From Akkermansia muciniphila (GTDB lineage: Bacteria > Verrucomicrobiota > Verrucomicrobiia > Limisphaerales > SIAT01), in assembly GCA_945860945.1 (NCBI GenBank), contig CAMASG010000002.1:19086-83085 (forward strand): 64,000 nucleotides of DNA. Reading direction: 5' to 3'. Positions 1-64,000 of this stretch are shown here, piece by piece. Below the pieces are notes generated by a model that was given only the letters and a program-made list of their open reading frames with translations, was not told where the DNA came from and made no database searches. Position numbers and translations under genes: made by a program. Positions within the stretch are counted from its first letter, which is position 1. The number at the start of each line of letters is the position of its first letter.

Positions 1-1
1 C

Positions 2-580
2 GAAGTGCTCGTCGATGGCCGAAACATCGCGAATCTTGGCGAGCGACAGATGCTCGAGGTGCGTAGCAAGTTCGGGGTGCTCTTCCAAGGAGCCGCTTTA
101 TTTGACTCGCTCACGGTGGCGGAGAATGTCGGTTTTGCGCTGAGTCGGTCTGGCAAATGCACGCCGGCGGAGGTTGCAAACCGCGTGGCCGAGATGCTCG
201 ATATGGTTGAGCTTCCCGGCATTCAGGATAAAAAGCCGGCGGAGCTTTCCGGCGGGATGCGCAAACGTGTGGGTCTTGCGCGTGCCATCGTCCATCGTCC
301 GGCCATCGTGTTGTATGATGAGCCGACGACAGGCCTTGACCCAGTGGTGTCGGACAGTATTGACCAGCTCATCCTGCGCGTTTGTGAGCAAATGAAGGTA
401 ACCTCGATTGTCGTGACTCACGACATGCGCAGCGCGCGGCGCATAGGAAAGCGGATTCTGTACCTGCGCGATAGGCGGATTTATCTCGACGCGCCGACCG
501 AGGCGGTCTTCGCTTCAACGGACCCAGTGGTCCATCGGTTTGTGAACGGTATTTCGATCCCGAAGGAGATCACGTTTTGA
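2..580 (+). CDS. ABC transporter ATP-binding protein, MlaF/Mce-type (5' end cut by window edge)
   Basis: Track ORF 5..580. ABC signature LSGGMRKRVGLARA, Walker B IVLYDEPTTGLDP and H-loop VVTHD. Its stop overlaps the start of the downstream MCE gene (TGATG). Confidence 0.9.
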   Translation, partial: EVLVDGRNIANLGERQMLEVRSKFGVLFQGAALFDSLTVAENVGFALSRSGKCTPAEVANRVAEMLDMVELPGIQDKKPAELSGGMRKRVGLARAIVHRPAIVLYDEPTTGLDPVVSDSIDQLILRVCEQMKVTSIVVTHDMRSARRIGKRILYLRDRRIYLDAPTEAVFASTDPVVHRFVNGISIPKEITF

Positions 581-1623
581 TGAACAACGAACGGATGCAA
601 TTGAAAGTGGGGATGTTTATCGTCGTCGGCTTGGCGCTGATTGCCGGGCTCGCGATGGTTTTCAGCAAAGGCTTCAGCAAGTGGGATCCGACCTATGAAG
701 TGCGCCTCCTCACGCCCAATGCCGTTGGCATCAAGCCCGGCGTCGGCGTGCTGATGTCTGGTGTCCGCGTGGGCGATGTGGCTAGCGTCGAGTTGGTCAG
801 TGGTACCAATCCCGTGGCGCTGGGGTTGAAGATCGCTAAGAATCTAAAAATCCACAGCGCCGCGCAGTTCAGGATCGAGATGTCCGGCTTCCTCGGTGAT
901 CAGTATGTTGCCATCATTCCGCCGCAGAACCCCGAGTCGCCGCAGAACCCCGAGTCGTATCTCAAGCCGGGCGACGTAAGGATCTGCGCCGAACCGTTCA
1001 ACATCCAAGGTGCGGCGCGCAAGGCGGAACGCCTGTTCGAGAGCCTCGATGCCGCCGTGCGCAAAGTGGATGGTGTTGTGAGCCGTGTGGACCGTACGAT
1101 TCTCGCGGAAGAGACGCTCACCAATCTTGTCAGCGCTCTCGGGAGTTTTCAGAAGATCTCCGATCGTTTGAACAAGGTCGGCAATAACCTCGAGGAAGCC
1201 TCGCAGCTTGGTGTGAAGATGGTCGCGCGTGTCGATGATTTGATCGCCACGAACGCCCCGCCACTGGCGCAGAGCATGAGTAACTTCATGCAATTTTCGA
1301 GCAAGCTTGATCGCACTGCTGCGGACTTGGAGCGCCTCGTGGCGACCAACAAGACGGAAATCTCCACCGTCATCAGGAATGCGGAGGCCGCCACTGCCGC
1401 CCTGACCAAGATTCTAGCCGACCTTGAGAAGGGCAAAGGACTCGCCGGCGGTCTGCTCAAGAACGAGGAGTTGAACGCGCAATTTATCCAACTCGTCACC
1501 AACCTGAACGCGATGGTCACGACCTACTCCACGTTCGGCAGCAACCTCAATCAGTACGGGATATTCTATAAACCATCGTCCGGTCCAACCCCCAAGTTGC
1601 GCAGCGTGAGGCCGCAGAATTAG
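580..1623 (+). CDS. MCE/MlaD family substrate-binding protein
   Basis: N-terminal TM segment (VGMFIVVGLALIAGLAMVF), then an MCE-type domain (VRLLTPNAVGIKPGVGVLMSGVRVGDV) and a long helical C-terminus. ATG at 580 is preferred over the track's TTG at 577. Confidence 0.85.
   Translation: MNNERMQLKVGMFIVVGLALIAGLAMVFSKGFSKWDPTYEVRLLTPNAVGIKPGVGVLMSGVRVGDVASVELVSGTNPVALGLKIAKNLKIHSAAQFRIEMSGFLGDQYVAIIPPQNPESPQNPESYLKPGDVRICAEPFNIQGAARKAERLFESLDAAVRKVDGVVSRVDRTILAEETLTNLVSALGSFQKISDRLNKVGNNLEEASQLGVKMVARVDDLIATNAPPLAQSMSNFMQFSSKLDRTAADLERLVATNKTEISTVIRNAEAATAALTKILADLEKGKGLAGGLLKNEELNAQFIQLVTNLNAMVTTYSTFGSNLNQYGIFYKPSSGPTPKLRSVRPQN
922..957 (+). repeat. Perfect in-frame 18-bp tandem duplication (ccgcagaaccccgagtcg x2) inside the MlaD-like gene
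   Basis: Read directly: 922-939 is identical to 940-957, encoding PQNPES-PQNPES. Confidence 0.95.
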
Positions 1624-1634
1624 CGCTATCAGAA

Positions 1635-1859
1635 ATGACGTTCGTGGTTGTGTTCAAGTCCTTCAGTCCCGCCGAGGCGCAGTTGATTCGCTCGCGCCTC
1701 GAGGCGGCTGGTTACCATGCGGTTGTTCATCACGAACTCTCCTCGCTCAGCCTCGAAGGCTACGCGCTCGCCGCTGGTGGCATCCGCGTGGAAGTGCCGG
1801 AGAATGAAGCCGACGAAGCGCGCGAGTTGATCGCGTCCGGCGCGCAGGCCGAGGAATGA
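1635..1859 (+). CDS. Small DUF2007-like protein (putative signal-transducing fold)
   Basis: 74-aa ORF in the gap between the MlaD-like and GlcD-like genes. Its stop overlaps the next start (ATGA at 1856). The pattern VVFKSFSPAEAQLIRSRLEAAGY...GIRVEVPENEADEAREL resembles DUF2007. Confidence 0.6.
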   Translation: MTFVVVFKSFSPAEAQLIRSRLEAAGYHAVVHHELSSLSLEGYALAAGGIRVEVPENEADEARELIASGAQAEE

Positions 1860-3235
1860 AGCCCCATTCGAAACAGGCGCTGGTCCGTTTACAACGGCGA
1901 TTGCCGGCCGGCGAACTTCGTTTGGACGCAGCAACATTACAGGCCCACGCCGGCGATAAATGGTTTGCCAGCCATCTGCCCGACGCCGTGGCGTTGCCGC
2001 GCAGCACCAAATCGGTCTCGGCCATTCTCCGTTTTGCCCACGAGCACCGCATCCCGATCACCGCGCGCGGGGCGGGGCACGGCTACGTGGGCGGCTGCGT
2101 GCCTATTCATGGAGGCATCGCCCTTTCGCTGGCGCGGATGAACCGACTCAAGGAAATCAACGCGCGTGATTTCGTTGCGGTGGTTGGCCCGGGTGTGCTG
2201 ACAAAGCAGCTTCAGGACGCTGCGGAGAAAAAGAATCTTTATTACCCACCCGATCCGGCGAGCCGCGCCGATTGCAGTCTCGGCGGCAACATCGCAACCA
2301 ACGCCGGCGGTCCGCGCTGTTTGAAATACGGCGTCACGCGCGATTACGTTCTCGGCTTGGAAGTAGTGTTGGCCAATGGCACGGTGGTCCGGCTCGGCGG
2401 CCGCACGCACAAGAACAAGACCGGTTTCGATCTCGCCCGCTTTTTCGTGGGCTCGGAAGGAATGCTCGGCGTGGTGACCGAGGCGACTTTAAAACTTCTG
2501 CCGTTGCCGCCGTTTCGCGCCTGTCTCGGTGTTGGTTTCACTCAGATGAGTGATGCCGTGCGTACCGTGCAGGCGATATTCCAAGCCGGTTTTCTGCCGT
2601 GTGCATTGGAAATCGCGGACCAATTCACACTCGCTGCCGCACGTAAACGTACAGGCAGCGACCGGCTCACAGGTTGCAACGCTTTCCTTTTTGTCGAGCT
2701 GGACGGTCAGGAGAAATCGGTTCGCCAAGAGCTGCCTGCCGTCGAACAAATCATCCGCGGCTTCTCGCCCGTTTCCACGGACCGAGCGCTCGGCGCAGTG
2801 GCTGTCGAGCAGTTGTGGGGACTGCGCCGCGAGTTTTCTTATTCGCTGCGCGACACCGGCCTCACCAAACTGAATGAGGACATTGTTGTGCCGCGTGGGA
2901 AGCTTGAGGAATTATTTCGGCTCGCGAAACGGATTCAGAAAAAGCACGGATTTCCCGTAGCTTGTTTCGGTCACGCTGGTGACGGGAACATCCACGTGAA
3001 CGTGATGGTGGACGAGACGCAGGCGGGCTACGAACTGCCGCGTGACGCTGCCCTCGACGAGTTGTTCCGTGGCGTACTCCGTCTTGGCGGCGTCATCACC
3101 GGCGAGCACGGCATTGGTCTGGCGAAGAAGCGCTGGTGGCCGCTGGCGGTCTCGCCCGAGGTGCGCGAGTTGCATCGTGTGGTGAAGCACTCTCTCGATC
3201 CGCATGGCGTACTGAACCCCGGCAAGTTTGTCTGA
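1856..3235 (+). CDS. FAD-linked oxidase, GlcD / D-lactate dehydrogenase family
   Basis: 459 aa. FAD-binding PCMH region (ITARGAGHGYVGG, GGNIATNAGGPRCLKYG) and C-terminal GEHGIGLAKK motif. Confidence 0.85.
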   Translation: MKPHSKQALVRLQRRLPAGELRLDAATLQAHAGDKWFASHLPDAVALPRSTKSVSAILRFAHEHRIPITARGAGHGYVGGCVPIHGGIALSLARMNRLKEINARDFVAVVGPGVLTKQLQDAAEKKNLYYPPDPASRADCSLGGNIATNAGGPRCLKYGVTRDYVLGLEVVLANGTVVRLGGRTHKNKTGFDLARFFVGSEGMLGVVTEATLKLLPLPPFRACLGVGFTQMSDAVRTVQAIFQAGFLPCALEIADQFTLAAARKRTGSDRLTGCNAFLFVELDGQEKSVRQELPAVEQIIRGFSPVSTDRALGAVAVEQLWGLRREFSYSLRDTGLTKLNEDIVVPRGKLEELFRLAKRIQKKHGFPVACFGHAGDGNIHVNVMVDETQAGYELPRDAALDELFRGVLRLGGVITGEHGIGLAKKRWWPLAVSPEVRELHRVVKHSLDPHGVLNPGKFV

Positions 3236-3257
3236 ACGGCGTTTTCGGAAATAAAAA

Positions 3258-3279
3258 AGCCGCCAGCGAACTGGTGACT
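3258..3279 (-). terminator. Probable intrinsic terminator of the RRM-protein gene, between convergent genes
   Basis: Imperfect hairpin agccgccag-cgaa-ctggtgact (one mismatch, one G-T pair). It is preceded on the + strand by ataaaaaa, which gives a U-tract on the minus-strand transcript just after the 3300 stop. Confidence 0.5.
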
Positions 3280-3299
3280 TTGTGAGCTTCAAAATGGGA

Positions 3300-3590
3300 T
3301 CAGCTCTTAGTGGCGATCGAGCCATCACCCGGAGGACGCTCTTCGCGCGGTCGCGCTTCGTTGATGGTCAGGTTGCGGCCTTGAAAATCCTGGCCGTGGA
3401 ACATCTCGATTGCCTTCGTGGCGGCTTCTTGGGAATCCATATCCACGAAGGAGAATCCGCGCGACCGGCCTGTCTGTTTGTCGATCATCATGTTGACTGA
3501 GATGACGACGCCCGCTTGACCGAAGTGGGTTTGAAGGTCATTTTGCGTGGCGTTGTAGGGGAGGTTTCCGACGAACAGGCGTATTGGCAT
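3300..3590 (-). CDS. RRM-type RNA-binding protein
   Basis: RNP2 LFVGNL and RNP1 RGFSFVDM. The start is moved to the internal ATG at 3590 (MPIRLFVGNL); the track's 17-aa extension has no support. Confidence 0.85.
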   Translation of the reverse strand: MPIRLFVGNLPYNATQNDLQTHFGQAGVVISVNMMIDKQTGRSRGFSFVDMDSQEAATKAIEMFHGQDFQGRNLTINEARPREERPPGDGSIATKS

Positions 3591-3755
3591 AAAATCGTTT
3601 CTCAGTTCTACCGTGTCATTTTTGCAGATGAACGTTTCCAACTGCGGGTCTCAAATCGTCACTGCCTGCGCAGCAATCACTGACAATTTTTAGAACACTG
3701 TTCCGACACTGGATTTCATCGAATTAAGAGCCGGCGATCAGGGAACGCAAGTGGA

Positions 3756-4553
3756 TTAATCTGCAGCGACAGCGGGCGCGTCATCCGTTGCCGGACCGAC
3801 CAGTACGACGAACTCACCTTTTCGTGGACGCACCACGAGTTGGGCGGCGAGCTCAGCCGGTCGCCCGCGCAGGAACTCTTCGAACTTCTTCGTCAGCTCG
3901 CGCGCCAATACGACTTCGTGCTCGGGGAAGACCTCGGTCAGTTCACTCAACAGCTTTGCGATGCGGAACGGCGATTCGTAAAACACCAGCGTGCCGGGGG
4001 TGGCGCGGAGCGATTCGAGGCGGTTTCGGCGTTGTCCGGACTTGTGTGGTAGAAAGCCGACGAAATGGAACTCATCCGTCGGCAGACCGCTGGCAGTGAG
4101 CGCGGCGATCAATGCGCACGCGCCGGGGACAGCTTCGACGCGCAATCCGGCGCGACGCGCGGCGGTGACGACGCGTTCGCCGGGATCACTGATGCCAGGG
4201 CTGCCGGCATCGGTGACGAGCGCAATCTTTTCGCCGCGCTTGAGGCGTTCGATGATTTCCTCGCTCCGTCGGGCTTCGTTGAACTGGAAATAGCTGAGCA
4301 TCGGTTTGCTGATGCCGAAGTGGCGGAGGAGCTGGCTGGTGTGGCGTGTGTCCTCAGCGGCGATCAGGTCGCACTCGCGCAGTGTGCGGAGCGCGCGCAG
4401 CGTGATGTCCTCGAGGTTTCCGATGGGCGTGGCCACGAGATAGAGCGTGCTGGGCTGGAGCGGGGGCGGACTGGGCGGCGTTTGCACGGCGCGAGAGTAA
4501 GCGCGTGCCGCCGATGCGCGCACGCAAAAACGGGCCGGAAATCGGGCTGGCAA
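3756..4553 (-). CDS. rsmI: 16S rRNA (cytidine1402-2'-O)-methyltransferase
   Basis: LYLVATPIGNLEDITLRALRTLRECDLIAAEDTRHT is the typical RsmI N-terminus. The exact start is uncertain because the 5' extension is long. Confidence 0.85.
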   Translation of the reverse strand: MPARFPARFCVRASAARAYSRAVQTPPSPPPLQPSTLYLVATPIGNLEDITLRALRTLRECDLIAAEDTRHTSQLLRHFGISKPMLSYFQFNEARRSEEIIERLKRGEKIALVTDAGSPGISDPGERVVTAARRAGLRVEAVPGACALIAALTASGLPTDEFHFVGFLPHKSGQRRNRLESLRATPGTLVFYESPFRIAKLLSELTEVFPEHEVVLARELTKKFEEFLRGRPAELAAQLVVRPRKGEFVVLVGPATDDAPAVAAD

Positions 4554-4599
4554 TGCCGGTGCGCGTGAGGTAATCCTTGCTCGGTTTCACAAACTCAAA

Positions 4600-6021
4600 A
4601 TGAAACGTATCTGTTCACTGTTAATCACACTTTTCCTTTCGAGTGCCCTGCAGGCGGCCGACAAGCGGCCGAACATCGTCTGGATTGTCGGCGAAGATAT
4701 GGGGCCGGAACTGGGCTGCTACGGCGATCCGAACGCCATCACGCCGAACATGGACCGCCTCGCCCGCGAGGGGACGCGATTCACGCGCTGCTTCACGCAT
4801 GCGCCGGTCTGTGCGCCGAGTCGTTCGGGGCTCATCACCGGCCGTTATCCGACGAGCATGGGTTCGCATCACATGCGCTCGACATTGCTGAATCCGCCGC
4901 CGCCGTTCACCCGTTATTTGCGCGCGGCCGGTTACCACGTCTCGTGGCCGGGCAAGACAGATTTCAACTTTGCCAATCCGACGAAGGATTTCGACTCGAC
5001 CACGGACTGGATGAAAGGCAAAGCGCCGTCTCAACCGTTCTTCGCCTACGTCAACTTCACCGTGTCGCACGAGAGTCAGATTCGGGCGCCGAAGGAGCAG
5101 TTCGCTCGGAATGTCGCGCAGCTCAAGTCGGAGGAACGCCGCGATCCCGCGAAGATGCAGGTGCCGCCGTATCATCCGGACACGCCTGTGGTGCGGCGTG
5201 ATTTGGCGAACTACTACGATCTTGTCACCGCCGTGGATTATAAAGTGGGTGAGGTGCTCAAGTGGCTCGACGAGCAGGGCGTGGCGGACAACACGGTGGT
5301 TTTTCTCACCGGCGATCACGGACGCGGCCTGCCGCGGAGCAAGCGCTGGATTTACGACAGTGGCATTCATGTGCCGTTGATTGTGCGTTGGCCGGGACAA
5401 GTGAAGCCCGCTTCCACGCGCGAAGACCTCGTCTGCTTTCTCGACTTCTCGATCACCGCACTGGCGCTGGCCGGAGCGGAGATGCCGAAGGAATTGCAGG
5501 GGCAGGTGATCCTCGGAGCGAAGGCTGCGCCGCCGCGGAAATACATCTTCGCCGCGCGCGATCGGATGGACGAAACGCCCGACCGCATCCGTGCTGTGCG
5601 CTCGGAGCGCTTCAAATACATACGCAACTTTCAGCCCGAGCTGCCATACGCGCAGCAGATCTCGTATATGGAATTGATGCCGACGATGCAGGAGTGGCGC
5701 CGAGTGAACGCCGAAGGAAAGTTGACGGGACCGCAGAAGATCTTCTTCGCACCGACCAAGCCGGGGGAAGAGTTATACGACATCGCCGGCGATCCGCATG
5801 AGATCAACAATCTTGCCAGCCGTCCGGAACAACTGGCGACGCTGCAGGAGATGAGGGGCGCGCTCGATGGTTGGATGGCGGAGACGAAGGATTTGGGCGC
5901 GATTCCCGAAGCGGAGCTGATCAAGCGCGGGCTTGTGGCGGATCGGTTGAAGGAATACGAACAGCGCAAAGAACCGGGAAACAACCCGAACAACAAGCCC
6001 AAGAAGAAATTGAAGCAATGA
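4600..6021 (+). CDS. Secreted Cys-type sulfatase (S1 family)
   Basis: Signal peptide MKRICSLLITLFLSSALQA, metal-site start NIVWIVGEDMG, and canonical fGly motif C-A-P-S-R (VCAPSRSGLITGR). Confidence 0.9.
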   Translation: MKRICSLLITLFLSSALQAADKRPNIVWIVGEDMGPELGCYGDPNAITPNMDRLAREGTRFTRCFTHAPVCAPSRSGLITGRYPTSMGSHHMRSTLLNPPPPFTRYLRAAGYHVSWPGKTDFNFANPTKDFDSTTDWMKGKAPSQPFFAYVNFTVSHESQIRAPKEQFARNVAQLKSEERRDPAKMQVPPYHPDTPVVRRDLANYYDLVTAVDYKVGEVLKWLDEQGVADNTVVFLTGDHGRGLPRSKRWIYDSGIHVPLIVRWPGQVKPASTREDLVCFLDFSITALALAGAEMPKELQGQVILGAKAAPPRKYIFAARDRMDETPDRIRAVRSERFKYIRNFQPELPYAQQISYMELMPTMQEWRRVNAEGKLTGPQKIFFAPTKPGEELYDIAGDPHEINNLASRPEQLATLQEMRGALDGWMAETKDLGAIPEAELIKRGLVADRLKEYEQRKEPGNNPNNKPKKKLKQ

Positions 6022-7103
6022 AGAATCCGCAGAATCAGCCGACGTACCGATGGCCGCGGATAGCCGCGGGGATGATCGTGCTGTTTGTCGTGGTGGCGGT
6101 TTTCGCCGTCTGGCGGGAAGCGAAGCGGGTGAAGTCATTTCAGCGGACGAATGTGGTCATTCCCACTGGAACGAACGCGGTTGCGCCATCGTCACGAAAC
6201 GCTTTTTCCACAAACGGAATGGTTTGGATTTCCGGCGGCAGGTTCTCGATGGGTTCGCCGAAGGGGCAGAACGATGAGCAGCCGGTGCACGAGGTGGCGG
6301 TCGATGGTTTTTGGATCGATCAACACGAAGTGACGAACGAGCAGTTCGCCGAGTTTGTGAAGGCGACCAGCTACGTGACCATCGCCGAGCGTAAACCTGA
6401 CCCGAAGGATTTCCCCGGTGTGCCTCCGGAAAATCTGGTTCCTGGCTCGATCGTTTTCAGTCCGCCGCCGGATCTGCGCGATCTCAGCAACCATTTTGCA
6501 TGGTGGAAATATGTGACGGGCGCGAGTTGGCGTCGTCCCGAAGGGCCCGAGTCGGATTTGAAAAGCCGCGAGAAACATCCGGTAGTCCACATCAGTTGGT
6601 TCGATGCGATGGCCTACGCGAAGTGGGCGGGGAAACGTCTGCCGACTGAGGCGGAGTGGGAATTCGCAGCGCGCGGTGGACTGAACGGCAAGGAATATAT
6701 CTGGGGCGATGAGCAGGAGCCGGGCGGCAAGCTGCTGGCGAATATCTGGCAGGGGCGGTTTCCGAATGAGAACTCGCTCAAGGACGGATTTCGAATCACC
6801 GCGCCGGTCGGTTCGTTTCCGTCCAACGGTTACGGATTGAGTGACATGGCGGGCAACGTCTGGGAATGGTGCGCCGACTGGTATCTTCCCGATTATTATG
6901 CGCGCAGTCCGAAACGGAATCCGCAGGGACCGGATACGAGCCATGATCCCAATGAACCGGGTATGCCGAAGCGAGTGCAGCGTGGTGGGTCGTATCTCTG
7001 CACCGATCTTTACTGCGGCGCGTTCCGCCCGTCGCGGCGGATGAAGACTTCGCCTGACACGGGACTTTCGCACGCGGGTTTCCGTTGTGCGGCATCGAAG
7101 TGA
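6018..7103 (+). CDS. Formylglycine-generating enzyme (FGE/SUMF1), membrane anchored
   Basis: ATG 6018 overlaps the sulfatase stop (ATGA). TM segment IAAGMIVLFVVVAVFAV. FGE domain motifs RLPTEAEWEFAARGG and GNVWEWCADWY, plus the Cys-x4-Cys pair in RGGSYLCTDLYCGAFR. The track's extension to 5871 overlaps the sulfatase and is rejected. Confidence 0.85.
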   Translation: MKNPQNQPTYRWPRIAAGMIVLFVVVAVFAVWREAKRVKSFQRTNVVIPTGTNAVAPSSRNAFSTNGMVWISGGRFSMGSPKGQNDEQPVHEVAVDGFWIDQHEVTNEQFAEFVKATSYVTIAERKPDPKDFPGVPPENLVPGSIVFSPPPDLRDLSNHFAWWKYVTGASWRRPEGPESDLKSREKHPVVHISWFDAMAYAKWAGKRLPTEAEWEFAARGGLNGKEYIWGDEQEPGGKLLANIWQGRFPNENSLKDGFRITAPVGSFPSNGYGLSDMAGNVWEWCADWYLPDYYARSPKRNPQGPDTSHDPNEPGMPKRVQRGGSYLCTDLYCGAFRPSRRMKTSPDTGLSHAGFRCAASK

Positions 7104-7158
7104 AGTGAGTCGGTGCTGAGCGAGATTTGCCGGGTGATGCGCTCGGCTTCCGCTAGCG

Positions 7159-8664
7159 TCACTTCTTCTCGGTGAGAATCGGCCAGTGCTGCGATCCGGT
7201 GCGGGCGGTGCGGAGGTATTCCTCGAACTGCACGACCACTTCAGGATTATTCGCGGCGACGTCACGACTCTCGCTGGAATCTTCTTTCAGATTGTACAGT
7301 TCGAGCGCTTTTCCGGGCGAAGGCCGGATGGCTTTCCAATCGCCCATTCGCGCGGCTTGCTTCGAGACACCCTCGTGAGTTTCCCAGTAGAAGAAGTCGT
7401 GCTGCTTCTCCTGTTTCAACCCGAGAAGGGTGGGGAACATCGAGATGCCGTCGAGTTCGCTCGGCGCGGATACTCGGGCGATTTCAGCCAATGTCGGCAG
7501 CATATCCCACGCAGCCCAAACCTGCTGGCTGACGGTGTTGGGTTTGGTTTTTCCGGTCCAGCGAACAATCATTGGCGCGCGGATACCGCCTTCGTAGAGA
7601 TCGCGCTTGATGCCGCGGAAGGGACCAGCACTTTCGAAGAACGCTGGGTCGTTGCCACCCTCGGCGTGCGGGCCGTTGTCGCTGGTGAAGATGACGACGG
7701 TCTGCTCATCCATATTGTTCTGGCGCAGAGCCGCCATCAGTTTGCCGATGTCGGCGTCGAGGCGTGTGATCATCGCGGCCTTATTCTTCTCCGGCAGCGG
7801 CCAGCGTTGGGCTTCGTACGGCGCGTCGGTCGGCACTTCCATTCCGTTGCCGGTTTTCTTGGTGAGATCGAGGTTCGCGTGCGGCGTCGTGTAGCTGAGA
7901 TAAAGGAAGAACGGTCGGTAACCGTTGTCGAAGAACGGCCGGTTGATGCGCGAATACTCGAGTGCCATCTTGGTCAGCAAATCCTGCGCGTAGGAAACGC
8001 GACGGCCGTCCTTGTTTGCGTAGATTTCGAGCATCCCTTCGAACGGGTCCTTGGCGAAGACCGCCTTGCCGTCCACGACCTTTTGCACGATGCGATTGGG
8101 ATCATAGCGCCAGATGTGGGCGGGATAATAATTGTTGGCGTGGACTTGATCCACGAAACCGGCCCATTGATCGAAGCCGCGACGGAAGGGTTCGGCCGTG
8201 GATTGAGGCGCGCCCAACGCCCACTTGCCAAGTGCGCAGGTATTGTAGCCGCCGGCTTTGAGAACCTCGGAGACGAGTCGATCCTCCAGGCGCAGCGCCA
8301 CGCCTTTGTCGCCGCGGATGTAGCCGTGGCCCGAATGCATGCCCGTGAGCAGTGCGGCGCGCGATGCGGAGTCTGCCGGAGCCCCCGCGTAATATTGCGT
8401 GAAACGGGTCCCTTCCGCAGCGAGGCGATCGAGGTTTGGCGTTTTGATTTTCTTCTGGCCGTAGCAACCGAGATCGCCCCAGCCGAGATCATCGGCCACA
8501 ATCAGAATGATGTTCGGCGTACGCGGGCCGACGGGGGCTTTCAGCGGGACGGGGCGGTTAGTCACGGCCGGTTGGGCCGCGAGAAAAGAGGACGCCAGTA
8601 GCAGCGGCAGGACGCACAAGAGACGAGCAATGAGCGGATGGTTCATAAAAGGATTGTCAGTCAA
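7159..8664 (-). CDS. Sulfatase-family protein with non-canonical active site (Asp at the fGly position)
   Basis: Signal peptide, then PNIILIVADDLGWGDLG and SDNGPH sulfatase motifs. The fGly motif reads P-A-D-S-A-S-R instead of P-x-C-x-P-S-R, confirmed by back-translating 8341-8400. GKWALG replaces GKWHLG. Confidence 0.85.
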   Translation of the reverse strand: MTDNPFMNHPLIARLLCVLPLLLASSFLAAQPAVTNRPVPLKAPVGPRTPNIILIVADDLGWGDLGCYGQKKIKTPNLDRLAAEGTRFTQYYAGAPADSASRAALLTGMHSGHGYIRGDKGVALRLEDRLVSEVLKAGGYNTCALGKWALGAPQSTAEPFRRGFDQWAGFVDQVHANNYYPAHIWRYDPNRIVQKVVDGKAVFAKDPFEGMLEIYANKDGRRVSYAQDLLTKMALEYSRINRPFFDNGYRPFFLYLSYTTPHANLDLTKKTGNGMEVPTDAPYEAQRWPLPEKNKAAMITRLDADIGKLMAALRQNNMDEQTVVIFTSDNGPHAEGGNDPAFFESAGPFRGIKRDLYEGGIRAPMIVRWTGKTKPNTVSQQVWAAWDMLPTLAEIARVSAPSELDGISMFPTLLGLKQEKQHDFFYWETHEGVSKQAARMGDWKAIRPSPGKALELYNLKEDSSESRDVAANNPEVVVQFEEYLRTARTGSQHWPILTEKK

Positions 8665-8742
8665 AGGGGGATGTTAAGCGTCGCGGCTGTGCGGGCAAGC
8701 GGCGGTTGTGAAACAATGTTCACAACTTGTTCACAACACCCG

Positions 8743-10008
8743 TCACTCGGCCAGATACGGAATCGTCAGCGGTCCTTGTGGGAGGACGGCCACGCGAGCC
8801 TCGGGGCCTGCTTTGGCCAATGCCTCGCGGACGGTCGCGCCGATGTCTCGGCACGGAGTGAGGTGACAGGCGCGAACGATGTCGTCCGGCAGCGAGCTGT
8901 GGACGAGCACGTGCGCGCGGCGCTGGATGAGAGCCTGAATCTGCGCCTGCCATTGCTCGGGACGCACGAAGCCCGGCGTGGCCAACATCGTGAGAATTTC
9001 CTCCGGTCCGTGCGCGCTGCGAAGCAGATTATCGAGCGGGCTTTTCGCCGGCACACCTTCACTGCATTCGCAGGCGAGGATGATTGTGCCGCCCGGCTTT
9101 ACGATACGCGCAGCGGCGCTCATGCCTTTCACGCCTTGATACAGATTCATGTCGAGTGGGTAACCACTGTTGGTGGTGACCACGACATCAAACGGCGCGG
9201 CGACACGCTGCATCGCCGATTCCTTCACGTAAGCGCAACCGGCGCGGTGAGCCTCGGTGAGATCGCCCGTGAAAACATTAGTGATGGCCCGGTGTTCATT
9301 GAGAGTGACGTTCGTGAGGAAGGTCGGTCCTGTGCGCAGCGCGATCTCGCGCAGTTCTTCCCAGAGCGGATTACCGAAGGTGACGCCAAACGTCGCCTTC
9401 GAATCGCCGATGTTCTTCGCGCCGTGGTTGCTCATCACCGTGCGCAAGCCGGCGACGCCGGGCATCAAACCTTTCGGTCCACCGCTGAAACCGGCGAAGA
9501 AGTGCGGCTCGATGAAACCCGTTACGATGCGCAAATCGGCGGCGACGGCGTGGCGGTTAAGGAGCGCCGGCGTGCCGTCTTTGGTCGTTCCGAGTTGAAC
9601 GAGCGCGGCTTCGTTTTCCGGCTCGTGGTTCAACACGCGATAGTTCCGCACCACATCGGCCGTGAGCATTTTCTCCAGCTCGGATTGGGTGTTGGGACGA
9701 TGTGTGCCGAGTTGATTGAGCAACGTGAGATTTTCGCGCGGGACGAAAGAGAGATACTCGAGCAACCACGGGATGATTCGGTCGTTCGGCGTGGCGCGCG
9801 TCAGATCGGTGAAGAGGATGCAGATTTTGTCGGCCGGCTTGATTCGAGCGCGTAGTGGCTCACTAGCAGTCGGATTGTCGAGCGCATGGAGGAACGCGCT
9901 CTTCTCGTCGGCGAGACCGGCGCGTTCGGCTGGCGTGATGACGGTGGTGCGGCCGTCGGGGAATTCGGCTTCGAGGTGACCTTGGCCGTAGGCGAGTTTG
10001 ACTTTCAT
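8743..10008 (-). CDS. LarA-like (DUF2088) nickel-pincer-dependent racemase/epimerase family protein
   Basis: 421 aa. The N-terminus MKVKLAYGQGHLEAEFP fits the family, and EPHFFAGFSGGPKGLMPG resembles the Lys-containing cofactor-tether region of lactate racemase. Confidence 0.7.
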   Translation of the reverse strand: MKVKLAYGQGHLEAEFPDGRTTVITPAERAGLADEKSAFLHALDNPTASEPLRARIKPADKICILFTDLTRATPNDRIIPWLLEYLSFVPRENLTLLNQLGTHRPNTQSELEKMLTADVVRNYRVLNHEPENEAALVQLGTTKDGTPALLNRHAVAADLRIVTGFIEPHFFAGFSGGPKGLMPGVAGLRTVMSNHGAKNIGDSKATFGVTFGNPLWEELREIALRTGPTFLTNVTLNEHRAITNVFTGDLTEAHRAGCAYVKESAMQRVAAPFDVVVTTNSGYPLDMNLYQGVKGMSAAARIVKPGGTIILACECSEGVPAKSPLDNLLRSAHGPEEILTMLATPGFVRPEQWQAQIQALIQRRAHVLVHSSLPDDIVRACHLTPCRDIGATVREALAKAGPEARVAVLPQGPLTIPYLAE

Positions 10009-10091
10009 TTTACTTCAAAAGACGTGCCATCATAGGCCGTGTCCGCGGCGTCTGGCAAAGTCAATTCACGCGGCTTGTCGGCACGTCGGCG

Positions 10092-10910
10092 TTGTGGTTA
10101 ATTCCTGCCGTGGAGAGGAACTGGTTCACCCGCACCGCGATTGTCGCCGCCGTCTGCTTACTAGCAGTCGGTTGCGCGACTGTGCCGGAGACTGGCCGCA
10201 CGCAAATCAATTTCATTTCTCCCACCGCCGAGTTCTCGCTTGGCAAGGCGGTCTTCGCGGATGTTAAAAGACAGTACACTGCCAGCCGCGATACGAATGC
10301 CATCGCGATGGTGATGAAGGTCGGTCGGCGCATCGCCAGCGTGGCAAATCTGCCGCGTGCGGAATGGGAATTCGTTCTCTTCGAAAGTCCGGAAGTGAAC
10401 GCTTTCTGTTTACCCGGAGGCAAGATTGGCGTGTTCAGCGGTATCTTGAAATTAACCAAAGACGAAGCCGGCCTCGCCGCCGTGCTCGGGCACGAGGTGG
10501 CGCACGCCGTGGCGCATCACGGTGCCGAGCGAATGAGCCAGGGAATGCTCATTGGCCTCGCTGGCGCTGGCGTGGAAGCGGCCCTTTCGAAGCGGGCCAG
10601 TTCGCGCACAGCCGCCACAGCCGCGGCGGCATTCGGTATCGGGATGCTCATCGGTATCGAATTGCCACACAGCCGCGCGAATGAGTCGGAGGCCGACCGC
10701 ATTGGTCTGCTGTACATGGCTCGAGCGGGTTACGATCCCAGTGAAGCGGTGAATTTTTGGCAGCGGATGGCCGAACAGGACAAGGGGAGTAAATCCGGCC
10801 CATGGTTCCTGCGCACCCATCCCGTGGGCGAGCAGCGTATTGAAGATCTTAAGAAATGGATGCCCGAGGCTAGGCTTCAATACCGCCCGCGCGCTGATGA
10901 AGTAAAATGA
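10092..10910 (+). CDS. M48 family zinc metallopeptidase, lipoprotein
   Basis: HEVAHAVAHH (HExxH) with downstream ESEADRIG. Lipobox-like LLAVGC. The track start is TTG, so the true start is uncertain. Confidence 0.8.
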   Translation: MWLIPAVERNWFTRTAIVAAVCLLAVGCATVPETGRTQINFISPTAEFSLGKAVFADVKRQYTASRDTNAIAMVMKVGRRIASVANLPRAEWEFVLFESPEVNAFCLPGGKIGVFSGILKLTKDEAGLAAVLGHEVAHAVAHHGAERMSQGMLIGLAGAGVEAALSKRASSRTAATAAAAFGIGMLIGIELPHSRANESEADRIGLLYMARAGYDPSEAVNFWQRMAEQDKGSKSGPWFLRTHPVGEQRIEDLKKWMPEARLQYRPRADEVK

Positions 10911-12007
10911 ACATCCCTTTCCTGAACCTCGCGGCGCAATACGCATCGCTCGAGCACGAACTTCTGCCGGTCGTCACGCAAACTCTCGCCAAGGGTCACT
11001 ACGTCCTCGGTCCGAACGTCGATGCCTTCGAAAAGGAAGTCGCCGCGTTCACGCAAACCCGGTTTGGCATCGGTGTGAACTCCGGTTCCGATGCGCTCAC
11101 GTTGGCGTTGCGCGCTCTCGACATCGGTCCCGGCGACGAGGTGATCACTTCACCTTTCACCTATATCGCGCCGGCGGAGGCGATTCATCAGACCGGCGCC
11201 CGAATCGTGTTTGCGGACATTCATTCTCAGACGTTCAATATCAATCCCGCCGATGTGGCGCGGAAACTGACGCCGAAGACGAAGGCAATCATCCCCATTC
11301 ATCTGTTCGGCCAAGCCGCGCCGTTAAAAGAGCTTTTCGCGTTGACCCAACCGCGCGGCATCCACGTTGTCGAGGATTGCGCGCAGGCGATCGGCGCGAC
11401 GCACGAAGGCAAGCCCGTCGGCGGCCACGGACAGATTGGTTGCTTCAGTTTTTATCCCACGAAAAACCTCGGCGCGAATGGCGACGGCGGCATGGTGGTC
11501 ACGGATGACGAAGCGCTCGCGAAAAAGCTTCGGATGCTGCGCGTGCACGGAATCGAGCGCCGCTACTATCACGACTTGCACGGCTACAATTCGCGACTCG
11601 ACGAACTGCAGGCGGCCATTTTGCGCGTGAAGCTGCCGCGCTTGAATGGCTGGAACGCCCGCCGCGCGCAAATCGCCGAGCGTTACCGCGCAGGGTTCGC
11701 CGGATTGCCGGTGGAGTTGCCTATCACGGCCACTGGTAATTCGCATGTCTTCCACGTTTTTGCTTTGCTGGCCGACCGACGCGACGAACTGCAGCAGTTC
11801 CTCGACGAGCGCGGCGTGCCGACCCTCATCTATTACCCGCAGCCGCTCCACTTGCAGAAAGTTTATGCCGACCTCGGATACAAAGTCGGGGATTTCCCAG
11901 TCGCCGAGTCGGTTTCGAAACGCATCTTGCCGCTGCCGATGTATCCCGAGTTGACCGATGAACAGGCGGATTACGTCGTCTCGGTTATTCGGCAGTTTGC
12001 TTTCTGA
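10907..12007 (+). CDS. DegT/DnrJ/EryC1/StrS family sugar aminotransferase
   Basis: 366 aa. Typical motifs DEVITSPFTYIA, FSFYPTKNLGANGDGGMVVTDD and NSRLDELQAAILRVKL. ATGA overlap with the upstream gene. Confidence 0.9.
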   Translation: MNIPFLNLAAQYASLEHELLPVVTQTLAKGHYVLGPNVDAFEKEVAAFTQTRFGIGVNSGSDALTLALRALDIGPGDEVITSPFTYIAPAEAIHQTGARIVFADIHSQTFNINPADVARKLTPKTKAIIPIHLFGQAAPLKELFALTQPRGIHVVEDCAQAIGATHEGKPVGGHGQIGCFSFYPTKNLGANGDGGMVVTDDEALAKKLRMLRVHGIERRYYHDLHGYNSRLDELQAAILRVKLPRLNGWNARRAQIAERYRAGFAGLPVELPITATGNSHVFHVFALLADRRDELQQFLDERGVPTLIYYPQPLHLQKVYADLGYKVGDFPVAESVSKRILPLPMYPELTDEQADYVVSVIRQFAF

Positions 12008-12077
12008 TGCACAGTTAGTTTCGGCTGGTTTGGTTTTCCGCTCGCGAGCAAGTAGTTCGTTGAATTAGAGTTGGCGC

Positions 12078-13652
12078 ATGCACAGATTATTGAGCCGGTT
12101 TTTGTTTCTTCCCATCTTCCTATCCATTGCCGCCGCCACGCTGTCTGCCGCGGATGCTGCGCACGAGTTGGTGCTGCACACTCGCCAGCAGGTGAAGGCC
12201 GCCGATTCATTTAATCCGAAAGAGGAAACGTTGCGCTGGGATGCGCGCAAGACCGCGCTCGTCGTCTGCGACATGTGGGACAAGCACTGGTGCGCTGGGG
12301 CGACACGCCGAGGAGGCGAGATGGCGCCGCGGATGAATCAGGTCGTGGCCGAGGCGCGCCGCCGCGGTGTGCTCATCATTCACGCGCCGAGCGATACGAT
12401 GGCGAACTATGACGGAACATCGCAGCGCAAGTTCGCGCAGGCCGCTCCGGTGGCCGAGGCGAAAATCCCGCTTCAACGTTGGTGCCAGATTGACCTTCAA
12501 CGCGAAGCGCCGCTGCCGATTGATGATTCGGATGGCGGTTGTGATTGTGAACCGCGTTGCAAAAATTATCGCGCGTGGAGCGGTCAAGCCAAGACCATTG
12601 AAATCAAGGAAGGCGATGCCGTCACCGACTCTACCGAGGCTTACAATCTGATGCAGCAGCGGGGAATCGAGAACGTCATCGTGCTTGGTGTGCACATAAA
12701 CATGTGTGTGCTCGGCCGGCCGTTTTCCATCCGCCAGATGGTGTATCAGGGGAAGAACGTGGTGCTGATGCGCGACATGACCGATGCGATGTACAACCCG
12801 CGCGCGCGACCGTTCGTGGATCATTGTCGCGGCAACGAGTTGGTTGTTGATCACATCGAGAAATACTGGTGCCCGAGCATCACGAGCAGTGATTTCGTCG
12901 GTGGCGCGCCGTTTGCCTTCAAAGAAGACAAGCGTCCGCACGTGGTCTTTGTCATCAGTGAACCGGAATACAAAACCGAAGAGACCTTGCCGCTTTTCGC
13001 GCGTGCGGAACTGGAATCGCGTGGGCTGCGTTGCACGTTCGTCCACAGTCGCGCGGGCAAACTAAACGAGTTTCCGGATATCGCGGCAGTGAAGAATGCC
13101 GACTTGCTGGTACTCAGTGTGCGGCGGCAAATTCCGCCGGCCGATCAATTGGAATTCATCCGCGCGCACCTCAAGGCCGGAAAGCCCCTCGTGGGAATTC
13201 GGACTGCAAGTCACGCGTTCCAGGCTGGCAAAGGCGATGTGAAGGCCGGTTGGCCGACCTTCGATGTGGAGATTCTTGGAGGCCGTTACGAAGGGCATTA
13301 CGGCAAAAAGGTGAATGAACCATCGGCTCACGTAAAGATGGTTGCGGCAGCGGCGAAACATCCGGTGCTGGCGGGCGTGACGGTCGATGAATTTCCCGTC
13401 ACGTCGCATCTCTATAAAAACCGCGACCTCGCAAAGTCGGTTACCACGTTGATGACCGGCCGCGTGGATGGACAGACGGAGCCGGCGGTGTGGGTGAACA
13501 CGGCGGAGAATCGCCGCGTATTCTACACTTCGCTCGGAAATCCCGACGACTTCGCGCTGCCGAATTTCCGTCGGTTACTGCTCAACGCGGTGTTTTGGTC
13601 GCTCGACAAACCTGTGGCTGTGCGCGAGGGCGAACGTGCCGCAGGGAAATGA
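12078..13652 (+). CDS. Secreted two-domain protein: isochorismatase-like hydrolase fused to a ThuA-like domain
   Basis: Signal peptide. The N-terminal half resembles the isochorismatase/cysteine-hydrolase family (ALVVCDMWDKHWC, NVIVLGVHINMCVLG). The C-terminal half resembles ThuA (HVVFVISEPEY, HPVLAGV, RVFYTSLGNPDDF). Confidence 0.65.
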   Translation: MHRLLSRFLFLPIFLSIAAATLSAADAAHELVLHTRQQVKAADSFNPKEETLRWDARKTALVVCDMWDKHWCAGATRRGGEMAPRMNQVVAEARRRGVLIIHAPSDTMANYDGTSQRKFAQAAPVAEAKIPLQRWCQIDLQREAPLPIDDSDGGCDCEPRCKNYRAWSGQAKTIEIKEGDAVTDSTEAYNLMQQRGIENVIVLGVHINMCVLGRPFSIRQMVYQGKNVVLMRDMTDAMYNPRARPFVDHCRGNELVVDHIEKYWCPSITSSDFVGGAPFAFKEDKRPHVVFVISEPEYKTEETLPLFARAELESRGLRCTFVHSRAGKLNEFPDIAAVKNADLLVLSVRRQIPPADQLEFIRAHLKAGKPLVGIRTASHAFQAGKGDVKAGWPTFDVEILGGRYEGHYGKKVNEPSAHVKMVAAAAKHPVLAGVTVDEFPVTSHLYKNRDLAKSVTTLMTGRVDGQTEPAVWVNTAENRRVFYTSLGNPDDFALPNFRRLLLNAVFWSLDKPVAVREGERAAGK

Positions 13653-13706
13653 GTTGCAGCGGAGGGCGTCATTGACTACGTTTCGCTGCCCGTTTTCCAG
13701 CGGGAC

Positions 13707-13781
13707 GGGTTGGTAGCTCAATGGTAGAGCATCTGGCTTTTAACCAGGTGGTTCCGGGTTCGAGTCCCGGCCAACCCACCA
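13707..13781 (+). tRNA. tRNA-Lys (anticodon UUU), CCA encoded
   Basis: Hand-folded cloverleaf: acceptor GGGTTGG/CCAACCC, D arm GCTC-AATGGTA-GAGC, anticodon arm TCTGG-CTTTTAA-CCAGG, T arm CCGGG-TTCGAGT-CCCGG, discriminator A, then CCA. Confidence 0.95.
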
Positions 13782-13818
13782 TTCTTCAGCGAATCTTGGA
13801 GAATCCCTCGAGGTTCGT

Positions 13819-15348
13819 TCAGTTCTTCGGCTTCAACTGCGGAAAGAGAATCACGTCGCGAATGCTCTCCTGACCCAGGAGCATCATGCAGAGGCGATCG
13901 ATACCGATGCCGATGCCACCCGCCGGAGGCATTCCATGCTCGAGCGAAACGAGGAAGTCTTCGTCGAGTTTCTGCTGCTCACCGCCGGCTTGATGTTCGA
14001 GCGTGTCGCGCTGAGCGATGGGGTCGTTCTGCTCCGTGTAGGCGGGAGCGATCTCTTGGCCATTGATGCAGCATTCGAAAACCTCGACGGTCGTCGGGTC
14101 GTCGGGCGAGAGTTTGGCCAGTGGCACGAGTTCCTTCGGCAGATGCGTGACGAATGTTGGCTGAATCAGTGTGGGTTCGACGAGTTTCTCGAACACAGCG
14201 CTCGTCACTTCAAAGTCTTCGTAAGCGGTGCCGATGTCGCCGGAGAGTTTCAGATCTTCGACGGCGCGGCGGCGGCGTTCTGCGGGCGTGACGTCGAACC
14301 AATCCGCACCAGCTTTCTCGCGCACGAGATCTTTGTAGCGCACGCGGCGCCAGTTTGGCGTGAGGTTGATGGTCTTCACCACATTGCCTTCGCCGTCTTT
14401 GTGCTCAATGACGAGTGTGCCGAGGACGGCTTGTGATACGTGGCAAATCATCGACTGCAACAGTTCCATCATCGTCTCGTAGTCGCCGAAAGCTTGGTAA
14501 GCCTCGAGCATCGTGAACTCGGGATTGTGTCGGCGAGAGAGACCTTCGTTGCGGAAGTTGCGGCCAATTTCGAACACGCGGTCGATGCCGCCGACGAGCA
14601 GGCGCTTGAGATAAAGCTCCAGCGCGATACGCAGGTAGAACTGGCAACCGAGCGCCTTGTGCTGCGTGATGAACGGTTGCGCGGCCGCGCCGCCAGGAAT
14701 GGCCTGCATCATCGGCGTCTCCACTTCCACGTAGCCGAGCGCGTGAAGGAAGTTGCGGATCTCCCGGATGATCTGGCTGCGCTTGAGGAAAGTATCCTTC
14801 ACGCTGTCGTTGGCGATGAGGTCGAGATAACGCTGGCGGTAACGCGTCTCGGTGTCTTCAAGTCCGTGCCACTTGGCCGGCGGCGGCCGCAACGCTTTGG
14901 CGAGGATGATGAACGACTCGAGCTTCACCGAGATTTCGCCGGTGCGCGTGGTGAAGAGCGTGCCGGTGATGCCGATGAAATCGCCGAGGTCGAGGTGCTT
15001 GAAGATGTCGTACTGATCGTCGCCGAGAACGTTCTTCTGCGCGTACGCCTGGATGCGGCCGGACTGATCTTTGATGTCGATGAACTGGCTTTTACCCATG
15101 TCGCGGTGGGCGGAGATGCGGCCGGCGAGCGAGACGGCGCGGTGCTCGATGTAGTTCGCGCGCGCTTCCCCGCACTTTTCGGTCGGCGTAAACTTGTTGC
15201 GGAACGGGTCGATGCCTTTGGCGCGCAACGCGGCGAGCTTGGCTTTGCGCTGCTCGATGAGACCGTTGGTCTCGGCGGCCAGTTCAGCGGCAGTCGGAGC
15301 GGGCGCGGGCGGCGTGGGTTGCGGTGCGGATGCTTTCTTCTCGTCCAT
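13819..15348 (-). CDS. lysS: Lysine--tRNA ligase, class II
   Basis: Class II motifs FRNEGLSRRHNPEFTMLEAYQAF and GGIGIGIDRLCMMLLG. The start is moved to ATG 15348 (MDEKKAS). Confidence 0.95.
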   Translation of the reverse strand: MDEKKASAPQPTPPAPAPTAAELAAETNGLIEQRKAKLAALRAKGIDPFRNKFTPTEKCGEARANYIEHRAVSLAGRISAHRDMGKSQFIDIKDQSGRIQAYAQKNVLGDDQYDIFKHLDLGDFIGITGTLFTTRTGEISVKLESFIILAKALRPPPAKWHGLEDTETRYRQRYLDLIANDSVKDTFLKRSQIIREIRNFLHALGYVEVETPMMQAIPGGAAAQPFITQHKALGCQFYLRIALELYLKRLLVGGIDRVFEIGRNFRNEGLSRRHNPEFTMLEAYQAFGDYETMMELLQSMICHVSQAVLGTLVIEHKDGEGNVVKTINLTPNWRRVRYKDLVREKAGADWFDVTPAERRRRAVEDLKLSGDIGTAYEDFEVTSAVFEKLVEPTLIQPTFVTHLPKELVPLAKLSPDDPTTVEVFECCINGQEIAPAYTEQNDPIAQRDTLEHQAGGEQQKLDEDFLVSLEHGMPPAGGIGIGIDRLCMMLLGQESIRDVILFPQLKPKN

Positions 15349-15476
15349 AAATCGATTCTGATGAAACACGGAAAGGGCAGGGGACTTCAATCCTCATTGT
15401 TGCGCGAAGGCCGGCATTGTCAGGCGCGCGGCGATGGATTAGCCTCCATCCGCCGTTCACGGAACAGAAACTCTTT

Positions 15477-15875
15477 ATGAAGAAAACGCTCGTTTGTCTC
15501 TCGCTTGCAATCCTCGTGGTGCTGTCAGCGCTGCCAGTGTTTGGTGCCGAAAAGAAAGCCGCGACCGCGCCGCGCCTGCTGCGACACGTGGTGATGTTCA
15601 AGTTCAAGGCCGACGCCAAGCCCTCGGAGGTTCAAAAGGTTGTGGACGCGTTCGGTGATTTGAAAAAGAAAATCTCACAGGTCGCCGCTTACGAATGGGG
15701 TACGAACAATAGTCCCGAGAACCTGAACAAAGGTTTCACGCATTGCTTCGTCCTCAGTTTCAAAACTGAGAAAGACCGCGACGCGTATCTGCCGCACCCC
15801 GACCACAAGGCTTTCGTGGGCTTGCTCAAGCCGGTGCTCGAAGAGGCGTTCGTGATTGATTATTGGACGAACTGA
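15477..15875 (+). CDS. Secreted Dabb (stress-responsive alpha/beta barrel) domain protein
   Basis: Signal peptide MKKTLVCLSLAILVVLSALPVFG from the internal ATG at 15477. Dabb-like HVVMFKFK...AYEWGTNNS...HCFVLSFK. Confidence 0.75.
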   Translation: MKKTLVCLSLAILVVLSALPVFGAEKKAATAPRLLRHVVMFKFKADAKPSEVQKVVDAFGDLKKKISQVAAYEWGTNNSPENLNKGFTHCFVLSFKTEKDRDAYLPHPDHKAFVGLLKPVLEEAFVIDYWTN

Positions 15876-15895
15876 TTCGTCAAAACCGAACTACG

Positions 15896-16903
15896 ATGAG
15901 CCTGCATAACCTTGGCCGTTTCCCCGCTTACCGTCCGCGCCGACTGCGCGGTTCACCCGCTCTGCGCCGTCTCGTGCGCGAGACACGTCTGAGCGTCGAG
16001 CAGTTCGTACTGCCGCTGTTCGTGCGCGCAGGCCGAAAGTTGCGCCAACCGATTAGCTCGATGCCGGGCGTGTTCCAGCTTTCACCGGACGAGTTGGTGA
16101 AGGAGGCGACGAAAGCGTTTCAAGCCGGTGTTCCGGCGGTGTTGATTTTCGGTATTCCAGATAAGAAGGACGAAAAGGCGTCGGGAGCCTACGCGAAGAA
16201 CGGCATTGTGCAGCAGGCGGTGCGGTTGCTGAAGAGCGAGTTGCCGGAGTTGCTCGTCATCACGGACGTCTGCCTGTGCGAATACATGAGCCACGGGCAC
16301 TGCGGTGTGGTGCATCGTGACGATCACGGCGTCTGCATCGAGAACGATGCGTCGCTGAAGCTGCTCGCTCGCGCGGCGGTGAGCCACGCCGAGGCGGGTG
16401 CGGATTTGCTCGCGCCGAGTGACATGATGGACGGCCGTGTGCGCGCCATCCGCGAGGCGCTTGATGGCGCTGGATTCACGAACACGCCGATCATGTCGTA
16501 CGCAGCGAAGTTCGCTTCCGCTTTCTACGGGCCGTTCCGCGAAGCGGCGGAATCGACGCCGAAGTTCGGCGACCGTCGGAGTTACCAGATGGATCCCGCC
16601 AACGCCGAAGAGGCGCTCCGCGAAGTGGCGCTCGATCTTCAGGAAGGCGCGGACATCGTGATGGTGAAGCCGGCGCTGGCCTATCTGGACATCGTGCGGC
16701 GCGTGAAGGACGAGTTCGCCTGTCCCACGGCGGCTTACTCGGTGAGCGGCGAGTATTCGATGATCAAAGCGGCGGCGGCGAAGGGTTGGCTGGACGAGAA
16801 GGCAGCAACATTAGAGAGCCTGCTATCGTTGCGCCGCGCGGGCGCGGACATAATCATCACCTACGCAGCGGTGGATGTGGCGGGTTGGCTGCGCGAAGGC
16901 TGA
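15896..16903 (+). CDS. hemB: Porphobilinogen synthase (delta-aminolevulinate dehydratase), Zn type
   Basis: PRRLR N-terminus, Cys-rich zinc site DVCLCEYMSHGHCG, and active-site region IVMVKPALAYLD. The start is moved to ATG 15896. Confidence 0.95.
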   Translation: MSLHNLGRFPAYRPRRLRGSPALRRLVRETRLSVEQFVLPLFVRAGRKLRQPISSMPGVFQLSPDELVKEATKAFQAGVPAVLIFGIPDKKDEKASGAYAKNGIVQQAVRLLKSELPELLVITDVCLCEYMSHGHCGVVHRDDHGVCIENDASLKLLARAAVSHAEAGADLLAPSDMMDGRVRAIREALDGAGFTNTPIMSYAAKFASAFYGPFREAAESTPKFGDRRSYQMDPANAEEALREVALDLQEGADIVMVKPALAYLDIVRRVKDEFACPTAAYSVSGEYSMIKAAAAKGWLDEKAATLESLLSLRRAGADIIITYAAVDVAGWLREG

Positions 16904-16910
16904 GCGCAGG

Positions 16911-17417
16911 TCACTTCACCATCGTCATCGTCCACACGAGGAGCCCGATGACGATGAGGCAGAGTGCGATGCCGATGGCGATGAAGATCGTTTGGCCGCG
17001 CGAGCTTTTCTGGTGAAAGTCCGTCGGCGTGTGAACCGGTCGTTTGCCGGTCTCGAGTTCCGCTGGATTCACGCCGCGCCGCATCGGCAGGATTTTCGCG
17101 GTGCCTTTCTTTCGCGGTGCCTCTACCACGCCTTCGCCGCCGATCTGGAAATCAATGAACCCGAGCCGGAAGACCTGCCCAGGCATCAGCACTGCTTCAA
17201 CGATTTGTTCGTCGCCGATGAAGCTGCCGTTGGTCGAACCGATGTCGCGGAAGGTGACCTCCTCGCCGTTCACGGTGAATTCCCCGTGGTAGCTCGAGAT
17301 GGAGGCATCGGGGATGTGGACGACGTTGTCCTCGGAACGGCCGACGGTACTCACCCCGTCTTGGAGTTCATACGTCTTCACGGGCACACTCTCCGTAAGG
17401 ACGATTAGTTTTGGCAT
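16911..17417 (-). CDS. FHA domain protein with C-terminal membrane anchor
   Basis: FHA core VGRSEDNVVHIPDASISSYHGEF...DIGSTNGSF, and C-terminal TM segment IFIAIGIALCLIVIGLLVW. Confidence 0.8.
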   Translation of the reverse strand: MPKLIVLTESVPVKTYELQDGVSTVGRSEDNVVHIPDASISSYHGEFTVNGEEVTFRDIGSTNGSFIGDEQIVEAVLMPGQVFRLGFIDFQIGGEGVVEAPRKKGTAKILPMRRGVNPAELETGKRPVHTPTDFHQKSSRGQTIFIAIGIALCLIVIGLLVWTMTMVK

Positions 17418-17501
17418 GCGCGCGTTGGGTGACGGCTGGGGTATTTCCTTTGTAACAGCCGACGCCTGCGTATGTCAAAATTTATTCTGAATATTTTGGA
17501 A

Positions 17502-18662
17502 TCACCCGTGCTTTTTGATGAGCGCGCGGAACTCGTTGAAGAGCGGAGAGGAATCGTGCGGGCCGGGGCTGGCCTCGGGATGATATTGCACGCAGTAGAT
17601 CGGCTTGGTCTTGTGCCGCATTCCTTCAACCGTCTGGTCGTTGAGGTTGATGCGGTTCACGGCCACATCTGCCGGCAATGATTTCGGGTCCACCGCGAAG
17701 CCGTGGTTCTGGGAGGTAATCTCCACCTTGCCGGACTCGAGATCCTTCACCGGCTGGTTCCCGCCGCGATGGCCGAACTTGAGCTTGAAGGTTTTCCCCC
17801 CAAAGGCTTGGCCGAGAATCTGGTGGCCGAGGCAGATGCCGAAAATGGGAATGCCCGATTTCACGAGGTCACTCGCGGCCTGCACCGCGTAGCCGAGCGC
17901 GGAGGGATCGCCGGGTCCGTTGGAGAGAAAGATGCCGGCAGGCTTGTGTTTGAGCGCTTCGGCGGCGGATGTGGTGGCGGGTACGACCTGCACCTTGAAA
18001 CCGGCCTGCCGCAGGTTGCGGAGGATATTGTATTTCATCCCGAAATCGTAGGCCACGATGGGAATGTCGGCCGGCGGAAGCGGCTTGCGGATGTTACGGG
18101 CGTTGCCGGTCACAATTCCGCGCATCAAATCGAACTCGGCGGATTGCTCGTCCTTCGGATCCCACGCGAACGATTCCTTGTGCGTGACCTCTTTCACGTA
18201 ATCCACGCCGGCGAGACCGGGCCAATTCTTCGCGCGGTCGAGCGCTTCGGCGTCGCTCAATCCCTCGTTCGAGATGATGCCGTTCAGCGCGCCGCGCACG
18301 CGGAGCTTCTTCGTGAGCGCGCGCGTGTCCACGCCTTGAATGCCGGGGATGCCGTTCTCCTCGAGATATTGCGCGAGCGATTTGTCCGCGCGCCAGTTGC
18401 TGACGACCGGCGAAAGTTCGCGAATGACGAACCCCGCCACGTGCGGCCGCCACGACTCGACGTCCTGCGAATTGACGCCGTAGTTGCCGATGAGCGGATA
18501 GGTCATCGTGACAATCTGGCCTTTGTACGAAGGGTCGGTGAGAATTTCCTGATAGCCCGTCATCGAGGTGTTGAAACAAATCTCGCCGCACGCGGTTGCG
18601 CGCGCGCCGAAACCTTGTCCGTGGAAGATGGTGCCGTCCTCGAGTGCCAGAATCGCTTTCAT
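17502..18662 (-). CDS. carA: Carbamoyl-phosphate synthase small (glutaminase) subunit
   Basis: Starts MKAILALEDGTIFHGQGFG from ATG 18662. GATase triad region PIFGICLGHQIL and HGFAV. Confidence 0.95.
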   Translation of the reverse strand: MKAILALEDGTIFHGQGFGARATACGEICFNTSMTGYQEILTDPSYKGQIVTMTYPLIGNYGVNSQDVESWRPHVAGFVIRELSPVVSNWRADKSLAQYLEENGIPGIQGVDTRALTKKLRVRGALNGIISNEGLSDAEALDRAKNWPGLAGVDYVKEVTHKESFAWDPKDEQSAEFDLMRGIVTGNARNIRKPLPPADIPIVAYDFGMKYNILRNLRQAGFKVQVVPATTSAAEALKHKPAGIFLSNGPGDPSALGYAVQAASDLVKSGIPIFGICLGHQILGQAFGGKTFKLKFGHRGGNQPVKDLESGKVEITSQNHGFAVDPKSLPADVAVNRINLNDQTVEGMRHKTKPIYCVQYHPEASPGPHDSSPLFNEFRALIKKHG

Positions 18663-18726
18663 CAGGTCAAAACAAACCGGGCGATGCTCACGTTGGCGGC
18701 GGCGTGCGTCAAGAGCGAACAAGCAA

Positions 18727-18753
18727 AAAGCGCAGCGGAACCCGCTGCGCTTT
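18727..18753 (-). terminator. Intrinsic terminator after the thioredoxin-like gene
   Basis: Minus-strand RNA reads GCGCAGCGG-guu-CCGCUGCGC followed by UUUUUGCUUGUU: a 9-bp GC stem with flanking A/U pairs, 27 nt past the 18780 stop. Confidence 0.8.
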
Positions 18754-18779
18754 CGCAAAGGCGTTATTGAACGCGGTTA

Positions 18780-19217
18780 TTACTTCTTCAGCGCGTCGAT
18801 CTTTCCGACGTAATCCTTGGGCGAACCGCCGCCGAAACCGACTTGGCGGTTCAGTTCTTTGCCTTCGCCGTCGAGCACGAGCACCGTCGGGAAGCCTCGG
18901 ATGCCGAACTTCTGCGACAGCGCCTGATTGGCCTTCTTCAACTCGGCGCTCTGCTCTTTGCCGCGCGGGAAGTCCAACTCGACCAGCACGAGATTCTTTT
19001 TGGCGTACTCGGCGAAGTCGGCCGAGGAAAGGATGTCGGCCTTGAGCTTCTTGCACGGCGGGCACCAATCCGAACCGGTGAACTCGACGAACACGAGCTT
19101 CTTTTCCTCTTTGGCTTGGGCTTGGGCCTTGGCGAGGTCGGTCATCCACGTGGCATCGGCCGCGAAGAGTTGGCCGGCACAGAAGATGGCGAGCAGGGGG
19201 AATAAGAGTTTTTTCAT
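18780..19217 (-). CDS. Secreted thioredoxin-fold protein
   Basis: Signal peptide MKKLLFPLLAIFCAGQLFA and redox motif WCPPCKK. Confidence 0.8.
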   Translation of the reverse strand: MKKLLFPLLAIFCAGQLFAADATWMTDLAKAQAQAKEEKKLVFVEFTGSDWCPPCKKLKADILSSADFAEYAKKNLVLVELDFPRGKEQSAELKKANQALSQKFGIRGFPTVLVLDGEGKELNRQVGFGGGSPKDYVGKIDALKK

Positions 19218-19274
19218 ACGAGGATTGGACGTTGCGGTTGACTAGCTTGTTCGCGGCCAATTAAGCATCGAACG

Positions 19275-20636
19275 TCACGCTTGCCAAACAATTTTTCCGG
19301 CGACGATCGTGGCGGCCGCTTTACCGCGGAGCGTCCAGCCGAAGAACGGATTGTTCAGCGACTTGCTCGCCGTGTCTTTGCGTTCATAAACCCACTCGCA
19401 ATCTGGATCGAACACCGTCACGTCCGCGTCCGCACCGACGGCGAGTGTGCCCTTGTCCAACTTCAGCAATCGCGCAGGAGCCGTGGTGAAGCGGCGAATC
19501 AGCTCGGGCAGCTTCAGCAGGCCGGTGTGGTAAAGGCGCATCAGCGAGAGCGCCAACTCCGTCTCGAAGCCGGTGATGCCGAACGGCGCGTGATCGAACT
19601 CGACCTCTTTCTCGTAGCTGCAATGTGGCGCGTGGTCGCTGCCGAGAATCTCGAGCGTGCCGTCCACCACACCCTCCAGCACCGCTTGCCGATCGGCGGC
19701 GGAACGGAGCGGGGGATTCATTTTGAAATTCGTGTCGTATGCCGGCCACTGCGGCAACTTGCCGTCGCGCGGCGTCTGCAAACCTTTGCCGTCTTCGGCC
19801 CAGAACTTCTCGCTGCCGGCAATCGCGGCGTCGGTGAGAACGAAGTGATGCGGGCAAGCCTCGCCGGAGATCGGCACGCCGCGCGCCTTCGCTTCGCGGA
19901 TGAGCCGGACGCTGTTGCCGGAGCTGATGTGCTGGCAGTGGACACGCGCGCCGGTCTGTTCGGCGAGCAGGATGTTGCGCGCGACGATGATGTCTTCGCC
20001 CGTAGCCGGCCAGCCTTTCAAGCCGAGCACGGTGCTCCAGTAGCCCTCGTGCATCACGCCGTCCATCACCAGCGAATAATCCTGGCAATGATCCATCACC
20101 GTGAGATCAAACATCCGCGCATACTCGAGCGCGCGGCGCATCACGTCGTTGTTCTGGATGCAATGGCCGTCGTCCGTGATCGCGACCACGCCGGCCGCTT
20201 TGAGCGAACCAATCGGCGCGAGTTCCTCACCGGCGATACCTTTCGTGATGGCGCCGGTCACGAACACGTTCACCACACCTTCGCGCGCGGCCTTCTCGCG
20301 GATGAGCGCGACCGTGCCGGCGTTGTCGATGCATGGCGACGTGTTCGGCATGCAAACGATGCTGGTGAAACCGCCCTGCGCCGCCGCGCGCGTGCCAGTG
20401 GCGATCGTCTCTTTGGCCGACTGGCCGGGCTCGCGCAGATGCGCGTGCAAATCAATCAGGCCGGGGCAGACGACGCGGCCTTTGGCATCGAGGCGGGGAA
20501 TGTTCGCGGGAACCTGCGCGCCGGCACTGGGGCCGACGGCAGCAATCTTGCCGTCCTGAATGAGAACGTCCGTGGCGGTGTCGATTTGATTGGCCGGATC
20601 AATCACCCGACCTCCGACGATGAGCAGCGAATTCAT
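19275..20636 (-). CDS. pyrC: Dihydroorotase (cyclic amidohydrolase, long form)
   Basis: GLIDLHAHLREPG (HxH) and MPNTSP, with a DHAPH-type C-terminal region. The start is moved to ATG 20636 (MNSLLIVGGRVID). Confidence 0.9.
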   Translation of the reverse strand: MNSLLIVGGRVIDPANQIDTATDVLIQDGKIAAVGPSAGAQVPANIPRLDAKGRVVCPGLIDLHAHLREPGQSAKETIATGTRAAAQGGFTSIVCMPNTSPCIDNAGTVALIREKAAREGVVNVFVTGAITKGIAGEELAPIGSLKAAGVVAITDDGHCIQNNDVMRRALEYARMFDLTVMDHCQDYSLVMDGVMHEGYWSTVLGLKGWPATGEDIIVARNILLAEQTGARVHCQHISSGNSVRLIREAKARGVPISGEACPHHFVLTDAAIAGSEKFWAEDGKGLQTPRDGKLPQWPAYDTNFKMNPPLRSAADRQAVLEGVVDGTLEILGSDHAPHCSYEKEVEFDHAPFGITGFETELALSLMRLYHTGLLKLPELIRRFTTAPARLLKLDKGTLAVGADADVTVFDPDCEWVYERKDTASKSLNNPFFGWTLRGKAAATIVAGKIVWQA

Positions 20637-20701
20637 CGGGCGCGGAGCATACACGCGGCCAAGTTGACAACGCAAGCGTGCGCGTTACGATGTCCTCGGT
20701 T

Positions 20702-20775
20702 GCGGGTGTAGCTCAATGGTAGAGCCCCAGTTTTCCAAACTGGCCACGAGGGTTCGATTCCCTTCACCCGCTCCA
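20702..20775 (+). tRNA. tRNA-Gly (anticodon UCC), CCA encoded
   Basis: Hand-folded: acceptor GCGGGTG/CACCCGC, D arm GCTC-AATGGTA-GAGC, anticodon arm CCAGT-TTTCCAA-ACTGG, T arm GAGGG-TTCGATT-CCCTT, discriminator T, then CCA. Confidence 0.95.
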
Positions 20776-20837
20776 CTTTTCTCCTCCGCTACTATTATTA
20801 CCAAGAAGGCACTCGGGCTTTCCGAGAAAGAGCTGAT

Positions 20838-21038
20838 TCAACACGGCTGATGTCCCCAGTCCGTTTCCTTGAGGTCATCCTCATAACGCGCCATTTGTTC
20901 CTCGGGCGTCAATGGCTTCGCTGGCTTTTCCTCGGGCGGTGAAGGATTTGTGGAAGCCGACGGATCTACGCTTGCGTCCGCAGCCGATGGAGCGGCGGGC
21001 TTCGTTTCATTTGCTGCGGGCTTTTGCGGAACCGTCAT
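20838..21038 (-). CDS. Small Pro/Ala-rich hypothetical protein (66 aa)
   Basis: ATG-initiated ORF filling an otherwise empty gap. A low-complexity N-terminal half is followed by an ordered-looking tail EEQMARYEDDLKETDWGHQPC. I recognise no family. Confidence 0.4.
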   Translation of the reverse strand: MTVPQKPAANETKPAAPSAADASVDPSASTNPSPPEEKPAKPLTPEEQMARYEDDLKETDWGHQPC

Positions 21039-21122
21039 AAACTTCCTGAACTCAGCTAAACTCTAATCTCCATCCGCCGAATGGCAAGTCGCGCGGAGTC
21101 GTGTTCACGGATCCTCGATGTT

Positions 21123-22058
21123 TCACTGCAATCCATTTTCCGGAAGGCCGACCGGCCAGAGCACGTCCTTCACTGGTTCGAGAATCTTCTGCACTTCCAC
21201 CAGTAACCCGTGGTCGAGCGGGCCGTCTGCCCAATCGAGGCACTTCTGCATGTTCACAGGATTGGCCGAACCGACGATGGTGGTCGCGATGTCGGGGTTC
21301 TCCACGGCGAAACGGATGGCGAGTTGCGCGACGTCCACGCCACGCGCGGTGCAATGTTCGGCGGCACGGCGACAGGCTTCGCGCAGCACGGGCGGCGCGT
21401 GATGCCACGTGGGCAACTCTTGATTCGTGAGCAGACGCTCGGAAAGAGGCGAGGCGCTCATAATGCCGACGCCTTTCGCTTTCAGATGCGGAATCAACCC
21501 GAGCAGCGAGGTGTTGTTCAGCGAGTAATGGCAATAGGAGAGCACACAGTCCAACTGGGCGCGGTCGATCACGTGGCGGAAGATTTCCAGAGGGAAGCCC
21601 GTGACGCCGACGAAACGCACCTTGCCTTGTTCCTTCAACTTGCGCAGCGCCGGCAGAGTCTCCTCCACAATCTGCCGCAGCGGCACGAACTCGATGTCGT
21701 GGCACTGGAGTATGTCGAGGTGATCGAGGCCCATCCGTTGCAGACTTTCCTCGACGCTGCGTGTGACGCGCGCGGCCGAGAAGTCGAAGCTGGCGACATC
21801 GTAGCGGCCGCACTTGGTGCCGATGAGAAAGCGGTCTCGCGAAATCTCTTTGAAAGCTTTGCCCAACATCCGCTCCGCGAGCGTGCGGCCGTAGTAGGGC
21901 GAAGTGTCGATGAAGTTGATCCCGCCGTCGAGTGCGACGTGCACAGAACGAATACCCTGCGCTTCATCGAGGTTGCCGTACTCGTTGCCGAGCGAGGCGG
22001 CGCCGTAACTAAGCGCCGAGAGATTCAGGCCGGTCCGGCCGAGCGGGCGGTATTGCAT
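21123..22058 (-). CDS. Aldo/keto reductase
   Basis: 311 aa. Typical AKR start MQYRPLGRTGLNLSALSYGA, then INFIDTSPYYG and LDILQCHD. Confidence 0.9.
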   Translation of the reverse strand: MQYRPLGRTGLNLSALSYGAASLGNEYGNLDEAQGIRSVHVALDGGINFIDTSPYYGRTLAERMLGKAFKEISRDRFLIGTKCGRYDVASFDFSAARVTRSVEESLQRMGLDHLDILQCHDIEFVPLRQIVEETLPALRKLKEQGKVRFVGVTGFPLEIFRHVIDRAQLDCVLSYCHYSLNNTSLLGLIPHLKAKGVGIMSASPLSERLLTNQELPTWHHAPPVLREACRRAAEHCTARGVDVAQLAIRFAVENPDIATTIVGSANPVNMQKCLDWADGPLDHGLLVEVQKILEPVKDVLWPVGLPENGLQ

Positions 22059-22067
22059 GGTCGCTTG

Positions 22068-22709
22068 CTAACAATCCGCTGCGGCCGCTTCAAGGGAATT
22101 ACGCCGCGACTGAAAACGTCGCCAGTCGGCCGCGGTGTCCACGTCTTCCAATTCACGCAGACAATGAACCCGCAATCGCAACGACTCCGCGCGGCGTATT
22201 GTTTCCGCGAACACGGTATTCGTGCTCCATGGCACGTTATCGAAGAGCGCGGGTTGCGGTTGGTTCAAACCAATGAGCCAGTAACCGCCATCACGCGCCG
22301 GGCCGAGAACAGCGTCATTCGTATCCAGTGCCGTCCACGCATTCTCGATGTCCGTCGCGGAGACATCGGGGCAATCGGAACCGATGAGGACGACGCGGTT
22401 GCAGCCTTCAGCGAAAGGTGCAACGAACGCGGCCGTCATCCGCGCGCCGAGGTCGCCTTCGCTCTGCGGTCGGAGCGTCCAGTTCGCATGTTGCCACGGT
22501 TGGATTGCCATTTCGGCGGAGGCGTCAGCGGGTGTGAAGCAAAGTTCGACGTCCCGTAATCCGTCGAGATTGGCCAGCAACTGTTCGACGAGTTGTCGGT
22601 AGGCGGCGCAGGCGGCTTCTGTGCCAAGTTCAGCGGCGAGTCGGGTTTTCACCGTGCCCACTCGTGGGGCTTTCAGGAAAATAACCAACCGGCTCGCGGA
22701 TAATTTCAT
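22068..22709 (-). CDS. DUF2064 (TIGR04282-like) nucleotidyl/glycosyl-transferase-fold protein
   Basis: LVIFLKAPRVGTVKTRLA N-terminus and GPARDGGYWLIG. The start is moved to ATG 22709 so it does not overlap the upstream MFS gene. Confidence 0.7.
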   Translation of the reverse strand: MKLSASRLVIFLKAPRVGTVKTRLAAELGTEAACAAYRQLVEQLLANLDGLRDVELCFTPADASAEMAIQPWQHANWTLRPQSEGDLGARMTAAFVAPFAEGCNRVVLIGSDCPDVSATDIENAWTALDTNDAVLGPARDGGYWLIGLNQPQPALFDNVPWSTNTVFAETIRRAESLRLRVHCLRELEDVDTAADWRRFQSRRNSLEAAAADC

Positions 22710-22723
22710 TCCACGGCGGACAA

Positions 22724-24127
22724 TTACGTTTCGGTGGCGTGCCCGCCGAGATCTTTCGGCTCGGGCAGGATGATTGCGACGAGCATTCCCGGAACGAAGA
22801 GGCACGCGGCGAAGATCAGCGTCTTCTTGAAGTCACCGCCGGTCGCCAACGAACCGGAGAAAATCACACCGGCGGCAGATGCGATGCGCCCGATGTTGTA
22901 GCAGAAGCCCGCGCCTGTGGTGCGCAGCAGCGTGGGGAAGAGCGGCGGCAGATACATCGTGAACAGGCCGAAGACGCCGGAACAGAAGCCGACTGCGGGG
23001 AACCACACATACACGAGCGATTCCCAAGTGCGGTCTTGCATGAAGGTCGCGCCCATCGTGATGAAGAAGCCGAGGTAACAAATCGCAATAGAGCGGCGGT
23101 AACCGAAGAAACGCGCCAGCGCGGCGGCGGCGAAGTTGCCGGCGATGCTCGCGGAGATGATGACGAAGAAAGCGATGCTGACGATTTTCTGTTTGTAGCC
23201 CGTCACCCACTTAGTGGCGTCGCCATCAGCGCCGAGCTTGGCGAACTCCGCCTTCGCCGCCACGTCGAGGTCGGGCAGGTTTCGCAGATGTTGCGCGTGC
23301 CAGAACATGAAAGCCCACCACGCGGTCAATCCGCACGCGCAGACGATGATGGTCAGCAGCGTCGTGCGCCGCACCGCGCCGCGAAAGAGGTCGGTGATGC
23401 CCGGTTGCCGGCCGACGGATTCACGTTTCGCCGCGTGCCATTCTTCCGGTTCGGGCACGTTACGACGAATCCAGAAAACCAGAAACGCCGGCAGGATGCC
23501 GACGAGGAAGACATATTTCGGATGCAGATCCGCCATCAAGAAAGTGGTGAGGCAGGCGAGGAGGACGCCCAAGTTCACGCCCGTCTGCAACACGGCGGCG
23601 ATCCACGGACGCCATTTCTTCGGCCACGTTTCCGAGAGCAGCGCGGAACCGACAGCCCACTCGCCACCGATGCCCAGCGCGGCGAGGAAGCGGAAGATCA
23701 TCAGTTGCCACCACGTCTCCGCGAAGAAGGAAAGGCCGGTGAACACCGCGTAAGTCAGAATCGTGAGCGAAAGGGAACGACTGCGCCCGAGGATGTCGCC
23801 CAACCGGCCGAAGAACGCGCCGCCCAGCGCCCAACCGACGAGAAAGGCGGCCTGAATGTAGCCGCTCTTTTCCTTCACCAATTCATGCGCGGGCGTGGCG
23901 TCGGCGGGGATGAGATTTTGGTTGATGAGCAGCGACGCGACGAAGGTGGATGCGACCAGCCCGTATAGGTGCATGTCCAATCCGTCGAACAACCATCCGA
24001 GCCACGCGGCGAGGCCGGACTTGCGCTGCTGAGGGGTGAGTTCGCGGAGAGAAGTCGCCTCTGTTTTCGGGGCGGCGGATGCGGCGGCGGGGTTCGCGCC
24101 GGTCGTGATGGGATTGCTCATGGACAA
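22724..24127 (-). CDS. MFS transporter
   Basis: 467 aa with multiple hydrophobic helices and an MFS loop motif GRLGDILGRSRS. Confidence 0.85.
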   Translation of the reverse strand: MSMSNPITTGANPAAASAAPKTEATSLRELTPQQRKSGLAAWLGWLFDGLDMHLYGLVASTFVASLLINQNLIPADATPAHELVKEKSGYIQAAFLVGWALGGAFFGRLGDILGRSRSLSLTILTYAVFTGLSFFAETWWQLMIFRFLAALGIGGEWAVGSALLSETWPKKWRPWIAAVLQTGVNLGVLLACLTTFLMADLHPKYVFLVGILPAFLVFWIRRNVPEPEEWHAAKRESVGRQPGITDLFRGAVRRTTLLTIIVCACGLTAWWAFMFWHAQHLRNLPDLDVAAKAEFAKLGADGDATKWVTGYKQKIVSIAFFVIISASIAGNFAAAALARFFGYRRSIAICYLGFFITMGATFMQDRTWESLVYVWFPAVGFCSGVFGLFTMYLPPLFPTLLRTTGAGFCYNIGRIASAAGVIFSGSLATGGDFKKTLIFAACLFVPGMLVAIILPEPKDLGGHATET

Positions 24128-24287
24128 AACAGTTCGGTCGTCAGCTCATTTGGGCTTCGCGCGTTTCAATCCGAGCGTGTCCACAAAGCGTTTGGGCGTC
24201 AAGCCGCGCAGCTTTTTGATTTCCTTTTGACAAGCCGCTCGAAAACCGTTGCCATCTACGTCACTCGCACGGAGTTCCAGAGACATT

Positions 24288-25310
24288 ATGAAGAAACTCA
24301 ACGTCGGCATCATCGGTTACGGCTGGGTCGCCACCGCCCACATCCCTGCCATCAACGCCACCGGCCGCGCTCAGGTCACCGCTGTCTATTCCTCGCGCCC
24401 GCAGGACCCCGCCGAGCTTAGCGCCAAGCACGGCGGCCGCATCGCTTCCTACACCGACCTCGACGCGATGCTCGCGGACAAGTCTATTGATGTCGTCTCC
24501 ATCTGTTCTATGCCGAGCCTGCACGCTCAGCATGTCATCGCCGCCGCCAAAGCCGGCAAACAAATCATCATCGAGAAACCGCTGGCGATGAATGCCCGCG
24601 ACCTCGCCGCGATGCAGATCGCCGTGAGGAAGGCGGGCGTCAAGACCTGCGTCTGTTTCGAATGCCGTTACTCCAGCCAGTTCCTCGCGACGAAAGCGGT
24701 CATTGATCAGGGCCTTCTCGGACAAATCCACTACGGCGAGGTGGACTATTACCACGGCATCGGGCCTTGGTACGGCCAGTTCCGCTGGAACACGTTCAAA
24801 AAAGATGGCGGCAGCGCCCTCCTCACCGCCGGCTGCCATGCGCTCGATGCCTTGCTCCTCTGCATGGGAGATGACGTGGTCGAGGTGACCAGCTACGACA
24901 CCAAGTCCCGCAGCAAAACTTTCGCCGCCTACGAATACACCACCACCAGCGTGACCCTCCTGAAGTTCCGCAACGGTACCGTGGGCAAATGCGCCGCCGT
25001 CGTGGATTGCTTTCAGCCCTACTACTTCCACACCCACCTCGTCGGCAGCGAGGGGAGCCTCCTCGACAACAAGTTTCATTCCCAGAAGCTCGGCACCAAC
25101 AAAGCCCACTGGAGCGAGCTCTCCATGAAGATGCTTGATTCCGGCGACGTGAGCGACCACCCCTACCAGACGCAGTTCGACGCCTTCTTCCGCGCCTTGG
25201 AACAGGGCAAAGAGATGCCGTTGACAAACCTTACGGCCGCGGCGCGGACGCACGAGATCCTCTTCGCCGCCGACAAATCCGCCGCCACAGGCAAGCCGGT
25301 CAAATTGTGA
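24288..25310 (+). CDS. Gfo/Idh/MocA family oxidoreductase (cytoplasmic)
   Basis: Rossmann start MKKLNVGIIGYGWVATAH from ATG 24288, followed by the EKPLA motif. Confidence 0.85.
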   Translation: MKKLNVGIIGYGWVATAHIPAINATGRAQVTAVYSSRPQDPAELSAKHGGRIASYTDLDAMLADKSIDVVSICSMPSLHAQHVIAAAKAGKQIIIEKPLAMNARDLAAMQIAVRKAGVKTCVCFECRYSSQFLATKAVIDQGLLGQIHYGEVDYYHGIGPWYGQFRWNTFKKDGGSALLTAGCHALDALLLCMGDDVVEVTSYDTKSRSKTFAAYEYTTTSVTLLKFRNGTVGKCAAVVDCFQPYYFHTHLVGSEGSLLDNKFHSQKLGTNKAHWSELSMKMLDSGDVSDHPYQTQFDAFFRALEQGKEMPLTNLTAAARTHEILFAADKSAATGKPVKL

Positions 25311-25359
25311 GAGGGGACGGGCGGTTGACAGTCCCGCGTCGCGTCGGGAGGATGCGGGG

Positions 25360-25788
25360 ATGAGCGATATCATTTATCCGCGCAGCCCGAAAGAGACGAT
25401 GGCCGGCTGGGCTTATCTGCCGCGGTTCGTGGACAAGATCCGACTGCATCTCGCGGGCAAGTTGCACGGCGATTATCAGGCGAACTTCACCAAGGGTCTC
25501 GACGAGGCGTGGCTCAAGGCCGCTGGTCTCGACGCCGAGTCGTTCATCGCGGTGGTGAAGGGGACAATCACGGACGGGGAGGTCTGCGATTGGGTGGTGA
25601 CGAACGTGAAGAAGAGCGCCGCGGAGAGGGACGCGCATCGCACGGCTTTGCTGGACTACGGCCGTGACGAGAAGAACACCGAACTGCGCGCGCGGCTGAA
25701 GATGCGCAAGGAACAGGCGGGCATCGCTCATCGCGACGACATCCAGACTTTCCCGGACTTCATCGACGCGGACGAGAAACGCGCGTGA
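25360..25788 (+). CDS. DUF5069-like protein
   Basis: 142 aa. YPRSPKETMAGWAYLPRFVDKIRLHLAGKL resembles the DUF5069 N-terminus. Confidence 0.6.
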   Translation: MSDIIYPRSPKETMAGWAYLPRFVDKIRLHLAGKLHGDYQANFTKGLDEAWLKAAGLDAESFIAVVKGTITDGEVCDWVVTNVKKSAAERDAHRTALLDYGRDEKNTELRARLKMRKEQAGIAHRDDIQTFPDFIDADEKRA

Positions 25789-25792
25789 TGCG

Positions 25793-26338
25793 ATGACCGC
25801 CCGCTCTTCTGCGATCCTGCGCGGATTGGCTGGCGCACTGAAGCTCGGCGCGGCGTGGGCGCTGCTCGGTCCGCTTCTCGCCCTCTGCACTGCGGCCTTC
25901 CTCGGCACCCTCGTTGGCGGCTGGTGGGGAACTGCGATGTGCGTGTTCGTCAGCACACTTTTCTACGCACTCCTACTTGGTTCATGGCCGGCTCACTTCG
26001 GCGATCACCAATCTCCGGACTACAAGGCGCGAGTGTTCAGTGCTCTGCGAGTGGGCGCATTGATGGGCGCGTTGACCGGGTTGGGGATGGCGGGACTGGG
26101 TGCGGCCTACGAACTGAACGGTGAGGAACGTTCCCTCCACGAGATGTTGCGCCGGACGGCGGACGTACTCACCGGTCAGATACCGTTTTTTGAACTCCCG
26201 CCGAGAGACAGCCGAAGGCTAGATGTCTGGCATTGCGTGAAGATGCTCGGCGCGCTTGGGGTCATCGTTGGAGGTGTGCGCGAGTCGGTTGGGGCGTTAT
26301 GGAAACGCCTGCGGTTGCGACGCAATTCTGCGGCTTGA
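25793..26338 (+). CDS. Hypothetical polytopic membrane protein
   Basis: 181 aa with 4-5 hydrophobic segments. It starts 4 nt after the DUF5069-like stop. I recognise no family. Confidence 0.5.
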   Translation: MTARSSAILRGLAGALKLGAAWALLGPLLALCTAAFLGTLVGGWWGTAMCVFVSTLFYALLLGSWPAHFGDHQSPDYKARVFSALRVGALMGALTGLGMAGLGAAYELNGEERSLHEMLRRTADVLTGQIPFFELPPRDSRRLDVWHCVKMLGALGVIVGGVRESVGALWKRLRLRRNSAA

Positions 26339-26345
26339 AAACAAG

Positions 26346-26377
26346 AACCCCTCCATCCGCGTGCGGATGGAGGGGTT
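26346..26377. terminator. Bidirectional intrinsic terminator between convergent genes
   Basis: Perfect 12-bp stem cccctccatccg / cggatggagggg with loop cgtg, extended by AA/TT pairs. T-rich runs follow on both strands: ttgattctt on the + strand, ttcttgtttt on the - strand. Confidence 0.85.
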
Positions 26378-26395
26378 GATTCTTAAGACAACCGT

Positions 26396-27112
26396 TTACT
26401 TCGCCCCTGCTTTTGGGAAAGGGGCGACGTTCTTATCTTCCGCCGACGGCGCCCAGATTTTGATGTTGTCCACCTTGCCGGTGTCGTCGAAGGAGCCGAA
26501 GCCGACGTGGCCCTTCGCGAACGTGGCGTCCTGGGCGAGCATGATCGGCTTTGCGAGATCATCGAAGTAAACCTTGATGGTCGCGCCCTTCCGCTCCAGC
26601 CGCACTTTGTGCCAGATGTTGAGACCCCAGTTGACGCCTTGCGTCGTCTCCTTCGCGAAGTTTTTGCGGGGCGCTTCATTCACGATGAAGACGTTGTGGG
26701 CGTTCGGATCGGCCTTGGTCGCGATGTGGGTGTAGTAGAACTTCGCCGGCGCGGTGAAACCGAAGAAGAGGCACATGTCGCGATGGCCGTATTCCTTGCC
26801 GGTCTGGATGAGATCGGCCTCGAGGACGAAGTCGCCCACGACCTTGCCGCTGATTAGCGCGATGTTGAACGGCGAGCGCACAGACGTCTTGTAGTTGCTC
26901 TGTTTCACCAACTCGAGCGAGTTGCCTTTGTCGCCGGCGGTGACTTTCCACGCGGTGGGATCGGAGAATGTGAAATCCTTAATCGCATCGGGCTTCTCGA
27001 AGTCCTGCGAGTAAACGAGTTTGTAATCGGCGGGAACGCCGGCGGGGTTTTCGGCCGCGCCGAGAGTGATGGCGGCGGCGGCCAGCGCGAGGAGGGCGGG
27101 GAACAGTTTCAT
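26396..27112 (-). CDS. Secreted DUF1080-like (concanavalin/LamG-fold) protein
   Basis: Signal peptide MKLFPALLALAAAAITLGA from ATG 27112. Beta-sandwich-like repeats end in GHVGFGSFDDTGKVDNIKIW. The track ORF's 176-aa N-terminal extension overlaps the upstream gene and is rejected. Confidence 0.65.
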   Translation of the reverse strand: MKLFPALLALAAAAITLGAAENPAGVPADYKLVYSQDFEKPDAIKDFTFSDPTAWKVTAGDKGNSLELVKQSNYKTSVRSPFNIALISGKVVGDFVLEADLIQTGKEYGHRDMCLFFGFTAPAKFYYTHIATKADPNAHNVFIVNEAPRKNFAKETTQGVNWGLNIWHKVRLERKGATIKVYFDDLAKPIMLAQDATFAKGHVGFGSFDDTGKVDNIKIWAPSAEDKNVAPFPKAGAK

Positions 27113-27125
27113 GATTTGCTTGAGG

Positions 27126-27156
27126 ATAAAAAACAACCCACGGCGCGAACCGTGGG
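27126..27156 (-). terminator. Intrinsic terminator after the TAT-exported oxidoreductase gene
   Basis: Minus-strand RNA reads CCCACGG-uucgcg-CCGUGGG followed by UUGUUUUUUAU, 36 nt downstream of the 27192 stop. Confidence 0.8.
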
Positions 27157-27191
27157 CAGTTAGTAGTTGTTGCTCGGTTTTACGGGGAAGG

Positions 27192-28646
27192 TCAGACGTT
27201 CTCGGGGACAACGAACGGCTTGCGGTATTCGCGCGTGAGCTGCTTGTCGGCGTCGGCGTTGCCGATGAATTTCTCGGTCTTCGTGTCCATCTTGAGCACG
27301 GGGCCGAGCGTGAGCTTGGATTGCGAAAGATCGATCTCGTTGGCTTTGAGATGCTCCACCATCCGGTCGTAGGTTTCGGCCGCGCCGCGGTCGGCTTTGA
27401 TCTGCTCACGGATCGCGCCGGCTTCGGCCTGCTTGCCGAGGCGGTAGGAGATGTTGCCGGTGTGGCAGAGCGCGCTCGAGAGATGACCTTCGAGAATGTC
27501 GGCGCTGAGGTCGGTGTGCTTCCGGCTGCGGACAGCGTCGATGAAGTTTTCGAAATGGTCGTGCGCACCTTTCCATTCCTTGATGACCTTGCCGTCCTTA
27601 TCCACCGCAGTGGCGGCGGTGTAGTTCGGCACCAGCACATTGCCGCCTTCGCACTCGATGATCACGGCGACGCTGCCGCCCTTGTATTTATCCATCGCCT
27701 TGCTGCCTTTTTTATCCGGCAGACCGCGCACCTCGAAGATGAGCGGGGCTTTGACGTAATCCTGGAAAACGATCTGCGTGTTCGCGGTCTCGCCGTCATC
27801 CACGTAGCCGACTCGACCGCCGACACTGAAGACGCGCGGAGCCAGCTCCATCTCGCCGAGGAACCAGCGGGCGATGTCCATCTGGTGGATGCCCTGGTTG
27901 CCGAGGTCGCCGTTGCCGTAGTTCCAAATCCAATGCCAATCGTAGTGGAGCTTGCCGCGGCGCATCTCATCCTTGGGCGCGGGCCCGCACCAGAGATCAT
28001 AATCAATCTCGGTGGGGATGGCTTGCGCGTTGGCGACCTTGCCGATGCTGCCGCGCGGCTTGTAGCAAAGGCCGCGGGCGATCTTGATTTTGCCGAGATT
28101 GCCGGCGGCGACCCACGCGACCGCTTCTTTGATGGCGAAGCTGGAACGACTCTGCGTGCCGGTCTGGACGATCTTCTTGTATTTGCGCGCGGCGTTGACC
28201 ATCTGGCGACCTTCCCAGACGTTGTGCGAAACGGGCTTCTCCACGTACACGTCCTTGCCGGCTTGCACGGCCCAGATGGTGGCAAGCGCGTGCCAGTGGT
28301 TCGGCGTGGCGATGGTCACGATGTCGAGTTTCTCCTTCTCGAGCATCGCGCGCATATCGCGATAGCCGGTGACGTCTTGGCTGGTCTTGTTCAGTTTGTC
28401 CACGCCGGCGGCGAGGACCTTGCTGTCCACATCGCACATCGCGGTGATCTTCACGCCCTTCTCCTTTTGCTGGAGAGAACGCATGCCGGAGATGTGGCTT
28501 TCGCCGCGGCCTTTGAAGCCGACGACGGCGACGCGAAGGGTGCTGTTCGCGCCGGGAACTTGCGACCACGACTTGGCAGTCCAAGCGATGGTGGCGGTGG
28601 CGGCGAGGGTGCTTTTGAGGAAGCTACGACGATTGAGTTTGCTCAT
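27192..28646 (-). CDS. TAT-exported Gfo/Idh/MocA family oxidoreductase
   Basis: Twin-arginine signal MSKLNRRSFLKSTLAATATIAWTA from ATG 28646. Rossmann region LRVAVVGFKGRGESH and EKPVSH motif. Confidence 0.85.
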   Translation of the reverse strand: MSKLNRRSFLKSTLAATATIAWTAKSWSQVPGANSTLRVAVVGFKGRGESHISGMRSLQQKEKGVKITAMCDVDSKVLAAGVDKLNKTSQDVTGYRDMRAMLEKEKLDIVTIATPNHWHALATIWAVQAGKDVYVEKPVSHNVWEGRQMVNAARKYKKIVQTGTQSRSSFAIKEAVAWVAAGNLGKIKIARGLCYKPRGSIGKVANAQAIPTEIDYDLWCGPAPKDEMRRGKLHYDWHWIWNYGNGDLGNQGIHQMDIARWFLGEMELAPRVFSVGGRVGYVDDGETANTQIVFQDYVKAPLIFEVRGLPDKKGSKAMDKYKGGSVAVIIECEGGNVLVPNYTAATAVDKDGKVIKEWKGAHDHFENFIDAVRSRKHTDLSADILEGHLSSALCHTGNISYRLGKQAEAGAIREQIKADRGAAETYDRMVEHLKANEIDLSQSKLTLGPVLKMDTKTEKFIGNADADKQLTREYRKPFVVPENV

Positions 28647-28689
28647 AGATTTTCGAGTTACGGTGGAATAGACGCGTCGGACGGGATGA

Positions 28690-29673
28690 TTATTTGGACT
28701 GGATATATTCTTCGAAACGATCTGCAACCTTGCCGGCCTTCTCGTCACCGGTGTGGAAGTAGAAACGATATTTGAACGTGACGCTTTTGCCGGCGGGTAC
28801 GATCAGGTTGCCCTTGGTCGGATTCAGTTTGTCGGCTTCAAAATCGTGGAGGCCGAACGGATTCGCGGCGAACAGACCGTAGTCACGCACGTGCCACCAG
28901 GTGGGATAACGCGGGTTGGAAGGATGATCGAAGATGGCGATGCCGAGCGTCTTATCGCCGACGGGGCCGTGGTAATCCACCCACTTGGCGCGTTTGCCCC
29001 AAGTCAGCGCGTCGCGCACGCCTTCGCTGTTCACGATGTGGCCTTTGCCGGCGGGTTGGCCTTTCGGTTGGGTGAGTCGCATCGATTCGGCGACGCGGAT
29101 CGCCATCGAACCTTCCTTCGTATCACCGAACACGAGTTCGCCGTGGCTGGCTTTGATCTCGACCTCGTAGTCGAGCACGCGGTCATCTTTGCGATTGAGG
29201 ATGCGGATGGTGCGGACGTCGGTGCCGATAATCTTGCCGTCGGACGCGACGAGCTTGTTTAGCGATTTGATCACGCCGGCGTCCGCGCCACTTTTCACCT
29301 CGAGAAACTTGTCGTGCACCGTCTTGCCCGGCGTGATTTTGCCGTGCGGTTGTTCGCTCCAGAAGTCCACGCCGTTGATGCTCCCGTGCGCATACCAGAG
29401 CGAGCGGTGATGGATGTGGTCGTTCGCTTCGTTCGGTACCTGCTTCATCGGGTAATTGCGCGTGTAACCCTCGCCGCCCAGTCCGAGAACAGGATAAAGG
29501 AAAGGCCGCGAGACGTCTTTGAAGTGGTATTCGGAGAAAAACTTACCGGCGACCTCGATGCGAAGTTTGCCGTCCTTCTCGGTGATGCTGACGCCGTCAG
29601 CGGCCAGCGTGATTTGGGCCGTCGCCACAAAGGCGAATGCAAAGAGTGCTTGAAGGAGACGCGAGCGAATCAT
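28690..29673 (-). CDS. PmoA-family (DUF6807-like) secreted protein
   Basis: Signal peptide MIRSRLLQALFAFAFVATAQITLA from ATG 29673. RPFLYPVLG...HIHHRSLWYAHGSINGVDFW is typical of the PmoA/DUF6807 family. Confidence 0.7.
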   Translation of the reverse strand: MIRSRLLQALFAFAFVATAQITLAADGVSITEKDGKLRIEVAGKFFSEYHFKDVSRPFLYPVLGLGGEGYTRNYPMKQVPNEANDHIHHRSLWYAHGSINGVDFWSEQPHGKITPGKTVHDKFLEVKSGADAGVIKSLNKLVASDGKIIGTDVRTIRILNRKDDRVLDYEVEIKASHGELVFGDTKEGSMAIRVAESMRLTQPKGQPAGKGHIVNSEGVRDALTWGKRAKWVDYHGPVGDKTLGIAIFDHPSNPRYPTWWHVRDYGLFAANPFGLHDFEADKLNPTKGNLIVPAGKSVTFKYRFYFHTGDEKAGKVADRFEEYIQSK

Positions 29674-29745
29674 GGAGTTGATGCTAGGGAATACGCGTAT
29701 GTGGTCAACTCGAAATTGCATTCGATGGCGGCCGAGACGTGGTCG

Positions 29746-30549
29746 CTACGGGTTCGCACGTAGAAGAGCTATTTGTTTAGCGAGCACCCAACCCTCCCGT
29801 CCATCCCCATCGATCACTCGCAGCCAACCGTTCTGCACGTCCAGTACCCGCACTTCCGTGCCGTCGGTCAGCGTGTACGCGTTTTGCGATTCTTCCAAAG
29901 GGCCGTAGTGGATGGCGGCTTCCTTCGAAATCACCACGGCTTCAGGGCGGGCCTGTTGAAACGATGCGCCAGTACTTAACACCAGAAGCAGCGCCAGCGT
30001 TACGCCCGTCGGCATAAGCCACGGACGCATGAGTTCGCGCCATGCGGGATAAAGCAGTTGGTACATCGCCTGTAAGCTGAACCAGAGCGACAGGGAGATC
30101 GTTGCCAGCGCGGCCCACTCCCCGAGCGTCAGCCAGTCGGTGAGGTCGCGCCACAGGTTCGTTTTCAGTGGACGGCCACTGGCGGCTTTCTCACGGGCGA
30201 ACTGCAGATTCGCTCGCGTGTCGGTGTCGCGCGGCGCGATTTGCTCAGCTTGGCGCAGATAGAAAATGGCGCGGCCAAGCTCACCGGCTTTCAGGTGCGC
30301 CGTACCGAGGTTGAAGTAGAGATTGGCAGAGACTTTGCCGGCGCGCGCAATCGCTTCGTAGGCCGCGGCGGCTTCGGGATACTTGCCGGTTTCAAAGAGC
30401 ACGTTGGCTTGATTGAAAGCCTGCGTCGGTTCAATGCCGTTCGTTTTTCCGTGCGCTTTCGATGTTCCGATTAAAAATAGACCGAGGCAGAACGTGTACG
30501 GAAGTAGCAGCCGAAAAAGGTTTGGCAGATTTTGAAAACGGTGGCGCAT
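29746..30549 (-). CDS. batE: BatE-like TPR + SH3b membrane protein
   Basis: Starts at ATG 30549, 4 nt after the BatD stop. TPR repeats (ANVLFETGKYPEAAAAYEAI, YFNLGTAHLKAGELGRAIFY), TM helices, and an SH3-like C-terminus GWLRVIDGDGREGWVLAKQI. Confidence 0.75.
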   Translation of the reverse strand: MRHRFQNLPNLFRLLLPYTFCLGLFLIGTSKAHGKTNGIEPTQAFNQANVLFETGKYPEAAAAYEAIARAGKVSANLYFNLGTAHLKAGELGRAIFYLRQAEQIAPRDTDTRANLQFAREKAASGRPLKTNLWRDLTDWLTLGEWAALATISLSLWFSLQAMYQLLYPAWRELMRPWLMPTGVTLALLLVLSTGASFQQARPEAVVISKEAAIHYGPLEESQNAYTLTDGTEVRVLDVQNGWLRVIDGDGREGWVLAKQIALLRANP

Positions 30550-30553
30550 CGAT

Positions 30554-32311
30554 TCAACCCGCTTTCTTGACCCGTTCCAGTTCATCAAGAATGGTCGTGG
30601 CTTTCCCGAGTATCTGGTGCAAATCGTGCGTGCTGTCGACTGGCGCGTAGCGGGCTTGGTCGGCCGTGCGGAACAATTCGCGCAGCGAAGTGAGAGTCGT
30701 TTCCGACAGACGGTCGTTGAGTCGTTCCTCGATGACCGATTCATTGATTGCCGCAGCGGACAGGTCGAGACGTTCGCCGAGTCGCTCGTACAACAGGCGT
30801 GCGAGCATAGTGAAGAACGCCACGCTGTCGCTGGCCGCTGCGTGCTTCCGCAGTTCGTGCAGACCATCGCGGATGAGTCCGTCCACCTCGCGTTGCCGGA
30901 GGAGGCGCGTGTTTTTCGACAGGTGTTCTTTTTGTTTCCGCCACACAACCGCGCCGAGGAAGGCGAGTAGCGGGAGGAATTGAAACGCGAGAAACCACGG
31001 GCGTGTCACGAGCGGCGGCGTGAGGGCGGCGAGCGTGCCGAGACGAGGTTTGATGTGCGCGACCTCTGGCTTCTTTGGCATCGGAAGTGCGGTAGCAACG
31101 GGGCCGGCCGGTGTCGTAATGAGCGATGCTGGCGCACCGGCGGGCGCGGGCGTTAAACGCAGCGGGATGGGCGTGGATTGCACGGTGCGATAAACTTTCG
31201 CAGCCGGATCGAAGAAGCTGAACTCGAGCACCGGCAGCGCTTTCATCTCCGCGTGGCTCGCGGTGATGACTTGCTCGAACGTCTTGATGCCATTCATCGC
31301 GAGCGAGTCGACGTGTTCGAGTCGCACGTTCGGCGGGTAAAGTTTGAAGTCACGCCACGCGTCCTGCCGCGGCAGCTCCACATTATCGAGGGCGCCGCGT
31401 CCGAAGATTGTGATCTTTGCTAGAATCGGATCGCCCGCGGGAAGGTTCGTTGGTGAGGCGGCGATATTTATCTCGAAGCTGCCCACAGCGCCATTGAAGG
31501 ACGACGGCACGTTCTCTTTCGGCAACGGCAGCACAGTGATTGTCTGCGTCGGACTGGTGAGCTTCATCGGTTTCAATTCGCCAAAGATGATGCCCTGGCT
31601 CACGACGACCGTGAGGTCTGTGTCGAACGCGAGATCGAGTCGGCCGGGCTTGGTGGCGACGGCGGCGTTCCGGAACGAGACGATGTTGTAGAGGCTATTG
31701 CCGATTTGCGCGCGTGTCTGCTGGCTGCCCGGCCGCATCAAAAGGAACCGCACGCCCTCCGTGCGGGGCTGTGGAATCTGGACGTTCTGCGCGGTCTGGA
31801 AAAAGAGCTGCACCTCGATGGGGAAGACTTCGCCGGCGTACACGGCGTTGGTCGGCGCGATGAGTTTGAGAAAGGCTGGCGGCGGTTCAGTCGCGCTCTC
31901 GATGATTGGAACAGCCGGTTTCGGTTCCGCGGGCAAATCGGCGACAACACGGAGATTCAGCGGTTCGCTCTTCAACGTCTCCTTGCCGACGATGACGGTG
32001 AATGACGGCACGGTGAAGTCGCCGAGTTTATCGGGCGTGATGCGGTAACGAAAGGTCACCGCGGTGCTGGCTTTGCCGTTGATGAGGCTGATGGCCTGTT
32101 CCTCGCCGATGAAACCGAGGCCGAGACCGGCGACGATTTGCGCCGACTGCGTCGTTTTCGGCAACGCCCCATCGCAGTGCAATATGAGCACGGCGCTCTC
32201 GCCGAGCGGAATGGTGCTGCGGTCGAGTTTGGCGGTGAACGTCGCTGCTTCTGCGAGGAGCGCGAACAGGCACGCCGCGAGCACCGTCCAGCAATGGAAA
32301 GGAAACCTCAT
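30554..32311 (-). CDS. batD: BatD-like protein (oxygen-tolerance family)
   Basis: 585 aa with a signal peptide, a long beta-rich ectodomain, a TM segment (WFLAFQFLPLLAFLGAVVW) and a helical cytoplasmic tail. Operon position matches BatD. Confidence 0.75.
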   Translation of the reverse strand: MRFPFHCWTVLAACLFALLAEAATFTAKLDRSTIPLGESAVLILHCDGALPKTTQSAQIVAGLGLGFIGEEQAISLINGKASTAVTFRYRITPDKLGDFTVPSFTVIVGKETLKSEPLNLRVVADLPAEPKPAVPIIESATEPPPAFLKLIAPTNAVYAGEVFPIEVQLFFQTAQNVQIPQPRTEGVRFLLMRPGSQQTRAQIGNSLYNIVSFRNAAVATKPGRLDLAFDTDLTVVVSQGIIFGELKPMKLTSPTQTITVLPLPKENVPSSFNGAVGSFEINIAASPTNLPAGDPILAKITIFGRGALDNVELPRQDAWRDFKLYPPNVRLEHVDSLAMNGIKTFEQVITASHAEMKALPVLEFSFFDPAAKVYRTVQSTPIPLRLTPAPAGAPASLITTPAGPVATALPMPKKPEVAHIKPRLGTLAALTPPLVTRPWFLAFQFLPLLAFLGAVVWRKQKEHLSKNTRLLRQREVDGLIRDGLHELRKHAAASDSVAFFTMLARLLYERLGERLDLSAAAINESVIEERLNDRLSETTLTSLRELFRTADQARYAPVDSTHDLHQILGKATTILDELERVKKAG

Positions 32312-32314
32312 CGC

Positions 32315-34156
32315 TCACCAATCCTTGAGCACACGTTTCTCACGCGATTTGGGGGAGGGGCGGTGGATGAGCGCCTTCTCCTCGTCGCGCTGAGCGTCGA
32401 GCAATTGCTGCGCTTGGCGGGGCGACATCTGCGGTGCGTCGTCGGGTTTGTCGGCGGCATCGGTACGGTCGTCGCCCCCATTCTGAGGCTCGTCGGATTT
32501 CTCGTTACCGTTCTTTTTCTTCGTGTCGGATTTACCCGAGCCCGATTGCGGATTCTCCTGTTCGCCCTGACCGCCTTTCGGTGGCTGGTTTTTCTCCGGA
32601 GCACCTTTGTTGCCATTTTTCTTCGGCGGCGGTGGCGGCTGTTTTTTCTTCAACTCCTCAAGCCTCTTGTGGACGAAGGCTCGGTTGAACGCGGCGTCTT
32701 TATCGGTCTTGTCGAGCTTCAGCGCGCCATCGAACTGGCGAAGCGACTGCTCCCACATCTGGATTTTCTGCTGCGCCTCGCTGGCGTGCTCACCGAGTCG
32801 GTAGAAGCTGTTGCCGAGATTGTAGAAAGCGCCCTGCTGCAGTGCGAGATCAGGGGCTTTCAGCGCTTCGTTGAAATGCCGCGCAGCCGCGCTAAAATCG
32901 CCGCCCTGAAAAGCTGCCACGCCGGCATTGTTTTGAAGACGTTGCTTGTCGGCCTTGCCCGGTTTGGCGGGACGCGTCTCGGTGAGTCGCTCGTATTCCT
33001 TCTGCGCTTGATCGAAACGTCCAGCTTCATAATCCCGCCGCGCATCGGTCGGTGATGCGTTCGCCGATGACCCCGGCGACACGAGCAGCAGCGCCAACAG
33101 CAATGCGACGACTTTCAGAGCGACGGTGTCGGTGCGGTTGGTCACGGTGTCATTAGAAGCGTCTCGGCGGCGTTCGGGAAAGAAGATTTCCACAAGCAAC
33201 AGGAGCAAGCCGAGAGCGAGCGGCCAGCGATACTGTTCTTTCAACCGGCGGAGTTGCGCGGATTCCCCCTTCGCCTTCGGCAACGGCGCGAGGCCGTTGT
33301 GATAGAGCGTCTCGATGGATTTTGTGCCGGCGATCGGCAGATAGAAACCTTGCGCCGCGCCGGCGATCTGGCGGAGCAACGCTTCGTTCAAGCGCGACTT
33401 CACGATCCGCCCCTCTTCATCGCGCAGATAGTCCGTGCTGCCATTTCCCGTCGGTACGCGCAGCAGTTCGCCTTCCGCCGAACCGACGCCGAGCGTGAAA
33501 ATGCGCAGCCCTTCTTTTGCGGCAGCTTCGGCTGCCGATAACGCGGCCGGTTCGTGCTCTTCACCATCGGTGATCAGCACGAGTACTTTGTGCGATTGAT
33601 CGCCATCTACAAATGCGCTGAGCGCCGTGCGAATGGCTTCGGCCAGCGAACTGCCGCCCGTGGGGATGATGCCGGCTTCGATGGCGTTGATGTTCTGCCG
33701 CAGTACCTCGGTGTCCGACGTGAGCGGGCATTGAATGAACGCCGAGCCGGCGAACGGCATCAGCGCGAACCTGTCGCCGCGCGCGAGTTGTGTCAGTTCC
33801 ATCGCAGCGAGCTTGGCGCGTTCGAGGCGGTTGGGGCGCGTGTCCTCCGCGAGCATGCTCCGCGAAGTGTCGATGGCGACGACGATGTCTAAACTCTCCG
33901 ATCGCCCTTCTTCGGTGATAATTCCCCAGCGTGGCCGCGCCATGGTGAAGGTGAGACACGCCACAGCGACCAGTAACAACGCCAATCGGAAACGGCGGCG
34001 CGCGGTTGAGACGCCGGCGGTGAGCTGGTTCAAGAGTCGCGATTGAATGAAGAGTTCCATCAACCCGCGTTGCCGACGTTCGTTCCAGAAGAACAACACG
34101 ACCAGCAACGGCAGCAGCGCGAGCAGCCAGAGAAGTTGAGGCGAAGAGAAGTTCAC
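32315..34156 (-). CDS. batB: BatB-BatC fusion: VWA domain + TM + TPR + Lys/Pro/Gly-rich tail
   Basis: GTG 34156 overlaps the BatA stop (GTGA). MIDAS motif VVAIDTSRSM. A second TM segment is followed by TPR-like repeats (YEAGRFDQAQKEYERL, FYNLGNSFYRLGEH) and the tail KKKQPPPPPKKNGNKG. Confidence 0.8.
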   Translation of the reverse strand: MNFSSPQLLWLLALLPLLVVLFFWNERRQRGLMELFIQSRLLNQLTAGVSTARRRFRLALLLVAVACLTFTMARPRWGIITEEGRSESLDIVVAIDTSRSMLAEDTRPNRLERAKLAAMELTQLARGDRFALMPFAGSAFIQCPLTSDTEVLRQNINAIEAGIIPTGGSSLAEAIRTALSAFVDGDQSHKVLVLITDGEEHEPAALSAAEAAAKEGLRIFTLGVGSAEGELLRVPTGNGSTDYLRDEEGRIVKSRLNEALLRQIAGAAQGFYLPIAGTKSIETLYHNGLAPLPKAKGESAQLRRLKEQYRWPLALGLLLLLVEIFFPERRRDASNDTVTNRTDTVALKVVALLLALLLVSPGSSANASPTDARRDYEAGRFDQAQKEYERLTETRPAKPGKADKQRLQNNAGVAAFQGGDFSAAARHFNEALKAPDLALQQGAFYNLGNSFYRLGEHASEAQQKIQMWEQSLRQFDGALKLDKTDKDAAFNRAFVHKRLEELKKKQPPPPPKKNGNKGAPEKNQPPKGGQGEQENPQSGSGKSDTKKKNGNEKSDEPQNGGDDRTDAADKPDDAPQMSPRQAQQLLDAQRDEEKALIHRPSPKSREKRVLKDW

Positions 34157-35151
34157 GGCAGTTTCCTCCACACAGTGTTGGCGAGGAGCAACTCCAACAA
34201 CAGGAGCGCGAACGCAATGCCGGTGAACCACGGGAAGAGCTCGCGATAACGCTGATGCAGCTTCGCCTGCGCGGTGGTTTTCTCCATCTGATCGATCTCG
34301 GTATACACCTGCCGCAACATATCGGTGCTGGTGGCGCGGAAGTATTTGCCGCCGGTGCGCGTGGCGAGCTTCGTGAGCATCTCGTCGTCGATGTCCACAT
34401 TCATCGGCACATACACTTTTCGGCCGAAAGGATCCTTGCGCGGAAGCTTGGCAGTACCGCGTGCGCCGACGCCGATGGCATAAACCTTCACGCCGAGCGC
34501 CTGCGCGGCTTCGGCGGCGGCGAGCGGCGGAATCTTGCCGGAATTATTTTGCCCGTCGGTCATCAGGATAACGATTTTGCTTTTGGATTTTAAATCGCGC
34601 AGACGGTTCACCGCTGCAGAGAGACCTGAGCCGATTGCGGTACCTTCCTCGGGCACGGTGTCGATCGTGAAACGCCGCACGTTCGCGAGAAGATAATCGT
34701 GGTCGAGCGTTGGTGCAGCAGCGATGTAGGCCGCGCCGGAAAAGACAATCAGCCCGATGCGGTCGCTGGGACGGCTCTTGATGAATTCGGCGAGCACATC
34801 CTTCGCGATGGTGAGGCGATCGACCGGTTCGCCGTTCCGCTCGAAATCCTCCGCGGCCATGCTGTCCGAGAGATCGAGTGAGATGACGATGTCGATACCG
34901 CTCGCAGTGAGTTGCGCGCCGCCTTCGGGCAGACGCGGTCCCGCCAGCGCCACGATGCCCGCGGCCAGCGCGAGCCAGCGGAGAGCGGAGAGAAAACCGC
35001 CGGCGCGCGAACGCGTCGAGTGCATCACCTCACGCACTAGTGCGGTCGAGGAATAGACGAACGCCGGCGAAGGGCCGCGGCGTCCTTTGAGCCACGCCGC
35101 AAGCGGCAACAGGAGCAGTAACAACAGCCAGTATGGTTGGGCGAAGCTCAC
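34153..35151 (-). CDS. batA: BatA-like VWA domain membrane protein
   Basis: N-terminal TM segment YWLLLLLLLPLAAW, MIDAS motif VISLDLSDSM, and a C-terminal TM segment. Confidence 0.85.
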   Translation of the reverse strand: MSFAQPYWLLLLLLLPLAAWLKGRRGPSPAFVYSSTALVREVMHSTRSRAGGFLSALRWLALAAGIVALAGPRLPEGGAQLTASGIDIVISLDLSDSMAAEDFERNGEPVDRLTIAKDVLAEFIKSRPSDRIGLIVFSGAAYIAAAPTLDHDYLLANVRRFTIDTVPEEGTAIGSGLSAAVNRLRDLKSKSKIVILMTDGQNNSGKIPPLAAAEAAQALGVKVYAIGVGARGTAKLPRKDPFGRKVYVPMNVDIDDEMLTKLATRTGGKYFRATSTDMLRQVYTEIDQMEKTTAQAKLHQRYRELFPWFTGIAFALLLLELLLANTVWRKLP

Positions 35152-35726
35152 GATGCGCGGTTCAATGTTGGCGGTGCAATCACCGGAGGCACGGCCGCTG
35201 CGGGCGTTGGTTCGGTCTCTGTCACGAGCCGAAGCGCAGCGAGGTGGAGTTTTTCAAGATCGCTTTGCGTCGGCTCGTGTTTGGCAAATTTCACAAGGTC
35301 ACATTCCGAAAGGAACGCGCCGAGAAAGCGCTTCTGATCGGTGTTGAGCAACGGAGTGCTTTGCAGTTCGTTCATGAACTCCTCGGTGGTACGCTCGGGA
35401 GCGCGGAAATCAAAACGCTCCTCGAGATAAATCCGCAGAGTGTCGGAGACGGCGATGCAAAAGAGACGCGGTTGATCAATGAGGTTGAGCGCGGCTGCGA
35501 GTTTGCGCTTCGCACGAGCATGTGCGGATTCAGGCGGTAACGGCGGAATGGTTTTCGATTTCAGGAACCACAGCAGTCCTGCGACTAACGTGGCAACGGC
35601 GAGCGCGGCCAGAATCCACCAGAGCCACGCGCTGCCGGCGTCCACGAACACGAGCGGCTTGATGGCGCGGATGTCGTTCGTGCTCACCGCCGCGAAAGCG
35701 TTCGTGGTTTGAGCGAGTGCATTCAT
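35148..35726 (-). CDS. DUF4381-like membrane protein
   Basis: 192 aa with a single TM segment (WLWWILAALAVATLVAGLLWF) and a helical C-domain. ATGA overlaps at both ends. It holds the usual position between DUF58 and BatA. Confidence 0.7.
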   Translation of the reverse strand: MNALAQTTNAFAAVSTNDIRAIKPLVFVDAGSAWLWWILAALAVATLVAGLLWFLKSKTIPPLPPESAHARAKRKLAAALNLIDQPRLFCIAVSDTLRIYLEERFDFRAPERTTEEFMNELQSTPLLNTDQKRFLGAFLSECDLVKFAKHEPTQSDLEKLHLAALRLVTETEPTPAAAVPPVIAPPTLNRAS

Positions 35727-36655
35727 CCGTGCAAACGCCGTTTCTCGCGGGTCTCGAAGAAGCGATTGAGTCCGGCGGCGTAAGGCTCGCCGGTGTGGAG
35801 CTGGATCGAATCCACGCCTGCGCTCCGGAGCGTGCGTTCCAAATCGGCCTCGGCGGCGGTGCGATGAGCGGCGAAGGCGGCGCGTTTGCCGCTGTCGCGC
35901 GTGTTCACTTCGACCACCTCGCCGGTCTCGGCATCTTCGAGCACGAGCCGGCCGATCTCGGGCAGCTCGCGCTCGAAACGGTCGGTGATGCGTACGCCCA
36001 CGAGGTCATGCCGGCGGTTAGTCTGGCGGAGCAGGGCAGCCGGAGCGGGGCAGAGAAAATCTGAAAGCAACACGACCACCGCGCGGTGAGTGGTGACGCG
36101 GTTGAGAAAATCGAGCGCGATGCCGAGGTCGGTGCCGCGATGTTTCGGCTCGAAGAAAAGAATCTCGCGGATGACTCGTAGCACGTGGCGGCGACCTTTC
36201 TTCGGCGGGATGAATTTCTCAACCGTGTCGGTGAAGAGGATGAGTCCGACCTTGTCGTTATTGCGGATGGCGGAGAAAGCGAGCACGGAAGCGACCTCGG
36301 CGGCGAGCTCGCGTTTGCTTTGCGCGCCGGAGCCGAAACGGCCCGAGCCGCTGGCATCCACCACGAGCATCACGGTCAGTTCGCGTTCTTCCACGAACTT
36401 TTTCACGAACGGATGATTCATCCGCGCGGTCACGTTCCAATCAATCGCGCGCACGTCATCGCCCGGCTGATATTCGCGCACCTCATCGAAGTTCATTCCC
36501 TGACCTTTGAAGACGGAGTGATACTGGCCTGCGGTCCGCTCGGTGACCAACCGGCGCGTGCGGATCTCAATCTGGCGGATCTTTTTGAGGATTTCGCGCG
36601 GAATCATCGTGGCGTGGTTCAAAACTTCAGACCGCTTCATTTCAAGACTCGGCAT
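35723..36655 (-). CDS. DUF58 (VWA-like) protein
   Basis: Starts at ATG 36655, 8 nt after the MoxR stop. GQYHSVFKGQGMNFDEVREYQPGDDVRAIDWNVTAR and MLVVDASGSG are the DUF58 hallmarks. Confidence 0.85.
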   Translation of the reverse strand: MPSLEMKRSEVLNHATMIPREILKKIRQIEIRTRRLVTERTAGQYHSVFKGQGMNFDEVREYQPGDDVRAIDWNVTARMNHPFVKKFVEERELTVMLVVDASGSGRFGSGAQSKRELAAEVASVLAFSAIRNNDKVGLILFTDTVEKFIPPKKGRRHVLRVIREILFFEPKHRGTDLGIALDFLNRVTTHRAVVVLLSDFLCPAPAALLRQTNRRHDLVGVRITDRFERELPEIGRLVLEDAETGEVVEVNTRDSGKRAAFAAHRTAAEADLERTLRSAGVDSIQLHTGEPYAAGLNRFFETREKRRLHG

Positions 36656-36663
36656 GCTGTGGT

Positions 36664-37662
36664 TCACGGAACCGGCAGCGTGTCGAAAATCTTCTGGACG
36701 ATGCTCTCGCTCGTCTTCTCTTCCGCCTCGGCTTCGTAAGTGATGGCGACGCGATGGCGGAGGACATCCATGCCGATACTCTTCACATCCTGCGGCGTGA
36801 CGTACGCGCGGCCGTGAAGAAATGCGTGAGCTTTGCCGGCGAGCGTTAGGGCGATGGTCGCGCGCGGACTTGCGCCGAGTTGGATGAGGCCGGCGAGGTC
36901 GAGCTTGTAACGCCCCGGTTCGCGCGTGGCGCACACGATGTCCACGATGTAATCCTTCACCTTGTCGTCCACGTAAATCTGGTTGATCACTTCGCGCGCG
37001 GCAAGAATCTGCGCCGCGTTGACCACCGGTGCGGTGACGGGTTGACCGCTGGTACGAGCCATCAGATCGAGGATGCGGCGCTCTTCATCGCGCGACGGAT
37101 AGCCGATCTTGAGCTTCAACATGAAGCGGTCCACCTGCGCTTCGGGCAGCGGATACGTGCCCTCCTGCTCGATGGGATTCTGCGTCGCGAGCACGAGGAA
37201 CGGCTCCTCGAGTCGATACGTTTGGTCGCCGATGGTCACCTGTTTTTCCTGCATCGCCTCGAGCAGCGCGCTCTGCACCTTGGCGGGCGCGCGGTTGATT
37301 TCATCCGCGAGGACGAGGTTCGCGAAGATGGGGCCTTTCCGCGTGGTGAAGCCGGCGGTCTGCGGATTAAAAATCTGCGTGCCGATGACGTCGGCGGGCA
37401 ACATATCCGGCGTGAATTGAAGCCGAGAGAATTTCACATTGAGACTGCCGGCGAGCGATTTAACCGCGAGCGTCTTCGCCAGACCAGGCACGCCTTCGAG
37501 CAGGACGTGGCCGTTGGCGAGCAGGCCGATGACGAGGCGCTCGACGAGGTATTGTTGGCCGACGATGACCTTTCTGATCTCGGTGAAGAGCGGCCGCAGG
37601 ATTTCGCTGTGGCGTTGGACCTCGTTCTGGACGGCGCTGATTTCGGTGTTCATCGCGGCCAT
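36664..37662 (-). CDS. moxR: MoxR-family AAA+ ATPase
   Basis: Walker A LEGVPGLAKT, Walker B VLADEINRAPAK, and LATQNPIEQEGTYPLPEAQVDRF. The start is moved to ATG 37662. Confidence 0.9.
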   Translation of the reverse strand: MAAMNTEISAVQNEVQRHSEILRPLFTEIRKVIVGQQYLVERLVIGLLANGHVLLEGVPGLAKTLAVKSLAGSLNVKFSRLQFTPDMLPADVIGTQIFNPQTAGFTTRKGPIFANLVLADEINRAPAKVQSALLEAMQEKQVTIGDQTYRLEEPFLVLATQNPIEQEGTYPLPEAQVDRFMLKLKIGYPSRDEERRILDLMARTSGQPVTAPVVNAAQILAAREVINQIYVDDKVKDYIVDIVCATREPGRYKLDLAGLIQLGASPRATIALTLAGKAHAFLHGRAYVTPQDVKSIGMDVLRHRVAITYEAEAEEKTSESIVQKIFDTLPVP

Positions 37663-37751
37663 TCTAATAAGGGCGCGAAGGCATCGCCAGCCTTCATTAG
37701 CCTTCGGAGAATACGAAACGAGAGAGAAAGAAAACGCGAACGAGTCGAAAC

Positions 37752-38105
37752 TCAGCGAGCAATCAGCTTCAGCCACGCCTCTTCATTGAAACCAACGAGA
37801 CCGTTTTTCGAGGTGAGTGCGAAGGGGCGTTTGACGAGGTTGCCGTTGCCAGCGAGCAGATCGAGAGCCGCGTCGCTAGTGAGTTGCGGGAGGCGCTCTT
37901 TCATGTTCAAGCGTTTGTAATCTTGGCCGGAAGTGTTGAAGAGCTTGCGCACCTCGCCGCCGTAGTGAGCGAGCATTCGCTTCAGTTCAGCTTTCGTTGG
38001 CGGCTGCTCGCGGATGGGCACGGCGGTATGCGGTACGTCATGTGTCGCGAGGAATTTCACGGCCTTTCGGCAGGTGCCGCAACCGGCGTAGAGATAGACT
38101 TTCAC
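37752..38105 (-). CDS. ArsC/Spx/YffB family thioredoxin-fold protein
   Basis: 117 aa. MKVYLYAGCGTCRKAVKFL N-terminus and LVKRPF motif. ATGA overlap with ribF. Confidence 0.75.
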   Translation of the reverse strand: MKVYLYAGCGTCRKAVKFLATHDVPHTAVPIREQPPTKAELKRMLAHYGGEVRKLFNTSGQDYKRLNMKERLPQLTSDAALDLLAGNGNLVKRPFALTSKNGLVGFNEEAWLKLIAR

Positions 38106-39034
38106 AGACGTGCGAAGATTTCTCGGGCGCGCGCGGTGTCGCTGGCAATCTGCTGCTTCAACTCATCGAGATTGGCGAACCGTTGCTCGTCACGGAGATT
38201 TTCGACAAAGGTCAGTTCCATTTCCTGTCCGTACAGGTCACCACTGAAATCAAGCAAGTGCGCCTCGACCATTAATCGCGGGGCGGGGGAAGCGAGCGTC
38301 GGACGGAGGCCGATGTTCACGGCGGCGCGGTGGGTGCGGCCGGCGACGGTGGCGTGCGCGGCGTAAACGCCGTTCGGCGGCAGCACGAGTCCGGTGACGT
38401 CGAGGTTCGCGGTTGGAAAACCGAGTTCGCGACCGCGCGCGTCACCGCGAACAATTTCGCCGGCCAATGAAAAGGTTCGGCCGAGCATTTGTCCGGCGGT
38501 GTCAAAATCGCCGTGGCGAACGGCTTCGCGGATACGTGTGCTGCTGACCGGTTCGTTGTTCAAGGCAACCGAGGCGAGGCCGTGAACGGTGAATCCGAGT
38601 TCGTCGCCGAGCTTATTGAGCAACGCCACGTTGCCGCCGCGCTGGTGGCCGAACGTGAAATCGCCGCCGACACAGAGGCTGGCGAGCGGGCCGAGATCGC
38701 GCGCGAGGCTGCGGATGAATTCCTCGGCGGGCCGCTGGCTGAGCGCGTGATCGAAGTGGAGCAGCAGCGTGGCATCGACGCCGAGAGTCGCGATGGCTCG
38801 GAGTTTTTGAGGATTAGTTTGTAACAAGGGCGGGATGCGTTGTGGTGCGACGATGGTGTTCGGATGAGCGTCGAAGGTGACGACGACCGCGAGGCCTTCG
38901 TGCTGGCGTGCGTCGGCGACGGCTTGGCGGATGACCTGCTGATGGCCGAGATGGACGCCGTCAAATACGCCGATGGCGAGGGAGGCTTTGCGCGGGCCTC
39001 GGTCGAGTTCGCGGGCGTGCCGGAGGAGTTTCAT
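38102..39034 (-). CDS. ribF: Bifunctional riboflavin kinase / FAD synthetase
   Basis: IGVFDGVHLGHQ (FAD synthetase) and ELGFPTANL plus the GDLYG region (riboflavin kinase). Confidence 0.9.
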   Translation of the reverse strand: MKLLRHARELDRGPRKASLAIGVFDGVHLGHQQVIRQAVADARQHEGLAVVVTFDAHPNTIVAPQRIPPLLQTNPQKLRAIATLGVDATLLLHFDHALSQRPAEEFIRSLARDLGPLASLCVGGDFTFGHQRGGNVALLNKLGDELGFTVHGLASVALNNEPVSSTRIREAVRHGDFDTAGQMLGRTFSLAGEIVRGDARGRELGFPTANLDVTGLVLPPNGVYAAHATVAGRTHRAAVNIGLRPTLASPAPRLMVEAHLLDFSGDLYGQEMELTFVENLRDEQRFANLDELKQQIASDTARAREIFARL

Positions 39035-39037
39035 CGG

Positions 39038-39748
39038 TCACCTAGCCAGCTTGAGAAACGGGATGATGCGCGCGACGAGCGCGCTGGGCGGCATCTGGAT
39101 GAGTTGCTCGACCTCGATGGCGTCGGCGACGCTGAACTTGCCGGAGTCGGTGCGACGAAGGTGCTGGAGGTGCGCGCCACAGCCGAGTTTCTGGCCGAGC
39201 TCATGCGCGAGACTGCGGACGTAGGTGCCCTTCGTGCAGACGACACGGCACCAGCCTTGCGGTTCGACGTAGTCGGTGAAACGGAAATTGTAGATGTGAA
39301 CGAGGCGGGGCTTGCGTTCAACCACGATGCCTTTGCGCGCCAGTTTGTAGAGCGGCACACCGCCTTGTTTAACGGCGGAGACCATCGGCGGTTCCTGCAT
39401 CACATCGCCGGTGAATGCGGCCGTGGCGGCGTTGAGTTGGTCCAGTGTGAACGAGGGAACGGGCGCGGTGGCGGTGACGGCGCCTTTGGCATCGTAGCTG
39501 TCGGTGGTGATGCCGAAGCGAACACAGCCTTCGTACACCTTGTCGTCGCTCATCAATTTTTCGGAGAGCCGCGTGGCTTTGCCGAGGACGATGAGGAGCA
39601 GTCCGGTGGCGCCGGGATCGAGCGTGCCGCAGTGGCCGACTTTTCTCAGGCCGAGGTGGGCGCGGATGATATCAACGATGTCGTGCGAAGTGGGGCCGGC
39701 CGGTTTGTCCACGAGCAGAGCGCCGTCGAATTCTCCGAAGGTCTCCAT
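39038..39748 (-). CDS. truB: tRNA pseudouridine(55) synthase
   Basis: GALLVDKPAGPTSHD and the catalytic-Asp motif HCGTLDPGATGLL. Confidence 0.95.
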   Translation of the reverse strand: METFGEFDGALLVDKPAGPTSHDIVDIIRAHLGLRKVGHCGTLDPGATGLLLIVLGKATRLSEKLMSDDKVYEGCVRFGITTDSYDAKGAVTATAPVPSFTLDQLNAATAAFTGDVMQEPPMVSAVKQGGVPLYKLARKGIVVERKPRLVHIYNFRFTDYVEPQGWCRVVCTKGTYVRSLAHELGQKLGCGAHLQHLRRTDSGKFSVADAIEVEQLIQMPPSALVARIIPFLKLAR

Positions 39749-40732
39749 CTATTTAACAGCGTCGAGCGCATGCTTGATGGCGTTGAGAACGCGGCGTTGC
39801 ACGGCGAGCGGCTTGCCGGTGACGCGTGCGCCGGCGGCCGCGGAGTGACCGCCGCCGCCGAATTGCTGGGCGATTTCGCTCACGTTCACGCGGCTGTCTT
39901 TCGAGCGGAGACTGATGCGCGTGAGGTCGGGACCGGCCTCTTCAAAAACGCAGGCGACGACGACCGGTTCGATGTCGCGAATGTGGTCGATGAGCCCCTC
40001 GCTGTCGTTCGTCTCGGCGCCGGTGCGCGTGTAATCGGCCTGTTTGAGCCAGAAGTAGGCGATCTGGTTTTCGTGCGCGAGGCGGAAATTATTGAAGACG
40101 TGCCGCAGCAACCGCGCGCGGGAGAGCGGATAAGATTGATAGACTTCGTTGCAGACCTTCGCCAAATCCGCGCCGCGCTTCACGAGATCCGCCGCGGCGT
40201 GATACGTGGTCGGGCGCGTGGATGGATATTGGAAGGAGCCGGTGTCGGTCGAGATGGCGGTGAAAAGACAGTTGGCGATGGGCGGCGTGATGGGCCAACG
40301 CGCCCATTTGAGGAGACGATAAATCAGCTCGCCGCTGGAGGGTTCGCGGCTGGAAATCCAGTTGATGTCGCCGTAGCGGGTGTTGCTGCCGTGATGATCG
40401 ATGTTGATGAGAAGCTTGCGCTGCTCGATGCACGGGGCGATGTCGCCGAGTCGCTCGAAGCCGGCGCAGTCAGTGGCGATGACGAGATCGAACTTTTCGC
40501 CACGTTTGGGTTTCGTAATGAAACCTTCGCGGTCGAGGAAACGGAGTTTGGCAGGAACGGAATCTTGATTCCAGACAGTGACGCGTTTGCCTTCAGCGCG
40601 CAGGGCGAGAGCGAGGCCGAGCTGGGAGCCGACGCAATCGCCATCGGGCCGAACGTGGCCGACGACGCAGATGGTGCGGCTCGCGGCGATGTGTTCGAGG
40701 ATGCGCTCGATGATCTGAGGGCGCGGCTTCAT
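39749..40732 (-). CDS. nrnA: DHH/DHHA1 phosphoesterase (NrnA-like nanoRNase/pAp phosphatase)
   Basis: GHVRPDGDCVGS, the DHH motif INIDHHGSN, and DHHA1 GGGGHSAAAG. Confidence 0.8.
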   Translation of the reverse strand: MKPRPQIIERILEHIAASRTICVVGHVRPDGDCVGSQLGLALALRAEGKRVTVWNQDSVPAKLRFLDREGFITKPKRGEKFDLVIATDCAGFERLGDIAPCIEQRKLLINIDHHGSNTRYGDINWISSREPSSGELIYRLLKWARWPITPPIANCLFTAISTDTGSFQYPSTRPTTYHAAADLVKRGADLAKVCNEVYQSYPLSRARLLRHVFNNFRLAHENQIAYFWLKQADYTRTGAETNDSEGLIDHIRDIEPVVVACVFEEAGPDLTRISLRSKDSRVNVSEIAQQFGGGGHSAAAGARVTGKPLAVQRRVLNAIKHALDAVK

Positions 40733-41097
40733 TCAGTGGGGTCGGGCGTGTGATTCTTCTTCTCCAGATCAGCGAGGAGAAGGAGGATGCGGTTGCCGCG
40801 CTCGATGGAATCATCCACCACGAATCGCAGGCTCGGGATGTATTTGAGGATGATTTCGCGGGCGACTTGCATCCGGAGCCACGTGGCTCTTTCGTTGAGG
40901 AGGGACTGCCCCTTTTTCCTCTGGTCGTCGCCGCCGAGGATGCTGATGAAGACGGTGGCGGATTTGAGATCGGGCGTAATGGCCACGTCGTTCACCGTGA
41001 TGAGGCCACCCTCGCTCACGGAAATCTCCCGGCGGATCACTTCACCCACGGCGCGCTTGAGAAGCTCGCGGACGCGGTCTTGTCGGCGGGCAGCCAT
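40729..41097 (-). CDS. rbfA: Ribosome-binding factor A
   Basis: 122 aa. RVRELLKRAVGEVIRRE and VTPDLKSATVFISI are typical RbfA sequences, and the gene sits between infB and truB. Confidence 0.9.
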   Translation of the reverse strand: MAARRQDRVRELLKRAVGEVIRREISVSEGGLITVNDVAITPDLKSATVFISILGGDDQRKKGQSLLNERATWLRMQVAREIILKYIPSLRFVVDDSIERGNRILLLLADLEKKNHTPDPTE

Positions 41098-41122
41098 CAG
41101 ACGTCCTCCAGTGGTTGGTCAA

Positions 41123-43525
41123 TTAGAGTTGCTGCGCGACCTTCTCGATGGAGTAACACTCGATAGTGTCGCCCACCTCGAAGTCGTTGAAGCCATCGAG
41201 ACGAATGCCGCACTCCATGCCGGAGCGGACCTCGTTGACCTCGTCTTGAAAACGGCGGAGGGAAAGGGTGACGCCCTCGTAAATAAGACCCTTGCGGCGG
41301 AGCACGCGGACTTTGCCACGCGCGATGCGGCCGGAGTTGATGTAGCAGCCGGCGACGTTGCCTCCCTTCGAGAGAGAGAAGAGTTGGCGAATCTCGGCGG
41401 TGCCGGTGACGACCTCTTTGAGGATCGGATCGAGCAGGCCGGCCATCGCGAGTTTCACCTCGTCAATGAGCTCGTAGATGATGGCGTAAAGCTTGATCTG
41501 CACGCCGTGATGCTTGGCGCTGTCGGACACGCCGGTATCGATGCGCGTGTGGAAACCGAGGGCGATGGCCTTGGAGGCGGAGGCGAGCAGGATGTCGCTC
41601 TCCGTCACGGTGCCGACGGCGTGGTGGATGATATCGAGCGTGACCTTGCTCGCATCGATTTTCCTGAGAGCCTCGACGATGGCTTCGACGGAACCTTGCG
41701 TGTCGGCCTTGACGACAATGCGAAGCGTCTTGGCCTGCTCGGCATTGATGGAGGCGAAGAGATTCTCGAGCGTGACCTTCGGCCGTCGCTCTTCTTCGGC
41801 GAGCGCTTTGGCTTCAAACCCGCGTTCCTCGGCGACATCGCGGGCGGACTTCTCGTTCTCGACGATGGTGAATTCGTGGCCGGCTTCGGGAACGCCGTTG
41901 AGGCCGAGCACGCGCACAGCGACAGACGGACCGGCTTCCTTGAGTCGCTTGCCTTCCTCGTCGATGAGCGCGCGGACCTTGCCGTAAAACTGGTCGCAAA
42001 GAATGACTTCACCGACTTTGAGCGTGCCTTTGCGGACGAGCACGGTGGCGGTGGGGCCGCCTTGCAGAAGGCCGGACTCGATCACGTTGCCCTTGGCGCG
42101 GCGGTCGGGATTGGCCTTCAGTTCCATCACCTCGGCTTGAAGCAGGATGGACTCGAGCAGTTTGTCCACGCCGACTTTGGTGATCGCGGAACAGTCCACG
42201 AAAATGGTTTTGCCGCCCCACTCTTCACAGACGAGACCCTTCTCCTGCAATTGCTGGCGAACCTTCATCGGGTTCGCGTTGGGGTGGTCGCATTTGTTGA
42301 CGGCGACGATGATCTCAGTCTTCGCCGCTTGCGCGTGGCTCAACGCCTCGAGCGTCTGAGGCATCACGCCGTCATTGGCGGCGACGACGAGCACGACGAT
42401 ATCCGTCACGTTGGCACCGCGGGCGCGCATCGCGCTGAAGGCAGCGTGGCCGGGCGTATCGAGGAAGGTAATCTGCTGCGTCTCGTTCTTCCGCTCCGGA
42501 TGCGGGAAGGAAATGGTGTAAGCGCCGATGTGCTGGGTGATGCCGCCCGCCTCGCCGGCGGCGACGTTGGCTTTGCGAATCACGTCGAGCAGGGAAGTTT
42601 TGCCATGGTCCACGTGACCCATGATGGTGACGATGGGAGGGCGCGACTTGAGATGCTCGGGCTTATCCTGATCGTCCAACTCGATCTTCTTGACCGCCGC
42701 GTGGACTTGGCCGCCGCCGCGTTCACGCTTCTCAGTCTCGAACCGGAAACCGTGCTTGGCGCAGAGGCGTTGGGCGATCGTTTCGTCAACGGCTTGGTTG
42801 ACGTTGGCGAAGACGCCGAGCTCCATCAAATCGGCGATGAGCTGGAAGGGCTTTCGTTTGAGCCGCTCCGCGAGTTCGCGGACGATCACCGGCGGCTTCA
42901 TCGTGATCAGTTCGCCGCTGGTAGGCGCGACAAACCGTTGCGCTGCCGGCGTGACGGTCTTGGGCGCAGTCGCGCCTAGCGCGGGGCGATTACCGCCGAA
43001 ACGTTGATCGCGGGGCGCATCGCGGCGGTCAGGAGCGCCACCGAGCGGAGGACGGCCGACAACAGGAGGGCGACCGGCAGGAGGACGTTCGCCGGGGCGG
43101 GGAGGGCGCGGCGCGAGTTGAATGAAACCGACTTTCTGACCGAGAGTGGGCACCGCAGGCGGCGGCGGAATGACTGACGCAGGCGGAACAGCAGGAACCG
43201 CGGGCGCGACCGGCGCGGCCAATGTTTCGACAACGCTCGTGGTTGGCGGAACGATTTCGGGTTGAGCTTCGATTACTGGGGCAGGGGCGGGCGGCGGCTC
43301 GGGTGGGGCGACGATTAAGATGGGGGTGTGCTCGATCGGCTTGGGCGGCGGTTCGACGACGACGGGGACGTCCCCGAGGTGGCGCTCGAGTTCCTCGGCG
43401 GAAATCTTGTCGATGGAGCTGGAGGCAACTTTGGCGGCGGTGATGCCCAGTTCCTTGGCCTTGGCAATGACGGCTTTGCTCTCGATTCCGAACTTTTTGG
43501 CGATGTCGTAAACGCGGACGGGCAT
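41123..43525 (-). CDS. infB: Translation initiation factor IF-2
   Basis: G-domain motifs [17 protein letters not shown] and NKCD. Pro/Ala-rich N-terminal region. Confidence 0.97.
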
Positions 43526-43567
43526 ACGTGTTGGGTCTTCGGCACGGCGGCGTGCCGAGATTAAAAC

Positions 43568-44845
43568 TTACTTACCGGCGCCTCCGATGGTTTCTGCGCG
43601 GCGGGCAATCTCGGTTTGGATGGCCGTGATGATGGATTCAGCTTGATCGGCAATCTGCGGTATGCCGGTGAGATCGGAGGCCTCGGCTTGAGCGAGATCG
43701 TCCACGCTGTGGAAGCCGCTATTCACGAGCACAGCGGCCTGTTCAGGGGTGATGCCGGGGATGCTGGTGAAAGTCTGGATGACTTGGGCGACCTTCTCAT
43801 CGAAGCCGACCGGCGCGGCGACCACCGCGGGCTCGATGTCCACCTGCCAGCCCGTGAGCTTGGCGGTGAGGCGCGCGTTCTGGCCGCGCTTGCCGATGGC
43901 GAGCGAAAGCTGGTCTTCGGCGACGAAGATTTTCACGCGCTTGTGCTCCTCGTTCACTTCGCAGTTCTTGATTTGCGCCGGCGCGAGGGCGTTGATGACG
44001 AAGGTGCGGATGTCCGGATCCCAGCGAATGATGTCCACCTTCTCGTTGTTCAACTCGCGGACGATGTTCTTCACGCGACCGCCACGAAGTCCGACGCACG
44101 CGCCGACGGGGTCCACGCGCGGATCGCGGGAATGGACGGCGAGCTTGGTGCGGAAACCGGGTTCGCGAGCGACGCCTTTAATCTCGACGGTGCCGTCGTT
44201 AATCTCGCTGACTTCCAGTTGGAAAAGTTTGATGACGAAATCGGGCGCGGCGCGCGAGAGGATGATCTCCGGCCCGCGGAGGGTCTGCTCCACGGCGCGG
44301 ACGTAGCAGCGGATGCGTTCGCCCGGCTGATATTCCTCGGTGGGGACGCGCTCGCGGTTGGGCATCAACGCTTCGTAACGGCCGAGGTCGAGAACGACGT
44401 CCGACCGCTCGAACCGGCGCACGACACCGCTAACGATATCGCCGACGCGATCCTTGAACTCAGCGAAAATCAGATCCTTCTCAGCGCGGCGCACCTGCTG
44501 AAGCAGGGCCTGCTTCGCGAATTGCGCGGCGACACGGCCGAAACCGGTGGGCGTGACCTCTACTTCCACCTCTTCGCCGACTTGGGCATCGGACTTGATG
44601 CGGCGGGCGTCAAAACGGGAAATCTGGTCGTGTTTGGACTCGACTTTTTCGGCGACGATGAGCTTAGCGAACGCCTTGATATCACCATTCTTGGAATCAA
44701 TCTCGCAGCGCAGTTCGCGGGCGGGGCCAACGGCCTTCTTGGCGGCGGAAAGCAACGCTTCCTTTACAGCAGCCATCAGGACATCTTTGCTGATGCCCTT
44801 TTCCTTTTCCCAGTATTCGAGAACAGCTAAAAAATCTGCGTTCAT
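43568..44845 (-). CDS. nusA: Transcription termination/antitermination factor NusA
   Basis: Starts at ATG 44845 (MNADFLAVLEYWEKEKGI). S1 domain GDIVSGVVRRFE and KH GxxG motif IGKRGQNARL. Confidence 0.95.
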   Translation of the reverse strand: MNADFLAVLEYWEKEKGISKDVLMAAVKEALLSAAKKAVGPARELRCEIDSKNGDIKAFAKLIVAEKVESKHDQISRFDARRIKSDAQVGEEVEVEVTPTGFGRVAAQFAKQALLQQVRRAEKDLIFAEFKDRVGDIVSGVVRRFERSDVVLDLGRYEALMPNRERVPTEEYQPGERIRCYVRAVEQTLRGPEIILSRAAPDFVIKLFQLEVSEINDGTVEIKGVAREPGFRTKLAVHSRDPRVDPVGACVGLRGGRVKNIVRELNNEKVDIIRWDPDIRTFVINALAPAQIKNCEVNEEHKRVKIFVAEDQLSLAIGKRGQNARLTAKLTGWQVDIEPAVVAAPVGFDEKVAQVIQTFTSIPGITPEQAAVLVNSGFHSVDDLAQAEASDLTGIPQIADQAESIITAIQTEIARRAETIGGAGK

Positions 44846-44884
44846 AGCTCTCTTTCCGCCGCTCGCCTGCGTCCCATCAAGGGA

Positions 44885-44909
44885 ATAAAAAAGTCGGGAA
44901 AACCCGACT
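44885..44909 (-). terminator. Canonical intrinsic terminator inside the nusA 5' leader (candidate attenuator)
   Basis: Minus-strand RNA reads AAGUCGGG-uuuu-CCCGACUU followed by UUUUUAUU. The U-tract ends about 38 nt upstream of the nusA ATG. Confidence 0.8.
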
Positions 44910-45049
44910 TTCACACGCTGGCGACCCAGCAACTGATTCACCGACAAGTCCACTGTAGGCAATGGGCAAAATGCCGTCAAGGTTCATTTCCTTTGGACGG
45001 TACGGATTGGCGGCTTGCGGTCCCTGTATTGCTCCGCTAGCTTCGCGGG

Positions 45050-46153
45050 ATGGATAACAATCCGCCTCCCCTCGCATCGACCCAACCCGCTCCCGCGAAT
45101 CCGCCGGCCAAGAGGAGTGTCTTGTTGTGGCTGTTTGTCGCCACTTTGATAATCGGCTCCATGCTCGCCATGAGCGGCCTGCTCTGGCTAGCGGTCAGTT
45201 TGACTCCATCGCAAATGAGCGGGTTGGAAGCCAGCGGCGAGGACGGCTACCATAGCACCGTCATTCGCAAAGGTGCCGGCGAGGACAAGATCGCCGTGGT
45301 GGATGTGTCCGGCTTGATTTCCAGTTTCTCATTCGACGCCAGTGGTCGCGGCTTGGTCACCGGCATTCGCGAGCAGCTCACTCTTGCTGGTAAGGATGAC
45401 GACGTGAAGGCCGTCATCTTGCGCGTCGATTCCCCCGGCGGCGAAGTGCTCGCTTCGGACGAGATTTACAAAGCCATCCGCGCCTTTCAGGACAAGTATA
45501 AGAAGCCCGTCGTCGCCTCGATGGGTTCCGTCGCGGCCTCGGGCGGCTATTACGTGAGCGCGCCGTGCCGGCTCATCGTCGCCAACGAACTGACCATCAC
45601 CGGCAGTATCGGCGTGATTATGCAGGGCTACAACTATCGCGGCCTGCTCGACAAGATTGGCGTGCAGCCGATGGTTTTTAAGAGCGGTCGAAACAAAGAC
45701 ATGCTCAGCTCCACTAAGTTGCCCGGCGAAATCACTCCCGAGGAAAAGAAGATGGTGCAGGACCTCATCGACGAGACTTACCTCCGGTTCGTTGCCATCG
45801 TGAAGGAAGGCCGCACCGAGGCGCGCAAGAAGAACGAGAAGTCGGTCCGTCCGCTCGCGGCCGATTGGCAGGAATACGCCGACGGCCGCATCCTCACCGG
45901 CAAACAGGCGTTGCAGCACGGCCTCGTGGACAAGCTCGGCAACTTCGACGCCGCCGTCGAGGAAACCGAGAAGCTCGTGGGCCTCGCGGCAAAAGCGGAG
46001 CTGATCCGTTATTCGGTGCCGTTCAATTTCGCCAACTTCTTTCGGCTCGTCGGCGAAGCGAAGACCAGCACGGTGAAGGTGGACCTCGGCGTCGAAGTGC
46101 CGAAGATTCGCTCCGGCCGGCTCTACTTCCTTTCGCCCTTCATTCTCGACTGA
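45050..46153 (+). CDS. sppA: Signal peptide peptidase SppA (S49, 36K type)
   Basis: N-terminal TM segment and the S49 catalytic region PVVASMGSVAASGGYYVS. Confidence 0.85.
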   Translation: MDNNPPPLASTQPAPANPPAKRSVLLWLFVATLIIGSMLAMSGLLWLAVSLTPSQMSGLEASGEDGYHSTVIRKGAGEDKIAVVDVSGLISSFSFDASGRGLVTGIREQLTLAGKDDDVKAVILRVDSPGGEVLASDEIYKAIRAFQDKYKKPVVASMGSVAASGGYYVSAPCRLIVANELTITGSIGVIMQGYNYRGLLDKIGVQPMVFKSGRNKDMLSSTKLPGEITPEEKKMVQDLIDETYLRFVAIVKEGRTEARKKNEKSVRPLAADWQEYADGRILTGKQALQHGLVDKLGNFDAAVEETEKLVGLAAKAELIRYSVPFNFANFFRLVGEAKTSTVKVDLGVEVPKIRSGRLYFLSPFILD

Positions 46154-46154
46154 G

Positions 46155-46784
46155 ATGGCAGTGAAGCAGGTCACGGTCATCGACCATCCGTTGGTGCAGG
46201 AAAAGCTCACGCGCCTGCGAGATAAACGTACGCCTTCGCCCGAGTTCCGCCGGCTGCTCGGCGAATTGGCCGTGCTGCTGGTTTTCGAAGCGACGCGCGA
46301 TTTGCGCCTTCGCCCCACACGTGTTCGCACACCGCTGGCCGTCGCTCGCGGACATCGCTTGAGGGACAATCTGCTGCTCGTGCCGGTCTTGCGCGCGGGT
46401 TTGGCGTTGGTCGAACCGCTGACGCGTTTGATTCCCGAGGCGCGTATCGGGTTCATCGGTTTGCGCCGCGATGAGCAGACGCTCCAGCCGGAAGCGTATC
46501 TGGAAAAGTTGCCGGCGGATTTGACCGACTGCGAAGTGCTGCTACTCGATCCGATGCTCGCCACCGGCGGAAGCGCTCTCGCCGCGCTGGAGATGCTCAC
46601 CGCTCGTGGCGCTCGTCGCATCCGTCTCGTGAACGTGCTTGCCGCGCCCGAAGGCGTTCGAAATATCCACGCCCGATTTCCGCGTGTCGCCATTTACACC
46701 GCCGCCTTGGATAAACGTCTGAACAAGCTCGGCTACATCGTGCCCGGTTTGGGCGATGCCGGCGACCGCGCGTTCGGCGTGTGA
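46155..46784 (+). CDS. upp: Uracil phosphoribosyltransferase
   Basis: PRPP-binding loop LLLDPMLATGGSA and C-terminal YIVPGLGDAGDR. Confidence 0.95.
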   Translation: MAVKQVTVIDHPLVQEKLTRLRDKRTPSPEFRRLLGELAVLLVFEATRDLRLRPTRVRTPLAVARGHRLRDNLLLVPVLRAGLALVEPLTRLIPEARIGFIGLRRDEQTLQPEAYLEKLPADLTDCEVLLLDPMLATGGSALAALEMLTARGARRIRLVNVLAAPEGVRNIHARFPRVAIYTAALDKRLNKLGYIVPGLGDAGDRAFGV

Positions 46785-46833
46785 ATTTCTTCTGCTTGCC
46801 AGCGACGCCGTACCTTCTTAGTTTCCGCGCGCA

Positions 46834-47964
46834 ATGCATCCCGACAATCTCCTGATCATCGCCGACAGCTATCAGGATGCGGACATGCTTTATGCCGTCG
46901 GCGTGTTTGTGCCCGACCCCTTCATCTATCTTCGGCTCGCTGGCAAATGCCACATCGTCGTGAGCGATCTTGAAATCGATCGAGCGAAGAAACAGGCGCC
47001 TCACTGCCGAGTGCTGTCGCTCAGCCGCTACGTGAAATTGCTCCGCAACAAGAACGGCACGAACCCCACGCTTCCCCAGGTCGCCGCGCAGATTCTCCGC
47101 GAGCGCCGCTTCCGTAAGATTTCTGTGCCGCCCAGTTTCCCGCTCGGTTACGCCCGTCAACTGCGCGATTGCGGCATCAAAGCGAAGGTGACTGATGGCG
47201 GCTGTTTTCCTCAGCGTGAAATTAAGACCGCCGACGAGGTGAAGAAACTCAGCGCCGCGCTGATGATGGCCGAGGTCGGAATGGCCGAGGGCATTCACGC
47301 AATCAAAGCCTGCAAAGTCGGGAAAGGACATCGGCTCTTTTACCGCAGCCTGCCGTTCACTTCCGAGAAACTGCGCTCCATCATCGATGTCGCCATCATT
47401 CAAGCTGGCGGCCTCGCCAGCCACACCATCGTGGCCGGCGGCAATCAAGGCTGTGATCCGCACGAGTGCGGGTACGGCCCACTCCGCGCGAACGAGCCGA
47501 TCATCCTCGACATCTTTCCGCGCTCGCAGAAGACCGGTTACTTTGGCGACATCACTCGCACCGTCGTCAAAGGCCGCGCCAACGAAGCCGTTCGGCGTCT
47601 TTATCACACCGTGGCGGAAGGGCAAGATCTCGGCATCGCGCAAATCCGCGCCGGCGCACTCGGCCGCGACGTGCATCACGCCGTCCTCGATCTCTTTGTG
47701 GAACGAGGTTTCAAAACCGGCAAACGCCGCGGTCGCATGGAAGGTTTTTTCCACGGCACTGGACACGGCCTCGGGTTGCAGATTCACGAATCTCCGCGCA
47801 TCAGTCCCGCCTCGACCGACACGCTCCGCACCGGCCACGTCGTGACTGTTGAGCCAGGCTTGTATTATCCCGGTATCGGCGGCATTCGCATCGAGGACGT
47901 CGTGATGGTCACCGCCAGCGGTTGCCGCAACCTGACAAAGTTCGAGAAGGTGCTCGAGGTCTGA
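46834..47964 (+). CDS. M24 family Xaa-Pro aminopeptidase
   Basis: Pita-bread fold metal ligands: DIFPR...GYFGDITRT, HGTGHGLGLQIHE and EPGLYYPGIGGIRIED. Confidence 0.85.
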   Translation: MHPDNLLIIADSYQDADMLYAVGVFVPDPFIYLRLAGKCHIVVSDLEIDRAKKQAPHCRVLSLSRYVKLLRNKNGTNPTLPQVAAQILRERRFRKISVPPSFPLGYARQLRDCGIKAKVTDGGCFPQREIKTADEVKKLSAALMMAEVGMAEGIHAIKACKVGKGHRLFYRSLPFTSEKLRSIIDVAIIQAGGLASHTIVAGGNQGCDPHECGYGPLRANEPIILDIFPRSQKTGYFGDITRTVVKGRANEAVRRLYHTVAEGQDLGIAQIRAGALGRDVHHAVLDLFVERGFKTGKRRGRMEGFFHGTGHGLGLQIHESPRISPASTDTLRTGHVVTVEPGLYYPGIGGIRIEDVVMVTASGCRNLTKFEKVLEV

Positions 47965-48116
47965 AGCGTTGTGTTTAGTGCCCCCGAGGGCGATTTAGGA
48001 TTTCGTCGGGGTTCTCACGCAAAAGTTTTTCAATCGGTTTGTGGACAAGAGCTTGATTTTTAGCCGATTGTTGGCACAAGTTTATCTGTGCCTCAGCGAG
48101 GTGCGAAGGATTACCG

Positions 48117-48818
48117 ATGTTTGCGATAATGATGCTGGATCAGTGGTGGTGGTTGATGTTGCCCGGCCTTCTGCTCGGCATCTACGCCCAGATCAAGCTG
48201 ACCTCCACTTACAACAAGTATCTCAAAGTCGAGAGTGCCGCGGGTAAGACTGGCGCGGAGGCAGCGCGGGAGATTCTCGACCAGAACGGCCTGCGCAACG
48301 TGCCGGTGTACGAACAAGGCGGTCAGCTCACCGACCATTACGACCCGACCAAGCGCGCGCTGGTCCTCTCGTCGGACAACTACCACGGCACCTCGCTCTC
48401 GGCCATTGGCGTCGCGGCGCACGAGGCCGGTCACGCTCTCCAGCACAAAGAGTCGTACATGTGGCTCACGCTGCGCATGAAAGTGGTTCCGGCCACGCAG
48501 TTCGCGAGTTGGGCGGTCTTCGGTATCGTTCTGCTGAGTATGTTTCTCGGAATGGCGTTCGCCAAAAAAGTCGCGCCATACGCCGTCGGCATCTTCGCTG
48601 TTATCGCCTTTTTTCAACTCATCACATTGCCGGTCGAATTCGACGCCAGCGACCGCGCGAAGGTGCAGTTGAAGAAGCTCGGGCTGGTTCGCGACACGGA
48701 AATCGCCGGCGTGAGCAAAGTGCTTGGCGCGGCCGCGCTCACTTACGTCGCCGCGATGATCTCGTCCGTGATGGAGTTGCTCCACTGGGTTCTTATCTCC
48801 CGCAGCGGCGATGATTAG
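48117..48818 (+). CDS. Membrane zinc metallopeptidase (Zn_peptidase_2-like)
   Basis: TM helices flank HEAGHALQH (HExxH). Confidence 0.8.
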   Translation: MFAIMMLDQWWWLMLPGLLLGIYAQIKLTSTYNKYLKVESAAGKTGAEAAREILDQNGLRNVPVYEQGGQLTDHYDPTKRALVLSSDNYHGTSLSAIGVAAHEAGHALQHKESYMWLTLRMKVVPATQFASWAVFGIVLLSMFLGMAFAKKVAPYAVGIFAVIAFFQLITLPVEFDASDRAKVQLKKLGLVRDTEIAGVSKVLGAAALTYVAAMISSVMELLHWVLISRSGDD

Positions 48819-48914
48819 CTGAGCGCCGCACAGCGCGGTGGTTGATAATTTCCGGCGGCGCCAATGAACGCGCCGCCGCGAGTCGTGCCAGTCGTTCTAC
48901 AACCAATCCGAACT

Positions 48915-50054
48915 ATGGCCAATAAAACCAAACCCGCCGCCCGCACCTCCGCGCCCAAGTCCGCCGTCAAAAGGTCTGTCGTCAAGAAGCTTGCCAAACC
49001 TGCTCCACAAGCCAAGCGCGTGGCCGTCGTCGCCACGGCGAAGCTGAGTAAACCAGCCAAGCCGGCCGAAGCTGTGGCGTCCGCCAAACTGAAGAAGCCC
49101 GCCAAGCTGGAGAAGAAATCGAAAGGCGTGAATGGGGTCGTTCCAGTGATTGTCCCGCGCGATTTTGAGACCGAGCTGAAGCCTGTGGTTGTTCGTCCGC
49201 ATCCCGCAGATGCGGGTGCGCGGCAACCGTACGACGGCGACACGGCCATCAAGCTCTACCTGCGCGAAATCGCCCAGACCGCGCTGATCACGGTTCAAGA
49301 TGAGATTGACCTCGCCGCTCGCATCAAACGCGGAGACCTCGCCGCCGCCGAGCATATGATTAAGGCCAACCTCCGTTTCGTGGTGAAGATTGGACGCGAC
49401 TACGAGGGGCTCGGCCTTCCTCTGCTCGACCTCATCAACGAAGGCAACATCGGCTTGATGAAAGCCGTCGCGCGTTTCGACCCCGCGAAGGGCGGCAAGC
49501 TTTCCACTTACGCCGCGTGGTGGATCAAGCAATCCATCAAGCGCGCCCTAGCGAACCAGTCCAAGACCATCCGCTTGCCGGTGCATCTCGTGGACAAGAT
49601 TTCCAAGATGCGCCACGCCGCGATGAGGTTGCAGGAAGAGTTCGGCCGCGAACCGACGGACGACGAGTTGGCGCACGAATTGGGGATGACTTCCGCGCGC
49701 GTCAGCCAGCTTCGTAGTGCGGCTATTCGGCCCGCGTCGCTCGATGCGCCCGTGGGCGATGATGATAATTCCGACACGCTCGGAGATCTCGTCGAGGACA
49801 CGCACGCGCACACGCCGTATCAGGATCTCGAGGAGAAGACCGTCACCGCGATGCTGCGCGAAATGGTCGCCACGCTCAGCCTGCGCGAGGAGGAGATTCT
49901 TCGCTTTCGGTTCGGTCTCGACGGCGGCATTGAGAAGACGCTCGAGGATGTCGGTGAGCGGTTCGGTGTCACACGCGAGCGTGTGCGGCAAATCCAGAAC
50001 ATCGCCCTACTGCGCCTGCGCAAAATGATTGAGCGCGTCGAGCGAGTGAAATAG
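48915..50054 (+). CDS. rpoD: RNA polymerase sigma-70 family factor (RpoD-like) with a basic N-terminal tail
   Basis: Regions 1.2-4.2 are recognisable: IKLYLREI, NLRFVVKIGRDY, LDLINEGNIGLMKAVARFD, STYAAWWIKQSI, LEDVGERFGVTRERVRQIQ. The start could be ATG 48915 or ATG 48864. Confidence 0.9.
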   Translation: MANKTKPAARTSAPKSAVKRSVVKKLAKPAPQAKRVAVVATAKLSKPAKPAEAVASAKLKKPAKLEKKSKGVNGVVPVIVPRDFETELKPVVVRPHPADAGARQPYDGDTAIKLYLREIAQTALITVQDEIDLAARIKRGDLAAAEHMIKANLRFVVKIGRDYEGLGLPLLDLINEGNIGLMKAVARFDPAKGGKLSTYAAWWIKQSIKRALANQSKTIRLPVHLVDKISKMRHAAMRLQEEFGREPTDDELAHELGMTSARVSQLRSAAIRPASLDAPVGDDDNSDTLGDLVEDTHAHTPYQDLEEKTVTAMLREMVATLSLREEEILRFRFGLDGGIEKTLEDVGERFGVTRERVRQIQNIALLRLRKMIERVERVK

Positions 50055-50067
50055 TAACGCCGCCCGC

Positions 50068-50601
50068 ATGAGCCACGCTGTCACCGCTGCCGATCTTCGG
50101 AACGCCGTCCGCAACGTGCCTGATTTTCCGAAGCCCGGCATCCAATTCAAGGACATCACGCCCGTCCTCGCCGACGCGCGACTCTTCGCCGGTGCGATTG
50201 ATTTGATGACCGACGGCTACGCGCCCGGCTCCGTGGACGTCGTTGTCGGTATCGACGCGCGGGGCTTCATCTTCGCCGCCGCCGCCGCTCAAAAGCTTAA
50301 GTGCGGTTTTGTGCCGGTGCGTAAGGCGGGCAAACTCCCTTACCAAACTATCGAGCAGAGCTACGACCTCGAGTATGGTTCCAACACCGTGGCGATGCAC
50401 GTGGACGCCGTGAAACCGGGCGCGCGCGTGCTGCTGCTCGACGACCTGCTCGCCACCGGCGGCACTTCTGCTGCGGCCCTCGCGCTGTTGCAGAAACTCG
50501 GCGCGAACGTCCTCGAAGCCCGTTTCCTCATCGAGCTGAAGTTCCTCGATGGCCGCGCCAATCTCCCCGGCGTCCCCGTCCATTCGCTCATCGCCTACTG
50601 A
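50068..50601 (+). CDS. apt: Adenine phosphoribosyltransferase
   Basis: FPKPGIQFKDITP and PRPP loop VLLLDDLLATGGT. Confidence 0.95.
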   Translation: MSHAVTAADLRNAVRNVPDFPKPGIQFKDITPVLADARLFAGAIDLMTDGYAPGSVDVVVGIDARGFIFAAAAAQKLKCGFVPVRKAGKLPYQTIEQSYDLEYGSNTVAMHVDAVKPGARVLLLDDLLATGGTSAAALALLQKLGANVLEARFLIELKFLDGRANLPGVPVHSLIAY

Positions 50602-50669
50602 ACATCTGCACGGTTTGTGCTTGTGGCGGCTTGTAACGTCCGCTCGCTTCCGGCAACCTCGCGCGCGTA

Positions 50670-52886
50670 ATGGATTGGCTCCAAGCCCTCGACGTCGCCC
50701 TTTTCCGGATCGCCAATTCGGCCTGCGCCAACGCTTTCTTCGATTGCCTCATGCCCATTCTGAGCGACGACAAGTTCTTCTTCCCGTTCATTGGAATCGG
50801 TGCAATCGGCCTGCTCTGGAAAGGCGCGCGTCGCGGCCGCGTACTCGTCTGCCTGCTCCTGCTCGGCGTTCTCGGCGACGTGCTCATCTGCGACAACATC
50901 AAGAAAAGCGTTGCTCGCCAACGCCCTTTCGCTGCCATCGGTTCGGTGCGGCAGAAGAATTATCAAAAGCCCGGTTACACCATGACGCCCGCCGAAGTGG
51001 CCAAACCGCCGAGTGAAGGATTTGCGCGCCGCAGCATGCCGAGTGGGCACGCCTTCAATTCCTTCTGCGCCGCGATGCTTGTCCTACTCTTTTATCGCCG
51101 CGCTGGCTGGTGTCTCCTCGTCTTCGCCGCCGGCGTCGCCTTCTCTCGCGTTTACAACGGCGTGCATTTTCCGAGCGACGTAATCGCTGGCGGCCTGCTC
51201 GGCGCCGGCTACGCAATCGCGATCACCGTCGGCCTCGACTGGCTTTGGCGGACGCTTGGCGCGAAGTGTTTTCCGCTCTGGTGGCCTCGGTTTCCTTCGT
51301 TACTGAATCCCGATGCGAAGAGCGAACCGCCCAGTGAACAAAAGTCAGTCACCGTCCAGCAGCACTGGGTGCGACTCGGGTATCTGCTCATCGCGCTCAT
51401 CTTTTGCGTGCGAATCGCCTACATCGGCAGCGACACCATCGAGTTGAGCGAGGACGAGGCGTACCAATGGCATTGGGCCAAGCACCCCGCGCTTTCCTAC
51501 TTCAGCAAACCGCCGATGATTGCTTACGCGCAAGGCCTCGGCACTGCGATTGCAGGCGACAGCACCTTTGGGGTTCGCTTTCTCTCGCCGGTCATTGGCG
51601 CACTTCTCCAGATTCTGCTGCTCCGTTTTCTGGCGCGCGAAGCCACGGCCCGCGCCGGCTTCTGGCTCATCGCCATCGTTATCGCGACCCCCCTGCTGGC
51701 GGTCGGTTCCACGCTGATGGTCGTGGATTCTGTCACCGTCCTTTTCTGCACGCTCGCGATGCTCTCCGGTTGGCGGGCAGTGAAAGAGGATTCCACCAAA
51801 CATTGGCTCCTCACCGGCCTCTGGATGGCGCTGGGGTTCCTGAGCAAATACATCACGCCGTTCCAAGTGCTCGGTTGGGTGATCTTCTTCGGATTGTGGA
51901 AACCCGCGCGCGCGCAACTCCGCCGCCCCGGTCCGTGGCTCGCGCTTGGGATCGCCTCGCTCGGCGCTGTGCCGGTGCTGCTTTGGAATCAACAACACGA
52001 CTGGATTGCGCTCCGTCACAATGTCGAACGTGCCGGCCTCGCGCACGAATGGCGTTTCAATCCGAACTTCGCCGTGGACTTCATCGTCGCCGAGTTCGGG
52101 CTCCTCAATCCCATCTTCTGTGTCGCGGCCATCTGGGCCGTCGTCGCCACGCTGCGCCGTTATCGCCATGACCCGCTCCGGCTTTTTCTGCTCAGTATGA
52201 GCGTGCCGATCTTCGTCATTTATTTGCTCTGGACGCTCCGCGCGCGCGTTCACCCGAACTGGCCTGCGCCTGCGATCCTGCCGCTGTTCGCGCTGATGGC
52301 GTTGCATTGGGAAAACCGCTCGCGCGAAACGGCGAGCCTCGCAATCAAGCGCTGGATGGGCGCGGGCGTTGCGCTCGGGATTGTCGTCGTGGTTTTCCTT
52401 CACGACACCGGACTCATCACGAAGCTCACCGGCAAAACGATTCCGCATCAGAAAGACCCGCTCGCGCGCACACGCGGCTGGTCGGTCGCGGCGCAGATTG
52501 TCGAGACCGAGCGGCAAAAGCTTGCCGACGTTTCCGGCGGCGTTGATGCCTTTGTTATCGGCGCTCATTACGGCATCACCGCCGAGATTTCATTCTACAT
52601 CCCCGAGTCGCGACGGAGAGTCGCCGCCGGCGAGGAGGCACTGGTTTTTTATCAATCGAGCGACCACCCTGAAAACCAGTTCTACTTCTGGCCAGGTTAC
52701 ACGCAGCGCAAAGGCGACTCCGCGATTTACGTGCACATCGTGAAGAGCAACGGGAAGCCCGGCCCGCCGCCGGATCGGCTCGTGAAGCAGTTCGGCGCCG
52801 TCACCGATCTCGGCACACGCGAGGTCGTCGCCGGCGGCAAAGTCGTTCGCACACTTCAACTCTTCGCCTGCCACGATTTACGCTGA
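50670..52886 (+). CDS. Fusion protein: PAP2 lipid phosphatase + GT-C (GT39/ArnT-like) glycosyltransferase
   Basis: All three PAP2 motifs are present: KKSVARQRP, PSGH and SRVYNGVHFPSDV. These are followed by about 500 aa of polytopic GT-C-like sequence with an early-loop acidic motif LSEDEAYQWHW. Confidence 0.8.
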   Translation: MDWLQALDVALFRIANSACANAFFDCLMPILSDDKFFFPFIGIGAIGLLWKGARRGRVLVCLLLLGVLGDVLICDNIKKSVARQRPFAAIGSVRQKNYQKPGYTMTPAEVAKPPSEGFARRSMPSGHAFNSFCAAMLVLLFYRRAGWCLLVFAAGVAFSRVYNGVHFPSDVIAGGLLGAGYAIAITVGLDWLWRTLGAKCFPLWWPRFPSLLNPDAKSEPPSEQKSVTVQQHWVRLGYLLIALIFCVRIAYIGSDTIELSEDEAYQWHWAKHPALSYFSKPPMIAYAQGLGTAIAGDSTFGVRFLSPVIGALLQILLLRFLAREATARAGFWLIAIVIATPLLAVGSTLMVVDSVTVLFCTLAMLSGWRAVKEDSTKHWLLTGLWMALGFLSKYITPFQVLGWVIFFGLWKPARAQLRRPGPWLALGIASLGAVPVLLWNQQHDWIALRHNVERAGLAHEWRFNPNFAVDFIVAEFGLLNPIFCVAAIWAVVATLRRYRHDPLRLFLLSMSVPIFVIYLLWTLRARVHPNWPAPAILPLFALMALHWENRSRETASLAIKRWMGAGVALGIVVVVFLHDTGLITKLTGKTIPHQKDPLARTRGWSVAAQIVETERQKLADVSGGVDAFVIGAHYGITAEISFYIPESRRRVAAGEEALVFYQSSDHPENQFYFWPGYTQRKGDSAIYVHIVKSNGKPGPPPDRLVKQFGAVTDLGTREVVAGGKVVRTLQLFACHDLR

Positions 52887-53770
52887 TGTTCGAGCTTGGT
52901 TTCCAACACCGTTTCGCTGTTCGAGATTACGATCTCGCCGCGACGCTTGGCTGCGGTCAGGCCTTCCGCTGGCAACAGGTGGGCGATGCGTGGGAAGGGG
53001 TCGTGGCCGGACGCTGGGTGAGTCTGCGCCAACCCGATACCGATTCGATTCTCGCCACCGCCGCCGCGCCTCAAACGGATTGGGAATGGCTTGCCGATTA
53101 TCTACAAACGGAAGTCGAGTTGCCCATCGTGCTCGCGACGTTTCCCGATGACGAACCGATGCGCGCCGCCGTGGCGCATTGCCGCGGCCTGCGTCTGTTG
53201 CGTCAGGAACCGTGGGAATGTCTCGTCTCGTTCATCTGTTCCTCGACGAAGCAGATCGTGCAGATCCGGCAGATCATCGCGCTGCTCAGCGAGCATTTTG
53301 GTGAAGCCGTCGCCGTCCCGAGCGGTCACGCGCCCGCCTTCGCTTTTCCATCGCCGGACCGCCTCGCCGCTGCGAGCGAAGTCCAACTGCGCGCGTGCAA
53401 GATGGGTTTTCGCGCGCCGTATGTGCGCCACGCCGCGCAACAAATCGTCAGTGGCGGCCTACGTCTTGTCGATTTGCACGCGCATTCCTGCGCGGTGGCG
53501 CGCGACGAGTTGCAGCAACTCAACGGGGTCGGTCGCAAAATCGCCGATTGCGTGCTGCTGTTCGCGTATGGTTTTCAGAAAGCGTTCCCCGTGGATGTCT
53601 GGGTGATGAAAGCGCTGCGGCAGCTCTACTTTCCGCGCCGTCGTCCCACACCGCACCGGCTCCGCAGTTTCTCCGAGACCCACTTCGGCCCGAACGCCGG
53701 CTACGCGCAGCAATATCTTTTCCACTACATGCGCACCCGCCCGCGCAGTAAGCCGCGCGGCAAGAAATGA
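52886..53770 (+). CDS. ogg: 8-oxoguanine DNA glycosylase (HhH-GPD family)
   Basis: HhH-GPD region LQQLNGVGRKIADCVLLFAY...FPVDVWV. TGATG junction with the upstream gene. Confidence 0.75.
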   Translation: MFELGFQHRFAVRDYDLAATLGCGQAFRWQQVGDAWEGVVAGRWVSLRQPDTDSILATAAAPQTDWEWLADYLQTEVELPIVLATFPDDEPMRAAVAHCRGLRLLRQEPWECLVSFICSSTKQIVQIRQIIALLSEHFGEAVAVPSGHAPAFAFPSPDRLAAASEVQLRACKMGFRAPYVRHAAQQIVSGGLRLVDLHAHSCAVARDELQQLNGVGRKIADCVLLFAYGFQKAFPVDVWVMKALRQLYFPRRRPTPHRLRSFSETHFGPNAGYAQQYLFHYMRTRPRSKPRGKK

Positions 53771-54540
53771 ACGCCCCCACGACAACATCGCTGGAAGTTC
53801 TGTTCACACCGGCCGAGTTCGAGGCGCTTTCATCGCGCGATCTTTCGGGCACGACCTGCGTTGTGTTCGACGTGCTCCGCGCCACAAGTTCGATGATCAC
53901 GGCGCTGGCCAACGGCGCCGAGGCGATCCTCCCCGCGGCCGATATTCCCGAGGCGCTGGAGATCCATCGGCAACGGCCGGAAGTGCTTTTGGCGGGCGAG
54001 CGAGAAGGTCTTCGGATCGGCAGGGAACTCACCGGCAGCGTCGCTTTCGACCTCGGCAATTCACCCCGCGAGTTCACCGCGGAAAGGGTGGCCGCCCGGA
54101 CTATCGCGATGACCACCACCAACGGCACGCGCGCACTCAAGGCCTGCGCGAACGCCCGCACCGTGCTGATTGGCGCGTTCCTGAATCTCGGCGCTCTCAC
54201 GGCGTGGATTGACCGCGAGCGCCCTAGCCGCCTCCTCCTCGTCTGCAGCGGCACCCGCGAAGAAGCATCGTACGAGGACACGCTCGGCGCCGGCGCCCTG
54301 TGCGCCGCCGTGTGGAGTTCCTACGCTTCAGGGCACGTGGCTGATTCCGCCCAGATCGCCCGCGAGATTTACCTTGCTGCCAAGGGTGACCTGCTCGCGG
54401 CCGCCGGTCGCCACGCCCGTAACGCGCGCCGACTGCTGGAGATCCCCGAACTTCGGGACGATGTGGTCTTCTGCCTGCGACCCGACGCCTATCCCATCCT
54501 TGCCTCGATGGGGAAAGACGGTCGCGTGCGGTGTGGCTAA
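53767..54540 (+). CDS. comB: 2-phosphosulfolactate phosphatase family protein (ComB-like)
   Basis: VVFDVLRATSSMITALANGA and MTTTNGTRAL are typical of the ComB family. ATGA junction with ogg. Confidence 0.7.
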   Translation: MNAPTTTSLEVLFTPAEFEALSSRDLSGTTCVVFDVLRATSSMITALANGAEAILPAADIPEALEIHRQRPEVLLAGEREGLRIGRELTGSVAFDLGNSPREFTAERVAARTIAMTTTNGTRALKACANARTVLIGAFLNLGALTAWIDRERPSRLLLVCSGTREEASYEDTLGAGALCAAVWSSYASGHVADSAQIAREIYLAAKGDLLAAAGRHARNARRLLEIPELRDDVVFCLRPDAYPILASMGKDGRVRCG

Positions 54541-54615
54541 GGTTTTCGCCTTAAACCGGCTGAAAACAAGGGCAATGAAGCTCAGCCAACGCCAATCGCA
54601 CACAAGACACAACTC

Positions 54616-54715
54616 GGAACACGAGTCTTCCTAGATGGAACTAGAATGTTCTTAGGCGGAACATGATAGTTCCGATTAGGAGCGGACGCGTTCCGACTTG
54701 GAACCTGCAAGTTCC
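54616..54715. repeat. Array of five GGAAC-N6-GTTCC palindromes with an exact 21-bp period
   Basis: Read directly: GGAACacgagtCTTCC (54616), GGAACtagaatGTTCT (54637), GGAACatgataGTTCC (54658), GGAGCggacgcGTTCC (54679), GGAACctgcaaGTTCC (54700). The cores and 5-nt linkers are not conserved. Confidence 0.9.
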
Positions 54716-54754
54716 GCGTCATCTCACGCATCCGCAGGGTGCAACATCATCAGT

Positions 54755-55090
54755 TCAGTCAACCTGCATGCAGCCCCAACCATCCGGTTCGCCGCCCACG
54801 GACTCCGCGTGCGCGGTCAATCCCGTCTCGAGCGCGGTGATGTCTTCGTGTGTTGGAATCATATGGTGCTTCACGATAGTTTCCCACATCTCCCGTTCCT
54901 CGTAGTAGGAGATGCAAATCTCAAGCGCTCGATCGTCCAGAATCTCGGCGAAGGCGAGAGCCTGTTTTCGCTCTGGAAAAACAAAGCAGAAATCCACCAC
55001 ACGCGGCTGGGTGAGGTCATCGCCGCCGTCCTGCATCTGGCGCAGCACGTCGCCATTTTCGTCGGCTGGGAATTCGAGAGGTTCGCTCAT
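54755..55090 (-). CDS. RraB-like (regulator of ribonuclease activity B family) protein
   Basis: 111 aa from ATG 55090. An acidic N-terminus is followed by PRVVDFCFVFPERKQALAFAEIL, resembling the RraB family. Confidence 0.6.
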   Translation of the reverse strand: MSEPLEFPADENGDVLRQMQDGGDDLTQPRVVDFCFVFPERKQALAFAEILDDRALEICISYYEEREMWETIVKHHMIPTHEDITALETGLTAHAESVGGEPDGWGCMQVD

Positions 55091-55202
55091 GATAATCGTA
55101 GTGTGGCCTGTGGGCCGTCTTTCAAAATGACGTTGAGTGATGCTAGTGCGATGGAATAAGTCCGACAATCGGGGGCGCGATGGAAGGAGAGCCGCGACGG
55201 AA

Positions 55203-55712
55203 TCAGGAGTTTATTTTTTGGCGACACGCGCTCCACGTGAGGCGGAAGGCAGGGCTGAAGTCCTGCGGGCAATCGGTCATCCAGCGATCGAGCGCGTCGG
55301 GCGCGATCCATCGCCCGTCGTCGATCTCCTGCGGATGGAGCGTGAACGGCCCCTCGGCACGCGTGCGGAAGATCTGGGTGAACTCCTGCCCCGTCTCGGT
55401 CCTGGGCGTGAGCTTGAAGAGCGGCTCGAGCGGGCCGGGATTGTGCAGGCCGATTTCCTCGCCGAGCTCGCGGCGCGCGGCGGTGAGGTAATCTTCGCCC
55501 GCATCCACGTGACCGCTGCACGAGGCGTCCCACACGCCTGGATGATTATCTTTAGTCATCGAACGCTTCTGGAGGAAGATTTGCCCAACAGCGTTGAAGA
55601 CGAGGATGTGCGCAGCGCGGTGCATCAAACCGAGGGCGTGCACTTCGCGGCGGGGGCGCTGGCCAATCGCCTCATCGTGCTCGTTGACGATGTCGAAGAT
55701 GTCGTCGCTCAT
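55203..55712 (-). CDS. Nudix hydrolase
   Basis: Nudix box GHVDAGEDYLTAARRELGEEIGL. ATG 55712 overlaps the rsmA stop (ATGA). The track's 163-aa extension overlaps rsmA and is rejected. Confidence 0.85.
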   Translation of the reverse strand: MSDDIFDIVNEHDEAIGQRPRREVHALGLMHRAAHILVFNAVGQIFLQKRSMTKDNHPGVWDASCSGHVDAGEDYLTAARRELGEEIGLHNPGPLEPLFKLTPRTETGQEFTQIFRTRAEGPFTLHPQEIDDGRWIAPDALDRWMTDCPQDFSPAFRLTWSACRQKINS

Positions 55713-56533
55713 CGGGAGAGGAGGCGAGTCAGCGCCACGAACTGCTCGAGTGAAAGGTGCTCGGCGCGGGCTTGCACGTTGAGGGCGAGCGTGGCATAGG
55801 CCGCTTCGAGTTCTGCTGCGGACCAGTCCTGCTTGAGCAGCTTCATCATCATCTTGCGACGTTGCGAGAAGCCGCGTTTCACTATGCGGATGAACGTCCG
55901 GCTTTGCGCGAGATCGAGCAACCGCTGCGGCCGGCGCACGAGCACGACGCAGGCGGAGTCGACATCCGGCGGCGGATGAAAGCAAGTGGGGGGGATTTTG
56001 AACCAGCCGCGCGGCTCGTAGCGGAGTTGGACGAGAAGCGTGAGCAGACCGTAGTCGTCCGAGTCCGTCGTGGCGACAATCCGTTGGGCAACCTCCATCT
56101 GCAATGTGGCGACGAGGCGTTCGGGGCAGCCGTCCGCCATCGCCAGTTCCACGAGGATGGGCGAGGCGACGGAGTAGGGGAGGTTGGCGACGAGCTTCCA
56201 CGCGGCCCAGTCACGCGGTTCGCGTTTGAGGAAATCGAGCGCGTCGTCGTGCAACAGCGTGAGATTTTTCAGGTCCGCGAACCGCTTTTTCAGAATGGGG
56301 ATAAAGCGCGCGTCCTTCTCGATCGCGAGCACCTCGCCCGCCTGCGCCGCGAGTAACTCGGTGAGCGGACCGAGGCCGGGGCCGACCTCGAGCACTTTGT
56401 CCGTGGGCGAGATCTCGGCCACTTCGGCGATCCGGCGGAGCTGGTTGCCGTCGTGCAGGAAATTCTGGCCGAGCGACTTGGTCAGCCGTAGATTGTGCTC
56501 GGTCAAGAGCTGCTTCATCTCGGAAAGTTTCAT
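55709..56533 (-). CDS. rsmA: 16S rRNA (adenine1518/1519-N6)-dimethyltransferase
   Basis: LGQNFLHD, SAM motif VLEVGPGLGPLT, and NLPY. Confidence 0.95.
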   Translation of the reverse strand: MKLSEMKQLLTEHNLRLTKSLGQNFLHDGNQLRRIAEVAEISPTDKVLEVGPGLGPLTELLAAQAGEVLAIEKDARFIPILKKRFADLKNLTLLHDDALDFLKREPRDWAAWKLVANLPYSVASPILVELAMADGCPERLVATLQMEVAQRIVATTDSDDYGLLTLLVQLRYEPRGWFKIPPTCFHPPPDVDSACVVLVRRPQRLLDLAQSRTFIRIVKRGFSQRRKMMMKLLKQDWSAAELEAAYATLALNVQARAEHLSLEQFVALTRLLSR

Positions 56534-57828
56534 AGGCGGAACAGCTCCTCTCGCAAAGCCGCGACGGTTGTTTTGAGCTGTCGCTCGGCGATGGTGAGCG
56601 GCGGCGTGAGGCTGATGATGTTGCCGTGCTCGCCCTCGGGCAGAAGGATGAAGCCGTGGTGGAGCATTCGCTTGATGACGGCCAGCGATTCGGTCGTGGC
56701 GGGTGAGTTGTCGCGGTGGCGCAGTTCGAGACCGGTCATCAAGCCAACGCCGCGCGCGGTCATTTTGAGTTTCGGATTTACTGTTTCAACTGAGCGAAGA
56801 AGTTTGAGCAACGTCACGCCCAGCTTCGCGCTGCGCTCGACAAGTTTGAGACGGCGGATTTCCGCAATCTGCGCCAGTGCCATGGCGCAGCCAACGGGAT
56901 GGCCGAGAAAAGTGCTCGTGTGAATGGCCTCGCCGGTGGAGGCGGGCCACGCGGCGTCCATCACGTCCGCGCGGCCGACACAAGCGGAGAGTGGGAAACC
57001 GCCCGTGAGCGCTTTGCCCAAGCAGATGAGGTCGGGCATCACGCTGCTGTGCTCGCAGGCGAACCACGCGCCCGTGCGGCCGAAGCCGGTGTAAATCTCA
57101 TCGAGGATGAGCAACGCGCCGTGCTCGTCGCAGAGCCGACGCAGCAGCAGCAGGAATTCGGTGGGCGGAACATTGATGCCGCCGCGCGCCTGCACCGGCT
57201 CGGCAAGAATCGCGCCGATGGCGTGCTTCTTGAACAGGCTGCGAAGTTCTTTTTCGAGCTGCGGCAAGTTGTCGTCGTGCGCGGGAAATCGTGCGAACTG
57301 AGCGAACTCGCCGAGTTGATCGCGGAAAGCGCCGCGGAAATGCTCGCGGTGCGTGGCGTTGAGCGCGCCGTAGCCGAGGCCGTGATACGCGCCCTTGAAC
57401 GCGATGATGCCACGCTTGCCCGTACCGAGAATCGCGGTCTTGAGCGCAGATTCGACCGCCTCGAAACCGGAGTTGTTGTAGATGACTTTGCCAGTCGTCG
57501 AGCCGCCGCTCCAGCGCTCGAAGGTGAGGCGCGAAAGTTCGCGCGCGAGATGCGCCTTCTGCGCGTGCGGATGAACGTCGCCCATCGCGTGAAGCAGCGT
57601 CGCCATCTGGCGCTGGCCGGCGCGGACGACGCGCGGGTTGGCGTGGCCGGCCGAGGCGACGCCGAACGCGGCGGTGAGGTCCAGATACTTTTTACCTTCC
57701 GCATCCCAGACATACACGCCGCGCGCGCGTTCCCAAACGATGGGCCACGAACCGTCCGCCTCGGTGAAGAGGACGTTGCGCGATTCATGTGCGCGAAGCT
57801 GTCGGAGAATCTGTTGAGTCTTCTTCAT
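56530..57828 (-). CDS. Class III (omega-type) aminotransferase
   Basis: GSWPIVWERARGVYVWDAEGKKYLD, LILDEIYTGFGRTG, and CLGKALTGG (PLP Lys). Confidence 0.85.
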   Translation of the reverse strand: MKKTQQILRQLRAHESRNVLFTEADGSWPIVWERARGVYVWDAEGKKYLDLTAAFGVASAGHANPRVVRAGQRQMATLLHAMGDVHPHAQKAHLARELSRLTFERWSGGSTTGKVIYNNSGFEAVESALKTAILGTGKRGIIAFKGAYHGLGYGALNATHREHFRGAFRDQLGEFAQFARFPAHDDNLPQLEKELRSLFKKHAIGAILAEPVQARGGINVPPTEFLLLLRRLCDEHGALLILDEIYTGFGRTGAWFACEHSSVMPDLICLGKALTGGFPLSACVGRADVMDAAWPASTGEAIHTSTFLGHPVGCAMALAQIAEIRRLKLVERSAKLGVTLLKLLRSVETVNPKLKMTARGVGLMTGLELRHRDNSPATTESLAVIKRMLHHGFILLPEGEHGNIISLTPPLTIAERQLKTTVAALREELFRL

Positions 57829-57830
57829 CG

Positions 57831-58574
57831 TCAGACCCCGCGCTGATCGGGCGGCCAGATGATTTTGTGCATCTGGAGTTGGAAACGGACGGGCAGGGCG
57901 TCAGCGACGATGCGTTCGACCAGTTCCTTGCGCGTGAGCGGATGCTGGCCGCTGGGGACGGGCTTGAGCGCCTTGTCCTGCTGATGGGGCGCGAGCGGCG
58001 CGACCCACGAGAAGAGCAGGGGACAGGCGGCGGCGAGGTTGTGCGCGACGATTTGTTCCTTGGCCCAAACGTAATCCTCGTCGGTGCCGATGACGAACTT
58101 GATTTCGTCCGTGGCCTTGAGATGCGGGATGTTCTCGTAGCGGTTGCGCGCGGACTCACCGCTGCTGGGGCATTTCAAATCCATGATGCGGCGGACGCGC
58201 GGGTCCACTTTGGAGATGTCGTGCGCACCGCTGGTTTCGAGCAACACGGTGAAGCCGTCGTCGCAGAGAGCCTTCATCAGCGGCACCGCGTTGGGTTGCA
58301 GCAACGGCTCGCCGCCAGTAAGTTCCACGAGCGGCAGGCGCTGGTCGCCTTTCGCTGTGGCAAACGGTTGTGCGAGTTCGCGAACCTTCGCGACCGCGTC
58401 GTCGAGCGGCATCTTCTTCCCTTCGGTAAAAGCGTAAGCCGTGTCGCAGTAGGAGCAGCGCAGGTTGCAGGCGGTGAGCCGCACGAAGACACACGGTATC
58501 CCGGCGAAGGTGCTCTCGCCTTGCAGACTCAGGTAGATTTCGTTGACGACGAGCGTGACCGGCGATTCGGACAT
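57831..58574 (-). CDS. queE: 7-carboxy-7-deazaguanine synthase (radical SAM)
   Basis: EIYLSLQGESTFAGIPCVFVRLTACNLRCSYCDT (CxxxCxxC) from ATG 58574. The track's 181-aa extension is rejected. Confidence 0.85.
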   Translation of the reverse strand: MSESPVTLVVNEIYLSLQGESTFAGIPCVFVRLTACNLRCSYCDTAYAFTEGKKMPLDDAVAKVRELAQPFATAKGDQRLPLVELTGGEPLLQPNAVPLMKALCDDGFTVLLETSGAHDISKVDPRVRRIMDLKCPSSGESARNRYENIPHLKATDEIKFVIGTDEDYVWAKEQIVAHNLAAACPLLFSWVAPLAPHQQDKALKPVPSGQHPLTRKELVERIVADALPVRFQLQMHKIIWPPDQRGV

Positions 58575-58670
58575 CGCGCGGATTCTATCTGTGTTGAAAG
58601 CGGACGGCACGCGGAAAAGCCGATGTTTCCGAGATTGCGGCGCGGGCGGTTGCTGGCCTAACGTCGGCGC

Positions 58671-59090
58671 GTGAAACTCTCGGTGAAGAGCGACTACGCC
58701 GCGCGTGCGGTGCTGGAGTTGGCGCGTAGGTACGCCAGCGGCAAGGCCCAGCGCGTGGAAGATCTCGCGGAGGCGCAGGGCGTTCCCGCGAATTATCTCG
58801 TTCAAATCCTCATCGAGCTGAAGGCGCAGCGGATCGTGAAGAGCGTGCGCGGCAAGGAAGGCGGCTACCTGCTCGCGAAAATTCCGGCGGAGATTACGCT
58901 CGGCGATGTGCTGCGCTGCGTGCACGGCGAGATCTTCGATACGGCCGCGCTCAGCGATTCCAACTGTCCGCCGGAGTTGCGTGGCGCGTGGGAGAAGCTC
59001 CGGCAATCGGTCAACGCCACGGCTGACAACATCACGTTCCAAAATCTGCTCGACGAGGGCGAAAGCAAAGAGAAAATGTATTACATCTGA
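58671..59090 (+). CDS. Rrf2 family transcriptional regulator
   Basis: GTG start. Winged-helix region [38 protein letters not shown]. Only two Cys residues (LRCVHGE, SNCPPE). Confidence 0.85.
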
Positions 59091-59097
59091 ACCAGCG

Positions 59098-59934
59098 GTG
59101 AGGAATATTTCATCCATCCAAGCCAGACCGACACTGTTCTCGCTCGCGTTGTCGTTGGCTTTCTTCGCCGGCTGCGGTCGCTCTGGTCAGAACACCGGCG
59201 CGTCGAGCCAGAGCAATTCTTCATCGAGCCGTTTCGCTGCGACGAAAGAGAAGCCGTTCGAGAACAGTCTCGGGATGCGTTTCGTGCCGGTGCCGAGCGC
59301 GGGAATCTTGATGAGCGTCTGGGAGACGCGCGGGCGCGATTACCTGGCATTCATGTCGGCTCGCGGTCGTGCGCCCGAGGTCACGAACGGCTGGACGCCG
59401 CGCGAGTTGCATCCGGTCACGGGCGTGACATGGGAGGAGTCGGTGGCGTTTTGCCAATGGCTCACCGAACGCGAACGTGCGGCGGGCAAGCTTGGAGCAA
59501 AAGATCGTTACCGGCTACCGACGGACAAGGAATGGGATTCGGCGATCGGCGCGGCACGTTATCCGTGGGGCGAGAAATGGCCGACGGCGAAAGAGTGGCC
59601 GACGCTGCCGGGTTACAAGCCCGACGCGGGCGACAACACCGCGCCGGTCGGCAGCTTCGCCGCGAACGTACTCGGCCTTCACGATCTCGGTGGGAACGCT
59701 TTCGAATGGGTCGCGGACTGGTATCGCTTGGGGATGAACACTCAGGAAGTGCGCACGGCTCACAAGCGTTTGGCGGAGGATGGCGGCGGGCGAAAGTTCA
59801 AGGTGCTGCGCGGCGCGTCGTGGGCGTTGTGGGATCCGGTGACGCAATTGGCCGCGTATCGTTTCGCGAGCGCGCCGGAGACGCGCGGTCGGCTTTACGG
59901 GTTCCGCTGCGTGATCGAATCGGAGGGCAAATGA
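59098..59934 (+). CDS. SUMF1/FGE-fold lipoprotein lacking the FGE catalytic Cys pair
   Basis: Candidate GTG start 8 nt after the Rrf2 stop. Lipobox LAFFAGC. FGE-fold motifs [18 protein letters not shown] and [11 protein letters not shown]. The C-terminus [10 protein letters not shown] replaces the GGS-x-x-C-x4-C region. Confidence 0.7.
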
Positions 59935-60530
59935 GTTCAGAACAACCATTGCAGGGCAACTGCGACCAGTGCGGCGGGCTGTTAGAGTTCCCTGTCGAAT
60001 GGCTCGGCGCGCAAGTAGCCTGTCCGCTCTGCGGCGAAACGACGGAGTTGCGGGTTGAATCTATCGAGGCCGAGGCCGTTCCATCTGAAGTCGATCTTCC
60101 CCCCCTTGAGGAAGAGTTTGTCGTCGAGCCGCCAAAGACTGCGCGGCGCTGGCCGTTGATTGTTGGAGCAAGCGTGGGCGTGATTCTACTGCTGGGCTGC
60201 GTTGCGGCCTGGTTTGTCTGGAAGTCGCGTTCGGAACTAAAAGTAAGCGCAACGAAACCGTTGTCATCCTCAGTGGCTGCGGTTGAGGAATCAGTCTTGG
60301 TGGTGGCGCCGACGCTGGGGATTTATCAAGGGGGAATGAAGGCGGAGGACTTGCGCGCTGGGCGCGAGCTGTTCGTGAGCCGTTGTTCCGAGTGCCACAA
60401 TCTGCACGATCCAGCGACCTACAGCGCGAGCGAGTGGGGCGGCATCTTCTCCAGCATGCGCGGCAAAGCAAAGCTCTCGGGCGAACAGGCCGAGCAGATC
60501 AATCGCTTCCTCGCGAGCGTCCGTCCGTGA
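59931..60530 (+). CDS. Zinc-ribbon / TM / CxxCH (cytochrome c-like) membrane protein
   Basis: ATG 59931 overlaps the upstream stop (ATGA). Contains CDQC-x17-CPLC, TM segment [24 protein letters not shown], and the C-terminal haem motif CSECH with a downstream Met. Confidence 0.6.
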
Positions 60531-60539
60531 CGCGTGCGG

Positions 60540-60731
60540 CTACTTCTTCTTGGAGCCCGGATTCTTGGGGCAAGACCACTGGTGGACCATCAACTTATCG
60601 CGGTTGATGAGCTGCTTGCAGTACATGCACTCTGGGTCTTGTTGGCTATCCTTCCACATGTAGAATCCCAGCCCGAGAATTGCACCGCCGAGCACAACGG
60701 CAAGGACGATCGCTTTTATGTTGCCATTCAT
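60540..60731 (-). CDS. Small single-TM Cys-containing hypothetical protein (63 aa)
   Basis: ATG 60731 (MNGNIKAIVLAVVLGGAILGLGFYMW), followed by ECMYCKQ...WSCPK. Third-position GC looks coding. I recognise no family. Confidence 0.4.
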   Translation of the reverse strand: MNGNIKAIVLAVVLGGAILGLGFYMWKDSQQDPECMYCKQLINRDKLMVHQWSCPKNPGSKKK

Positions 60732-60818
60732 AAGTTGCAGAACCCTAGGTGGGAATACGTATTTCTGCAAGTCGCGCGCTTAATTTGATGCGTCAAGCGA
60801 TGGTCGCGAGCGAGAAAA

Positions 60819-64000
<3,182 letters not shown>

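Follow-up and report, generated by a model that had tools for sequence, protein, structure and literature searches.

The ComB-RraB intergenic region

The window analysed here, a stretch of DNA of 64 kb in its whole length, contains a ComB-like gene and an RraB-family gene whose 3' ends face one another across a gap of 214 bp between the stops at 54540 and 54755 (Table 1). Homologues of ComB place the window with Pedosphaera-like verrucomicrobia (Limisphaerales). The length of RraB, 111 aa, is taken from its homologues; in the ORF list the frame runs on to a TTG at 55168. A Pfam scan of the seven ORFs nearest the array in the gap identified ComB, RraB, NUDIX, KsgA, aminotransferase and OGG proteins. 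The same scan revealed neither a transposase gene adjoining the array nor rep or par genes near it. As stated in the initial annotation, the gap is lower in GC than its surroundings, at 51% compared with 61% for the window, and the RraB gene and the gap together fall below their flanks in GC content.

Table 1. Features of the ComB-RraB intergenic region, in window coordinates
Feature	Position	Strand	Remarks
2-phosphosulfolactate phosphatase (ComB-like) gene, PF04029	53767-54540	+	3' end toward array
Head of gap, non-repeat	54541-54615		Adjoins ComB stop; modest hairpin at 54541-54567, -9.4 kcal/mol
Array of five 16-bp dyads GGAAY-N6-RTTCC, exact 21-bp step	54616-54715	n/a	From sequence reading, motif search and lag autocorrelation
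Unit 1, GGAACacgagtCTTCC	54616-54631		Right-arm base 54627 is C in the window
Unit 2, GGAACtagaatGTTCT	54637-54652		One arm mismatch
Unit 3, GGAACatgataGTTCC	54658-54673		Perfect palindrome
Unit 4, GGAGCggacgcGTTCC	54679-54694		One arm mismatch
Unit 5, GGAACctgcaaGTTCC	54700-54715		Perfect palindrome
Tail of gap, array to RraB stop	54716-54754		~25 bp nearest the stop homologous to array-less locus L189
RraB-family gene, PF06877	54755-55090	-	3' end toward array

Scanning the gap for sigma-70 promoters returned none, in agreement with the earlier statement that neither neighbour has a promoter here, and a terminator scan returned one weak terminator-like site only. A canonical terminator hairpin is absent from the gap, though such hairpins are present elsewhere in the window. 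The hairpin in the head of the gap was considered as a conserved terminator and rejected, as it is disrupted in a population variant, L199. Neither head nor tail found a match in some 190 fetched loci, a limited set, or in the rest of the window, and a search for terminal inverted repeats bracketing the gap produced no convincing pair. There is no GC-skew switch at the array; an origin or terminus site was rejected on this ground.

The array reads exactly as it was first described, with five GGAAC-N6-GTTCC units at an exact period of 21 bp, of which two are perfect and three have a single mismatch in one arm. The centres of its half-sites are alternately 11 and 10 bp apart. The units are separated by the linkers tagat, taggc, gatta and gactt, and gcgtc follows unit 5. 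The cores and linkers had been said to share nothing, and mean pairwise identities among the units of 0.27 for the cores and 0.37 for the linkers are indeed near random. The cores of units 4 (ggacgc) and 5 (ctgcaa) resemble those of units in two Opitutaceae arrays, L024 and L025, in both of which ggacgc itself is found again. A GGA triplet recurs every 21 nt along the array.

At up to one mismatch, GGAAC-N6-GTTCC has five sites in the 64-kb window, all of them in the array, against a chance expectation of 2.4. The probability of four additional matches at exactly +21, +42, +63 and +84, as estimated from the window rate, is approximately (2.44/64000)^4, or ~1e-18. In a lag autocorrelation analysis the array ranks first in the window, with an identity of 0.60 at lag 21. 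Tandem Repeats Finder (TRF), when run on the window, did not detect the array, because it is the arms alone that repeat.

A family of phased arrays

Similar arrays were sought by matching the pattern to a genome collection in which each species is represented once, and to a metagenome collection (complete scan, 54 loci). The family was defined by at least three units with GGAAY/RTTCC arms, a 6-nt core, a 5-nt linker and an exact 21-bp step, cores and linkers not being conserved, and the window array has every one of these properties. Among the genome matches listed and the metagenome loci there are at least ~25 distinct comparable arrays with near-random cores, containing from 3 to 16 units. 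Their sources are soil bacteria, represented by Verrucomicrobiota and Acidobacteriota genomes and by metagenome contigs without classification. An Opitutaceae MAG carries at least two, L024 with 15 units and L025 with ~11; other named sources are a Verrucomicrobiia MAG (L106), a Limisphaerales MAG (L084) and an Acidobacteria gp4 genome (L010), while L101, from a Phycisphaera MAG, and L019, from a Methylomirabilia MAG, have more uniform cores. One soil metagenome sample contributed four contigs with arrays (L153, L154, L171 and L180). The family is rare, as judged by the 54 metagenome loci and the single array in 64 kb of the window. No match to the array was found among the 72,556 plasmids of PLSDB, and 2.9 million viral contigs gave two matches only; an association with phages was rejected.

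Most of the arrays lie 13-40 bp past a stop codon, often between convergent genes. The genes that flank them are unrelated and encode, for instance, a HEAT-repeat protein, MgsA, an Ig-domain surface protein, a peptidase and WG-repeat proteins; no gene common to the array neighbourhoods was found. The L010 array is situated 70 bp downstream of a gene for an IS605-type TnpB and adjoins an IstB-like gene. Pfam matches to Y1 transposase families are lacking among the seven ORFs by the window array and ten more from the flanks of five further arrays; at L010 the gene is that of a TnpB and not a TnpA.

Two pairs of loci bear on how the arrays spread. L132 and L145 have in common a block of ~380 bp containing the array, at 82% identity, and nothing else, their flanks being unrelated. 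L106 and L159 share an array block, again at 82% identity, together with a 124-aa ORF of unknown function, and here too the flanks are unrelated. Since the same array blocks occur between unrelated flanks, they appear to move between loci or genomes. Comparison of L132 with L145 and of L153 with L154 suggests that some arrays are bordered by conserved segments. The likeness of the units in homogeneous arrays such as L024 points to recent growth by tandem duplication.

GGAAC-N6-GTTCC is also found elsewhere within fully conserved tandem units, which measure 22 bp in Porphyromonas and 23 bp in Spirochaetaceae, and in very long 21-bp arrays in Sporosarcina. In Porphyromonas uenonis and related MAGs, a 22-bp unit GGAAC-tgaaaa-GTTCC-tccctt is present at no fewer than 25 loci. 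The Porphyromonas, Spirochaetaceae and Sporosarcina repeats are treated here as phenomena separate from the 21-bp family. A literature search found no paper mentioning the motif and nothing on phased 21-bp palindromic arrays, and this family of strictly phased palindromic minisatellites is apparently undescribed so far. The initial annotation had allowed that the motif might turn out to be a generic REP-like palindrome without phasing; instead, it is phasing that defines the family.

Variation within and between species

Within the species the array is stable. Thirteen contigs from various samples, with flanks ~99-100% identical, all contain five units in a 214-bp gap, so that the number of units is invariant, and four sites inside the array are variable among them. 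Position 54627 is G in eight of the 13, making the right arm of unit 1 perfect; the window thus carries the minority allele.

The orthologous loci present a different picture. At L189 the convergent arrangement of RraB and ComB is kept and the RraB 3' end aligns closely with that of the window, whereas the gap is 63 bp long and the array is absent. Homology between the two loci ends ~25 bp past the RraB stop, and because these ~25 bp match a locus without an array, the boundary of the indel must lie within the tail of the gap. L120, whose ComB is 93% identical, lacks RraB as well as the array, and possesses a single TTGTCC-N6-GGACAA palindrome instead. At L123 (79%), the gap between ComB and NUDIX holds five 42-bp units of a palindrome of this same type, and at L124-126 (77%) the gap is 20 bp and the array is absent. 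Among seven distinct loci with RraB homologues, three have a palindromic 21- or 42-bp array straight after the RraB stop, with different arms each time.

The initial annotation had counted absence from close relatives against its own reading, and absence is what the related loci display. The array is therefore a recent, lineage-specific insertion and not a conserved feature of the locus. Taken with its likeness to arrays elsewhere, it is very probably an inserted member of a family rather than a regulator specific to this locus. For this window, it follows that the array is no conserved regulator of ComB or RraB.

Conserved features of the units

Conservation was analysed over 173 units from 18 arrays. 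The arms match the GGAAC/GTTCC consensus at 90%, with GGAAT and ATTCC, which differ in the innermost base of the arm, as the main variants. All but one of 110 unit-to-unit steps are multiples of 21 (99 of 21, nine of 42 and one of 63), the remaining step being 64. The core is 6 nt long in every unit, without variants, while in many arrays cores and linkers are near random in sequence. These figures bear out the original proposal that it is the half-site and the two-turn spacing that are conserved, and not a recently duplicated block.

In two homologous pairs of arrays, identity is 157/180 (87%) for the arms and 151/198 (76%) for cores and linkers (chi-square ~7.5, p ~0.006). The arms are therefore under some purifying selection, which is modest and not strict. 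Decay is visible in some arrays, for example L159.

Among the Acidobacteria-like arrays, cores approach RTGCAY and linkers RGSCY. As both are palindromic, a dyad axis falls every 10.5 bp; AA/TT steps also recur every 10.5 bp in this group, with GC or pyrimidine-purine steps between them. In Verrucomicrobia-like units, core position 4 is C in 84% and its mirror position is G in 44%. The polarity of the core shows no consistent agreement with the direction of the upstream gene, relative to which it is opposite in L024 and L025, two arrays of the same genome.

Between stem positions 5 and 12 there is no covariation (odds ratio 1.45, p = 0.58). G-T and A-C variants of the arms are mixed within single arrays and have no consistent strand bias; in L101 the arm variants are G-U-compatible only (10 vs 0).

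The 21- or 42-bp step is not confined to GGAAC arms. Pedosphaera-like contigs contain other arm families with this step, namely TGCCCC-N4-GGGGMA (L181), CCGCG-AAAAW-CGCGG (L190) and a 42-bp unit with 13-bp arms (L123). A quantum of 21 bp common to the arm families suggests a cause common to all. This could be helical phasing, a ruler-like mechanism of generation, or insertion that is neutral to the reading frame (21 bp being seven codons).

Possible functions of the arrays

The reading preferred here, tentatively and at a little short of even confidence, is that the array is a REP/BIME-like minisatellite under constraint as double-stranded DNA, which a putative symmetric protein would bind or wrap. 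It draws on the pattern of sequence conservation. As the stem shows no covariation and single hairpins are weak, the constraint is most likely to be on double-stranded DNA. In the initial annotation, the array had been said to fit cooperative sites of a dimeric protein on one face of the helix, as in iterons, centromere-like sites or operators. The first part of this, with sites on one face for a putative symmetric DNA-binding protein, is the best fit to the data, and the second, an iteron, centromere or operator belonging to this locus, finds no support.

A rather unlikely alternative is that the array acts as RNA, in the 3'-UTR at the end of the RraB mRNA, the ComB mRNA or both, as a terminator, a block to exonucleases or a stabilizer. 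REPs have been reported as terminators and stabilizers in 3'-UTRs, downstream of genes (bioRxiv 10.64898/2026.03.23.713779; PMC3733652). The usual start of the arrays a short distance past a stop codon, often between convergent genes, would suit such a role, as would the lack in this gap of the canonical terminator hairpins that the window has elsewhere. On either strand, the predicted fold of the whole gap is more stable than those of shuffled controls (z = -5.2 and -4.0), and the exclusively G-U-compatible arm variants of L101 point in the same direction. The individual hairpins, however, have 5-bp stems and are weak, at -2.6 to -9.2 kcal/mol compared with -13 to -28 kcal/mol for terminator-like hairpins elsewhere in the window. 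The predicted fold pairs unit with unit, at -46.8 kcal/mol, in preference to five separate hairpins at -25.6 kcal/mol. The one stem pair that varies does so without covariation, and G-U and A-C variants are mixed within arrays. Moreover, the lengths of loop and linker are exact, which RNA hairpins do not need, the core polarity relative to the upstream gene is opposite in two arrays of one genome, and Rfam returned nothing relevant at either gathering or permissive thresholds. The suggestion that the array is transcribed into five consecutive hairpins or an sRNA sponge thus finds little favour: the units are weak and fold together, their GGA triplets lie in stems, and there is neither an Rfam match nor covariation.

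It is also doubtful, if conceivable, that the arrays are selfish or neutral minisatellites with no function for the host. Their arms would then be recognized by a RAYT-like or IS-related enzyme, a transposase or recombinase with its gene elsewhere, which makes and spreads the arrays, and these would persist where they are harmless. REP/RAYT (PMC3333891) and BrickBuilt (PMC4596501) provide precedents. Presence or absence varies between close relatives, array blocks are common to unrelated contexts, several arm families coexist in related genomes, and young homogeneous arrays (L024) can be distinguished from old ones with random cores, all of which a selfish element would lead one to expect, as it would the proximity of the L010 array to the TnpB and IstB-like genes. 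Neutral decay, on the other hand, does not predict arms at 90% of consensus while cores are saturated, nor arms that change more slowly than cores in homologous pairs. Nor does it sit well with a single one-base shift in 110 steps and a complete lack of core-length variants, despite saturated substitutions. At the window locus there are no terminal inverted repeats and no common leader or tail, the GTAG/CGTC tag is absent, and no transposase gene adjoins the array.

Far less probable, and largely refuted, are the options in which the array serves this particular locus, as an operator array, a set of iterons, a centromere-like site, a stand-alone sRNA or a protein sponge. Phased dyad sites are typical of such systems, and GGA returns here every 21 nt. 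Nevertheless, orthologous loci do not conserve the array, which is absent from L189, L120 and L124-126, and arrays of the same kind occur in many unrelated contexts. The gap has no promoter-like site, there are no rep or par genes by the array, the plasmid and Rfam searches gave no match, the viral contigs gave only their two, and the GC skew does not switch. A small ORF on the minus strand (54582-54731), encoding 49 aa with a heptad-repeat peptide RNxxVPx, has next to nothing to commend it beyond an open frame and a palindrome that gives RN..VP from either strand, since Val is always GTT and Asn always AAC despite a genome of 61% GC, so that it is the nucleotides that are conserved, stop codons interrupt this frame in L024 and L010, and phmmer against 1.84 billion proteins gave 22 weak, heterogeneous matches, none with E <= 1e-30, and no conserved homologue.

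A proposed phased lattice of half-sites

If a protein does bind or wrap the arrays as double-stranded DNA, they may be pictured as follows. What is maintained would be the half-sites and their exact two-turn spacing, with cores and linkers free to drift to randomness. The half-sites, in alternating orientation every 10.5 bp, would all look to the same side of the helix; AA/TT steps would keep in phase, separated by pyrimidine-purine or GC steps that are flexible. A putative protein of dyad symmetry would bind or wrap this lattice in cooperative fashion, at the places where transcription units end. The behaviour of the family suggests that arrays grow through slippage or unequal exchange, and that whole blocks pass from one locus or genome to another. 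Gyrase or IHF is reported to bind the BIME arrays of E. coli in a comparable manner.

Some of the observations fit this lattice less well. The C/G polarity of the core (84% compared with 44%) counts against it, because a purely symmetric dimer would not impose polarity. Three other arm families with the same 21/42-bp step point to a common cause other than one sequence-specific protein. Selection on the arms is modest, and a position 13-40 bp past stop codons would equally be expected of an RNA element in a 3'-UTR.

In a bolder version, which we consider improbable, the arrays would be docking tracks, encoded in the sequence, on which a conserved protein of architectural or topological function marks where transcription units end; a gyrase-like wrapping enzyme and a filament-forming protein with dyad symmetry are candidates. 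Equally speculative is the extension of such docking tracks to take in both the GGAAC family of Verrucomicrobiota and Acidobacteriota and the other arm families, at least three in number, of Pedosphaera-like contigs, which would amount to a boundary system without a described counterpart.

To our knowledge, the chromosome biology of Verrucomicrobiota and Acidobacteriota is almost unstudied. Should the arrays be bound as a lattice, they would offer a sequence-defined bait for an unknown DNA-binding protein of architectural or topology-related function, and would add to the REP/BIME concept a form in which helical phasing is strict. Were they merely selfish minisatellites, they would mark recombination-prone junctions and create spurious heptad-repeat ORFs, and may break assemblies.

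Comparison with known systems

Like the sponge RNAs CsrB and RsmZ, the array presents a GGA about every 20 nt. In contrast to these RNAs, its GGA triplets are in stems and not in loops, it has no promoter or terminator of its own and no Rfam match, and it is not conserved. LexA boxes, ECF -35 elements, Type I restriction sites and CRP-type sites, which we take to differ from the array in spacing or orientation, do not account for it.

The BrickBuilt MITE of Porphyromonas gingivalis is made up of tandem units of ~22-23 nt without spacers and is present at multiple intergenic loci (PMC4596501). It is similar to the window array in being an intergenic, multi-locus minisatellite of short tandem units. 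The 22-bp repeats of Porphyromonas uenonis and related MAGs, and the boundary segments suggested for some arrays, are further points of likeness. However, terminal inverted repeats are part of the leader and tail of BrickBuilt, and its unit is conserved throughout, whereas the window array has no such ends and is conserved in its arms alone. A MITE with an internal minisatellite was rejected for the window locus, where terminal inverted repeats are lacking and the head and tail of the gap were not found at other loci.

The closest kind of element is the REP/BIME. REPs likewise form clusters of short palindromes in intergenic DNA, mainly past the ends of genes and where neighbouring ORFs are convergent or co-directional; their presence varies with strain or species, and several families may coexist in one genome. 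Supercoiling, termination and mRNA stability have been proposed as roles for REPs (PMC3733652), and a role at the RNA level in 3'-UTRs has been demonstrated for those of E. coli (bioRxiv 10.64898/2026.03.23.713779). REP families are known from the verrucomicrobium Opitutus terrae, and Thauera GTAG-1 comprises REPs with 5-bp stems in tandem arrays (PMC3733652). The norm is an imperfect palindrome of 20-40 bp with a stem of 6-13 bp, and head-to-tail dimers are rare (PMC3733652). The window unit is, by contrast, a 16-bp dyad with 5-bp arms, for which Thauera GTAG-1 is the only comparable case cited, and the array units are strictly head-to-tail at 21 bp. The GTAG/CGTC tag is missing from the linkers of the window array and from the position matrix of the family. 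Unlike REP units, moreover, those of the array have no defined head or tail, their arms being symmetric, and their loops and linkers are random instead of family-specific. REPs and BIMEs are dispersed in high copy number; that of the 21-bp family may be low, with one array in 64 kb, at least two in the Opitutaceae MAG and four array-bearing contigs from one metagenome sample. In behaviour the family is akin to REP/BIME arrays and to minisatellites carried by MITEs, but it lacks the defining stem and tag of REPs, and its architecture is distinct.

Phased arrays of protein-binding sites include the tandem 20-21-bp operators of GlpR/DeoR, the ARG boxes of ArgR at a 21-bp step, plasmid iterons, and the centromeres parC and sopC. 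Operator, iteron and centromere arrays are found in promoters, origins and partition loci beside their cognate genes, with which they are conserved, whereas the window array lies between 3' ends and lacks conservation, and arrays like it turn up in unrelated contexts. In two-turn operator arrays, dyad or repeated sites two helical turns apart place proteins cooperatively on one face of the DNA, and the window array may work in the same way. By this analogy, it is tandem two-turn operator arrays that the window array would most resemble in function.

The ComB/RraB gap and its flanking genes

The gene encoding the ComB-like 2-phosphosulfolactate phosphatase, which lies beside the array, appears to be a mosaic. 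Measured per 100 bp, its coding region (window 53763-54462) shares just 68-91% identity with the corresponding region in two contigs of the same species (L121 and L122), whereas the flanks in these contigs are 99-100% identical to the window. Such divergence amid near-identical flanks suggests that a tract of ComB, immediately adjoining the array, has undergone homologous replacement. On the other side of the gap, the RraB-family gene probably begins at the ATG at 55090 and not at the TTG codon of the listed reading frame, since its homologues are all about 111-116 aa in length and one protein of 111 aa is 100% identical.

The gap contains no hairpin comparable to the strong terminator-like hairpins elsewhere in the window, which have predicted energies of -13 to -28 kcal/mol. 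Two of the latter (18727-18753 and 44890-44911) have an A-run at one end and a T-run at the other, and thus look like bidirectional terminators. Across the window, two tRNA genes are the sole Rfam matches at the gathering threshold.

Coordinates of the features discussed, by window position or contig
Feature	Location	Strand	Details
RraB-family ORF, as listed	window 54755-55168	-	TTG start at 55168; 137 aa
Terminator-like hairpins	window 18727-18753, 26346-26377, 44890-44911
tRNA genes	window 13707-13778, 20702-20772	+	Rfam
Relatives' array	L181 1690-1882		TGCCCC-N4-GGGGMA
Relatives' array	L190 about 2880-3040		CCGCG-AAAAW-CGCGG, one unit flipped
Relatives' palindrome	L123 3222-3434; L120, stretch 3' of ComB stop		AATTGCCTTGTCC-N6-GGACAAGCTAATT
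IS605-type TnpB (Cas12f1-like TNB) gene	L010 1199-2314
IstB-like gene	L010 2657-3463
Conserved 124-aa ORF	L106 2973-3344; L159 4721-5095
Long hairpin	L153 about 2590-2665; L171 about 1118-1252
Long hairpin	L164, beside array	reverse
Sporosarcina sp. BI001-red array	L029 7431-8000 and L109 20-245		contiguous

Palindromic arrays in relatives

Related genomes carry other tandem palindromic arrays, likewise with a 21 or 42-bp step but with different arms. In L181, L190, L123 and L120 these are found immediately 3' of RraB or ComB stop codons, and three of the seven loci with an RraB homologue have such an array.

Mobile and repetitive neighbours of the array family

In an Acidobacteria gp4 contig (L010), the array is located 70 bp downstream of a TnpB gene and faces an IstB-like gene, and is therefore set among mobile elements. 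Elsewhere, a conserved 124-aa ORF, which has no match in Pfam, moves jointly with the array upstream of it between unrelated contexts (a Verrucomicrobiia MAG, L106, and L159); in L159 this ORF is flanked by genes for an Xre-type HTH protein and a HerA-like ATPase. One long hairpin, TGTCAGTACCGCCTGCGGTAGCGGGCGGGT...ACCCGCCCGCTACCGCAGGCGGTACTGACA, whose stem measures about 30 bp, adjoins two arrays and is present at a third site, and its recurrence at three sites marks it as a second repeat family within the same organisms.

Further GGAAC-N6-GTTCC repeats

A 42-bp tandem repeat with two GGAAC-N6-GTTCC dyads per unit is found in L161 (2520-2619), L167 and L178. It is probably a coding repeat, given its position within a 263-aa ORF and its conservation of 89-94% among these contigs. 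Sporosarcina sp. BI001-red has a near-perfect 21-bp tandem array, GGAAC-gagcgg-GTTCC-tcgtg, of more than 35 units. Arrays with conserved ends, made of three to six tandem 22-bp units, GGAAC-tgaaaa-GTTCC-tccctt, occur at no fewer than 25 loci (L006, L015, L027, L066, L087 and others) in Porphyromonas uenonis and MAGs related to it. This dispersed, high-copy family is reminiscent of the minisatellite in the BrickBuilt MITE of P. gingivalis.
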